Assembly: GCA_009103225.1 (NCBI GenBank)
Contig: RHPI01001168.1
Coordinates: 604,424 to 668,423 of the forward strand
Length of the DNA: 64,000 nucleotides
Direction: 5' to 3'
Origin: Chlorokybus atmophyticus
Taxonomy: Eukaryota > Plantae > Mesostigma and Chlorokybus algae
Shown: positions 1-64,000 of the stretch, in pieces
How positions within the stretch are numbered: the first letter of the stretch is position 1
Layout of the letters: each line of letters begins with the position of its first letter
The notes under the pieces: generated by a model
The model's database searches: none
Told to the model about the DNA's origin: nothing
What the model saw: only the letters and a program-made list of their open reading frames with translations
Program-made: the position numbers and the translations under genes

Positions 1-57
1 AGATGGCTATGCTGACTTCATAGTGTTGGTGTGCACGTTACGTCATGCACATGCGTG

Positions 58-139
58 CAGCATTGCAGCATGTGGTGACTTGTGATTGTGTGCAATCAGC
101 ATTGCAGCATGTGGTGACTTGTAATTGTGTGCAATCAGC
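58..139. repeat. 39-bp tandem repeat, two full copies plus a short partial
   Basis: CAGCATTGCAGCATGTGGTGACTTGT(G/A)ATTGTGTGCAAT at 58-96 and 97-135, followed by CAGC. Confidence 0.9.
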
Positions 140-489
140 AGCTTTGCGCAAGCTGCTTGGAGCGGGAGCCAAGTACAGGTTGCCTGCAGTTGTGCGTGTT
201 GTTACTTGCTTGTTTATGCGATTGTGGGTGCCATATATAATCATGTTAACAGTTACTCAGAGCAATAGGGCTGTGTTGGTTTGATGACACCCTGGGCGAA
301 GGCTGTAGTGCGTGAGGTGCGGGCAACCGCAGCCGTCATTAGCACCTCTGAGTTGGAACGTCAATGTACAATAAACAATGGGTTTGGCACTAGCATACAT
401 CGCATCTAACCGACCTTTGGTATGTGTCCTACAATGTGCATGTATGTTTATGAAGTTGATACATGCGGTGGCGTTTTTGCTATTTTTGC

Positions 490-548
490 TATAAATTAAG
501 ACGGGGGCCAAGGCAAAGCTCGAGGACTCTGCCCCGTCTTAATTTATA
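490..548. repeat. Perfect 17-bp inverted repeat with a 25-nt loop
   Basis: TATAAATTAAGACGGGG (490-506) and CCCCGTCTTAATTTATA (532-548) are exact reverse complements. Confidence 0.9.
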
Positions 549-1872
549 CTTGCAATGTATGTTATTGCTACACATGGTTGGTGCACTCTCTTTGCCTGGA
601 TTGGGGTGTGCTTTAGCAACTCTACCGTTGGTTATACAGCGCTTTGAGAGTTGAACTTCCGGTATTCTAATGTGGACTGATGCCTATTGCCTGCCTTCCC
701 CGAAATTGCATTGTCTGAGAGCATATCAGGTAGAGCTTGATTGCAGGCTATTCAGTGGTAAACGATACTCTTATCACTTGCCAATGGCATTTCATTGGCT
801 GCGTGCGTGCATGAAGTGCTCGCGAAATTTTGTCCCAATATGATCATTAAATGCAATGCACACCTTGTAATCAAGCATGTCCGGATTACCTTGTCTGTAC
901 TTGAACTTCGCGTTACTTGTTATGTAACATCTATATTATACACATGAATCATGTAACATAATACAAAAACTGTAATGATCAACATTACTGGGTAGTACAT
1001 AATATGAGAAAGTCGCTCTTTTTGGGCACAACTCATGCCGCACAATATGCAACATGTGGTTGCCAATTATTTATGAAAACGTGTGCAGATATTTCCTACC
1101 TTTAACATTTTATATACGTCAATAATAACTATATATCAACTTATACTTATAAAAAACAAGTGATATAATGGGTACCGCGATGTATCCTATTACTGTGATA
1201 CGAACAAATGAAGACCATGCTCATGGTAGGAAATCGTTGAGAGACGGATTGTTATCATCATTAACGGATTAAACACTAATAGTCCCTTCCATGTACATAA
1301 AATCTTACATGTCAAGATTACCGACATTGAGGCTAACCTAGACTGTCTAGCAAGCGATGAAACCTCGCCAGATGCATGCATCGACGACGACACCTCGCTT
1401 CTGTCGGCGTTGTGCAACCATCACGGCAAGCCTCAAGCGCATGAGGCATTCGCAAGACAGCCTGAATGCTCAAGCCCAAGGCCCAACCCAAGGCGGCGAT
1501 GTTGTCTGATCCGGGTTTGTGCTGGTAATGTGCCCTTGATGTTGGCCACGGCAAGCTGTTGTTGGCGAAAACAGCCTCAACTTTAAGGTAAGCTGCTTGT
1601 GTTTTGGGTGTGTTTGGACAGTTCTACACACCTGAAGACAAGACTTTTGCCTTTGCCTGTTGGCAACAAGTTTACAAGACTGAACTTGCATTTCTGCACT
1701 CTGCCTGCTGCAGGAGAGGATTGCGCCTGGTGCATGCTTGCATGGTACACCAATTCAACACTGCGAGCAACTTTGAGTTGCATGCTTGGAGCCCAGCTGG
1801 AGCAGGCTAGACTACACTAGTCAGCTGGTTGTGTATAGTGTGTAACAACTACAGGGAGGGTTTGTCACCATC

Positions 1873-4800
1873 ATGGCTGCGCCGGTGGTGTTTGCGGTGA
1901 ACGGCGAGCGGGCGGAGGTGCCAGCGGGGGCCGACCCTTCTATGAGCCTGCACGACGCCATCCGCAGCTACACCCGATTCAAGGCAAGCCAGGGGACTTC
2001 TTAGGCTGCTGCACAGACAGTAGTAATGTCGAGCAATCTCTTTACAACATTCCTTGAGCATGCATACATTGCAACACTGCATGCACGCGGTGTCGCTTCT
2101 GCAACTGCATGCAGCCTTAATGTCTACTTGCACAAGAGCATGGCAGCTTGCCGTGTTGAAGCTGAGTTGACTATCATAACGATGGCAGGCCATGAAGATA
2201 GGGTGTGGTGAGGGCGGGTGCGGTGCATGCGCGGTGGAGGTGCTGCGCCTTGATCCGTGCACAGGTGCATGCATAGTTGCTTGACAATTCCACCTTGTGA
2301 ACATGTTTGGTTGCTTAACCCAACACTACGTTACAGGTAAGGTGCACATGAAAACGTTGAACTCCTGCCTCTGCCCTGTGGCCTCTGTGCATGCTGCTGC
2401 CATCATCACCGCCGAGGGCATCGGCAACGCCTCCAATGGCTTCCATCCCATCCAAGGCATTGCCACTATCTCTCTTGTTGCAATATATTGCAAGGGTATT
2501 GCACTCATCATCTTGATAGCCACCGTCTTGGCTCAGAACGCATTGCTGGCTTTCACGCGACGCAATGCGGCTTCTGCACTCCCGGCATTGTGGTAATGAA
2601 AGCCGCTGAAGTTGTTTACCTCAAACTCTGCCAACATATACTGGTGTGATACTCACTCCCACAAGCTCACAGGTTGCGACGCATGCAGCATTGGTGAACA
2701 AGAAGTTGGGTGACCGTGAACATGAGGCGATGAAGAACGGGGACGCGTTCATGCGGGCTATAGACGGGAACTTATGCCGCTGCACCGGATACCGCCCCAT
2801 CATCGATGCATGCAGGGTGCGCGATGGGTATCCATGACGCATGCATGTTTGTTGTGGATGCGCTTACTTAGCCCATGAGGAACAGAGCCTGGTTGATGGC
2901 GTTGATGTGGAAGACCTCGGCGTGCACTCCTGCGCGGTCACGCCATGCGCAGACTGTCCCGTACCAACCTTCCCAGACTTCCTCAAAGCCTTTGCCACCG
3001 CAGTAAGCAATGTGACGCTTGAGCTTTGCGATTGCAGCACACCTACCTACCGCCTGTTGAGATACACGCACATGCACACACGTGCGAACGCACACATACC
3101 AGCGATGCACAACGTTTACTGCAAGGTTGAAAGCATCTACAACTGCAGTGCGAATACGAATGTTACCATGTATGTACGAATACAAATCCGGGTGTATGTG
3201 GGACACGTGCTTGAGCACGAGCGCACGCACGCACGCGCACACTCATAGCGACATGCACACTTGCACGTACGCACGACGAGACACAAAAACACTCAAAATC
3301 ACGTATCGCATCGGCGGTTGTGCATGTCATCAACGCGCCCCATACACTCAGGCCAAGCTCCCAACGCACACCTCCGAGCGCTGCACCTGGCGCTCGCCTC
3401 TCTCCCTCTCTGAGCTGTGGACGATCATGGCCTCAACCCCTGGCATCCGCCTGGTCGCTGCCAACACGGGCCCGGGCATCTTCAAGGACTGGCCCCGGAC
3501 AGGGGACCTCGTGTGGGTCGGAGCCGTAGCGGAGCTGCGCGTGCTTCGTGTGGAGAAGGAAAGGGCCGGTGGTGGTGGGAAGAGAGAGGTTGTTGTGGGA
3601 GGCGCCGTGAGCTTCGGGGAGCTTGTGGACTTGCTTGAGGAGGAGAGGAAGAGTCCGGGAGCGAACGAGCAGGCCCTCAGCGCAATGATCGACATGCTGA
3701 ACCACATTGCAGGTGCAGTGTGTGTATAGTTATGCACGTGCGTGCGTGCGCGCACGTGCGTGTATGCTTGAAGAGTAATTCATCATGAGATTGCTTCGTT
3801 GCAAAGGGCACCATGTGAGGTATGCTGCAACGATTGGAGGCCACTTTGCGCTGTGGCGACAGAGAGCGTTTGAGTCCGATGCGTGCACGCTGCTCGCGGC
3901 CGCGGATGCACGCGTCTGCGTGGCATCTCGCAAGGATGCTAGGTAAGCGGGTGGAGTTTGATGTTGGGTTGAGAGCCCGAGATGATGATACTGAACATGA
4001 TGTGGTGTCTTCCAGGTGGTTGTCGGTGCAGCAGATTCAGGACGCCAGTACGCCGCTGGACCTGGGTGGCATGGAGGTGGTGAAGGAGGTGCACGTGCCA
4101 CTGCCAAGCTCAGGGGAGCGCTTCTTCACCCACAAGGTATAACCGTACACAAAAGCACACGCACACGCCCGCATACAGACATGTTCAATCACGAGGTGCT
4201 GGTACAACCACAGTACAGCTGTTCATCCTATGGATTCACTCTTTTACACTTGGCTGGCAGCTGCCTTTTTGCTTCAGTCACAACATCTGTATCAGCGAAC
4301 GGCGTTGTATCACATATGTGATGTCGTCTGTACTGTGTGTGCCCCACAGATAGCCAGAGGAAGAAAGTTCAACAGTCATGCGGTTGTCAACATCGCAGTT
4401 CGCTTGACCCCAAGCAAAGCTGTAAGCGGCAAGAGTGAGCACGTGTGCAACGGCACGCATGGTAATGCATACACCGCGCGCATCGTCTTTGGCGCTCCCG
4501 ACTCCACCTCAGAAGGTAACTGAGCTGTTGTTCGGTAGATGTGTTTGTGTTCTCCAACTCATCTACTGCATACACTTCACGCAGGCTCCAGCAAGTGGGT
4601 ATGTGGAGAGAGTCCGAACACAGAAGCCGCACTCAACTCTAGGCCACTGAACATGCAGGCCCTCATCACTGCACTGGAAGCTTTCCGCACCGACACGACA
4701 AACGGTAGTTCTATTTGACTTGACTCGCAAGGCCTAATATTACACCCTGACATTGTGTGTATGTGTGTACAGCTGGCGTGGACGCCTCACACGCGCAGGT

Positions 4801-7800
4801 GCTGCAGGCCCTTCTCTTCGAAGCACTTGCAGGCTTGACCTCTGCTCCTTTTTGGCTCCTTTCACAAGGAGAAGGTGGAAACGCTTCCGCTGCTGACCTC
4901 CTGGCCAACGCAAAACTCTCACCGGCGCCCTCAGCCGTGCGCGGCACGCAGATTGTCCCGGATGACGACCCCTCGGACCGTAGCCGTGCCCCCGTACACC
5001 GCATGATCCCAAAGGACCGCGCCCGCTTGCAAGTGAGTGCATGCCTCACGCTGCCTGTGTGTATATGTGTGCGCGCGCATGTGCATGCGTGTGTCAATGT
5101 GCATGTCAGTGTATGTATCTATGCGCGTGTGCGCGCACACACATACAGGCAGATATAGACACACGCTTGCGCGCGCACACACACTCTCTGTATGCCTGCA
5201 TGTGCATGTGTGTGTTGGTCTTCAACCCTGCATTACCTCAGGCTAGCGGGGAGGCAGCGTACGTGTCCGATTTGGCCCTCCCGCGTATGCTGCACGGTGC
5301 CTACGTCGAATCCACTCGGCCGCTGGCCATGCTTGAGAGCGTAGACCCATGCTTGGCATTGGGTCTACCAGGAGTGCGCGGCTTCGTGTGCGCAAAGGAC
5401 ATATGCGGGATGGTGCAGCCGTGGAGCGGCGGGCAACCCATCTTCGCGAACAAGAAGGTGGAATATGTTGGCCAACCCGTCGGTCTTATACTCGCGGACA
5501 CGTCAGCGTTGGCGCAAGAGGCCGCGGCGATGGTCAACGTTGTTTACGTGGACACGCCTCCCTCCGCGCTTTCACCAATCCTCTCCTTGTCCGCTGCGCG
5601 TGCAGCAGAGTCGTTCTTTACTGACCCAACATTAGCCTCAATGGGCGTTGTGTCGCACGGGCACGCTGCTGAAGCCCTGCGAGACGCAGAGTACGTGTTG
5701 AAAGGCGTGTGCACCACGCCACCGCAGCAGCACTTCTATCTGGAGCCGCAGGTGGCGCTCGCCGCGTGGGACGAGGGTGCGGGCGAAGAGAGCGTGTTGA
5801 GGGTGTGGTCCAGTACGCAGTCTATCGATGCCGTCCAGAACGCCGTCGCGAAGGTCGTCGGCGTCCCCGCGAAGAACGTGTGCGTGACATGCCGAAGGCT
5901 CGGCGGTGGGTTCGGAGGGAAGACCTCGTGGCCGATGTATATCGCGGCTGCCGCGGCCGTCGCTGCGGAAAAGCTTCACGTGCCCGTACGCCTCAACCTT
6001 GACCGAAACGCTGACTTCCGCCTCGGCGCAGGTGAGTAGCAGGTTGTTGTGTGGTGGCGTTGCGGACGTGTGTGTCAACATGTTGTTGTTGTCAGGGCGC
6101 GCGGAGAGTCTCGTGGAGTACGAGGTGGGGTTTGACGGCAGCGGGATGGTACAAGCACTGCGTGTGAAGGGGTTCGTGCAAGCGGGCCCGTGGCATGATA
6201 CGGCGTCATTCGACCTGGACGGCCTGGCGGCCTGCATTGATAGCGCCTACAACATACCGCATCTGAGCGTGGACGTCAAACTTTGTCGCACCAACCTCGC
6301 GCCCCGCGTCATCATGCGTGCGCCTGGCTACTCCCAGGTGAGCATCACATGCACGCACTTGCGCATCCGCGTGTGTGCTTGCGCTTGCGCGCTTGTGCCT
6401 ATAGACACATGCACACATATGCAAGCACACCTCGCACGTGTGGACACTCCTTTGCACATCCACACACGGGCGCATGTGTGTGCGCGCGCGTATGCGCACG
6501 CGCGCGTCCGCGCACACACGCACACGCGCGCGCGCTCACTCACTCACTCACTCGCTCACTTTTGCGCATCATGCATATTGTCTGTGCATTGTCGGTGAAG
6601 TCACATGAGTAACACATCTCCAGGCGGCACTCGTGAATGAAACCATCATGGAGCATGTGGCCGCGCACCTGGGTATCGACTCGGCGACCGTCAAGCGCCG
6701 CAACTTCTTCCCACCATCTACTCCACCATCCGTGCCACGTCCGCTGACAGAGCCGTTGCCATCATCTAACGGAGTCCTCAGCTGCCGGCGCGCGGGGCGG
6801 TACCGTGGCATTGGCAGTGATGGTGGTGGCAAGACTCCCGGCGGGAAAGGTGGTGCTGCCGTCGGCCCCGTCAAAGGCCTTGACACGATGGTGCACGTGT
6901 GGGAGCAGCTGTTGGACATGTCGGACTATGAGGCTCGTGCGGCGCATGTAGAAGCGTTCAACGCCAAGGTGAAGAAGAACTTATTACGTGTGTGCGTGCG
7001 TGTGTGCGTGTGTGCTCGTCCAACTCTGTGCATTGTGTCCTCAGAGTGTGTGGAGAAAGAGGGGTATTGCTGTCGCGCCGACCAAGTTCAGCGTGTCGGC
7101 CCCACCCAACACCGCCAGCGTCAACGTGTATGGTGACGGGACCTTTGTTGTTGCTGCTGGTGGCCTTGAGATGGGCCAGGTGCGTGGCAACGTTGATGTT
7201 GATGTCCAGTCAGATGTGATAACCAAACATCACCTGAGACTTGAATCTCAACAGGGCCTTCACACTAAAGTGCTGCAGACGGCTGTGTACGCCCTGTCAA
7301 TGGCACTCCCCGAGGCAAGAGATGATGATGATGATGATGAGATGGTTGTGGTTGTTTCACCGCTGTAGCTTATTCATTGCTTCAGTTGTACAACAACGCT
7401 GTGATCTTGGGTCCATTACAGGACGAGAGGCCGCTGCCAATGAGCATGGCACGCATGTCGGATACAAGCTCAGAAGTAGTTCCCGGCGGCGGGGAGACGT
7501 GGGGCTCGACCGGCAGCGAGGGTGCATGTGCGGCCGCACGCAATGCATGTGCGCACATCGTCCGCAGCATCAAGCCTTACATCAAGTAAGTCTTATTGTG
7601 TACATGTGGCGGTACAAAAGCACACAACAGCTGCATAACAACGTGTTCATGCGCAGGCCGACGGGTAATGCGGTCAACACATGGTGCGCAGCCCTCAGTG
7701 AGCTGTATCCGGACCCAATGTTTGGACCACCCAACGCTCTCCTCTCTGCGTATGGCTACTTTGACGGCACTGTGAGCAGTGATGATGTTGGCAACGCCGA

Positions 7801-8715
7801 TGCTGCACCGTCCGTGGAGTACCCGGCCTTTGGGGCAAGCTGCAGCGAGGTTGAGATTGATATACTGACGGGTGAGGGCGCACGCACTCGCACCAATGCA
7901 CTAGATGCACGCATGCTCGCATGCATTTCTGTCGTTAACTCCTCATTGCTAAGAGAGTGTGGGTGGGTTTGCATGGCAGGAGAGAAGGAGATCTTGAGGA
8001 GTGATCTTGTGTACGACGTGGGGCGAAGCCTCAACCCCGCGCTGGATATCGGCCAGATGGAGGGCGCGTTCGTGCAGGGCGTCGGCTGGCTCGCCACCGA
8101 GGAGGTGAGACGCAGGGAGAGAGCAACGTTGTGTTTGTGTCTTGTGAAGACGTGATACATGATATCGATTGTGACTGCATCAATCTACAAAGGTGATGCT
8201 GGATCCTGAGTCTGGACGGCTCGTCACCGACAGCACCTGGACGTACAAACCCCCGAGCTCGGGAGACCTCCCGAAGGACTTACGCGTGGCCTTCCTCAAG
8301 GTGTGTGCGCGTGAGTGTGCGTGTGCGTGTGCGTCGTGGTTGCATCCATCAGATGTACATAAGCACAATGAGGTCTCCCTCTTTCGCGCAGAACTCGCGC
8401 AATCCGCGCGGTGTGATGAGCAGCAAGGCCATCGGCGAATCCACCTTCATGCTTGCTGTGGCGGTGCTGTCGGCGCTGCGCAAGGCCGCGGCCGCCGGTC
8501 GCGCGCAGCTCTCAAACCTTGCAGGCGATGTTGTTGTTGATGACGGCGGCAACAACAACATCCGTAAGGAGAAGGAGATGGAAGACATGTTGGCCGTGCC
8601 CGCCACGCATGCACGCATCCGTGCCGCCTGCGGGGAGGTGTGGGTCGCGGACCTCCTGCGCAGAGCTGCCCCGAATGTGGAGGCGCCCAAGGAGGACGGC
8701 TGGGAGCTTGTGTGA
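1873..8715 (+). CDS. Aldehyde oxidase-type molybdo-flavoenzyme (xanthine oxidoreductase family), multi-exon
   Basis: Spliced frame starts [16 protein letters not shown]. It carries 2Fe-2S motifs [13 protein letters not shown] and [16 protein letters not shown], the FAD-domain motif [10 protein letters not shown], and Moco-domain motifs [47 protein letters not shown] and SKAIGE. Stop TGA at 8713-8715. First exons traced: 1873-1983, 2189-2264, 2337-2456, then from 2537. Confidence 0.93.
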
Positions 8716-9020
8716 GAAATGTACACACGGGTTGGGTGTGTGGGTGTGTGGTATACTTGTGTATATACGCTTGGTGTTCGTGTGCCAGCTTAGGTGTACA
8801 GCAACTGCGTCCATGGCGGCTCAACGTGCCCCAGAGGACAGGCTTGTATGTAATGTAAATGTGTGTATAGAGTGTGTGTAGTTGTTGGTGGAGGGATACC
8901 AAGTGATATCATGCCTGTTGCACCTGTACAAAGGCAACGGCTGCATATCTACATCCTACGCTAGCTAAGTTAAGTGTGCTAGCAGTAACTACATATACAT
9001 AGTTGATTCTAACAATGAGT

Positions 9021-9593
9021 CTACACGACCTCCCTATAGTCCCTTCGGCAGACAGGGCAGGCGTGTCTGCGCGAGAACCAACGTAATGCGCAGCGCGTGT
9101 GGAACGCGTGCCCGCACGGTGGCACCAGAAGTTGCGGATGAGGTTGTTGATCTTGTGGCTCTTGTGACTGTCGTTGCGGCCCTGCCTCTGTATCTATGAG
9201 GCTGTCAAGACAGATGGCGCAATCACCACGTGAAGCTGTCGGTGGCGACGATGTCATCGCATTGTGCAACCAGGAGTGCATCAGCGAGTGCGACAGTCCG
9301 CCACCACTGCGTTGACACGCCCTCTCGCTGTCGTTCTCCTCCTCTTCATCCAGAGCAAGCAGACGTTCATACGTCCACTCATCCTCCTCTCCGTGGTCCT
9401 CACCCCGGTCAGAGTCCTCCTCCCAGTCGCGCTCGCTGTCGGGGTCACGGAAGGACAAGTCGTACGCAGCGCGGCCTGGCAGAGGCGCTGCCAGACGTGC
9501 CTCTTCGCGTGCCCGAGCCGCCAACAACACGGTGGCTTCTGTTGTTGCTTCTGTTGGTGTTGGTGTTGTGGATGCTTGTGGTGGCAAAGGCAT
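9021..9593 (-). CDS. RING-H2 zinc-finger protein (probable E3 ubiquitin ligase)
   Basis: CAICLDSL...PCGHAFHTRCALRWFSRRHACPVCR fits the C3H2C3 pattern, preceded by WTYERLLALDE. The ORF is uninterrupted; upstream exons cannot be excluded. Confidence 0.85.
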   Translation of the reverse strand: MPLPPQASTTPTPTEATTEATVLLAARAREEARLAAPLPGRAAYDLSFRDPDSERDWEEDSDRGEDHGEEDEWTYERLLALDEEEENDSERACQRSGGGLSHSLMHSWLHNAMTSSPPTASRGDCAICLDSLIDTEAGPQRQSQEPQDQQPHPQLLVPPCGHAFHTRCALRWFSRRHACPVCRRDYREVV

Positions 9594-10401
9594 GGCTCAT
9601 GCCCTGTGCTTCTCTTTCATTAGGGGTACTGACTTGTCCTGCGAGCATGGTATGGTCATGTTGTGGTGGTCGGCTTTGCAACGATGGGATACATGTTGCG
9701 CGTCACCTCCGCAAACGACAATAAGAGAACTGCATTGGGGGAGGCGTTGCATAGAGTGCAAGTGCGTAAAAGTACTTGTGAATAGCTGCTGTGTGCGAGC
9801 TGCATCAAGCTGCCAAGCCAGCTGCCCATCAACAACCGCACTCATAGAGCAATGTCCACGATTGTGTGCACTAGATTGAACCGGTATATGTCTCTCACAT
9901 CAGGTTGCATGCGTGTGCACAACAGCACGTCATACATAGTCTGTAAACAATACAACAGTAACAATGGACTCACAGAAGTAACACACTGCATCCGCCGGTA
10001 TTTATCACGCAGCTAGACACCTGATTGGCATCGGCCGTCACCGCCGCCGACGCCGACGCCAGAGGTGGTTCAGACGGATCACAAACGGTTCGCTTTCTCA
10101 GCCTCACCGGATCAACGACAAGCAGCGTCCAGCGTGATCACATGATGATCTGAAATGTTTCAATTTCTACACGCGCGCGCGCGAGCGACGCAAAAAGTGG
10201 TTTTCATTTTGATTCAATGTCAGATTCAAGGTCATCGTCTCAAAAAGTGTTGAGTAGATCCGGACTTGTTGGGTAGGCCTATCGTAGGCCGCTCTCACTT
10301 TTCCAAATTTGAAATGCCTTTGTGAATCATCTGAACACGGCATGCGCTTTTGGCAATTGGCTGGAGCCACGTGGCAGCTTTGCCGTTGTCGTCATCCGTC
10401 A

Positions 10402-10433
<32 letters not shown>

Positions 10434-10475
10434 TCGCTTGAGGTCGGGGGCTATCTCTTTCCCCTGTACCTCGCC

Positions 10476-12365
10476 ATGGCTGGTGGCAGAGGCAACGTCA
10501 GTCGCGCGGACCCCGTGGGTTGCCTGCCCGCGGAGCTGGTGGCCAGGGTGCTGGCGGCGGTGGTGGCAGCGGCGGCGACGGGGTCAGGGGGAGCGGCGGA
10601 GGCGGGGAGGACGCTGGCGAGGGCGGCGTGCGTCAGGTGAGGAACGCAGGGGAAGGGTGTGGTGTGGTGTGGTGCGGGTTGTCAATTGTGTGTGGAAGGG
10701 TGTGGTGATGCATTAGAGAGTGCACAGCTTCACCACATGGGATGAGTCGGATACGCACACACTTGTTGTACCACAGTTGATTTGATTTGATAGCAAATGA
10801 TACTTAGCAAGTAAGACATAATGCAAAGTGTGAGTGATGTTTGTTCATGTTGGCGGATTTGTAGCCGTGCGTGGCGAGCAATTGCGGAAGACGAGGCGTT
10901 GTGGCAGCCGCTGTGCGCCCTCGACTGGCCCGCCTTGCAACAGGTATACATTCGTTCAGCCTTGCACAGACCACAACAGCTCAACAACACACACAAACCA
11001 CAATTATGATAGAATGCAACAGCACACGAAGCACGACATGCACGCAAAGAATCCGTATGCTGTGTTGCACCTATAATATGTCCGTTATGTTGCTACTTGC
11101 TTGTCAGGACGATCACAGCATTGTGTCACGTCGTATCGTTCTGCATGACTGGATACCAACAGTTTCTTTGTACTCAACAAAACGCAACACAACAGTGTGC
11201 AATGCACCTCAACCCAACACAACGCATCCACTCACGCACTCCCCCAGGAGTGCGCGGCTTCGTGTGCGCAAAGGACATATGCGGGATGGTGCAGCCGTGG
11301 AGCGGCGGGCAACCCATCTTCGCGAACAAGAAGGTGGAATATGTTGGCCAACCCGTCGGTCTTATACTCGCGGACACGTCAGCGTTGGCGCAAGAGGCCG
11401 CGGCGATGGTCAACGTTGTTTACGTGGACACGCCTCCCTCCGCGCTTTCACCAATCCTCTCCTTGTCCGCTGCGCGTGCAGCAGAGTCGTTCTTTACTGA
11501 CCCAACATTAGCCTCAATGGGCGTTGTGTCGCACGGGCACGCTGCTGAAGCCCTGCGAGACGCAGAGTACGTGTTGAAAGGCGTGTGCACCACGCCACCG
11601 CAGCAGCACTTCTATCTGGAGCCGCAGGTGGCGCTCGCCGCGTGGGACGAGGGTGCGGGCGAAGAGAGCGTGTTGAGGGTGTGGTCCAGTACGCAGTCTA
11701 TCGATGCCGTCCAGAACGCCGTCGCGAAGGTCGTCGGCGTCCCCGCGAAGAACGTGTGCGTGACATGCCGAAGGCTCGGCGGTGGGTTCGGAGGGAAGAC
11801 CTCGTGGCCGATGTATATCGCGGCTGCCGCGGCCGTCGCTGCGGAAAAGCTTCACGTGCCCGTACGNAGGGAGAGAGAAAGGGAGTGGGCGGAACCAAGA
11901 CTAACGTGGCATGTTGTGAGGAAGGCGACGGGGAAGGTGGGTACGGTGATGGGTGTGGTGGTGGTGGTGGTGGTGGTGTGAGTGATTGTTGGGTTATTGC
12001 TTGCCAGGTGGCTTGTTTAATGGACGCGAGGGCGGTGTTCCCGAGGCTGTTAGGCATGTTGGGTCCGCAGCTGAGAGGGGAGTACAGGCCGCTCACGTGC
12101 TCGCAGGACTTGCCTTCACTACACCAAACACTCCGCATACAAGTAAGACCCACAGAGCTGTACATGTTGGGTATGTTGCCGTGTGCGTGTGCGCGTGACA
12201 CAACATGTCCACGTGCAGGCCGAGGCGTTCTTTGATGTGCGGGACTACGAGAGCTGGCCGACGGTGTGCTCGGCGCTGCACCTGCAGGTTACCGCAAAGG
12301 AGGAGGCCGTGTCGTGGGGACTCATGGCTGCCCTGCTCGAGGAACTCCCGCTCACTTGGTGCTGA
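10476..12365 (+). CDS. F-box protein, multi-exon; middle part obscured by a duplicated segment and an N
   Basis: Exons 10476-10636 and 10865-10943 splice in phase to DPVGCLPAELVARVL...LARAACVSRAWRAIAEDEALWQPLC (F-box). Later in-phase exons near 12008-12141 and 12219-12365 end LEELPLTWC*. Linking the two halves is inferred. Confidence 0.7.
11244..11866 (+). repeat. 623-bp copy of aldehyde oxidase exon sequence 5368-5990
   Basis: Constant offset of 5876 at both ends with no differences seen by eye. The copy ends exactly at the single N at 11867. Confidence 0.9.
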
Positions 12366-12650
12366 TACGCGTAAAGACAACAACCACATACATGGCGTGT
12401 GCGTGCGTGTTTTTGCACGCACGCGTGTGTACATATGTACATGTAGAGTGTAGGAGTACGTACGTATGTAGACTGTGCTTGAGCGATGATGAATTAAGGC
12501 TCAACCAACAATAAGTCGCTCGCGTGTTTGAGTGGTTGAATTGAGCAGCTTCATCCAGCAACGGGGGGACCGTTACGGTCACGGTCAACGCGTGCCTTTT
12601 GCACAGTCTTACTCAACACAACACATCCTCAGTCTCAACAGTGTTCCGAG

Positions 12651-15600
12651 CTAGCCCCCCCCGCCCTCGCGAGTGCCGCCGCGAGTGCGACGCGCGTCTC
12701 TTGTATACCAAACCATGCGACGGTGGACCCGCGGTAGTAGCGGTGGTCCGCGGCGGACTCGGGGTAGATCAGGCGTCGCTGCGATAGAGGGACCTCGCGC
12801 ATGGGGACGCCCGCAGCGAGCCAGCGGGAGAGAAGCTCGGGACGCGGCACGCAGAGAGCGTGAGTGGCGCCGCACGCGTCTTTGGTGGCGCGGAGACAGA
12901 GGGAGAGGAGGAGGGCCTGAGAGCAACGAGTGTAACAGACACGATGTTGAGCAAGTTGCAAGGGAATGCGATGGCCTTCGTGTGAAGTGATGTGTACCGG
13001 ACACCGTGCGTGTAACCTGATAGTGGGTGGGTGTGGATATGTGGATGCATGTGGGTGATAGTATGGGCTTTGCCTGTACCTGGGATACCAGCAGTCGGTC
13101 TATTGGAGGGGCCTGCGGTGTGCTTCTCGGTATCTGCAGACCCCACAGCTCCACCACGCCCTCGTACGCGTGTTGCTGGTTTGGGTCCTCGCCCCACGGG
13201 TCCTCATCCAGTTCCCACACGCATGTGCGCACGTACTGCGTCCCCTCTGTCGCCATCAAGCACCCAACTGAGAAACAAACAAGACGACGGTGTTGAGCAT
13301 GCGCACGAGCAGATGCATACTCGTGTGCGTGTGCGCGCGCGCGTGAGTGGGTGTGGGCATGCTTGCGCATGCGCAAGGTTTTGGTTCTATGGTGCTGCGT
13401 AATGTATCCACACAACAGCAAATCATCCTCACAAGCAGCCATACATGGAATCCACCAAGACATACCGAGTGCATCCCCATGCGACGTGGCGCGTGCAACA
13501 ATATACACCCCCTTGTCCCCAAATCCATCCCCAGCTGTTCCCAGGAGTGCCGCGACGGCTGGGTCGTCGCGCCCCACCGCGTTCAACGTCAATTGCACGC
13601 CGTCAGGAAGCCACAGCACCAGCGGGGAAGCCGTCTGAGAATTGATAAACACACGTGAGGGAGAGTGTGGGCGTGCGAGTGACGCGACGAGGGCGGGTAT
13701 ACACACCTCTTTAGGGGAGGTGAGAGGGCTTTGGGAAAGTGTCTCGGTAGCGAAGCCTTCTCCGTTGCGTGTGCACGACTGTGCTCTCGTGTTGTTGTTG
13801 TTGTTGTTGATGTTGTCTTCACGACCGCTCGTGCACGGGCTCTCGCACACCGTTACACACAAGGCCGGAGAGCTCACACAGACCGTTCTGCAGTCGATTG
13901 GCACTAGTGACTGCTTTGATGTTGGCTGCTCGGGTTTATGGCCATGTTGTGTCTTTCGCGTACACGAAGCATGAGGAGACACAACTTGCTGAGCCGGTGG
14001 AGGAGACAACGGACTGCGCACAGAGGAAGGGGACGAACAGGGAGAAGAACACAACGTTGTCCCGCCGCCGCGCGCGCGCCGCGCAGTATCATACTGCTCC
14101 CTACGCGCACGTGGACTCTTTACCCCTCTCTCTCTCTCATCGCATCGCTGCGTGTTCGCGCGTGTCGTCGACCGACTCAACAACTCGCAATACGACGGTC
14201 CCGCCTCCTCCGGCACGCGCATCACCTCTCCTTCAGGTGACGGCCTGTCCGTCCTGTTGGAGTAGACGGCGTTGCGTACGCGGCTGGCGTGCGACGCGTA
14301 CTTGAGCGTGTTGTGAGTCTCGTCGAAGTCCAACTCGGAGGGACTCACGCAAGCGATCAGGACGGTGCGGGCGTTGCCGCCCAGACTGTCCTGCAAAGCC
14401 CTGGAAAAGGAGAGCTGTGGGTTCGAGAGAAAGAAGACACGGCGACGCTGCGTGTGCGCGCGCGTGCACGCGCATGTACATGTTTGGGTGTGTACTTGCA
14501 AGCATGCAAGCACGTTTGCATGTACATGCACACTTGTATGTGTAGCAACCATATTGTAGGCACAAGCGTGTGCATGTGCGTGTGTGCGCATGCGCGTGTG
14601 GTCATGTGCATGTGTGTGCATATCTGCGCACATGGGCATATCTGCATGTTTGCCTATTGCACACACCTGCACCTATATGTGGGTGGGTGCATCTTGCTCA
14701 TTGCTCAACCCACCCACCTCGTGAGTTTGCTGCTTCGATACGGTATGTGCGCCGCCCTCTTCCTCTCCCCGTACTCGCTGCACTCCGCGAGCGCGTTGAT
14801 CACGTTCCCCAACGCAAGCAGCCCCGCGTTGATATGCGAAGCCTCCCTCAACGCGTCGCCCGTCACGCCACTCCGCTTCACGCGTTCAGAACCCGCCAAG
14901 TCCACAAGCTGAAGTTTCGCAAAGGAGGTGTGGGTGTGTGTGACCAACACCTCGATGGTGAATATGGCGTGGGAGCGGCTGCTGCTGTCGTTCAGGCGCG
15001 TGGTGGCGGTCATGCGGGAGAGGGAGGAGCGAGCGAAGAAGGAGAGGAGGTCGTGTTGGGTGGAGACCACGTGACGGCGGAGACCGGATACGCCGCCGAT
15101 GCCGCCTTCAAGGAATGTCAAAGATCTGAGAGGAGAGAGGATGGGCAGAAACGTCAGCATGATGAGCATGTTGGGGAGACGACACACGCACGGGTTGACA
15201 GACAGACACACCGAGACATACGTGCACGCACACGCGCACAGAGACATGCATGCACCCGCACAAAAGGAAACAATGCATGCATGCACACGCGCACATGCGA
15301 GCATGTGCACACATACGCACACCAGGCCACCTGCTGGGTGTGGAAGGGCACGCCAGATCATGCAGCTCCTCATTGTATATCTGCGCCGCGCTAGCGGTGA
15401 GCACGACCTCCGCGCACTCGCCGCTCTCCTTCTGTAACACATCACATCCGACACGTCACACTCATGCCCTCAACAACAACCCAACAACACCCACCCACTC
15501 AACATGTCGTCATCCTCACCCGCTCACTGGCGATGGTGCAAACGGCCCTCACTACCCGCTGCAACAGACCCTCGTCGCACACGCCATCGCGCGTGGGTCC

Positions 15601-16290
15601 ACCCGCCATCGTGTGCGTCTTGCCCGAGCCCTGTTGGAGGGTTCGGGTGGGTGTGTCGGCACATGTTGTGCGTGTGCATGTGTGTGCGTGTGCATGTGTT
15701 TGCTTACTGTTTGGCCGTATGCTAGGATGGTTGCGTTGAACCCGTCAAATAGGCCGGCCACGAGTGGCGCGATGCACTCGTCGTATATGTGGCCCTAAAC
15801 AACAGTGAACACTTGTGGGCTTTAACCTCTTAACTGCGTGGTTTGCGCTGTGCGAATGCTGAGTGTGTGTGTGTCCCTACTGTGGTGTGGTGGGGGCCGA
15901 AGCAAGATCCAAACGGGAAGGAGCGATGAGACACATGCAGCTGCAGATGAGCCTGCATAACACAACTTTCTGTACTACGTTGCAGTAGTCGGCACTCGTT
16001 TGACCCACCATAACAGACGATACTGCACAACATGCTTCGTGCGTGCGTGCATGTGCAATGCTCCACCCACCCACCCACCCACCCACTCACCTCGTTGTCC
16101 ACAGGTCGCAGCACCACCCCCTTCCGCGTCACCGCCACGCACTCCCTCGCCCCCGCCCCCTCCTCCCGCTCCGACATCGGCCGCACCCGGACGCACGTCC
16201 GGACGTCGCCGTCGGGATCCGCGCCCTGCTCGCGCCAAGACTTGGAAGGGGGGGAGGAGTGGCGGGCGGGAGCGGGTGATGAGGGGACGG
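12651..16290 (-). CDS. Kinesin motor protein, kinesin-4-like, with non-coiled-coil tail; 5' end unresolved
   Basis: [20 protein letters not shown]|GSGKTHTM (P-loop), [57 protein letters not shown]|[20 protein letters not shown]. The LALGNVI and YNEE motifs are typical of kinesin-4. The start lies upstream of 16290. Confidence 0.88.
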
Positions 16291-17374
16291 ACCTGATGGG
16301 GAATGGGGGAGGTGTCAAGTGCGTTGTTGATTGCGAGAGAGTGTGCTGTAGTACTCCGATCCCATGCTTTGAGTATGCGCGCATGCGTGTGGGCATGCGA
16401 AAAAGCGTGCGTGCGTGCGTGCGTTGCGTTGCGTTGGTATGCTGTCAATTGAACAGCCAAGAAGTCAGTAGATTCACAATGACAGCTGTATCTGCTCTTT
16501 GAGACACGCTGCTTGCAAGTGCACGATCGCTTCACGCCAGACAGCATGTCACTGGCACGCACGATGTGGCTTGTTGAGCACCATAAAACCCAGCAGCAGT
16601 CGACTCACCATGATACTTGAAATGCATTGCGAAGTGTATCTACCTTGCTGGCGGTGCTGATGAAGGTCGGGACTGTCCGCCAGCATAGTGCATGGGTACC
16701 CGACCCATATGTGGCCCCACCAACTCACCGCAACAGTCAACACAACGATACCATAATCAACACACTTTTCCGAGAGCTATACACGTCCCTTATGATTGTC
16801 CGTTGTGAATTACGCTTGAACCCTTGTGGTGTGATGTCGCACAAGATACCGCACAACAGCAGAACAGATCAATCGGGCACACACAAGACAAGAGAGAGCC
16901 AGCATCAGCTGCGACTAAGTGACTACAAAAGCCAATGCCTCTGTATGTGTGGGTTCAACAATGTGCATCGCAGAGAGAAGTGAAAAGGTGGGAACACACA
17001 CATTGCGAGCTCTACTACTCTGCTTACACACAGACACCGCCGTGCCACAGGACTTGCGCGGCAGCAAATTTTTTAAATAATAATCCTGTCTGTGTCTTGT
17101 AGTCAAAGCTTGCGCCGACCGTCCGATGACGCTGATTGCCGGCGCGGATGCGACCGACGTTCGACAGTGCGTCGTTGACTTAAGCTGTATCAGCGCTAAA
17201 AGGCGAATTGAAGGTGTCATCATGGGTCCCTGAACCGACGGCGTTGCCCCTCATGTTACGAGTCATCAATGAGTCATCATCAGGTTACGCGGGTCGTCTG
17301 CCGTTGGAGGGCGGATGGGATGCACGCTATGAACAGAAAGCGGCAAAAGTGAGTTTGCGGGGAAGCTCCTGTGT

Positions 17375-17446
17375 TATCGGAGCTTGGTTTCGATCCAAGG
17401 ACCTGTGGGTTATGGGCCCACCACGCTTCCACTGCGCCACTCCGAT
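17375..17446 (-). tRNA. tRNA-iMet: Initiator tRNA-Met (CAT)
   Basis: 72-nt reverse complement ATCGGAGTGGCGCAGTGGAAGCGTGGTGGGCCCATAACCCACAGGTCCTTGGATCGAAACCAAGCTCCGATA. It has the A1:T72 pair, anticodon CAT, the GATCGAAA T-loop typical of eukaryotic initiators, and a TTTT run about 27 nt downstream. Confidence 0.97.
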
Positions 17447-17876
17447 GCGCATAGCACAACATGCATAATTGCTTATTTTTGGCTGTTTATCAAAGGACGC
17501 AGAAAATCATGTCGCATAGCTCCATTGCCTGACGTCCTTGTTGCCTTGTTGGGCTACTTGTGCTGAGTCACCCCAAGTTGGTGCTTGAAGTCGTATCAAT
17601 GTCATGCAACATGCCTTCAAGGCTGTCTCCCACAGCGATTAACCACAAACGCATGCACCGCCGCCCACTGACGTCACGCCAGCCTCTTATGCATGCAACA
17701 CCATGCCCGCAGCTATCAACACCAGCATGCAACTTTAAAAACAAATACCCCGGTTCTCCGTCGGATCTACCTCACACGTACTGTATTACAAGTTACATAT
17801 AATACTCTGCACAAAATCCCAGCGCCAGCGCCAAGTGCAGTAGCGCAGCCCAACCCGCATGTTGTTGGTATGTCCG

Positions 17877-20217
17877 TCATGAAAAGACGCCAAATCCAAC
17901 TATTAGGCCAAAGGAGATGGGAAGCATCGACGAGCTCACAGCTTTGCTCAGCACGTCGCTTGGGAACCCTGTGTTGTCAACAATAGGGTGAGACAATAGT
18001 GCATGCTGTGTTGAGTGACGCAACAACGCAAAGCATACACACGCACACGTATGCAAAGACGCTGCGCACGCACGCACGCACGCACGCACAGACGAAGACA
18101 AGTACTACTGTCGCCAGTACCTCACTTGCAAATATCGACCACGGCGATGCAACACATGTACGCACGCACACGCACACAACAGCCCACCCCCACCCCTACC
18201 TTTCTGATAGATCTCCACCGCGCTCGCATACAGCGGCACGAGCGCTCCCGCCATGCACGCCGAGAACGCGATCGTTGCCGGTCCGTACGCCGCCACCATC
18301 ACGGTCACGATCCCCAGCATGACCACCGCGGCGAGTAACCCTCCCCTTTGACCGAACAACACGGGCAGAGTCTTGACGCCCGACAAGCGGTCGCCCTCGA
18401 TGTCGTTCAGGTCCATCAGCACCTCGCGGAACATGATGGTGAGGAAGGTGAAGGAGGAGGGGAGGACCAGCTTGGAGAGGGAGGAGGGGCCACCTGAGGG
18501 GGGAGTTGGGGTCAGTGTGGGGTATTGGGTGTGGGGTCTTAGAGGTGTTGGGGGAAGCGGAAGGGGAGTCTGATGTGGGCGCGTGGTGCGATGGGTTACT
18601 GTTGTGTCCTAGTGCGAGTATGGAAGTTCGAGGGAAAGCATGTCGGGAGGAAAACAATAGTGGTGATGATGATAACGGTGTTACCAATAACGACAGCAGT
18701 CATGAAAACGAAAATGATAATCATAATAGTTAAAATCAGGTAAACAGTTTAACCCTTGAGAGTGTGAGTGTTTGTACCTGCAACGAGTCCTCCTGCGAGT
18801 ATGGCGCACGCGACCGTTGTTGCCACGGCTGCATTCTTGAGTAGCGGTATCCGTTTCAGTAGCGGCGTGTACACGTACGTGACCATGGCTGCTGTGGACA
18901 CGAGTAGTCGCGCCGCGCGTAGGTCGAGCCACGAGGTCGCGAAGAGCGTGACGGCGAACGCCGTGGCGGAGGTGAGTAACGCACCCTCCGCGCCAACGGT
19001 ACCGCGGACAAGAGGCTTGCCGGGAGCGTTCACGCCGTCCGCGCCGGAACGGTAGTCGAAGTAGTCGTTGAGGATGTTGGCGGCGCAGGTGATCATCGCG
19101 GAGAGACCGGCGACGACCCACACGGAGGCGTTGCCGAAGACAGCCCTCAGGTTCCTGTGGATGGTGGTGGTGGTGGTGTTGGTCTACTGTGTGCAAGCGC
19201 GTGCATATACTTGCCTGCGCACACACGCACGTGTGTACGTACATGGTGGACACACACGCGTGTATGCACGTCCACGTGCACGTGCATGTGGTATCTGACA
19301 TGCGATTTGTCCTTGTAAGCACTGCACTAGTCCCTTGCGCAGCTTCATTGGTCCATTACCCACAATAGCAAGCTACCTTGCATTGAGTGCTGCTTGTGTT
19401 GTTATGAGACCACTTGACAATGCTGACTGTGCGCAAGTCACGCTCGCACCAAGTCCTCCAATGTGGATGACTGTGCCAACCAAGCTGTTCCACAACAAAA
19501 ATGGTGTCGTGCAGCAGCGCACCTGCTTGAAAGCCAGGCGCCGAGGAAGACGAGTGTGGCCGATGGGGCGTAGTTGACCAAGCGAGCCATGGCGATATAA
19601 CCTTTCAGCTGCTCCCCTGCATCTGCCGCCACTGTCGCTGCCGTTGTCGCGCTCGTGATGCTCTCACTAGACCCACCACCCACGCCGCCACCGCCGCTAC
19701 TGCTGGCTGCGGCTGTGCATACCGTCATTGCACGCCTACTGCAGATTACGAACACTTGGTATGCGTATGTGTACGTGTATGTACGTAGATGTATGTTCGT
19801 GAACACGCAGTCTTGTGTTGCTGTGTGACTGTTGTGTGTACACAGCCAGCACCAGCTTGACGACAACCAGCTGTTCACGCAAGTAGAATACAATACTTAT
19901 CCTGTTGTGCACTGCTGTGGGAACTGCAAAGGTTGCAGATGGCACCAAGTTCTTGTGTAGAGTCACAGTTGACAGCATCATACACAGGCGGGGGGATAAA
20001 GTGACCAAGGCACCTACCTGTGTGAAGGTAGACCCGAGTCTTGTTCTCTAAGTTTAGGCGCTTTGCACCTTCTCCCAGCGAAGCTCCATCTCAGAGTGGG
20101 CGGCGGCGGCAGACAAGAGCAACGCCGCCGCCGACCAGGAGAGGCACGAGGACAACTCCGCAACAGCAGCGGCGGCGTTGCTATCGCCGCCGCTGGCGTC
20201 AACGCCACAGCTACCAT
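17877..20217 (-). CDS. UbiA-family prenyltransferase with plastid-like transit peptide
   Basis: Five exons. Aspartate-rich motifs AANILNDYFDYRSGADGVN and MFREVLMDLNDIEGDRLSGVKTLP, several hydrophobic helices, and an Ala/Ser/Arg-rich N-terminus from ATG 20217. Confidence 0.88.
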
Positions 20218-21468
20218 GGCAGAAAACTCAGACAAAGGCTACTTCCGCCTCTCCTCCGCCGCCGCCGCTGCGCGCGGATTGGTGTCGATGCCCCGGTCGC
20301 TGGCGGTGTCGTTGCGGTTGTGGGTGGGAACACACACATCACACTGCTCAGTTGTGCGCACCCGCCACACGTCGCGAATCCACGTCAGCCGCGCCTCTCA
20401 AACATTAAGACGACGCTCCGTGCCAGATGCATGCAGGCTTATGGCGCCGTGTAAGATAGCAGCACAGTATCTGATTATCTGTAGGCCAGATGCATTCCAA
20501 TAGCAAGCATCAGCACCAAGCACCAGCACAGCAATGACTCTTATAGCAAGGGCATTGCAAGACTATATCTATGTGCACCGCCTTATTAAGTGCGTGCAAG
20601 TGGGGTTTGGGAGGGGGGAGGGACAACCAACTAATTAACATGCGGAAAGCAGCGCCAGACGGTACAGTATGTCATTCGTCTAGCCCACGACACTAGAATA
20701 GGCCTACTCCGCCATAAGGTTTTACTGATTGTGAAAGTTGATCTCAAGTAGTACTTATCCTAAAAGTGCTATTATAAGGGTATTTACTCAACATATTTCA
20801 AACAGCGTAATTAACATTTGCTCACGTATAATTACGCAACTCTTGTCACATGCATAATTTAAATTGTTTACACACTGAACTTTGATGATGCTAAATGCTT
20901 CATAAAGTTATTTGTATACATCGCTCCTTTCATGGGTCTCACACTATGCCACATGCAAGCACACATGACAATCCACTGCAGTCCCTAAAGCACAACCCGC
21001 CCACGCAGAGCTGAATTCATCAGCATGATTGTTGTTACAATGCATACAAGTACATCATAAGATGTGTGATGCAAGTGAGTAAAGTTGCAAAGCTTATAAC
21101 TACATATAATATAATGTCGTCGTCCATGTTGCCGTTGTGCATACCGCAGCCGCTCTGCACCAGGGCCTTACATATGCCTATGAGATGTCGATGTACTGCG
21201 TGCTAGCTGCTTACTTTTTGCCCCGAGGGCAAAGCCTGCTATTTCAGGGCCGAATCTTAGAGTCATAGGTCTTGCTGAGAGTGAGCTGCATATAAAGCTA
21301 TGCCTTGGCCCTCATGCAATTCATGTCTGCTGCTTGCTTTGTTCGCGCACATTGTTAACATCTGATGGCAACAGCAAATTCTAGTAAGTAGAGCAAGATT
21401 TGCTTGCTCTACATATCTGCTTGAAATTGCTGTTAGCAACTCTACCATTGGTTGTGCATGATTTATGG

Positions 21469-21973
21469 TGTAACGGGAAGGCACACTGAACAACCACAAA
21501 TCGGCAATAGAAGCAGGAAGTCTTTTTTGGTCGAGTGGGCTGTGACGTTGGTCATCGAGGCTTGAGACCCGGGTTCGATTCCTGCCCCGCACACGACTTC
21601 CGCGGTCGTTGTTTCTCGATCCTGAAACATCATCGTAAATGGTCACTTCATAAGCGTCATCATCGATGGGTTGCGACTTGCCTAACGGCAGTCGCGCCGA
21701 CGTTCAGTCGGCAAGACGCGACCTGCCTGTCGGGATGCGACCTGTGGGGCCGGCAGCGGCGCGCAATGTGCGCGTCGACTAGTACGGGCCCAATTTGGCC
21801 GGTCTTTGGCAGTAGGGCCGGTGACCGACCCTGGGAACAAACCCCTGGGAGTGGGCAGCTGCCAAGGACGTCAGCGTTCTTAAGTGGGGGGAATGTAACG
21901 GGAAGGTATATTAAATTAACCACAAATCGACAATAAAAGCACCAAGTCTATTATGGTCAAGTGGGCTGTGACA
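21469..21973 (+). mobile_element. Miniature non-autonomous LTR retroelement (TRIM-like) with tRNA-derived Pol III boxes
   Basis: LTRs 21469-21547 and 21894-21973 (TGTAAC...GTGAC[G/A]). 5-bp TSD TATGG at 21464-68 and 21974-78. PBS-like TGGTCATCGAGG at 21549. PPT AAGTGGGGGGAA at 21882-93. A box at 21528-38 and B box at 21572-82. Confidence 0.85.
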
Positions 21974-22198
21974 TATGGGTTTGTTATCCCAATATGATCG
22001 CATCAATTACATATACTTAAATAATAATATCATGCAACAATGTTTTCGTTGCCAATGTGCTCTAATGAACACCAACGCAGTTTCAAGCGCACGCATGATG
22101 TGTGTATGCTAAGCGCCATCACTTACAACATCACAACTTATCCACCGCAGTATGCTTGTAGCAAGTTACAAACGAGTGTACAAGATCCCCCGCCCCCC

Positions 22199-22563
22199 NN
22201 NNNNNNNNNNNNNNNNNNNNNNNNNNNNNNNNNNNNNNNNNNNNNNNNNNNNNNNNNNNNNNNNNNNNNNNNNNNNNNNNNNNNNNNNNNNNNNNNNNNN
22301 NNNNNNNNNNNNNNNNNNNNNNNNNNNNNNNNNNNNNNNNNNNNNNNNNNNNNNNNNNNNNNNNNNNNNNNNNNNNNNNNNNNNNNNNNNNNNNNNNNNN
22401 NNNNNNNNNNNNNNNNNNNNNNNNNNNNNNNNNNNNNNNNNNNNNNNNNNNNNNNNNNNNNNNNNNNNNNNNNNNNNNNNNNNNNNNNNNNNNNNNNNNN
22501 NNNNNNNNNNNNNNNNNNNNNNNNNNNNNNNNNNNNNNNNNNNNNNNNNNNNNNNNNNNNNNN
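22199..22563. other. Assembly gap (365 N) flanked by poly-C
   Basis: Run of N bounded by C-runs and a (CA)n tract. Confidence 0.99.
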
Positions 22564-23162
22564 CCCCCCCCCCCCCCCACACACACACACATACCGCGGT
22601 AAACAATGATCATTCAATACACGCAAGGTAATGCCTATCAATGCTTACTCTGATCTGAACTTGCTGTTGTACGCGCCTGCATAATTTTCTCTTTCTTCTT
22701 TGGTATACACATGCAAAGACCATGCGTAAGCACATAACACACATTTTCATGCAAATATACACAGCTTACAAGACCAGTCTATGCGAGTACATCATGTTCT
22801 TTTCAGACGACATGGGTGCACCGGATGCACCACGGATTTTGCAAGCGATGTACTTCGCAAGATCCCGTCCCATCAGAATTGTGGCCCGATCAATGGAGCA
22901 CCTTTGAGAATGAGGGTTGCACAGGTGCAACGCACTCCAAGAGATACGAGAAATGACCACAACCAAGCACCACCTCCATGTCACAATTGTAAAATTAGCA
23001 ATATACATAATTGCACCGCCGCGCGCTTACGGGTGTAGCACATGCTGATGTATACCAGGCTACAAAACTGTTGGAGCAATGCTATGATGCGCACTGACTC
23101 GCGGGTGAATGTAGTAGGTTGACACAAAACAATGGATACTGTGAGGGACTAGGGACTCAGCC

Positions 23163-26100
23163 TTACACCAGTGCAGCGAAATCTGGCGTTGTGTGTTCTT
23201 GGTGCTGGTGTTGCCACACCAGATGCGCAAGCTCCCGCACGATATCGATGACGGCATGAGGCCGTCCCATCGAGCGAGCGGCTTCAGACATGCGCTGCAG
23301 CTGCTCCTTTGCGGAACCAAACCACCCTCCCACTATCTCCGCAATGCCCTTGGGATCTTTGCAGAACCGACCAACGCCATGGTTTTCAACATACGGTATG
23401 TTGCCTGCTTCCTGTTGAATAAAAACTAACGCGCATGACTGAAGGCTACGACTGGTAGCCATATGTCAACAGGTAACACAACCAGCTGAACTGGACAGCT
23501 CACCTGTCCTGCAATGGCATCATTGAGAATGAGAGGTAGACCTCGGATGAGGGCCTCTGCAATTGTTCCTGGCCCAGCCTGAACGCACCACAGAGTCAGA
23601 ACCTATCCCTAGCGTCTGCCTGCCCGTCAAGACTTGTGGAATCAAGCTCAACGTCATGCTCACACGCGCATGTGTGTCGGCATGTGTTGAACTTGTGCAC
23701 GCGACAATGCTGTACCTTGGTGACTAAGCAGTCAGCAGCCGCCATCCACTCTGACATGTTGTTAACAAAGCCGTTGACCTGTTATGCACGAGTTACAGTC
23801 AGTACTTACAAACTGGAGCCACTTGAATAATGCAGCCACACGTGGCTACCTGCACAGGGATGGCCCATTTGTGTTTCTTCAGCGTGGCTGCGAGCTGCTT
23901 GTTGCGCCCGCAGATTACAACAAGCTGCCCGATTGGTGCAGACCCTTCAGACAGCTTCTCCGCCAGCGCCTTTGCTGTCGCCTCCACAGGGCCAATGCCC
24001 TCACCGCCACTAGCCAGGAGCACCATGGGCAAGTTGGGTTGAAGCCCAAGTTGACGCCGCATTGTTTCCTACATGCATGTGTGCACGATGAAACTACTGT
24101 CACCAACAACGCTTGCACTCGGAGTTCCAGGCCAAGTATGCTGATAGCTTCTGTACCTTGTCTGACGTTGGCTTGGCAAACACTGGCCTAATTGGCAACC
24201 CAAACAAGCGTATCTGGTGCGGTTTAAGGCCAGCATTAAGTGCTCGTCGCTCAACCTCCTCATTAGGCACACAGCACACACTAACTGCTGTGTGGAACCT
24301 GCCAACACCAATGCAATTCATGTCCATGCACGCAACTGCGTTCATTGCAAGCACGGCACTACCATAGGCTTTACAACTCACTTTCTCGCCATGACCATGC
24401 AACTTGCTTTTCATGCGTCTTGAATCGTGTCACGACTATGTTACAATAACTCTACAAGGCATGCACATTGTGTCAAACATCAGGCAGCAAGCGTACCATG
24501 TGGGGTGGACGGTTGTCAAATCCGTCACTACGGTGGCAAATGGTATCCTCCCATACAGTCCACGCCTTTTCATCACACGAATGGGGACATGCTGCATCAA
24601 AGGATGCACACTGACAATAATGTCAGGTTTGTACTTCTGGAATGCCTCGAAAAACATCCTGCACAATACACCACTGTACGTCAAGCACATGCTGCATCTT
24701 GTCAAGCCTGGCCAGCCATTCGCACGAGAGAATGTGCATTGCCAAGACGCAAGCAAACAGTAACGTGCTTACTTGGCTACAAATGCGGAAACTGCAGTGA
24801 AGTGGGGTTTGTGCACAGTTTGGGGGTAAGAGAAGTAGAAAGCCGCCTTCCACAGCCAGCCATGCTTCACGAGGAAGCTGTAGCTTTTGGGCAGTTGATT
24901 GAATGGGTACGGGGTGTGGTGCGTCCATATGTCCACAACGGACACCTGTCGCATATGTTACTATCAGCTAGCTGTATTGCAATGCACCTCATCACAGGGC
25001 CAATACTCCACATAGACTCAATTGCATGCCCACACGTTTACAAGCGACATATCAGTACATAAAGTATTACCCAACATGGAGCACATTGGTTCACACCTCA
25101 AATTGGTCTGGGAATTCTTGTTCAAAGGCCATCTTGAGTGCTTCAGCACTGGCACGATGACCGCCTCCAGTGTCGCTCATGAGTATCATCACCTTCTTTT
25201 TCTCATCTTTGGTCTTTGCAACTGGCTGCACCTGCAACCCAAGTCATGCATATTAGCCTTGCCCGTAGACTGGCAGATTATCATCTTATCATAAGCAAGA
25301 CGATTAGCTGTTGCAGTTGTCATGACCTTGCATCACAAAACCAACGGATGTGACAATCCTGACACAATTGCTGGCGAGACACACCAGCTGCATCTAAGAC
25401 AACTCAACTGTGTATGCTAGCATGACTTTTGCTACTTAACTCTGCTGCCAACCTGCAACGTGTAAGTTCTGGTAAAGTGTAGTGACATCGGCATATAGTG
25501 GAGTAATGCACATGTGGCCAATGTCCCTGCTGCGTGTTACCTCAGCGAAGTCGGGAGCATCGGGGTCACGCTGAACAGAGGCAGGGTCGGCCGAAGGCGC
25601 TGCGCCAGCTGGATCTGATGAAAAGTTGTTGGGGTGCCTTCGCCTGCCTGTCATGCGCGGCATGCGCCATTGAAAACCGCTGCTGCCTGCTACATCGCCA
25701 GTACTAGCGGAGCACCGGGTCGCGCACTGGCGGTAGTACCCGCTTGCCCGCCTCCTCCTGCTACCCACCACCAAAAACCTCTCCGCTTTTGCCGGCCCCG
25801 CTGCAGCAACGTACCTGCAGTTGTTGACATTCACACCTCAGCACTGCCTATGACCTTCGCATGTGTATTCAGCTGTCAGTTCTGCTGTGCGCATTCATGT
25901 GTTAGAGAACCTGAAGAACCTGAAAAACAATGCTCCATGGCCACTGGCCACTGGCCACAGCACGTAAGAAAGTGAATGATACACGCTTAAAGTGCTTGTT
26001 AAAAGCGAAGTGACGTGCATTCTGTGACAGTACGTGCATTGCAACATTTACCAGCAAACGTTCTGCTGTTGAAAGCTGCTGCTATGCAAGGGGCATGCCT

Positions 26101-26265
26101 GAGCCGTGGGATGAAGCACAGTGCTCTATTGGAAATGCTGGCGGGCGCGGATGAGACTCTGGCGGAGGAGAGCGACAAAGGCGCAGCTGCCAGCTCCGTC
26201 CTCCTGGTCGCCAATGCCGTGGTTGAGCTCCTCCCGCCACCCTCGGCGGCCAACGACGACGTCAT
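23163..26265 (-). CDS. MGD1: Monogalactosyldiacylglycerol synthase
   Basis: [103 protein letters not shown]. Introns traced in phase; transit-peptide-like N-terminus from ATG 26265. Confidence 0.95.
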
Positions 26266-26424
26266 GCCCAAACCGTCCACTGCTCCAACATGTGCTCCTC
26301 CAGCACTAAGCTACGACCTTGCCATTTAATCCGCACACGCCAGCCAGTTAACTCCAGCCCCGCAGCGCCAAAGGCGACACCGACAACAACGACACCTCCG
26401 CCGCGGCTGCCGCCGACGACAAGC

Positions 26425-26549
26425 AGCGCTATGCCATGCTCAACACCGATTGCAACACTAGGGCAATAACGTTATCAGTTGGTGGAGCGCTATGCCATGT
26501 TCAACACCGACCGCAACGCTAGAGCAATAACGTTATCAGTTGGTGGAGC
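26425..26549. repeat. 61-bp tandem duplication in the MGD1/DUF760 intergenic region
   Basis: Copies start at 26425 and 26486; each contains the palindrome ATAACGTTAT. Confidence 0.85.
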
Positions 26550-27421
26550 TGTTTGACGGTGTCGTTGGCAGTCAGTCAAGCGGCCCGACGGAAGGGGATC
26601 AGTCTGGGTGTGTCGATGTCGGCGGCGGCTGACTTGTCGTCTTGCGTCGATGTGGACAAGCGCGGATGAATTTTGCAAAGACTAGTTGTGTCGACGTCAA
26701 TGCTGTGTGATAGCCCATGTTAGGGTTTGCCTTGCTTTCCCGCCGGCATTTTCCCGCTGGCGGCCATTTCCTGCCTGTAACCATCTCGAGGCCGCGGCGG
26801 AACGGGCTGTATAATTTTCAACTTCATACAACGCCCCATCCGGGCCCAAACGGCTTCACAAGGGACTCGCGTCGACGTCAACGAGCACGGACCAAACACT
26901 CTGTGCCCACGTCGCCGTCGACTCACCCGACTGCCCACGCGACGGTATCGACACAAGAAATTCGTCGCCAGTGCACGTCGACACGGACAACGACAAATGA
27001 GCCCATGGAAGCTGCTCGGGTCGCTTGGCTGTTGGTAGCGCCTGTGCGTTATTGAGCGTATGCGGACTACCTAGCACGGTAGTTAGTTGCTGAGGTCGCC
27101 TGCGTCAAAGCGTCTCTCAGCTGCGCTCTCATTGGCCGCCTTTTACGCGGATAACAGTATATCTGTAAGCAGGGTGATATCGTCGCTCGCGCGCGGGGCG
27201 GAGGGCGATCGGCCGCCACATCAGCAAGCCCAACTCAACGCTGCACCGAGTGAGCTGACCGAGGCGATATCAGCGTTGGATGCGGATATCAATGTTTCAA
27301 CTGGTGGCTGCGGGCGACTTGGTCGCACTTGGCACAAGCGAATCGCACAAGTCATGGGGTAAGGGCATTAGGGCTTGTGGACGTGGTACGTTGTGGGCGC
27401 ATAGGATTTGTGGTGGCAATC

Positions 27422-27422
27422 A

Positions 27423-27456
<34 letters not shown>

Positions 27457-29714
27457 CACCGTGTGCGTGCCTGCCCGGTCGTCCGAGAGGGTAGTCAGCA
27501 GGTTTGCCCCTGAGCCCGTCGCCGCCGCGGCACAGAGCAGTTTGTCGAGCAGAGTTTGCCTGCCATCCAGGCCGCAAGCTCAACGCCTGCGCTTCAGGAG
27601 AAGGAGATCGCCGCGAGCCGCAGCTGCTGAAGGGAACGGCAAGCCAGAGAACTCAAATGGAGATTCCGCTCAGGAGAACGACCCTGTAAGTGGCATGCTG
27701 TTCTGGTTCTTGGTGGTGCATTACGCAATTGTGCATTCTACCTACCGTTTCGTGCATGGTTGCTATTGGGGTTGGAAATCCCTGAAGTTCTCTATGCCTA
27801 CACCTCTCCATTGAGTGACTTCGAGTCGTCTGCTGTAGCCAACTACTGTCGGCCATGCTTCATGCTGTATGCAACCGCACTGCACTTGCACAATTACTAT
27901 CAGCTCTTGTAGAACTGTTATCCCGCAATCAAGCCGTGCACTGGTACTACTTCCTTGCCACGTAGTGCAAGTGCATTCGGCATCAGGCTCGCATGTATAG
28001 TAACATGCAAGCGTGCAGTGCCAAACAGCAGACCACTGTGTGTTGTGGATTCCGTGCGTGTTTCCGGTATGTATCGTCACTGTGCTTGAGGGTCTGTTGT
28101 GTGCTTGCGTGCACAACCGTGAACCAGTACTTGCCAACCATACATTTGGCAAGAGTCGCAGATGGCAACATGGGCTGCTGGAGCCTTCCAGCCATATCAG
28201 CCGTTGGAGGTTATTGCTTTTACTTATGCTTTTATGTAAACAGCTCCAACAGCGACGAGAGATCCTGCTCGATTATGTGAAGACAGTGCAGCCTGATTTA
28301 TTAGAAGCCTTCAGCAAGCGCGCCCCTCAAACTGTACGCTGGGGTTTCAGATGTGCATGAGGCTTTTATTGGTACTACTTGCTAGAGGCCTCACGGGCTT
28401 GTTCACATGATAGGTCGTGGATGCTATGCGACAAACAGTCTCCAATATGATTGGATCATTGCCCCCAAGGTTTTTTGAAGTCACCGTCACCACGGTGAGC
28501 ACCTGCATTAAATCTTTGCAGCTGTATGGTGGTGTATACCCATACGGACACGGACACCACTGTGTAGCATGAGCAAACAGCTCATGCCAGGCTTTTAATG
28601 AGGGCTGGTTGCTTGCTGCAGGTGGCAGAGAATCTGGCCCAACTGATGTACAGTGTTCTCATGACTGGCTACATGTTTAGAAATGCACAGTACCGCATGG
28701 AGCTTCGCCAGTCCCTGGCTTTGCTACCAGCGCCGGGTGACGCCGTTCCATCAGTAAGTTGATCTGTTGCATGTCATGTCTGTATGAGATGTGATGCCTC
28801 CATCTCTGCAAGTGGAACTTCTGATGTTGAGCAAGACCAATCTTTCTTTACCAGTGCAGTGTTGGCTATGCACTGCGTACAGTGTGTGCTCTTGGCTGTG
28901 TAGATACAAAAATTAGAGCACAAGCTGCACTGGGTTGTGTAGTGTTGATAGTTCTCTCCTGTTAGGAGCTGGAGGTGGTACCCAAGTACGCGCCAGGCTC
29001 TCAAAAGCGCGTGCAAGGGGAGGTCTTGAGGTGGAGCATCACCGATGATAAGGTGGAGAGCATGGGTGCGAGGGATTACATAGATATGCTTGAGAGCGAG
29101 GTGGCCGCCCTGCAAGCGCAGCTGGAGGCAGCACGCAAGGAGCAGACGGGAGACAACCCGCTGCTCTCTTACCTCAAGAGGCTTGAACCCAAGAACTTGC
29201 AGGAGCTTACGACAAGCGCTGGCCCTGATGTGTTGGAAGCCATGAACTCTTTCATCAAGAGGCTGTTGAACGTGAATGACACATCAGACTTGAAGGTGAT
29301 CTCGTTTGCATGTATGTCCTTGCCAAGTGAGAGGATTGGATTGTTAACTGTAGTTCTTGCTGCCATCAGAGCGCAATTTCCTCGTCGTCCGCAGCTGAGA
29401 TGGCGCAGCTGGTGTACTGGCTGCTTGTAGTTGGCTACAACGTCCGCACCCTTGAGGTGAGTTCTTGAATTACACGGCCATCGTGCAAATAGGTAGTTGG
29501 GAGCAGATGGTGGTGCAGTTGGTTGATACTGATATATATTATAGCTTCAACCCAGTCTTGCACTCGTTGCAGTGTGCTTCACTTCCCGAGCATCATGTCA
29601 ACCAATGACACTTGTATCTCACAGGTTCGGCTGGACATGGAGAGCAAGCTTGGCCTTCCCATGCCAGCATCTCGGCAATTCATGGAACTACCTCCTGGTG
29701 ACGGTTTAAACTAA
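27422..29714 (+). CDS. Plastid-targeted DUF760-family protein
   Basis: Seven in-phase exons: poly-Ala transit peptide, LLDYVKTVQPDLLEAF..VVDAMRQTVSNMIGSLPP..AENLAQLMYSVLMTGYMFRNAQYRMEL, a second repeat NPLLSYLKRLEPKNLQELT..YWLLVVGYNVRTLEVR, and stop TAA at 29712-29714. Confidence 0.88.
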
Positions 29715-30383
29715 GCTTGAACTGAACGCTGTGTAGGTAGCGCAGCTAGTTGTGTTGCTGCTAGTCAAGCAGCGCTTGCAACCGCCATCTTGCTGTTGTA
29801 GACCAACACTCTCTTGTGCGCAGAAGCATGGGTGTTCAACTCATGGCGCGACTTCATTGGGGTGTAGTATCAGTGGATTGTCGCTGGCGAGTGTGTTTGT
29901 GCTGAAGTGCAAGGTGCCCACTCTTCAACCCGTGCCAGCATCTGACCATCCGCGTTGCAGCTACGGCTAGTGTTAGATCGTGTTATTATTGTCTGTTAGT
30001 AGCTTAGATGTGCGTCCAGTTTGTAAACCTCCTCTGGTACATAGTCTTTTGCGAAGTGGATAGCCTGTATTTTGAGTGTCAGTACACAGTATAGCTGTGC
30101 TACCCAGTACACACACTGTATACATGCACCCATGGTGTGCCGAACAGGACAGTCAAGGCGATACTGGGCTGGGTGACCTGCACATTTGGACTGATTGTGC
30201 ATCAGTCTGGCAACAGTTTAGATTACCATAAGCGAGCAAAAACTGTGGTTATTACCGAACAGTTGAGATCTGTGTGATGCAATGGTGTACATGTTGCACA
30301 GTAACATCATGATAGTCGCCACATACAAATTGTCAGCACATGTACTGTATGTGGCAGTAACGGTAATTCAATACCATTGGCAT

Positions 30384-31326
30384 TCACTTCGCAAGCTTGC
30401 ATTTCTTGAAGTACTGCTGAACACGAGACTTGCGTGCAGGAGCGGTGGCAATGCAGGTGGGGAAGTCCTCAGGCTGCTCGGTCCACAGCTTGTGCGCGAC
30501 AGCCCCGGCCTCCAGCTCCTCCCCCAGCGCCCTCAACTGTACCTCCCCCTTCACCTCAAGCACCACCTTGCGCATGTGGTCCAGGTGACCCGCCTCGCAG
30601 TATGCCTGCACGGCGGTAAGTGAGTTCTGCATCCATGAGAGACACAATGACAGCAGCAAGGCCTACCAATGTGTCCGGGTGGTCTCGGGCAAGCCACAGG
30701 GCCGCGACGGAGGCGTGACAGGCCTGCGCGACAACGCTCCCTAGGGGCCAGTTGAGACCGTCCTTGCTGCTGAGGTCCTTGCGCAGCACCACGTACTGGA
30801 CCAGCGGGTCCGAGTCCTCGCTGTTGTTGGTGTCCTGACCGCTGTAGTACAGCGGGTCAGTGAATGAGACATTCGCGCATGCACACGCGCGTTTTGAAAC
30901 GTAACGTAAGATGACAGAATCTTCTGTATAACGTGCTCTTGTTCAAGATTAATCTACTCTCAACAAGTCAGCCATCTGCATCGCAGACAAGTGTGCATTG
31001 CCGCTGGTGCATAATAGGAACGGGCTGGACGACGCATCATGTATTCATCTGAACGGTGCCACTCATGCGCATAGCATGCATTGTGTACAAGGTCGTCAGA
31101 TATGCGTGATATATACATGCCTCGTGGCAGGTGCATCCGATGGCGCCGCCGCTGCCGGCTGCATGTCGTCCATGCGATGTGTGCCCTGCAGCTTGAGGCC
31201 TTTGGCGAAGCTCCAGGCCTTGCAGATAGGAGGAAACCGAGCCTGCAACGACCGCCGCCTCGCCGCCACCTCCGCCAACGGCCTCACCGCTGCCACGGTG
31301 GCGGCGGCGACGGCGGCGACATGCAT
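30384..31326 (-). CDS. PTRHD1: Peptidyl-tRNA hydrolase PTH2-family protein (PTRHD1-like)
   Basis: [62 protein letters not shown]. Three exons with an N-terminal targeting-like extension. Confidence 0.9.
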
Positions 31327-31544
31327 GAGCGCATGAGAACTGGCTACAGACATACACAAGGCGCATTGTTTACAAGAATGCGGACTGGGTGTAGGCATAC
31401 TGGCGACAGAGTTTCGTTACAAACACTAACCGAGACGCATGAGATATACAACGGATATTAACTCCCCTGGCAACGATATCTACATTTGATCTGGATAAGA
31501 TATTGGCGGTCAATTTTCTCAGTCAACTGACCAAGGCATTGACC

Positions 31545-32512
31545 ATGGCGGCGGCGGCGGCGGTGGTGTTGCCAGCGAGGTCCGTCCCCGGCCCCTCCTC
31601 CTCCCTCTCTTCTAGGACAGCCATCCACGGTCGGACGTCACTGCTGCCGTCCGGAACCAGGCTTCGGGCGTCCAGGCCCGTGAGGGGAGGTGCTGTGGCT
31701 CTGTTTGGCGGCGGCGGCAACAGCGGCGGCGAGGGCGGTGAGAGACTCTCCCTTTACATAAATGAGTCTTGACAATGTGGGCGTGTGGCTGTGTTGCGTC
31801 ACTAAATTACATTCGGGTTGGTGCGTGACGTGTGTCAGTTCAGTCGTAGCCTCAGCTAGGCAAGAGCTACGTTCAACAAACAGTCAAGAAACAAGACAAC
31901 CTGCCTGAGTTCTTAGGCTGCTGCTTGTTATTTTTCGTACTTGGTGACGCGAGGCCCTCAATCACTTGATGTTATCGTTGATAGGTGTTGATCTCAGGTT
32001 TTGTAATGTGTGTTTCGTATGCGTCAACAATCCGACATGCAATGGCCACATATTGGGTTGTGGTGTTAGCTTTGGGCGCATCTGCTCAATCGCGAGTCAA
32101 CATGTGGGTGCGATGTTGCTTGCAGGCGAGGCACCCAAGAAGAAGGGGTTGAAGCGTGAGGAAGAACCCGACCAGTAAGCACAGCAGCCAACACATGCGC
32201 AGACTGCTTTTTCCCAATTTCCCATGCACCTGCGCACAGCATTTTGCAAGCTCTCTCTTGTGACTGCCGTGCGTTGGGATGGCGCTTTTCGCGCCACGTA
32301 CATGTTGCTTTGCTCCAGTAAAGCATTGGCATTGCAGCTGACAACCATTGACAACAATCCTAACTAACTGCAGGTTCTGGCGTTCTGAGGGTGAGGCTTC
32401 AGGCAAGAACCCCCTTGCGGACCCGCTGGCCCTTGTTGGCATCCTATCCATCTTTGCGCCATTCATCATCCTCGGCGTGTGTTTCCAGGCGGGCCTCGTT
32501 AGGCTGCCATGA
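31545..32512 (+). CDS. Small plastid-targeted single-pass membrane protein
   Basis: Three in-phase exons: transit-like MAAAAAVVLPARS.., then KKKGLKREEEPDQFWRSEGEASGKNPLADP, then a hydrophobic helix LALVGILSIFAPFIILGVCF. It resembles a conserved small plant plastid protein family I cannot name. Confidence 0.75.
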
Positions 32513-32886
32513 GCGGTTTGAAAGCCACTTATTTGGCCACAACCAAGAGGTGTCATCAGTAGCAGTAGTTACTCAGCTTTTGCCGATATCGGTTGTTGTA
32601 TGCATTCAGTTCTTGTTATCGGTATGCACTACCCTTGTTAACTGTATCTTGCCGTATTACTAGTATACAGCAGTATCCTCGGTTTCCTAAATCACGCCGA
32701 GTGTCAGCTGCCGAAGTGCGTTCATCATGGCTACGCATGTACATAGAATGCCATCCATGAATGTGTGCACACGCATCCAAGAGTGTTGCAATCTGCGGTC
32801 TGCATATGCATCCCGATCAATGTGATCGGCATGACCAGAGACTGCATCACTGCATGCGGCATTGGTTGCTGCGCTCGTGAGTACAG

Positions 32887-33063
32887 TAAAACAGGTATGG
32901 CGGGGCTGATATCTGGCTTTGCTGGAGCCCAAGCAATACCCCGCACTGCCACACAGCCATGTCACCCAAACTGCGAGTTCAATAAAACAGGTATGGCGGG
33001 ACTGATAGCTGGCTTTGCTGGAGCACACGTAATACCCCACACGGCCACACACCCATGACAACC
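32887..33063. repeat. Imperfect 96-bp tandem duplication downstream of XPG
   Basis: TAAAACAGGTATGGCGGG..CTGGCTTTGCTGGAGC.. at 32887 and 32983. Confidence 0.75.
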
Positions 33064-33128
33064 AAACGAACCAGAACAACCTCAACACCACTCCAATAAC
33101 ATACCAAAGCGTGCTGTCACACGTCACA

Positions 33129-36100
33129 TTAGGTTGAAGACTGTTTTCGTCGCTTAAGTGTGGGCATGCCGCGCAATCTGCCTAACACCAGTGGCCCTTC
33201 AAACTCTTCCACAGGGTCACCGCTTACCGGGGGGCCAGACCCCTCTGTGGAGGCTTGCAGGAGGGACGAACCCAGCACAGGAGCTGAAACTGCTTCACTC
33301 ATGGGAGTGAGTGCCAACGCGCCGTTGGAGTGCTGTTCAGGTAGCTGTGCTTGTGGTAAGAAAGGAGAAGGGCTCAATGGCGGTGCAGCAGGTGCTGCTG
33401 AAGGCACAACCGCTAATGTTGTATCAACGCCTTCCGTACGCTGTGCTGTCCAGGGGCTCTCATGCAACCCGCCACTGCCGGGCGACAACTGTGGGATCTG
33501 CGCTTGAGGTGATGTGGCCATGCGCGTATCGTGTCTGCCGCCGTTTGCTTTCGCCCACTTAGCAAATGGGTCCGCCGTGCGACGCTTCCTGGCTTGCTTC
33601 TGTACTGCTCGATCTTCCTCAGCCGTGACAAACCCGCCCCCACCAGCATTAATACCCCCTGTGGGTGTGGGTATTGTTGGCGACGCGGGCATAGGTGGTG
33701 AACCCGCAAGTGTTGGTGGAGCAATACGTGCAGTGTCGGCGAGTGCCAACTGTTGGGCGGGGGCTTTGCTGAGACTGTCGCGTCGCTGTGAGGGCAAGCT
33801 TGCCTGATCGGCCTCACCCTCCTTGTCACTACCGCTCTCCACATAGTGTACTTTGCGCGTTGTGCGTGTGGACTGCATCAGACAGACACGCGTGTCAGTC
33901 ACACGTGCACAAACTGCCAACTGGCTCGCATGACACACATACAAGTAGGCCCCAGGCTCCTTACCCTGCGGGCTGGCATGGGTTGGGGTGCGCTCGCAGG
34001 CCGACGCTCAGCTTCGCTATCAGTCAAGCCGCTCAGCAGGTGCGGACTGTCCTCTTTTGCAGCATTGGCACTGCGTGGCCGCCCTTTCGCAACAGTCTTA
34101 CGACCTTTGCCTTTGTGGGTGGCCACAGCATCTTTGACAAGAGGAAGATCTGCTGGTAAGGTGTCCTGTGTGGCAGGCAGAAGTGCTTTTGGTGCGGCTT
34201 TTGCTTTGCTGGGGCTGTGCATCAGAGGGTTCTCCTCGTGCTCCTGGAAAGAAGTGTAGAAGTGTTACATGGGTTGAGAATATTCAACAAGAAGGGGAAG
34301 GGCAGAGGAGATTGCAATGAACACACCGTCAACGAGAGGTTGGCGGCGTTGCGAGCATTGGTTGCATGAGCCAGCGCCTTCTGTATGCGCTTGCTGCATG
34401 CAAGCAGAGTTGAGGAGTAGTTAAGGAGTACCCACAGAGTTCTTACGCAACGGGTTGCAACTTGTGCATGAAGCGACTGATGCTGCGAGGTGCAAGGCAT
34501 GTGCTCTCTGCAACTAATCAAGCTCTCCGCTGTCATACCTGCGAACCTTTGCAAAGCGCTGTGTGAATCCGAAAAAATGCTCCATGCGCAGCTGAGTCTC
34601 TCTCGCATCATAAGCCTTCAGGACTGGTATCAGCACCTCATCTGCTTTGGCGTCCTGCCAGCCGAACTTGTTGCGACAGAGTTGGCGCAACACGTCCAAA
34701 TCTGGACGGCCCCATGAGAAAGACTCCTTGGAGTCGTCTACCTGCAGCCACACGTTTACACCTACTAGTGGCATGAAGACAAGCACCACACGAACCTTTG
34801 TGCAACACAGTATCAATTCAAAACTGCAGAACAAGATGAGACCTGTGGTGTGCGATATGCTTCCACGACATTGGGTGACGGAAACAAGGCAGGGAGCTCC
34901 CAGTTCTTGCGTGCCCCCTTGTGTTTGTGCTTAAAGATGCGCTGCAAACACGCAAGGTGCTGTACATCCGACAAGTTGCCTCCACCATTGTCTGGTCACG
35001 AGTACAAGCAAATAATCATGTTGCTGGCTGCGAAGAACATAAAGGCCAGAAAAGCAACAGCGGTACGATTACGCTTACAAGCTTACTAATACTTTCTTAC
35101 ATTTACATCAGTCAGTACTGACCATGTGTCTCTTCAGCCACTGCCGGTGGGTCCAATAATGTCATGTCTGGGGCTTTGACCCAATCTGCATACTTCCTTA
35201 GGCCTTCTATTCCAGGGAATGCGCTTATTGTCTCCATGGCATTTACGATACCAACACCGCTTACACCCTCCGTGTAGTCACTGCAAACAGGCTACCAATA
35301 TGCAAGCACATGCAACTGAATCATGAGCAACCGTGACTCGAGCTAGTACCTGCCAAGCAGAAGTGCAAGAAAGATCAACTTGTCTCGATCCATACCCAAC
35401 TCCCGCTCCACATCGCTCATCTGGTAGTGCTCCACATACTTCTTCTGGTCGAATATGTTTCGGTAGACAGCTCTTCCCCCGAAAAGGAAGACATCACAGT
35501 CGTCTGTCACAGTGCCTGCCGATTTCACACATCAGCCAAGCAGCATTGCAAGATCGGCAGTCTCAACCCGACTTTACTGTACCATCAACGAGCCCGAGAC
35601 TCTCCAAGGCAGCGCACTGCGCTTCCGCCTCCATTGGTGCAATGACATAAGGCAGCCCAAACATCTGGCGGCCAAAGGTGATTGCGATGTTAGCACTCTT
35701 TGCTGATGTGTTCCACGGACGCGACGCATTGAGTACACCAACCTGCAGTAGCTCCTGGCACTCTGCAAGCATTTCCACAGTAACAGACTCTGCAGCCTTC
35801 TCATCAGTGCGATGCTTGGCCTTCAAGCTGGTGGCCTCGGCTGCAAGCTGCTGCCGCAGCTCCTGGGTGTCAAGCGCCGTATCCCCCGCCAAGTTTTCGT
35901 TCAAGTTCTTCGCCATGTCTCCATTGCCAGTCGCTGCAATGTCGGACTCGCCCATGTCCTCCACGACCCCAGCAGGCATGTTTTGATTTTGGCTAATGGG
36001 CTTGGGTGTTGCATATTTGTCGGGCAGTTGGTAAAAAGGTTGTTCTAAAGTTGTGTTCTGATCATGAATAAGTTTGGCTTTGCCTTTCCTCCTGTAGTCG

Positions 36101-39100
36101 TCTTCAGCAGCAGCAATGGAGTGGGAAGGGTGCGTGTCGGGCAACCTTTGTGGCCTCTTTTCTGATATGGTGATGCCAGGTTTCCGTCCATCCGCATGCG
36201 GCGCATCAGCAAGGCTTAACTGTATTGCCTTCTGCAGCTCTTGCTCTTCGGAGTCTGCAGCAACGTCATGTGCAACCTAGCATCAACAAAAAGTACACAG
36301 GATCAGACCACATGGTGTTGCCATGATGTGGTACACCCATTAGGCTCGGTTGAGCTTTGTACCTGTTGACTATCTTCAAGACTGCGCCTGAGTGCCTCCT
36401 GCAGCTGCTGTTTCTCGGTCTGATCTACAACTGCTTGTGATTGCATGGCGATGCCTATGTTTGTTCCGGTCCTATCCTCAGCGTCTTCCAGGTGAACGTG
36501 TGCAAGCGCATGCTCAACAGCACGCTCTTCAACATCACCAGAGGTCTCAGCTGGTGCATCCTCCCAGTCAGGTTCTGTGGCCTTTGCCTGTTCTTGACAG
36601 GTCACATTCTTGATGACCTCCCGCAGCTCGTCAGCAGATGCATCCTTCCAGTCAATGTCCGAACCCGTGTTGGTTCCAACCTTTCCATCTTGATCTGCGA
36701 CTGCATCTTCCCAGTCAATGCCGTCATCATCTGCCTGTGGGCTCACAGCCTTGGCGGCGCTGCCTATGACTGCATGAGGAGCTTCATCGTCGCTGATGGT
36801 GATCTCTATGGCCTTCACTTCCGGCAGTCGCTGTCTACCGACTTCCTTGCTACTAGAATAATGGACATGCGTTGAGCGTGGCAAGGGTGGGGCTACGTTG
36901 TCTGGTGTCTCTACCCTCAAGGTGCTTTTATCACCAATACTGTTCAGTTGCAGGATGGGATCCGCAGCCTCATTGTCCACATCATCATCCTCACTGCTGG
37001 CGTGAGCGAGCAGGCCAGCCTCTTCTTGAAATAAGTCCATTGTTAGATCAGGAGCAGACACCTGAGTGTGTGCCATGTAAGTCGCGCTAGGTTGTCAGTT
37101 CCAGAGGGCCACTTACTACCCTCCTATCACTTCACGGTACTACATATCAGTACAAATCCCTGAACATCATACTTACTGGCATTGTAGGCACCTGCGCTAA
37201 CGTGCTTGTGCCTAGCCCAGCCAATGGCGACTTTGAGAAGAAGGGCGGTGGTGCCTTGCTGCTAACAGCAGTGAACAGGTTCCTAGCATGCCGCGGTGCC
37301 TGAGCGAGTGCCGACAGAGGCTTCTCATCTGCACCAGCACTTGGTGCATGTGAAGGGAGCGGCAGCGGAGCTTGGGCTCCTGCCGGCAAACTCTTTAAAT
37401 CGCTGCATTCCAGTCAAGTCAGTAAACATGAATGTCAGACACATCAACACACAAATGAGTGGCTTGGTCTGTTGAACAGTGGTGATGCCTAGGGGTAATA
37501 CGGCAAAGGCTGTGTGACATGAGAGCCAGTGCGAACCTATGATTTGCACCAAGTAAAAGAGATGTTGAAGCACCAAGTATGCTTACCCCTGGTAGTTGTC
37601 AGAGAAAAGGTACTCTCGGTTGATCTCTGATGCTATTCGTCCTGAAGCCATGCCAGGCAAGTTGGCAGCATTGCCACCTTTCTGCAACATGTAGCCACTT
37701 GAGAGGATTGTATGGACAGACCACACGACAACATCGTGTATGCTACTCACAGCTGCACCAATGGCATGTGAGCAGCGTCACCTGCAGCTCAGCCAAATGC
37801 CGGCGGAAGCGGGTGCTCTGCAAATAAGCCTTCATCTGAACTTGCGAGAAGGACTCCGGGGCCTGGAAGTGATTTCAATCACTGTTCAGGCTTGCAAAGT
37901 GCATCTGCACAGCGATGTGTTCAACCGGAAATGCGTGCACAGGTTCCTCAATTGCAAAGGAAGCAAGCACCTACGACATATTCAACGCAACGCAACGCGC
38001 AAAAACAATACGCACCTTGGCGACTTGGTGGTACTTCTCTCTATTTTCTGTGAAGCGCCTATCCCTCAACTACACCACAAGCAGTGTTAGGAAGCGAACA
38101 GCAGTCAACTGGTTCAACAACCTTATCAACATCACCAGCGCAAAGCAATTCCCCTTTACAACCGCTGAGTGCACATGCTTACTTGCACTAGGGCTTCCAA
38201 CTGCATGGATACTGGCAGGGCGGCGAGTACTGCTGGATCCAGATTCTCTGTGCTCCCTTCAAGCCAGGGCTGCGCATATTACAACAATCTCACGCTGCAG
38301 CTGACAGTCTCACTCCATTGACCACTAGAGTGACACACTGTTATGCGAAACTAACATCATATGCAAGAAGACGTTCAACCGCTGATTGGACATACCATAA
38401 ACATCTGCTGGTCTTCTTCATCCTCATCTTCTTCTTTCACTTCTATCTGACCAACAGCCTGGGCGTCCTGCTCCTGCGCCAGCGACCTGGCCAGCCTGCA
38501 ACCGGAGCCAGCTTTCAAACCACACACGCGTGAGCAGCAAAGACAATGCGCATAAGTAGCGCTCCCAGCAAGCAGGGAATGCACACATACAGCTCATCGG
38601 ACGCTGTGTGGTTAGAGCTTTGTGGCAGTGATAGCTGACTAGATGATGGCGCATTGTGGGGAACTCGTTGACTGCCGCTAGCTGGCTTTTTTACAGCCCT
38701 CTTCTTTGTAGGTGGAGGAGGCAGCCCAGCAGCTTCAGCAATGACGCGCTCATCAATGTGACGAGCCCTCAACTGATTGAGCAGCAGCTTCTCTGCAGTC
38801 TTGCGCATGCGGGACACAGCCTTGTCACGCTGGCGCCTGTTATGAACAAATCACAGCATGCAGCTTAGTTCAATCCACATAATAAATGACAGCCTATCGC
38901 TGAATGGCTGCTTACATATGCATGTAAAGAGGCAATATTGCAAAATGGCTTCTACAAGCAAGAGGATGAGTGAGCTTTACCTACGAGCAAGCACCGTACG
39001 TCTCTTGAGGGCGGGCGTCCCGCCATCAAAGACAAACACGGGCCGCACACGAAGGTAAAGCAGCTTGCAGATGCGGCGGAAGAAGCCCAGGAGGTGTGCA

Positions 39101-39812
39101 TTTTTGAGCATATCACCACGGTCATCTCGCATCGCCTTGATAAACTGCACCACCCATATGGAGGCATCTGCCGTGCATGCTGCGTCAGTGTTCATACTGA
39201 CACAGCTCGTAAACCCTGTAGCATGCACTGAGCATGCAGCGTACCAGCAACAGTCGAGAGCCAGCTCAAACTATACGGAGAATCAATGAACACTATGGAT
39301 GTCTTATTGCTGGTTTTGTAATGGCAATGACAGCTTCCGCAACGTGTGTATGAGTACAATGTAGCAATCAACTGTCACTGGCATGCTGAGAGGAGAGGCC
39401 AGCAGAACACGCAACACATGGGGGAGCAAGCATACGCACTGAATAAATACTAGGAGAGAGCTTCGACATATAAAAGTCAACAACGTCAGCAAGTCGTCAC
39501 AGCCGCACGTAGTGTGTGCATGCAAGTTTGCGTTCTTCTTCATCAGCGTGCAGAGCATGTGCATTACTCCAAAATCTGACGGTGAAGCTACGCCCACAGC
39601 ATCAAACCGGAATGTTGTAGTTCAATAACGTTCCGAGCTAATTCAAACGAAGGTGAGCTCAGACTTGGATTGATGGTAGCAACAGAGGCAGGTTACAGCA
39701 GAGACGAACAGCCAACTACAGTACCTACGGCCAAGCGTTTGTTGCCGAGAGCTTCGACTGAAACGCGTCTCCCGACCGGCTCGAGCAGACTCCACAACCC
39801 CTGCACACCCAT
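33129..39812 (-). CDS. UVH3: XPG/RAD2-family structure-specific endonuclease
   Basis: N domain [29 protein letters not shown]|[32 protein letters not shown]; spacer with [14 protein letters not shown]; I domain [35 protein letters not shown]|[13 protein letters not shown]; WGRPD motif; basic low-complexity tail. The exact last exon is less certain. Confidence 0.93.
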
Positions 39813-39959
39813 TGCCGCCGACAACCCCTGCCCCGACGCCACCGCCGCTGCCGCGTCTGCCTTTGCCGCCCTTCAGTATCGCTGATCAGATACGCTGGTT
39901 CAAGATACGTGCGTATCCAAAGTGTTTGCGATATTTCAACCTGGATACACCTGCGCCGC

Positions 39960-40058
39960 CCGTTAGGGTTTTGAAAATTTTTTTCCGGCGCTTTGAACTG
40001 AATTCAAGCAAGGTTGAGTTGCGGTTAGTTGCTAACCGTCAACGGGCGGTTTTGGCGG
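39960..40058. promoter_or_regulatory. Cluster of cell-cycle-type motifs in the XPG / coiled-coil gene bidirectional promoter
   Basis: MSA-like CCGTTAG (39960-66) and TCAACGG (40039-45), CHR-like TTTGAA (39970, 39992), E2F-like TTTGGCGG (40051), and telo-box-like TAGGGTTT (39964). These are short motifs and function is unverified. Confidence 0.4.
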
Positions 40059-40330
40059 TTTACCTGGGCAGATTGCACGGTCGAGATTGGTCCTCTTCGC
40101 GTTGTCGAAGCACCTGCGGCCGTCGATGGACTGCAGCCACGGTCTAATCTCTTAACCGGTAAAACCGGATTAGGGTCCGTGTCAACGCAGTGTGCATCGA
40201 GCTTGCAGCAGGCGTAGCTGGTGGGCGGCGGCGGCGTTGTGGACAGGGGCGGCGGCGGTGGTGGGAGGGGAAGTGGGGGGAGCTTTGAGGAGGTTCCCCC
40301 CGCTGCTGTACATGTCTTTTGCGTGCAAAG

Positions 40331-43300
40331 ATGGCGTTCGGATCCAGTACACCCCGCTTTCAGGAGACCCGAGGCTCCACGCCAGGTGAGAAGTGGTGGA
40401 AAGCTAGCATGCCAGCCAATTAACAGCGGAGAGAGCTGAGTATTCAGCAGATTCAATTCAACAACTTGTTACAATGAACACTTTACTCCACCTTACCAGC
40501 AGCACTGTCTTTGCTTTGGGAGTGCAGGCTGTGGTAGTAGTCGTTCACCTGACACAACTACTGCGTGAATTTGCTTGATGTCTCTCTGTTAGGCTTTGGA
40601 CAGACGTTTACCTCGGTGTAAGCAACCTTTTCAAGCGAAGGGCATGTGTACAGACCAGTCACCTGGCATTGAGACAGGCCTTGATTTTTGTCGTCAAATG
40701 GGTCAGCCCAGTAGGCGCCATGCAACAATGCATTTGCCCAGTTTATTGTCCCGTCATCTCCTATTGTTTGCAAAGAAGAGCATATACATCTGCAAGTCAG
40801 GCGATACATGTACTGTTGTTGCTTAGTTGAGGTGTGTGAAATGAGCGTTGAGTCGAGCACTGCGCAAGTAATGACCGGCATACGTGTTGCTCAGGTCCTG
40901 GCGCGTACAGTGTTGATGACCACAGAGTCAACGACCAAATGAGCAGCTTCTTCCTAAGCAAGGAAGAGCGCTTCCGCCTTCAGCAGCAGCAAGCAGCTGC
41001 AGAAGCGTTGGGGCCTGCCATGGAACCAAGCTATTCTAAGCGACCCCCAATCAAAGGTACATAAAAGCCCCTCAGCACCAATAGTGGGAGCCTTATGCTT
41101 ACCACCTAGCAGTCATCTTTTGGACAAAGGCGCCACATAATAGAACAGCTCAAACGTTGTGTTGTAGACCTGCAAATGAGTCTTGGTTTGTGTGGCAGCA
41201 ACGCACTTTAGTGCCTGGTGGCCAGCTATGTTACTGGTCACTTGCACTCACCTGGCACAATGTCCTTGACCTTAGCTGGAGTGTATTGATCAATGACAAC
41301 AGTGTCTGCAGGCGTGCGTCCACGCTCAGGGCGCAGCCTACGCGAGTTGAGCCGCAACAGCAGTCTGAGCACGAGCTCCACGAGCTTGAACGGGCGCGAT
41401 GTGGAAGATGCAAGGGTACGTGTTGTCTGCACCACCCTCCATAATGCTCAACTCACAATCATTCTCGCACAAGCCCAACCTAGCAGCAGCAATCCTAACA
41501 CATGTGCTACCACAGCTCGTGCCGGCTAGTGAGCAAGAAACTGCTACAAACATGGCTGTGCCATCGTCGAGTAGGTATGCTTCCTAGGCAACGCACATGC
41601 TGCACCTTCCCAGCTGTCATAGCATCGGCACTACCTGGTTACAAGTGCAGGTTGCACAACCCCTTCTGATATGCCTGACTTCAGTGTTTTGTGTTCATCG
41701 TGCTTCAGACCCTTCAATGGTGCAGCCAACCAGGAAGTCCAAGCAGCTCCATCCGAGTTCAGCGCACAGTCGGACCGTCATGTCATTGATGCTTGGGCAG
41801 AGCGTGAACAGCGGTTGCTTGCCGAAGTCGAGTTGCTGCAGGCAAACATAGAAGCTGCGCATGGTGCTCGCTCCCGCTTGGAGGTCAGCATGATGTATAA
41901 AGCTGAACTTCAAGTCCGTGTTCTTCCTATGTGGCTTACGTATGCATGGAGTGTTGTTCACCTGTATCTCGAGTGTTGACTGAGGTCTGGCTCATGCAAT
42001 CTCATAGCCTACAACAAACTTCACCAGTGTTCTGCGAGCATTGTCAATCCATGCATTGCAACTTAGGTGACTGTGACATGTCTTTGACTTAGCCTGCTTG
42101 CACAGGGTGAACTTGAGCACCAGAGGCATGAGTACAGCGTGTTGCGGCAAGCTGCGCAGTCAACAGCTCATGCTTTGTCCCAATTGCATGAGGAGATTAA
42201 GACGAACGGTGAACGCACAGCGCATCTGCAGAAACACGCGGCTATGCAGGTGCAGCAGTGCACTGCTGCTAACAACATGCCACTGTAAAATCACAAACAA
42301 CAGTTGAGATACAACAATCCTGCGCAGGCTTTGGCTCTCAGTGAGGCAGCGACAGACATCAAAGCCAAAGCAGCGGAGTGCTCTCGGCTGATGGAGATGG
42401 CACAAGCCATGGAAGCAAAGCTGATGCGCGAGGTTGCTGCACGCGAGGATGCAGAAGCCAGATTGGCTTCAGCTTCGGAACAGATGCGTGCCAAGCATGA
42501 AGAGCTTGCCAACTTGCAGGTACCAATGCCGATGCAAACGCAGTAATCATCAATTGCGCGTGTTCTGTGCTTCATTGTGGGGTTGCAATGCATGCCTTAA
42601 TATCTGACTGCTGCTTCATCAGGAGTCAGCGATGTCTCAGGCAGCACGCGAGGTGCAAGTGAGGACACAAGAGTGTGCGCAGCTATCAGATGCAGTGCAA
42701 GCGACGGAAGCCAGGCTGCAACAAGAACTGAGTACGCGAAAGGACGCAGAAGCTCAGCTTGCAGTTGTTGATGCTCAAAACCGCAAAAGAGAACAGGAGA
42801 TCAGTGAGCTGCAGACCACAATGGCAGCTCAGGTATGTGACACTCGCAACTTTGGTGGTGCTGTTTGCAGGTTCAGCGTGACATGCACACTGATACTTGG
42901 CCATGTACAATGTGTCTACCAGGAAATACAGCTCGCCAAGGTGTTACAAGAGCTGAGCCAGCTGGTGCACGAGCGTGAAGCTCTTGCACAGGAACACTCT
43001 GAGTTGAAAGAAGTGCATGCTACGGGTCAGGCTGTACTAGAGGAACGCGACATGCAAATCAAAGGTTTGACGGCTGCCATTGATGAGAAGCAGAGATTGC
43101 ACGAGCACACTGCAGAGCTCACACGCGCGCATCAAGCAGCCATACAGGAGCTGCAGGTACAAGCTTTAACTGATATTGCGTTTGCCAACAAGGGCCACAC
43201 TTGCGGTTGACTGATCCCATGATTTGGTGCAGCATGAGATTACCGACAAAGCGATTTCTTTGACTCAGCATATACGGGACGCCAACAGCACCATCGCTGA

Positions 43301-46300
43301 GTTGAAGGCTGCCAATGCGCAGTTGAACTTGCAGGTGTTTGGGGTTGTGTGATGCATGCGGGTTTGTTGGTTCTGCAAAGGCTGAGGCTGTGTGGCTGTT
43401 CCAATGCATGCAGTCAACCCAACATTTTTGTGCCTCAGGTGACTGCAAAGGACACACGCACTGAAGAGCTCAGCAAGGAGTTGGCCGTTACGCGCAAAAA
43501 GCTCTCGATGGCCACAATTGAGTTGAGCCAGCGCATGGCCGAAACGCGCGGCACAGAGCAGGAGTTGCAAGCGGCCCTTGCTAGTTCTCGCAGTGATTAC
43601 TCGAGTGTCAGTCACAATTTGCATCTGATGGAGCAGGCATTGGCTATGTCCAATGCCAAGGTGGAGGTTCTGGAACAGCAGGCCATCGAGCACGACAAAG
43701 CCATGACACTGCTTCGCAGCGATGCTCATCACTATGAAGCATTGTTGATGGAGTCTCAAGCACAGAACAAGGCTTCACAAGCAAAGCTCAGCAACCTCCA
43801 CGATCAGGTACAACATACCTCCGCGTGTGCACATGCGTGTGGTCGTGGGCACTCTTTGTTCGTGCACGTAGCTACCCTTGCTGCATGCACTGTGGTTATG
43901 TAAATTATCGTTTACGCGTATGGTCATGGGCACCCTCCGTGCGTGCACATAGCTACCCTTGCTGCATGCGCTGTGACTATGTGCATTTGAAGTAGGGCAT
44001 TTGTGTTGCACCCATGTCGTTGATACTCCTTGCAAGCAGTGTGTCACACTCTAAAGTAGCAATTTGCGTACAGCTGGAGTCCACTCAAAGCATGGTTGCT
44101 GAGCTACGGCAGGCGTTGATGATGAGAGACAAGCAGACTGCGAAGCTCCAGCACCACAATCATGACCTTGAACTGCAGCTGGAGAAGATGAATACTGAGT
44201 TGACCAGCTGCCAGACGGACCTGAGCGACCTTCAGCTCGCGTACCTTGCTTTGCAGCGCCAGCAGGAAACCGCAATCCTCTCGCACTATGAGCAGCTGAA
44301 CCAGCAGAATCAGAACCATGTGGATGAGGTGGAGAAGTTCCGGGCTGAGGCGAGCATGTTGACGCATCGGCTCACATTGGAAGAGCAAGCGAATGCCACA
44401 TTGCTTGCAGAGTCCAAAGCCAAGCTTGGAGAGGTGCACTTTGGCAATTGCTGTTAGCACGACTGCATGCCAGCTGCATCGCTTACAACTGTCTTTGTTG
44501 CAGCTTGGTGAGCACATCATGGAGTTGCAAGACAGATGTCTTGAGCTTGAGAAAGCGGTATCAGTGAAGGAGGAGCAGCTGCAAGCACATGTTGCCAATG
44601 ATGAGGCTGTTCAGGCGCAACTGGAGCAGAGCAAACAAGACATGGCTGCAATCTCTGCAGAGCTGTCGCTAAGGGAGGAGCAGCTGCAAGCACACGTCGT
44701 CAATGATGAGGCTGTGCAGGCGCAACTAGAGCAGTGCAAACAAGACATGGCCACAATTTCCGCACAGCTGGCGCTGAAGGAGGAGCAGCTGCAAGCACAT
44801 GTCACCAACAATGAGGCTGCGCAGGCGCAACTGAAGCAGAACAGAAATGACATGGCAATAATTTCCGCACAGCTTCACCAGGCCGAAGCGACACATGCCA
44901 CAGCTTCTCGTGCTTGGGAGGTCAAGGAGTCTGAGGTATGATGATCAATGCGTTAAGTTGGCATGTGCAATGTTTTGTTCTTGCGCTTGTTTAGTGCTAA
45001 AATTCCATTTGTGCGCGCAGTTGGAATCAAAGTTTGAGCAGCAACAGCAGACCATACTTGAAGCTCAGACCGAGATAGCGGAGTGCACGGCCCGTCTCGC
45101 CGAGGTCGAATCGCAGCTGGCGGACAGCATGGAAGCCGCGTTTGCAATTCAGATGGAGGCAGCGCAGTATCAGGCAACCATATCAAGTCTTAAAGGCAAG
45201 TTGCAAGAGAGCAACCAAGACTTGACCGTGCTGCAACAGCAGCTTGCGCAGCGGAATGAGCAGATGTCAGACTACCAGTCTCGCCAGCAAGAGCTGATGC
45301 AAAGCTTGGAAAGCAAGGAGGCTCATGCAGCCGATCTTCAGCGACAACTGGCGGCCTCGTCCACGGCGATGCAAGTGTGCTACAAGGAGCTCAAGGCCAA
45401 GGATGCCAGAGTGGCGGAGCTCAACGCCGAATGCACCAGCTTTCAAGCAGAGCTCGGCGACATCCAGGCCGAGCACCTCGCCCTGCAGCGACAGATGGAA
45501 GCGACAGTGCTCAAGTATGACGCGCAGGTTCAGCAACTTAAGGCGCAGCATGCGGCTGAGGTGGAGAAGATCTCCGCTCAGATCAGGTCTATGCAAATCA
45601 AGCTCGAAGCTACAAAGTCTGAGGTATTCAGCAGCAGGAAGTATACACAGTGTAACGAGTGCAGATAGCTGCAGGGTATCCCCATTTGTGTCTAATTTGC
45701 TGATGTTGACTTAATCTGTGTGCAGTCCCAAGTAGCCAGACAGCAGGCAAGCAGCCTGCAGGACAAGCTGAACAACGTCGAGAAGGCGGCCGAGCTGCAT
45801 CAGAACCAGCTGAGCAAGGTTGAGAAGGCAGCGGAGCTGCACCAGAACCAGCTGCAGGCGTACAAGGCCGGCAACCACTTGCTGGAGACCCAGTTGCGCC
45901 AGAAGACGCAGGATCTGCAAGGGCTGCAGGCCCAATTGAAAGACTCAGAGGAGACACACGTGGCTGCCATCAACATGCTGGAGTCAAAAGTGGAAGCCAA
46001 AGATCTTGAGGTACTGTTGATACGAGTCCTTGTAATCTGATGTGGACGCATACCAATTTGAGATGGTAGTCTATAGCATACATGGCAGGACACATAGAGC
46101 AAGAGCTTCGCTCGTATGTTTGTCTGTGTGGTCAAGCGCAATGTGATGCAGATTAACAAGTTGCGGGAGGAGATGGCTGCACGTGTGGAGGCTGAGGCTA
46201 CTCAACAAGCACAGCAGCAAGTTGATGCACAGGTTTGCATCTACACACCAAGCATGTTTGTGATAATGAGTCGGTGCTTGTATTCTGAACTTGTGTCTGC

Positions 46301-47295
46301 AGCTTGCGGAGATCAAGGCCAAGAGCGAAGAGTCCACCCTGATGTTGGAGCTGGAGCTCCAGCGCCTTCGCACTGACAACCAGTCGTTGAAGGAGCATGT
46401 GACCCAACTTGAGGTACAGCACGGCAGTGCATTGCTATAAGATAGTGTATGTGGCTGCTTTGTTTGTTGGAACACTTGCTTACGAACCTGCGTGCACAGG
46501 CCAATCTGCAGGAAATGGTGGACATGCATGCGTCCCTGGTAGACCATAACAACCACAAGCAAAAGATACATCACCATATGAAGGTGAGGGTTGTTGCACG
46601 CATTGCGTAAAGGTTGTGTTTGGGCTGTGTTTGGGCTGGTTCTTCTCATCCAAGCCAGCGCATGAGATATGCAGCATGTTTATCAATCTTGGCACAATAC
46701 TCTTAAATGCAATGCAGGTCAAAGATCAGCTTCAGACAGCCAGGAAAGAGCTGTTGACACTGGAGGAAGAAAAAGTGCTGTTGGAGCAAGTACGCGGCTT
46801 TGTACCATGTGTGACTGTTAGACGACAGGTGACTGTTGAACACCATGCTGACTTTGTACACGCTTGTGGCTGTTGTCTCAGGTGGTGAGGTACCTCGTGT
46901 ATCGCCAGCTGCCTTCTCACCTCCAGAAGCCATGGCACAGACTGAAGCAGGTGAACATAGCAGACAAGGAGAACACCGCCGGCGAGCTCGCATATGATGT
47001 CATTGAGCAGCGTGTTCTTGCAAAGGTACAGTTGTGTGCACATGCATGTGTGTGATGGTACTGTGTGGTTGTAAATATGTTCAGACTGTGTAAATACTGA
47101 CTTCCCTAACAGACATGTCTACTTTGTTTATGCTTGCAGATTGAAGCGCTCTGCGGTACAAAGAGAGTTATCCCTTTGCTGAGCAAATCGGTGGAGAGTG
47201 CAGAGCTGCAGCTGTTGCTCAATCAAGCACGCCCAACGATCCAGGCACTGGCAATCACTAAGTCCGGAAGCTACTCCGTTGCTGCACAAGAATAA
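40331..47295 (+). CDS. Long coiled-coil protein with HMMR/RHAMM-like N- and C-terminal motifs
   Basis: Exons 40331-40385 and 40895 onward give MAFGSSTPRFQETRGSTPGPGAYSV..SSFFLSKEERF. Many Q/E/L-rich heptad exons follow. Exon 46500-46583 gives HASLVDHNNHKQKIHHHMK|VKDQL; a KEN box follows; stop TAA at 47293-47295. Confidence 0.8.
43840..43983. repeat. Imperfect 81-bp intronic tandem duplication
   Basis: TGGTC(G/A)TGGGCAC..GTGCAC(G/A)TAGCTACCCTTGCTGCATGC at 43840 and 43921. Confidence 0.75.
44567..44881 (+). repeat. Coding 105-bp (35-aa) tandem repeat x3 in the coiled coil
   Basis: (K/R)EEQLQAHV.N.EA.QAQL.Q...DMA.ISA.L.. starting at 44567, 44672 and 44777. Confidence 0.9.
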
Positions 47296-47668
47296 GGAAA
47301 CCTTAAGATATGAACTCCGTGTGAATAACCCTGTATGCGTGTGCCCTTTGCTTATGTTAGACTTATTGCGACCATGCTTAACGTGGTTGAGGAGCGACCC
47401 AATGATAGTGTTGCCCACACATACTGTGTACCCTTAGTAACAGTAGCAGCAATGATACAGTTGTTGTCCACCAGTGCATGTGCACATGTTGGACACATTG
47501 TGTATATGCATTTTGGCAAGGCACGCTTTGTGCCACCTTAGAGTGCTGGCCATCCAGCAGTGCTGGACCAGCACTCGCAAACTGATGCTGACACGAGCTA
47601 TACCGAAGCAGGACATGTATGTACACACTAGGAGTTTGGAGTCTGCTTACGCGACATCTTCGTTTTGC

Positions 47669-50600
47669 TCAGGCTGCTGTTGTTGAGTGTGAGTCTGGAA
47701 GACCTGCTCGTGTGTCTGTTGCAGCAGCAGCAGCAGCCTCATCAACAGCCGTGAGCTCTGCAGGCGGGCCTTGGTCATCCGTGCGGGGCGCGCGTGGTGT
47801 TGGAGGGATACCACCAGAGCCTTTGTAAAGCACAAGCACTCAGGTAAGAGGTTTGCATGCATCAAGGAATGGCGTGTGTAGTGCAAATACATTCTTGCAC
47901 CGTACCATGATATGCAGGTGTTCGCGCCTTCTTCCCAATGGCGTTGCGATCGGGGCGCTGGCCAGTGAGCCGCACAAGTTCTAACGTGTCAATAACAGAC
48001 TTGTGGCCGAAGGACTTGGCTTCGTCGTACGCAGTGTTGCCCCATCGGTCCTTCTTGTTCAGATCGGCCCCATACGCCAGCAGCAGCTGCAGCCACAAGA
48101 GCTGCATCTTAATTGTGTATGGATAGTCCGTGTTTGCATGGGTACATGAGCTAGTATGCGTGCATAGCGTGTGTGTGTTTGAGTATCAGCGAACGCACGC
48201 ATGCGCATGGGCAAGCACACATACACATACACACCTGTGCCAGTGGCTTCAGACCCTCCGCGCAGGCAATGTGAAGAGCAGTACGCAAATCATAGTCAGC
48301 GGAGTCGGGGTCTACACCATAGCGTAGCAGCCGTCGCAGGTAGTCAATGTTGCCGGCAAACGTGGCATTGCAGAGCTCGCTGGCGGGTTCCCTCATCTGC
48401 AGTTTCCCGCCCAACTGCGTGCCACCAATACAACTCAAGACATGCACACGCACGCATGTGCCTTGCAGAGTGGTAACTCTATCCTCTCACCTCCACGAGA
48501 AAGGCGCACACGTCCTCGTGGCTAGCCTTGACAGCCTCCATGAGCGGCGTGATCCCAAAGTGGTCCATAGCATTAATGTTGGCACCCTGCTGCGCAAGAT
48601 ACCGCACCGCATCGAGGTTGCCCTTCGCTGCCGCCAGGTGCAGGGGAGCCCTCCCGTCATAATCCGCTGCACTCGGATCAAACCTTTACACAGAGAGACA
48701 TGTTGGGTGACTACAACTATGTCGTGTCGCATGGAAGGATACAACATGTACTCGTTACTTACCCCGCGGAGGCGATCTTGCGCAGCTGAGCCACATCCCC
48801 ACGCGAAGCCGCAAAGCACAGGTCCATGACGGTGTCCTGGTCTTTACCAGCAGCAAACTGCTCCACCTGCGCGCACCAACTTGTTGTTGCGTTGTTGTAG
48901 TGAGCTGCTGCATGCGTGGTTGTTATTGTCGCGCAACTCCAATCAAGAATGGAGTCATTTTCTCTCACCTGTGATACAAGCTCGACATGCAGTGGATCTG
49001 TCCTCCTTTTCAGTACCAACGCCAGATTAAGAAGAACCGTCCTCTGGTCCTTGGTGGAGTTCTTCACTGCCTGCTCGCAAACAGTGTGCATCAAATAGCA
49101 AACACAGACACGCGTGCACACGTCCACACCCTGCTCGCAAAAGGTGCATCATCTATCAACAGCACACGCACGCACACACGCTGCATCGTCAGCACCTGCT
49201 GGTATGCTTCTCTGCTGATGACGAGTGCTCTGCAGATGGCGTCGCTGGCTGTGCGCACGGTGTAAGGCTGAAGCAGATCGCACATGAGGGCCGCCTCGCC
49301 AAAGCAGTCGCCCATGCCAAGTGTCGCGACAACAGTCTCCTTCCCTACAAGTTGGAACATATTTTCTCATCGTGACACGTTGTGACACCAACTGCCGCAT
49401 GACACAACTCACAAGTACCTGTGTCGTCGGTGATGACGAGCTCCACGGAGCCGGACAACACAATGAACATCTCGTTGCCCGCGTCGAGCTTCTCGGTCAA
49501 CACAACGTTGTTGGGCATGAAGAAGTCAGACGTCACGTTGCAGACGAGATGGTCTATGAAGGACTCCGTGCAACCCTGATCACAAGATTATACACTTCAG
49601 ACCCACATTATCAGCTCTCTACTCAGGCATGCTTTGCTGGATACCAAACCACTTCTTTAGCATCTATTAGCCTTTTGTCAGACGTGCTTGCCTGGATACG
49701 AGAATATGCTGTTCATTCAAACTGCATTGATGTCTGTGTTCTTACTTGTGTATATACATTTTTGGGGGGGTACCCGTTGTACCGAGTCTTCCATCAACAA
49801 TATACTAAGAGCAAATGACACTAGTAGTAGAACATGTTGTGTTATACTTTCACCTCCATGTGTCTCACCTGAAACAGGTAGCACCGTCTGAGCGTCCTCA
49901 TATACACTATCCTCGCCACTTTGGTCCTGAGCGACTGCGGGAAATGCCTCAACACATCCTGTCTCTCGTCTTTCGTCTCGAACTGCAGCATGAGGTACGC
50001 CTTCATCTGTTGCCGCAGCTCCGACGGCACGCGGTTCTTCTTTAAGAATCTGTTCAGGGACGCGGAACGGTCGCGGTAGTCGGCGGTCACGAGGTCGCGC
50101 TTGGTCACGAGAGCAGTCATGTTCCCTGTGTGGGAGTGGGGGAGATGGTGTTGTTGTTGTGTGGGGTGCAAGTGGTTTGGTCGGGCAAGGGGTATCCAGT
50201 ACTTGGGATGACAGGTGTGCGTGTGTGCCTGTGCACGTTGTTGTGTTGTGCGTACCGAGTATGTAGGATGACAGGCCTAGATTGAATAGCATGTAGATGC
50301 AGTCCATCCACATCTCGCCGGCGTTTACAGGATGGTAGTCGCCATACCCTACCGTCATCTGCATAACGATGAACAGCTCTGAACCCAACCCTCACGCACG
50401 CACGCACGCACACACACACACACACGTATATGCACACAAACCAATTCTGACTACACAACTCATTGTTACCAGTGTGACCACACTCCAGTAGAAGCTCTTA
50501 GTGTATCGCAGCGCGAGGTTCTCTGCAGTCTCAAAGTCTGGATCGTACGAACCGAGCCACGTGTTGGCCGGGTCCGTGTACAGCGTGGCGATGAAGTAGA

Positions 50601-52904
50601 TGCCGCACCCCGCCCAATGCGCCGCCATCACAACCATCTAAACATGGCAACGCTGTTGTTATTATCGTCGTTGTTGTTGTTATCATTGTTGTCTCACTTA
50701 CCAGGGTGAACTTCAGTACTCTCGTCGTGAAGTAATTATATCTCACGTCCTTCTCCACTCTATCAAAGTACAGCGCGATGCGGTGTATCCTCAGCAGTCT
50801 CAGCATCCCCGCGGCCGGCCACGCCGCGGAGTAGAACGTCCCCGACGCGAGACCGACCAGCTCCCAGGGGACCGTCGCCAACGCGTCGAGCCACAAGCGG
50901 CCTTTGATGTAGTGGCGACGGATGCGACGCACATCGGTTATCAAGGTGCCCTGGAGTGTTGTGTTGGATGTTGGGGTGAGTGGGTGGGTGAGTGTATGTG
51001 TGTGCGTGTGTGTGTGAGTGTGTGACGACGAGTTGGAGGTGAGTGGATGAGTAGCGTGGTGATGAAGTGTGGGAGTACTTGAGTGAGTACTTTTGAAGTG
51101 AGGTTGACAGATGCAGCAATGAGAACCTTGAAGAAGTAGGCGAGGTTGAAGTCAAGGATGATGTCCATGAGGAACATGAAGTTTATAATTGTGTCGATGA
51201 CGGCGAGGGTGATGCGCAGGGCACTGTTCATACCATCGTTGAACGCAAGCCTGTGTGATGCATATGGGACCTTCAAGTCCTAAACTAACTCAGAGTAGCA
51301 CAGTTCCCAAGAATTACATTCACTCACTTACTTGAAAGGCGCTTCGAAGCAGCAGTAGGTGACGAGCATGACAGTGAGGTTGAACCAGCGCAGGTAGTTG
51401 GGGTGCTCGGGATGCACAACCCACTTGGGCGTGTCCTCCAGAGCCATTCCGCCCTTGTAAGACGCACGCGAACTCGCCTTACTGACATTTCAATGAGGTT
51501 GAGTCACACGCACGCGCACACATCCACACACACGCACGCGCACGCGCACACGCCCACCTTGTCTTCCGCCACTGTTTGAGTCCCGACGCCACAATCTCAT
51601 TATCATATCCAACTCCACTAACGCTTGCAGTGCTTCCGCCATCCCCATTGACTCTATTCACCCCATCCGCACCCTCGCCTTTGGCCTCCGCAGCGGCCTG
51701 CAGCGCGACGGCAGCGAAGGACAGGCGCGTGGTTGGTTTACCGTGCAATGAGGGGCCGGCGTCGTCGGTTGCTGTGGTGGAACCGCTGCGAGTGCTGGCG
51801 TCTCTGTCAGCGAACTGAAGTGCGAGTGAAGAGGCAGTGCGGGTGGTGAGAGCGAGATAACATAGTTACATACACATCGTTGACACTGCATGCGTGCCAC
51901 GTGTGCTAGCATGCGCATCGTGCATACTTGTGCAATCTCAACTACTTTGAGTACACATACGCAGTGGCTGGACATCTAGGTGTGCGCGCACGCGTGCACG
52001 CATGCACGCGTGTGCGGGCCTGCGCAGCCACTCGCAGGGGTGCGCGCTCATTGTGTGTGCGTGCATGTGTGTGGTTTGAGAAAGTAGAGTCTGTGAGTGT
52101 GTGGCTGGGCGATGTGTGCGTTGTACGCGGGTGCTTGCATGCGTGTATGTATGCTTGTGATTGTGGGTTGTATGTGACCTGGTGGCCTCCGTGGGCGGTA
52201 AGCTCGCCAATGGAGCCATAGTCCCGCTGGTCGCTGGGCTTGCGCCACAACCGCATCATCATCCCGCTCTGAAACAGCACCAAGCATTAGCGCAGACATC
52301 CACACCAGATGGTCAGGTCACGTATCAGTGCTGAGCCAATACTCGGTTGACTGCATCGCTACTCAAAGTAACTGCATGCACACGCATGTGTTCAAATACC
52401 ATGCGCAAGGAAGCAGAGCAAGATACTTGCCCACCATCGAGCTTCTTCTGTCTTTCTCCTCCTCGCACGACGACCTCCTGCAGGCGGAGGAGGCGGAGGA
52501 GGAGGAGGAGGTAGAGGAGAGGAGAGCTTGCAGCAGTTCTGACTCCTGCACCAAGCCCTCAGTCCCACCCTTTCTCCCCGCCTCTGCCGCCTGGTTTTGA
52601 TGAAACAGCAGCGTCCTTCTTCTCCAGGTCCCGGCCAGCATACCTCATAGGCGGAGGCGGAGGATGAGCCCAATCCTGATGCCAATGGCACGGACACGGA
52701 GGTGAAGGACGTGACGGGCAGGGGCCGCATCGGACGGACTGGGGTCGGGGTTGAATCAAAGAGGATGCAGATCGGACGGTGAAGGGTATGTAGAGGATTC
52801 ACCGGGGTCGCAGGAATCTTGGCTCGTCGGGTCCGTTGCGCGTGCAAAGAGGCGCCGGCCACACAGTCTGCCTCGATGTAGGCATCGGGGCACATCATGC
52901 GCAT
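47669..52904 (-). CDS. Plant Shaker-type voltage-gated K+ channel (AKT1-like) with cNMP-binding domain and ankyrin repeats
   Basis: S4 MLRLLRIHRI, pore YWSVVTL|MTVGYGD, S6 YMLFNLGLSSYILGNMTAL, cNMP domain (GDCFGEAAL..QPYTVR), ankyrin repeats (DYDGRAPLHLAA, DHFGITPL, DYDLRTALHIA, DRWGNTA). N-terminal exons traced in phase to an ATG near 52904. Confidence 0.92.
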
Positions 52905-54023
52905 TATGCCCAAATCTGATGGGGCACATCATGTGCCCATCATAAGATACAACATATTGGTGTTTAAACACAGCAAGGGCCAGTCAATAGCTCAAGGCAA
53001 CTCGCTCAGTCAACTTCAACAACAAGTGTAACAATTTTTGATGATAACAATCATAGTTGGGGGTTCCACTAAGTCTAAGCAAAGTGCAATGTAATCAAAG
53101 ATTGAAAGGTGTGATGTGGAGGAGGGGCAAAGAGCACACAAACTTTGTCCAACAAAGGCAAGCTTCGTTTATCGGTTCCAAGCAGTGTATCATACATCCA
53201 ACATAAACATATGGACGCAACGAGCGATAGAGCACTAGCAATGTGATACTGCTTAATGCATGACTTGTTTCAATTTACACAAAGTATAACATGTCTTTGC
53301 ATGTAAATTAGAAGCTCTAAACATCAATATATAACAACTACCGTGTAACGCTAATCAACAAAATTAACGGTTTTTCCCGAAAACAACATGCGCAAGAAAA
53401 CCGCTTTGGATTGTATAATATAATATCATGATTTGATTACCAAGGTGTTTCATCATGAATTAAAATCGTGATCATTATGTCAAGCAAAGCAGTGTTTTGC
53501 TTGACATTCATTTTGTTGAAAAGTCACATACCACACCTTTCGCGTCACCAATCTGCACTCGTACCAAACCACATATGCGTCAATGCAAAGGTCACATCAA
53601 TTTCATATGCACAGCGAAAATGCTCTGCTGGGCGTGTCGTTGCTACATTCGCAAGGCGCGATTTTAACTGCTAACCTTAATTATTGCCTGATGTGAGGGA
53701 CTGACGCGCAGGGGATAAGACCGCGGGCAGCCGCTCAAACCCTCAGGGGCATCAATAGTCGCACAGTCGTCGTAGGTAGCGGCGGCGGTGGATGGCTAAC
53801 TTCGCCCTTCTTCTCCCCCGTGTTGAAGGACTAGCATGCACATGTAGCTGAGGCAAGCATGGATACACACGGACAGAGCTACCGCCACCAGAGCATACAC
53901 AAGTCACATCACATTCATCTATTACAAGTTGTCCGCTGGTTCTTATACCAGCCAGTTACACACACGTCTACATTTGCAAGCACTGCGTAAGCTATACTCA
54001 GCCCTTTGACGCGCTCTAAGTTG

Positions 54024-54244
54024 TGTTGTCTTTCTTACAACCAGAGCTTTCCAACAAGCTCTTACACGCCTAATATGAGTAAGTATACGCGGAGATACGA
54101 AGCAGTTAGTAAGGCTCCAGTCTGGAGTCCGGAGTCTGGTCCGACGATGCCATCTTGCTAAGTCCGGACCTAGTGCTCGTCCTTACGACCTTCTACTCCT
54201 GTGTGGAGGGTCGATGCTGATCGTATGTAGGAATACTCTCAACA
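54024..54244 (-). mobile_element. 3' LTR of Ty1/copia element (221 bp)
   Basis: On the minus strand it starts TGTTG right after the purine tract GTGGGAG that follows the pol stop, and ends CAACA. The flanking 5-mer is CAACT. Confidence 0.8.
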
Positions 54245-54286
54245 CTCCCACGAGAGCAGCTTGACCTCCAACGCTTGCTCCTGTAG

Positions 54287-56962
54287 TCAAACACAGATGC
54301 CAAGTCCTGCACAACAAGTCTTGAACTTGAGTGGTGACAATGGCTTTGTCATGAAGTCCGCTAGCATGCCCTCAGTGTTGCAGTACTGGAACTCCACCTC
54401 CTTCCTTGTGACTCTGTCACGCACAAAGTGATGCATGACATCAATGTGCTTCGTCCTTGCCGAGGCGATAGGGTGCTTCAACAACTTGATGGCTCCTTGG
54501 TTGTCACAGTTGATGACGATGCACGCCATGGGGTGCTCCAAGTCTGCCATGAGCTTGCGAAGCCAGAGTGCCTCCTTCACTGCTGCTGCCGCTGCCATGT
54601 ACTCAGCCTCTGATGTAGATGCTGCTGTTGTTGGCTGCAGCCTGCTGTTCCAGCTCACCACGCCTCCGTTCAGCTTGAAGACGTAGCCTGTAGTGGACCT
54701 CCTGCTGTTGAGGTCACCAGCAAAGTCCGAGTCGCAGTAGCCCTCCAACTCAGTGCTCCCGCTCCCAAACTTGATGCCAACTGTTGCGCTCCCAGCAACA
54801 TAGCGTAGTACTCCCTTTGCTGCTCTCCAGTGCTCCATGCTCGGTGCAGACATGTAGCGAGCAAGTACTCCCACAGCATGTGCAACATCGGGACGTGTGC
54901 ACACTGCCAGATAGAGCATGCTGCCTACCAGCTCACCATATGGATACTGAGCCTTGTCGAGTACCTCCTCATCCTTTGCCTTGATGAGGGCAGTGCCAAG
55001 TGCCAACGGTGTGGTCTTGGTCTTCGCTTCATTGAGCCCAAACTTGGTGACGAGTCTTCTCACCATCTGCTCCTGTCTGATCTTGATTGTGTGAGCAGCC
55101 CTGTCGCGCTCAATCACCATGCCAAGGAACCACTTGGCCTCTCCAAGATCACGAACTGAGAATGCTTGCTGTAGAGCAAGTTTCGTCTCCTGCAGGTGGT
55201 GCACCTGCCTGGCGGTGATGATGATATCATCAACATACACGAGCAGCCAGACCTTGTTGTCTGCATGGATGAAGAGCCCAGGGTCTGCAGAGGATGCGGT
55301 GAAGCCAAGTGCCTCCAGCTCCTTGGTGAGCTTGATGTGCCACATACGCGGTGCCTGTCGCAGCCCGTACAGTGCCTTGATCAGCTTGCACGCTGTGCCT
55401 CTCTCCCCTTCTTCATATCCAGGTGGTTGCTCGATGAAGATCTCCTCCTCCAGCTCTCCATAGAGGACGGCAGTCTTCACATCCAGGTGATGCAGCTCTA
55501 GGTCTTCAGCAGCAACCATAGTTAGCAGTGCACGGAAGGTGGTATGCTTACTTGCAGGTGCAAACACTTCGTTGAAGTCCACACCTTCCTGCTGCAAGAA
55601 GCCCTTTGCCACCAGTCTTGCCTTGTAGCGCTCAATGTTGCCCTGACCATCACGCTTCACCTTGAAGACCCATTTCACTGGAATGGTCTTCACTCCTTGC
55701 GGTAACTGCTCCAGTGACCAAGTGTTGTTGGCATGGAGTGACGCAATCTCCTCGTCCATAGCACGCTGCCATTGCTCCGCATCTGGTGCTAACAATGCCT
55801 CCTCGTAGGTGCTTGGCTCCTCATGCTGCACACTGGCGACGTGTGCCTTGTGTAGGAAGTCAGGTGCCTTTCTCTCCCTCACTGGGTATCTCCGAGCTGC
55901 GTGCTCCTGCTGCAGGTGCGACTGCTTGTCTGCTACAGTGGAGTCCTGCTCACCCTTATCGTCAATGATGGCCATGCCTGTAGCCTCCACTGTTTCAGGA
56001 TGCTCCGGTTGTGCTTCATCTTCAGGAAAGAAGCCTGCTTCTGGTTGTGATAATCCCTCGTGGAAAACCACCTCTCTGCTCACGATGATCTTCTGAGTGT
56101 CCTCGAGCAAGATCCTGTAAGCCTTGGAACCCGGTTCATAGCCAACGAAGATGCCCTTCTTGCTGACCGGCTCCAGCTTGTGCCTGAGCTGTTTAGGCAC
56201 TAGTGCATATGCCGTGCATCCAAACACACGCATACCACTCACATCTGGTGTGGCTCCATAGAAGTGCTCCCACGGAGTCTTCTGCTCTGAGCTCACCGGA
56301 GACCTGTTGCGGATGTAGTTGGCAGTGAGTACCGCCTCCTTCCACAAACTGTCTTCCATCTTTGTGTCGTTGAGCATAGCTCGAACACGCTCCAAGAGTG
56401 TCCTGTTGAGGCGTTCAGCTGCTCCATTCTGCTGCGGGGTGTAGGGTGCCGTTGTCTCGTGGCGTATGCCCTTGCTGGCGAAGAACTCCTTCAACTCCTT
56501 GTTGATGTACTCCCCTCCTCGATCACTCCTCATTGCCTTCATCTTGTTGCCAGACTGGGTCTCCAACAAGGCCACAACTGTGCGCACAGCTCCAGCAACT
56601 TCTGACTTCAGTGTCAACGGAAAGATGACGGATAGCTTGCTGCAGTCGTCGAGGAATGTAGCAAAGTACCTGACCCCTCCCTTCGCCACAATGCGCATAG
56701 GGCCACAGACATCCATGTGCACAAGCTCGCAAGGATGCTGACTGCTAGAAGAGGATGATGGGAATGGCATAGCATGCTGCTTTGCAACCAGGCATGGTTC
56801 ACAAAGTGCACCTGATGCATTCTTGAGTTCTTCTGTGCTGAGATGGATGCCCTTGACCATCTTCTCAGCGACAAGGCGAGTGAGGTTGACGTAGCTGAGA
56901 TGCCCGAACCTTCGATGCCACAATGTTGGCGACTCCTTGTCCTTCACCACCATGGCTTGCAC
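54287..56962 (-). mobile_element. Ty1/copia pol (integrase-RT-RNase H), 5'-truncated
   Basis: Uninterrupted 891-aa ORF: LWHRRFGH..CEPC zinc finger, HMDVCGP / DRGGEY / NGAAERLNRTL integrase, RYKARLVAKGF and YVDD RT, CDSDFAGD / EAEY / CDNQGA / ADFMTK RNase H, in copia domain order. No gag, protease or 5' LTR in the window. Confidence 0.96.
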
Positions 56963-56994
56963 CGGTAATTCTGAGCCCCCCCGATTCCTGAATT

Positions 56995-57540
56995 TTCAGA
57001 TTGTTTGGTCTGAATAGTCAACAAAAACAGGGGTGAATAGCCTAGAATACGGCGTCCCTGGCTCCTGCATGTCGAGATGAATATTCAGACCGTTTGGTCT
57101 GAAAGGTGTTAAAGCCTGTTCAATGTAATTGTCGGTGAATATCCCTGTGGCAATTAGATTGCACACTAGTCCTATATGTGGGGCATTTATTCACTTGCAG
57201 TGGAGCTGTACATTCAACCTGTATGGTGTAGTGCTGTGACCATCACATGTATTGCACCACTGAATATTCAAGCAGGAATCGTTTGAATACTTGTAGTTAG
57301 GCAAGACAGACTCTTGCAAAAGCGTTGAACATTCACAGGCAGGGTTCGTTTGAATACCTGTAGTATTCCATATGGCAGCTGCAGCAGACTTGAATATGCA
57401 CGCAGGGATTGTTTGAACACTTACAGTCACCCAAAACTTTCACTTGCAGTAGAGTTGGATATTCACCCTGTATGGTGTGGTGCTGCAATTGTACTACACC
57501 ACTGAATATGCACGCATGTATTGTTTGATTACTCATAGTA
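56995..57540. repeat. Subterminal repeats: two 20-bp palindromes and four ~37-bp direct repeats
   Basis: TTCAGA(TT/CC)GTTTGGTCTGAA at 56995 and 57084; TGAA(T/C)AT..GTTTGA.TAC.. at 57261, 57326, 57391 and 57503. Confidence 0.8.
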
Positions 57541-57835
57541 ATCTAGCCTGCACACTAAGTCCTACATGTGAGTAGTTATTCAATGGCAATGAAGTTGAAC
57601 AATGGTAAGCTGCTGTTTTACGACCGTCAATGTTACTATGAATGTTCAAGTGATTTCGAGTAGAACAAGACCCATATATGCAGTGCTACTGATAATATTC
57701 ACAGCAGTCCGTCCAGCCAGCCCAGCAATGTCAGCTGAATGGCAGCCGACTTACAACAACACATTCAATGCTGACTACAATGTATGTCTGCTACCCAGAG
57801 CTGCACTTGCAGGTGGAAATCTCCTGCGGCAATAT

Positions 57836-60506
57836 CTACTTCCTGCTGCTTCGCCCCCGACCACCCCGACCACCCCGACCACCCCGACTCCCCTTCCCAC
57901 GGCCTCTCCCCCGCGGTGTGGATGTGCCTTCCTTTGCTGGCAGCTCCCTCACCTTGATGGTCTTCATCAACCTAGTAGGCCAAAGTAGCAACAACCCCGC
58001 CTCGCACTCTTCACATGCATCAACCACACATGAATACGTCAGACGCAGTGTGTTGTCATAACGCACGCACAGTCAGCACGCAATCATCGTTCACCTCTCA
58101 AGTGGGTCACTTGCACTCCAACCCCATCACGCTTGAAGCTGATTGGCAAAGGCACAACCTCTTCTTCCCCTGCACCAGGACGTCTGGTCCTAGTGATGTG
58201 AAGACTGCGGCTGAACTGGACCACCATGTTACCCTCTCCAATCTTCTTGCCATAAAACTTGTTGACGGGCTTGATGTCGCTTACGTGCGCCTCCCCTACT
58301 GGCTCCTTGCGCCCATCGATGAACAACTTGACTTCATCACCAACCTTCATCGTCGGTGCAGTGTCATCCTTGTCGCTCAGGTCTTCCTGCGCATGCAAGT
58401 GACAAACACATCAACTGGCAGACACATACACAGATGCACTCTCCTATATAGCGCTTGCAAAAAAACCTGCCTTTTGGGAGTCGTTGTCACTGTCGTTGGG
58501 GCTGTTCGCATCGTCCTTGGCGCCATCTTCATCGTTGTCCTCGCTTTTGTCTGTCTCGGATACTTCTGAATACGATGGCTCATCCTGTGCAACCAGGTGG
58601 CACGCCGTGTTATCAAGCTTACAATTGATAGGCATGCATGCGAGTCTGCTGCAGTGACAGTTTTTCCGCAACCAGAAGGACCCAAGAAGCCTATAAGCGC
58701 ACATAGATGGTCCTTCATACCTCCTTTTGCTTGCCCCTCTTTTGATCCAACATCTTCTCCTGCTTGCCAGTCGAGGGGCCTGCCTCCTTAGACTTGTAGG
58801 GAGCCGGAATTGAGCGAACAGTCTTTGCTTTCTTTTGGGGGCTTAACACCTCAGTCTCCTGCCAACAGCATACACATCAGATTGTGAGCCACAACGTAAT
58901 GCTATGCCATTCGTTGTGAAGCAGAGTGGTGCGTACATCACCAGACACTTTGCGCTTCCCTTGCCCTCTGCCTTCCTTTTCTTTCATGAGCTCCATGACA
59001 TTCGCGGCGTCCTGTGTCTACATGTGGTGCGATTTCGGTTGCAAAAACTGATATGCTTGTTAGATACTTGCTCCAGTCGTTGTTGCATACCTTGAGAGCT
59101 GAGCTGGTATCACGCACATCAGCATCCTGTTTGGCAGGTGCCTGAACACAACAGTCATGAACGGTCATGATGACATGTACAGGAGAGTACAAGCATTTGG
59201 CTGCTCGTGTAATGATGACAGACATCTAACCTGTGAACCAGTAGCGGGTGACCTTGTGGGTTGTGGCGCAGTGCCTTCCTTGTTACCTATCGCACGCACA
59301 AGGCACCGATCAGAACAGTGTATACACAGTACCTCCCGCAGCGACCCGCGCGCGCAAAACATGGCTCACGCTGCGAGGTGACATTTCGGTCGTCGCTGGC
59401 GTTGCTGGCGGGAGGTGAACGCGTGGGCGCCGTGCATGCACAAGGGACTATCATACACACCTCACACCCTGCATACATAAGGCACTATTAAATGGAAAGC
59501 GTGTCGTTCTCAACATAGTCATTTACCAAACCGTAGCTCACCCTGCGAGGTGGCATTCTCTGCGTCGCTGGCAGAGTGGTGCAGCGAGGAGCTGTCTCTT
59601 GCCTTTGACTTGTCTTTGACCTGCAATTATGCACATGGCAAAGGCACTTAAGACATGCAAACATTGCACAGACAACTCAGTCACTGCATGGCACACACCT
59701 TGTTGTTCTTGTCCCTGGGCGCTCCCTTGCGCTTTCGCTCAAACCCCCCTGCTTCAGCGCGCTCTATCATCTCCTTGTAACGTTCCCTACTCTTCTGTCT
59801 CTGCCTTTCTTTGTGCTTGGCGTTGGTATATGCCTTTTTGTTGGTAAGAAAGTCCTGAATTATCGTTTTTGCCTGCACCAGGCCCAGAGTGGTGACTGCC
59901 ACCGAATGCAAAATCCTTCAAGCTTGAACTATGCTGCTCGACAGCTGGTGACACTCTGACAACCTTGCCAACCTTTTCAGGACGGAACTCTGGATGAAGC
60001 AGATGCCAGCATGTAACTGCAAGAGCAAACTTAAGTGGGTCCTGCTTCGTCTGGGTCTTCCCCGGTAGCAAACGACAGTACTCATAGCAAATCCGGCCCT
60101 TGTCCGCCAGCTTTGTGATATCGCGGCGATCACTGGTATGATGCTGACCACGCCAATGAAGGACCTTCAGTGCCTGCACAGTGCAAATATTGCATACTAG
60201 AGCGCTGTTACAACAATATCAACAGTGTGAGTTGCTTGTGCAAACCTCAGAAATCGAGACAGACTCCGGCAGCACATGCTCATATCGACAGTGGTTGCTT
60301 GCACATCATTGTAAGCTCACTTTCAAGGGCATCATTGCTGTGGTCTCAAGGTCGCGGAGGTGAGCCGTCTCCTCAGATTTTTCCCACTCACGCTGGAGCT
60401 GCTCATCTGATGGTGCACCAGCACTTTTGCCCCAGATCTCATCGTCCAAGTTTTCCCAGCCTCCACTCAGGTCGCTAGACCGCCCACCAGACGTCGTGCC
60501 TGACAT
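57836..60506 (-). CDS. Multi-exon TnpA-like (Tnp1/En/Spm-like domain) protein with RGG tail
   Basis: ATG at 60506, canonical splice sites, acidic linkers. C-terminal VGEAHVSDIKPVNKFYGKKIGEGNMVVQF..VTHLR|ECEAGLLLLWP resembles the CACTA Tnp1 domain pattern (VG.G....HG..LG....V.V..DA.G..I.WP). It ends RGRGRGKGSRGGRGGRGGRG. Middle exons only partly resolved. Confidence 0.6.
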
Positions 60507-61006
60507 GACCACTGCTCCACCTGTGTATTGAGTAGGTCAAACTAGTAGGTCAAACTGCTTGTCAAGCTGTGTACAACCGCAACACTGTTCAACCAGAAAC
60601 CTCAGTTAACTGCCTCAGTTGACTGCAGCTGCTTGGCCATGTGCATGTGCTTCACACATCAAGCAAACCGTACTTTACCTTGCCGAAGCACGTCGTTCAG
60701 CTCCCTGCCAGCTGCTAACATGACTTAGTCCAGCTGAACAGCAAGCTAGCAGGCAAATGCCAGTGCATGCACAAACCTTGCCTGCATGTCTACAAGAAAG
60801 CTGTGCTTTATGGTCATGAGGAATTGAGCATGAAACCGATAGCAGCACAGTGAGACAGACAAGTGTGCCGCTAGCAGCCGCTCACCTACCGCCGTCGTCG
60901 CCGCCGCCAACACCACGAGCAACAAGCACTGCGTAGGGTACTGCCGTGCGTATGGAATCGATTGTGCATTCTGCTCGACACGTCAGCAAATGTGCTTATC
61001 GGACAC

Positions 61007-61189
61007 CAGTCACGACTCACAACTCTGTCTCCGACCTCCCCCAGTCACGACTCACAACTCACGACTCTGTCTCCGACCTACCATAATAAATGCCGCCTGT
61101 CACAAGCACAAAGATGACAATGAATAATGTTGCATTCGTGTACTATAGTGTACCAAATTGCGAATGTACTATAGTGTACCAAATTGCGA
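61007..61189. repeat. Short direct repeats upstream of the TnpA-like gene
   Basis: CAGTCACGACTCACAACTC at 61007 and 61042; TGTACTATAGTGTACCAAATTGCGA at 61139 and 61165. Confidence 0.8.
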
Positions 61190-61390
61190 TAATAAAGAAT
61201 AAATAACTCGAACATCTGTTTAGGCGGAGCTACAACCCGTAGTTGTCAACTACTACTGCCAGTGTGGCTCACGAATTCCACACTAATGTGGATGTTGCGA
61301 GCCCCACTGGTAGTAGTAGTTGACAACTCACCCACAACCATCACAACTGCAGACGCATTTACAAGAAGAATGCAACCATGCAACCTGGAC

Positions 61391-61492
61391 ACCGAGGCCT
61401 TACGCACGAGGCTGCCCCAGCGTTTTGCGCCAACCAACTTGTGCAAGGGCACAGGGAAGGACACCGAGGCCTTACGCACGAGGCTGCCCCAG
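61391..61492 (+). repeat. 72-bp-period array, 2 copies, with 23-bp core GGCCTTACGCACGAGGCTGCCCC
   Basis: ACCGAGGCCTTACGCACGAGGCTGCCCCAGC at 61391 and 61463. Confidence 0.9.
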
Positions 61493-61783
61493 CACATACA
61501 CCAACACATGTCGGGGAATGCAATCTGTGACGGACATCAGCAGACCATGTACACAGCCTAAGTTGTACTCCCACCATTGCATTCTTTGATGCAGTGCTGC
61601 AGACTGATCGCACACATGCATCTACACATACTTACATGCAAGGATATATATACATGGGGCCAAGGGCTTGCTCGCCAATGTCACTGGCCAAGGTCACTGC
61701 TGAACCTGGTACATGGCTCAGACAGCACCACTATGACAGCCTGAACCTGCACAAAACTGTACACGCATTGCATGTGCACAGAG

Positions 61784-62323
61784 TCACTGGGCCTCGGGTA
61801 GCTGCATGGGCCAAGGTCCATCCACGATAGGTATGATCGGCCCTGCGCGCAGCACATCCCCCACAACTGATCCCGATGCAAGGCTCCAGCCAACTGGAGT
61901 CTGATTGACGGTCTCGATGGTGAGACGCACAGCAGTGTAGCCAATGACGCCAACATCGAAGGACGTGAGCAGTGGCATGGGAGCGGGCTCAGGGTCGGGC
62001 ACAGGGTCGGGCGGCGCCGCCGGGCTGGTGGCTCTCTCATGCTGCGATACATTGCACGTCACTGGACCCTTCACAACGGTTCGAATAGCAAAAGGGCCAG
62101 TGTCCTCGTAGCCATGCGTGGATACCGCCCAGTCATCAAGCTTGCACTGCTTGTATCCGTCACCGATGCTAACCTTCCCCAACCAGCGCTGCACCTTCCC
62201 CGGGCGCTTGCCCACCTGGAAAAGTTTGTCAGTCAATTCTGGACTCATGTATGGCAATGGCTGAGGCGTCTTTGAATGCGTCTTGGGACGCTTTGCCAGG
62301 CTTCCGCTCGCGGATGCTTCCAT
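61784..62323 (-). CDS. Hypothetical ~179-aa protein inside the putative transposon
   Basis: ATG (MEASASG) directly after an acceptor-like GCAG|GTC. Open frame with ordinary complexity. An upstream donor GTAAGC near 62984 would place the 72-bp array in a 5'-UTR intron. No family recognised. Confidence 0.4.
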   Translation of the reverse strand: MEASASGSLAKRPKTHSKTPQPLPYMSPELTDKLFQVGKRPGKVQRWLGKVSIGDGYKQCKLDDWAVSTHGYEDTGPFAIRTVVKGPVTCNVSQHERATSPAAPPDPVPDPEPAPMPLLTSFDVGVIGYTAVRLTIETVNQTPVGWSLASGSVVGDVLRAGPIIPIVDGPWPMQLPEAQ

Positions 62324-62579
62324 GACCTGCATGTACATGCACGCAGGTATGACTGAGTTCACGGGCTTGGAATCGAAGGAAACTTACACCACGACAAGCA
62401 ACAACACAAGCCCAAGCCCCCCCCCCCCAAACACCACACACACACACAGACACCAGCACACGCACATATGTGAAGGCAAGCAAGTAAACCATCCAAGCAA
62501 TCGCACCCAAGCGCAGGTGACCACCGCAAAACTACTGAAACTGAAAACCACACGCATAATGCAAGCATGCAACCTGGAC

Positions 62580-62830
62580 ACCGAGGCCTTACGCACGAGG
62601 CTGCCCCAGCGTTTTCCCCCAACCAACTTGTGCAAGGGCGCAGGGAAGGTCACCGAGGCCTTACGCACAAGGCTGCCCCAGCGTTTTCCCCCAACCAACT
62701 TGTGCAAGGGCGCAGGGAAGGTCACCGAGGCCTTACGCACGAGGCTGCCCCAGCGTTTTCCCCCAACCAACTTGTGCATGGGCGCAGGGAAGGTCACCGA
62801 GGCCTTACGCACGAGGCTGCCCCAGCGTTT
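62580..62830 (+). repeat. 72-bp tandem array, 4 copies, same 23-bp core
   Basis: Units start at 62580, 62652, 62724 and 62796. Confidence 0.93.
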
Positions 62831-63616
62831 TGCCCCAACCACGAGAAGTAACAACACAAGCCCAACCCAACCACCCACACACACATGCACACACACACAC
62901 ACACCGGCACACGCACAGATGTTCAGGTAAGCAAACAAACCAAGCAAGCAAGCGCTCCCAAGCGCAGGTGACCATCAGCTGCTTACCGGCGAGGGCGGCG
63001 GCACGGGACTTCCTCAACAAAGACTAGCACCGGCGGCGGCACGGGACTTCCCCACAAGAACATGGGCGCTCTATCATGGCTAGCCATGGCTATGGCGGCG
63101 TGGGTGACAGCGACATGATACCCATCAGGGCTACTTGTCAACTCAGGCTTGTCAGACTCACCGCCACAATCAGCAGAAATTGCAGCCTATTTGCACCGAG
63201 TTGAGCAAACAGCCGTTTGGCCATTCAATGACCCTTGCCCAGTACAGCGCCGCCTGACGCGCGGTACAGGGTTGCTTCAATGACTAGTGCACGGTTGTAG
63301 GGTTTGGAGTTGAGCACCTGCAGTAGGGCAGCATTTCTTGCGTGACGTGGTCTGAGGCGGCGGTTGTGGCGGCGGTGGCGGCGGCCGGTGGTGGCGGCGG
63401 TGTGAGCGGGAGGCGGCGTGGTTGCTGTGCTGGTGTACTGCAAGCCTTTTCGCATCGGTGCTCCAACCGCTTTGTGTAGATCTCTTGCAGCTTCATAGGC
63501 AGCTTGGTAGGGTTTGAAGAATTCGCAAGCCAGGTGTAGTGCATGCCGCGCTCCTCTTTGTTTGCGCTTGTTTTGCTGACCGCTCTCAAGGCCCATTCTT
63601 GCTCATGCTGATCGTA

Positions 63617-63960
63617 GGGGGCAGCCTCGTGCGTAAGGCCCCTGCATGCTCAGGCTATGTTGCAGCAAATTTTGTCTTGCATGTCGTCGTTTTTACGCCT
63701 CTGTTCATGCTAACCTCATGGGGCAGCCTCGTGCGTAAGGCCCCTACATGCTCATGCTGACCTCACGGGGCAGCCTCGTGCGTAAGGCCCCTGCATGCTC
63801 ATGCTGACGTCATGGGGCAGCCTCGTGCGTAAGGCCCCTGCATGCTCATGCTGACCTCAAGCTAACCTTGTCTTGCATGTCGTCAATCCACGCCTCTGTT
63901 CATGCTGACCTCATTGGGCAGCCTCGTGCGTAAGGCCCCTGCATGCTCATGCTGACCTCA
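63617..63960 (-). repeat. 47-bp-unit array, 5 copies, same 23-bp core in reverse orientation
   Basis: GGGGCAGCCTCGTGCGTAAGGCCCCT(G/A)CATGCTCA at about 63617, 63720, 63767, 63814 and 63916. Confidence 0.92.
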
Positions 63961-64000
63961 AGCAAACCTTGTCTTGCATGTTGTCAATTCACGCCTCTGT

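Follow-up and report, generated by a model that had tools for sequence, protein, structure and literature searches.

A motor-less coiled-coil protein with a probable HMMR-type leucine zipper in the streptophyte alga Chlorokybus atmophyticus

Introduction

Whether a spindle protein of the HMMR (RHAMM) class exists outside animals is the question raised by a gene of Chlorokybus atmophyticus, an early-branching streptophyte alga and not a chlorophyte. HMMR is defined by a non-helical, microtubule-binding N-terminal part, a coiled coil taking up 80-89% of the protein, a C-terminal bZip and C-terminal degradation motifs (PMC7226759). It is known from chordates and many insect orders, and the review of the family follows it through these two groups only; its occurrence in insects, which are hyaluronan-free, has been used to argue that HMMR is a spindle factor and not a hyaluronan receptor (PMC7226759). 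The bZip of the kinesin-12 KIF15, for which 72% 'homology' to the HMMR bZip is given, binds TPX2 (PMC7226759). No report of HMMR or RHAMM outside animals, in plants or algae, was found in the literature searched. Here, the algal gene is described within the 64,000-nucleotide stretch of genomic DNA that was analysed (hereafter the window), and its product is compared with HMMR and with other proteins that share parts of its architecture.

Gene structure and transcription

A single gene of 21 exons extends on the plus strand from the start codon at 40331 to the end of the stop codon at 47295 (Table 1). The coding model comprises 4134 nt, shows GT..AG at every intron, and specifies a product of 1377 aa identical to database protein P0001 (EukProt Chlorokybus atmophyticus jgi Chlat1 6974). 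The gene is transcribed: a spliced transcript contig of 7359 nt (run X1) contains 15 GT..AG joints, and six of the joints were seen again in a second study (X2). This single contig spans exon 1 to exon 19, its loose ends matching exon 1 upstream of 40892 and exon 19 downstream of 46791. One transcript therefore carries the exons of both termini, which bears out the earlier note, where both termini had been assigned to the same protein. The exon at 41516-41574 is known from transcript joints only, the map of open reading frames having given no sign of an exon there, and the acceptor at 42328 was fixed by the X1 contig; the junction between exons 19 and 20 is based on manual reading and on the Chlat1 6974 gene model. 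The intron between 40385 and 40895 is of the GT..AG type and in phase 1. An in-frame stop lies 45 nt 5' of the ATG, and the transcript begins 35 nt before the ATG.

Next upstream, on the minus strand, lies a divergent gene for an XPG-type nuclease. In the intergenic promoter, AACGGGCGG is present in two inverted copies, the only ones in the 64-kb window (0.29 expected). This sequence contains the AACGG core of plant MSA/MYB3R G2/M elements, and such MSA-like promoter elements may be taken as a faint hint of mitotic expression.

Table 1. Features of the Chlorokybus atmophyticus gene and of its promoter (positions in the window)
Feature	Coordinates	Strand	Description
Whole coding region	40331..47295	+	21 exons, 1377 codons + stop (47293-47295); based on transcript joints, splice sites and reading frame
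Exons 1-7	40331-40385; 40895-41056; 41312-41415; 41516-41574; 41709-41883; 42106-42249; 42328-42519	+	
Exons 8-14	42623-42832; 42923-43156; 43233-43334; 43439-43807; 44074-44433; 44504-44935; 45021-45623	+	
Exons 15-21	45726-46010; 46152-46232; 46303-46413; 46500-46583; 46718-46789; 46882-47025; 47140-47295	+	
Two inverted AACGGGCGG copies	39956-39964; 40041-40049	minus; plus	490-bp promoter common to the gene and the divergent XPG-like gene
Exon 1	40331..40385	+	Residues 1-18 and first base of Gly19, MAFGSSTPRFQETRGSTP-G; N-terminal motif from Met1
Exon 2	40895..41056	+	PGAYSV (40897-40914), SSFFLSKEERF (40942-40974), short helix
Exons 3-5	41312..41883	+	Basic Ser/Thr/Pro-rich non-helical linker; putative microtubule-binding part
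Coiled-coil stalk	41709..46413	+	Exons 5-17; family matches are unspecific coiled-coil only
Exon 18 of 21	46500..46583	+	Residues 1227-1254, ANLQEMVDMHASLVDHNNHKQKIHHHMK; basic region of HMMR-type bZip
Exon 19 of 21	46718..46789	+	Residues 1255-1278, VKDQLQ..LLEQ; core end VKD (46718-46726) and leucine heptads
Last two exons	46882..47295	+	Zipper end and C-terminal tail, residues 1279-1377; helices of low confidence

N-terminal region and stalk

The first ca. 143 residues are disordered and non-helical and open with MAFGSSTPRF..STPGPGAY. Exon 1 (40331-40385) encodes MAFGSSTPRFQETRGSTPG, which is spliced to ..PGAYSV..SSFFLSKEERFRLQQQ in exon 2 (40895-41056), the two exons together making up one STPG/SHIPPO-type PGPGAY repeat. 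AlphaFold2 places a helix at residues 41-56 of this part, and the linker that follows (residues 57-140) has a pI of 10.2, 8 prolines and 19 Ser/Thr. The peptides that the earlier note had quoted from both termini, as well as ADKENT from the tail, were all located on the plus strand, and the coordinates given in the note are exactly those of the start and stop codons.

The N-terminus was compared with database profiles in pieces of increasing length. HMMR_N (PF15905, cut-off 30.1 bits) found no match on residues 1-55, 1-80 or 1-150, a profile that also fails on genuine animal N-terminal 20-mers. A 19.3-bit match in the stalk exon 45726-46010 to the coiled-coil part of the HMMR_N profile was discarded as noise, bacterial coiled-coil proteins scoring 25-31 bits on the same columns. 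The sole N-terminal profile match was to SHIPPO-rpt (PF07004) at residues 17-32 and is borderline for a cut-off of 20 bits: residues 1-55 gave 20.5 bits, longer N-terminal pieces 18.2-19.7, and the full-length protein, in which the PG.Y motif occurs once, 13.6. When the algal N-terminus was set against the motif that HMMR shares with Miranda, MSF.KA...RFN[DE]....AP[PS], residues M1, F3, R-F, Q/N, E/D, G and P aligned with one gap. Animal N-terminal 20-mers were taken from Table S1 for local alignment; 127 of 1000 shuffles did as well as the human 20-mer, whose similarity is thus non-significant, and the best alignments of the other animals fell elsewhere. Past position 20, human HMMR presumably reads PGAYDV.. 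and SFQKSQRF.

The remainder of the protein is dominated by a continuous helical stalk of ca. 1145 residues, which runs from residue 144 to about 1287 in AlphaFold2 models of both protein ends. Proline is absent from residues 142-1288, or 83% of the protein, and Ala, Leu, Gln and Glu make up 50% of the whole sequence. Two in-frame tandem duplications were observed within the stalk, one of 105 nt in 2.9 copies (44567-44874) and one of 42 nt in 2.3 copies (45759-45854). No match to any enzymatic family was obtained with P0001. The absence of a motor domain, claimed in the earlier note, was confirmed: no kinesin family matched anywhere in the full-length protein, and no kinesin motor was found in the DNA upstream, where the neighbouring gene is the divergent XPG.

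C-terminal zipper and tail

At the C-terminal end of the stalk, residues 1246-1257 form the zipper core KQKIHHHMKVKD, in which 9 of 12 positions are identical to human RHAMM K635-D646. The BLOSUM62 score of this 12-mer is 41, as compared to a mean maximum of 19.9 (s.d. 3.1) for shuffled sequences; in 20,000 shuffles a score of 41 was never attained, and with 12 unrelated proteins the same 12-mer did not score above 19. The core begins at K1246 (46557), within HASLVDHNNHKQKIHHHMK encoded at 46500-46583, and continues into a zipper whose a/d positions are V1255/L1259, A1262/L1266, L1269/K1273, L1276/V1280 and, in the following exon, L1283. AlphaFold2 predicts an unbroken helix over residues 1191-1287 (pLDDT 84-96).

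On C-terminal pieces, HMMR_C (PF15908) scored 21.8-24.9 bits (E 2.6e-5 to 2.4e-4) over profile columns 62-107, the E-values of coiled-coil families being inflated and unreliable, as evidenced by bacterial coiled-coil controls that reach 25-31 bits on HMMR_N. The highest of these scores, 24.9 bits (E 2.6e-5), was obtained with residues 1227-1285. None of the pieces reached the gathering cut-off of 28.6 bits, and the profile was not reported for the full-length protein after filters. Exon 46500-46583 alone scored 24 bits (E 5.3e-5, columns 62-94) and matched no other family. In exon-by-exon Pfam searches, HMMR_C had no match on the other 16 pieces of the protein. It was absent from the complete match lists of seven control proteins; three further controls were represented by their best 25 matches each. 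The printed human RHAMM peptide K635-K666 falls on HMMR_C columns 84-115, human K635 occupying column 84, so that K1246 and K635 stand in the same profile column and the two cores are in the same register; columns 62-83, also matched by the algal protein, precede the core. Human K635 is preceded by residues that we take to be LLGHQNL.

Past the core, the full 32-mer (human K635-K666) gained no score over the 12-mer, and 206 of 20,000 shuffles reached the 32-mer score. The second basic cluster of the human protein, K657-LRCQLAKK-K666, is missing from the alga, where the aligned stretch TLEEEKVLLE is acidic. The profile of an unrelated plant family, Lzipper-MIP1 (PF14389, cut-off 32.2 bits), scored 24.6 bits on the same zipper stretch (residues 1216-1283), a sub-threshold level similar to that of HMMR_C. 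In the profile check proposed in the earlier note, HMMR_C aligned in register and below 28.6 bits, and HMMR_N left the N-terminus unmatched.

One KEN is present in the whole protein (K1307-N1309, 46966-46974), within ADKENT and 50 residues past the core; 0.30 per protein are expected by composition. It is a putative degron.

Searches for relatives

Protein searches (5.8 billion proteins, 1.8 billion cluster representatives) and searches of metagenome contigs disclosed no relative. The largest exon, compared with 1.84 billion representatives, retrieved P0001 itself and 12 weak coiled-coil look-alikes carrying neither motif, and no kinesin-12 stalk. Word-index searches at E<=10 with the C-terminal 163 aa (candidates of 406-2410 aa) and the N-terminal 80 aa (candidates of 757-2410 aa) retrieved P0001 or no match at all; given the database size and the word index, motif matches of 25 bits stay invisible to such searches. 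A metagenome scan gave 53 pattern matches and no relatives. Sequence searches of the PDB with the algal C-terminus and the printed human 32-mer yielded no HMMR or kinesin-12 chain. In the reciprocal searches with terminal segments, advanced in the earlier note as a check on orthology, the two termini led to no protein other than P0001 within these length ranges and at this sensitivity.

Comparison with HMMR and other proteins

In its layout the algal protein fits the published definition of HMMR/RHAMM/XRHAMM. It carries no motor, signal peptide or transmembrane segment; its non-helical N-terminus can be read, from Met1, as the pattern M-x-F...RF-[NQ]-[DE]...P; its coiled coil accounts for 83% of the length, as against 78-89% in the bZip-bearing animal entries (Table S1); and a C-terminal basic region and leucine zipper with the core KQKI-H--K-KD is followed by a downstream KEN. 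By contrast, Ala6 and Ala18, called critical in HMMR and Miranda, are not conserved, and the acidic stretch aligned with human K657-K666 has already been mentioned. With 1377 aa, the algal protein is twice as long as human HMMR (725 aa), with insect and frog proteins ranging up to 1241 aa, and its host offers no hyaluronan context. The likeness claimed in the earlier note is supported for the layout and the zipper core; the printed animal N-terminal 20-mers align non-significantly.

Other proteins share single traits. Kinesin-12 tails (KIF15/hKlp2/Xklp2; plant POK, KIN12) bear, by published description, the same class of C-terminal leucine zipper; unlike them, the algal protein has no kinesin motor domain. 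Miranda of Diptera is likewise mostly coiled coil, a microtubule-dependent adaptor with HMMR-like first residues (MSFSKAKLKRF..), but it has no bZip, and its 20-mer aligns best inside the algal stalk instead of at the N-terminus. Members of the STPG/SHIPPO family (ODF3/CIMAP, PF07004) resemble the algal N-terminus in STPGPGAY (residues 16-23) followed by ..FF.SK..RF, which amounts to one repeat-like unit; in the alga this unit is single and not part of a tandem array, and a coiled coil of 1145 residues and a zipper follow it. The match to Lzipper-MIP1, the plant leucine zipper of DUF547 proteins, differs from that to HMMR_C in that 70 heptad columns contribute to its score, which drops to 16 bits on the core piece, and in that the exon with the KQKI core is left unmatched; moreover, the algal protein has no DUF547 domain.

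Discussion

To judge from its sequence, the Chlorokybus protein is probably a microtubule-associated coiled coil without a motor, a spindle-pole adaptor that belongs distantly to the HMMR class. It is best called HMMR-like and is probably homologous to HMMR in the zipper, which most likely shares ancestry with the HMMR/kinesin-12 (Xklp2) zipper class. Kinship with HMMR is probable and not proven, since the motifs that speak for it are short and score below the thresholds of the databases. The suggestion of a true orthologue in the earlier note goes beyond this evidence, HMMR_C being sub-threshold, HMMR_N unmatched and the second basic cluster missing. Its ancient HMMR-TPX2-kinesin-12 module likewise overreaches, with HMMR profiles sub-threshold or unmatched and no relatives found.

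A possible but doubtful alternative is that this is a lineage-specific long coiled-coil protein, such as a centrosome, basal-body, flagellar-root or nuclear-scaffold filament, whose terminal motifs came to resemble HMMR by chance or convergence. Leucine zippers preceded by a basic stretch are common; no HMMR profile reaches its threshold, E-values of coiled-coil families are inflated, and Lzipper-MIP1 equals HMMR_C on the same zipper. The lack of detected relatives among 1.8 or 5.8 billion proteins and the non-significant similarity of the N-terminal 20-mer point the same way, and p <5e-5 per protein would still allow for one such 12-residue match among the tens of thousands of proteins of a proteome. 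However, the 9 of 12 identities fall on the very motif that the literature defines as the conserved HMMR core, at the expected site at the C-terminal end of the stalk, aligned by Pfam in register with human K635, with further matching profile columns (62-83) ahead of it. Coincidence would also have to supply, independently, an N-terminal motif from Met1 onward, a coiled-coil content of 83% and a KEN past the zipper.

Descent from a kinesin-12 (KIF15/Xklp2/POK), with the TPX2-binding tail kept, the motor lost and the N-terminus replaced, is improbable. Since the bZips of HMMR and KIF15 are reported as 72% 'homologous' (PMC7226759), the motif alone cannot tell the two families apart, and 1377 aa is near the size of KIF15 (last residue 1388). 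Yet no trace of a kinesin motor remains in the protein or in the upstream DNA, the transcript starts shortly before the ATG with an in-frame stop ahead, and the stalk called up no kinesin-12 stalk. It is also improbable that the protein belongs with the STPG/SHIPPO (ODF3/CIMAP) microtubule-associated proteins of cilia or flagella and, lengthened by a coiled coil, serves the zoospore flagellar apparatus instead of the spindle. Chlorokybus zoospores are indeed flagellate, with multilayered flagellar roots (PMC9614468), and SHIPPO-rpt is the sole profile matching the N-terminus, at up to 20.5 bits for a cut-off of 20. But the score drops to 13.6 bits for the full-length protein, one PG.Y contrasts with the tandem repeats of the family, and the HMMR-type core and KEN at the C-terminus would be left unexplained. 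Termini that match nothing but generic STPG/ODF3 repeats or kinesin-12 tails had been named in the earlier note as an outcome that would refute the HMMR reading; this applies in part, SHIPPO-rpt being the sole profile to match the N-terminus, at the borderline.

As an HMMR-class adaptor, the protein would form a parallel dimer through its stalk and bind microtubules through its N-terminal region. The zipper would dock a TPX2-type partner and target the protein to centrosomal spindle poles, and the KEN box would allow its removal by the APC/C at mitotic exit. The spindle of Chlorokybus is built with centrosomes (PMC9614468). We tentatively propose that a motor-less adaptor consisting of a microtubule-binding N-terminus, a long stalk and a TPX2-type zipper might already have existed in the ancestor of plants and animals, as a trans-acting counterpart of the kinesin-12 tail. 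HMMR would then be no animal invention; the adaptor might have been kept in Chlorokybus with its centrosomal spindle and been lost, or have become unrecognisable by divergence, in the acentrosomal land plants.

If the resemblance were convergent, it would show how easily a basic region and a zipper evolve at the end of a long stalk. If the algal protein is a true homologue, the family would be pushed back to near the root of eukaryotes and the argument on the original function of HMMR would be settled. Plant and algal cell biology would gain a candidate TPX2 partner at centrosomal spindle poles, and it would become testable whether land plants lost the adaptor along with their centrosomes.

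Gene structure and transcript

The HMMR-like gene is a single protein-coding gene on the plus strand whose start and stop codons mark positions 40331 and 47295, and all peptides quoted in the earlier note were located on that strand. Reading of the DNA showed GT..AG introns throughout, with compatible phases, and the final model comprises 21 exons (4134 nt, 1377 codons). The public run X1 contained 49% of the words sampled from the locus, about the level expected of spliced RNA. A 7359-nt transcript contig from this run was aligned to 40880–46879 with 15 GT..AG joints, six of which were seen again in X2, a run from a second study. The contig added a 59-nt exon (41516–41574) to the model and placed the acceptor of exon 6 at 42328, not 42304. 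At its loose ends the contig reads exon 1 (before 40892) and exon 19 (after 46791), indicating that the N- and C-terminal exons lie on one transcript and removing the possibility, raised previously, that they belong to separate ones. When the largest exon was searched against 1.84 billion cluster representatives, it retrieved P0001, a 1377-aa database protein that matches the 21-exon model letter for letter and on which the analyses of the whole protein were based. The entry belongs to EukProt (Chlorokybus atmophyticus, jgi Chlat1 6974), identifying the organism as an early-diverging streptophyte alga.

A phase-1 intron splits the Gly19 codon (STPG/PGAY); the zipper core motif is interrupted between K1254 and V1255 by an intron of phase 0. 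Positions 42304 and 42328 are in-frame AG acceptors 24 nt apart; the X1 contig takes the downstream one (exon 42328–42519), and splicing to the other would lengthen the product by 8 residues (LRYNNPAQ). At position 43496 the genome has A and the X1 contig G, changing the first base of codon 499 (Lys, AAA, to Glu, GAA), a mismatch that could be allelic, strain-specific or due to faulty assembly.

The start of a divergent gene of the XPG family lies about 490 bp from the HMMR-like start codon, and AACGGGCGG occurs twice in the promoter that both share and nowhere else in the 64-kb window, where 0.29 copies are expected. AACGGGCGG includes AACGG, the core of plant G2/M (MSA/MYB3R) elements, a putative link to mitotic expression. 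A pair of TTTGAA words (39970, 39992) lies between the two copies. The X1 contig is about 3.2 kb longer than the 4.1-kb coding sequence, and may join the overlapping 3′ ends of the HMMR-like gene and the convergent ankyrin-repeat gene.

Features of the HMMR-like gene and its surroundings (window positions)
Feature	Position	Strand	Details
XPG/Rad2-family nuclease gene	35563–39842	minus	divergent, upstream neighbour; N-terminal exon MGVQGLW..
XPG_N	39693–39842	minus	27.3 bits
XPG_I	35563–36144	minus	~3.6 kb beyond the XPG_N exon
AACGGGCGG, two inverted copies	39956–39964; 40041–40049	minus; plus	~80 bp apart, both in the shared 490-bp promoter
Stalk tandem duplication	44567–44874		in-frame, 105 nt x 2.9 copies; 35-aa unit EEQLQAHV.N.EA.QAQL.Q...DMA.ISA.L
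Stalk tandem duplication	45759–45854		in-frame, 42 nt x 2.3 copies; 14-aa unit VEKAAELHQNQL..
Ankyrin-repeat gene	47862–48607	minus	convergent; three ORF pieces match Ank/Ank_4

Layout of the protein

AlphaFold2 modelled residues 1–143 as largely unstructured except for short helices at 30–37 and 41–56, followed by a confident stalk helix from residue 144 onward; a second model, of the C-terminal end, showed a single helix spanning 1191 to about 1287, beyond which the tail was of low confidence. Proline distribution follows similar boundaries: 12 of the 16 prolines fall in residues 8–141 and four at or beyond 1289, leaving residues 142–1288 (83% of P0001) with none. Ala, Leu, Gln and Glu make up half of the sequence, and the basic linker (residues 57–140) has a pI of 10.2 and abundant Ser, Thr and Pro. 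Two tandem duplications in the stalk suggest that the coiled coil has recently grown by duplication of units. The zipper consists of a basic stretch (1246–1254) followed by an a/d core (V1255/L1259, A1262/L1266, L1269/K1273, L1276/V1280, L1283), and the sole KEN of P0001 (1307–1309) lies in the tail, about 50 residues past the 12-residue core motif that begins at K1246. The product lacks a motor domain, in agreement with the earlier note: no kinesin family was matched anywhere in P0001 by Pfam, an in-frame stop precedes the ATG, about 35 nt 5′ of which the X1 contig begins, and the divergent XPG gene lies upstream.

C-terminal zipper

In an exon-by-exon scan, the Pfam family HMMR_C was matched only by the exon carrying HNNHKQKIHHHMK (24 bits, E 5.3e-5, columns 62–94). 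Residues 1227–1285 of P0001 scored 24.9 bits (E 2.6e-5, columns 66–107) and the last 178 residues 21.8 bits (E 2.4e-4), all under the Pfam cut-off of 28.6 bits, and full-length P0001 gave no HMMR_C match. The human RHAMM peptide K635–K666, as printed (PMC11404675), matched columns 84–115 with 50.5 bits, so that algal K1246 shares a profile column with human K635. The proposed HMMR_C likeness stands in register and falls short of the formal threshold. The algal core KQKIHHHMKVKD is identical to the 12-residue human core at 9 of 12 positions, with an ungapped BLOSUM62 score of 41. For each of 20,000 shuffles of P0001 the best window was scored, giving a mean of 19.9 (s.d. 3.1) and a maximum of 37; none of twelve unrelated proteins exceeded 19. 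The 20 residues beyond the core add no score (the 32-mer score was reached by 206 of 20,000 shuffles); the second basic cluster of RHAMM was not found, an acidic stretch occupying that place in the alga. By itself, the algal 32-mer had no Pfam match, implying that part of the HMMR_C score stems from columns 62–83, upstream of the core. Lzipper-MIP1, a plant zipper family, matched the same stretch with 24.6 bits. Ten control proteins, mostly rich in coiled coil, showed that E-values of coiled-coil profiles can be inflated; none of the seven with full match lists matched HMMR_C.

N-terminus and search for relatives

N-terminal 20-mers of Miranda proteins and of 27 animal HMMRs (Table S1 of PMC7226759) yield a consensus of about MSF.KA.[IL].RFN[DE]....AP[PS]. 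With one gap, algal MAFGSSTPRFQETRGSTPGP has M, F, RF, G and P in common with it, Q/E replacing N/D. In local alignment the N-terminal likeness to HMMR claimed previously was not significant: the score of the human 20-mer with P0001 was reached by 127 of 1000 shuffles, and the other four animal 20-mers aligned best inside the stalk. HMMR_N was not matched by residues 1–55, 1–80 or 1–150. Genuine animal 20-mers did not match HMMR_N either, so for the very start of the protein this blank is hardly informative. The sole N-terminal profile match was the STPG/SHIPPO repeat at residues 17–32, with 20.5 bits on residues 1–55 (cut-off 20), 18.2–19.7 bits on longer N-terminal pieces and 13.6 bits on the whole of P0001, in which PG.Y occurs once. 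The likeness to ..SPGAYDV.. and ..SFQKSQRF.. of human HMMR, pointed out in the earlier note, would be the more striking one and serves as a lead. The algal N-terminus is compatible with HMMR and gives no support on its own. The coiled-coil columns 150–330 of HMMR_N drew 18.7–31.3 bits from unrelated, mostly bacterial coiled-coil proteins (P0010, P0007, P0012), one exceeding the gathering score of 30.1 bits; the bacterial ones reached 25–31 bits. Care is advisable wherever a long coiled-coil protein carries an HMMR_N annotation.

Searches with terminal segments, advocated as a route to relatives, returned none except P0001: at E ≤ 10 it was the only hit of the N-terminal 80 residues among candidates of 757–2410 aa and of the C-terminal 163 residues in the same size range, the latter finding nothing among 406–1291 aa. 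With a stalk exon as query, only P0001 fell below E 1e-10 among the 1.84 billion cluster representatives, and a metagenome scan and PDB and ESM Atlas searches gave no relative. Since a 25-bit motif match has an E of about 10 in a database of 5.8 billion sequences, these blanks leave room for distant kin. Precomputed database annotation of P0001 contains no HMMR domain, and in the literature searched HMMR/RHAMM is described from chordates and insects only, with no paper linking it to plants or algae.

A probable HMMR-class protein in an alga

HMMR is defined by N-terminal microtubule binding, 80–85% coiled coil, a C-terminal bZip and C-terminal degradation motifs; its bZip binds TPX2, targets centrosomes and is common to the KIF15/Xklp2 tail (PMC7226759). 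The algal stalk fits this layout quantitatively, the bZip core is at the right place and register with KEN downstream, and there is no motor. Formal Pfam thresholds are missed, and the true orthology suggested previously is therefore not counted as proven; the protein would work like HMMR and is probably related to it.

The observed gene, transcript, layout and motif match are best explained by a non-motor spindle-pole adaptor of the HMMR class, a reading that we hold somewhat likely. A lineage-specific coiled-coil protein that acquired its motifs by convergence or chance is rather unlikely; the blank searches and sub-threshold scores agree with it, and the place and register of the 9/12 core do not. 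Descent from a kinesin-12 that lost its motor would account for the shared bZip; no trace of a kinesin motor was found in P0001 or upstream of its ATG, and we consider this origin improbable. Slightly more improbable still is an STPG-type flagellar protein, to which the repeat at residues 17–32 points and the single PG.Y and the whole-protein score do not.

As an HMMR-class adaptor, the protein would dimerise, bind microtubules and dock TPX2, and its turnover would depend on APC/C. Spindle formation in Chlorokybus involves centrosomes, and its cells divide by furrowing (PMC9614468), so that a centrosome-targeted adaptor would have a plausible site of action. If homology holds, the protein is a new, very distant member of HMMR, and it is conceivable, as a tentative view, that HMMR had a pre-animal, near-LECA origin and was kept in this centrosome-bearing streptophyte.
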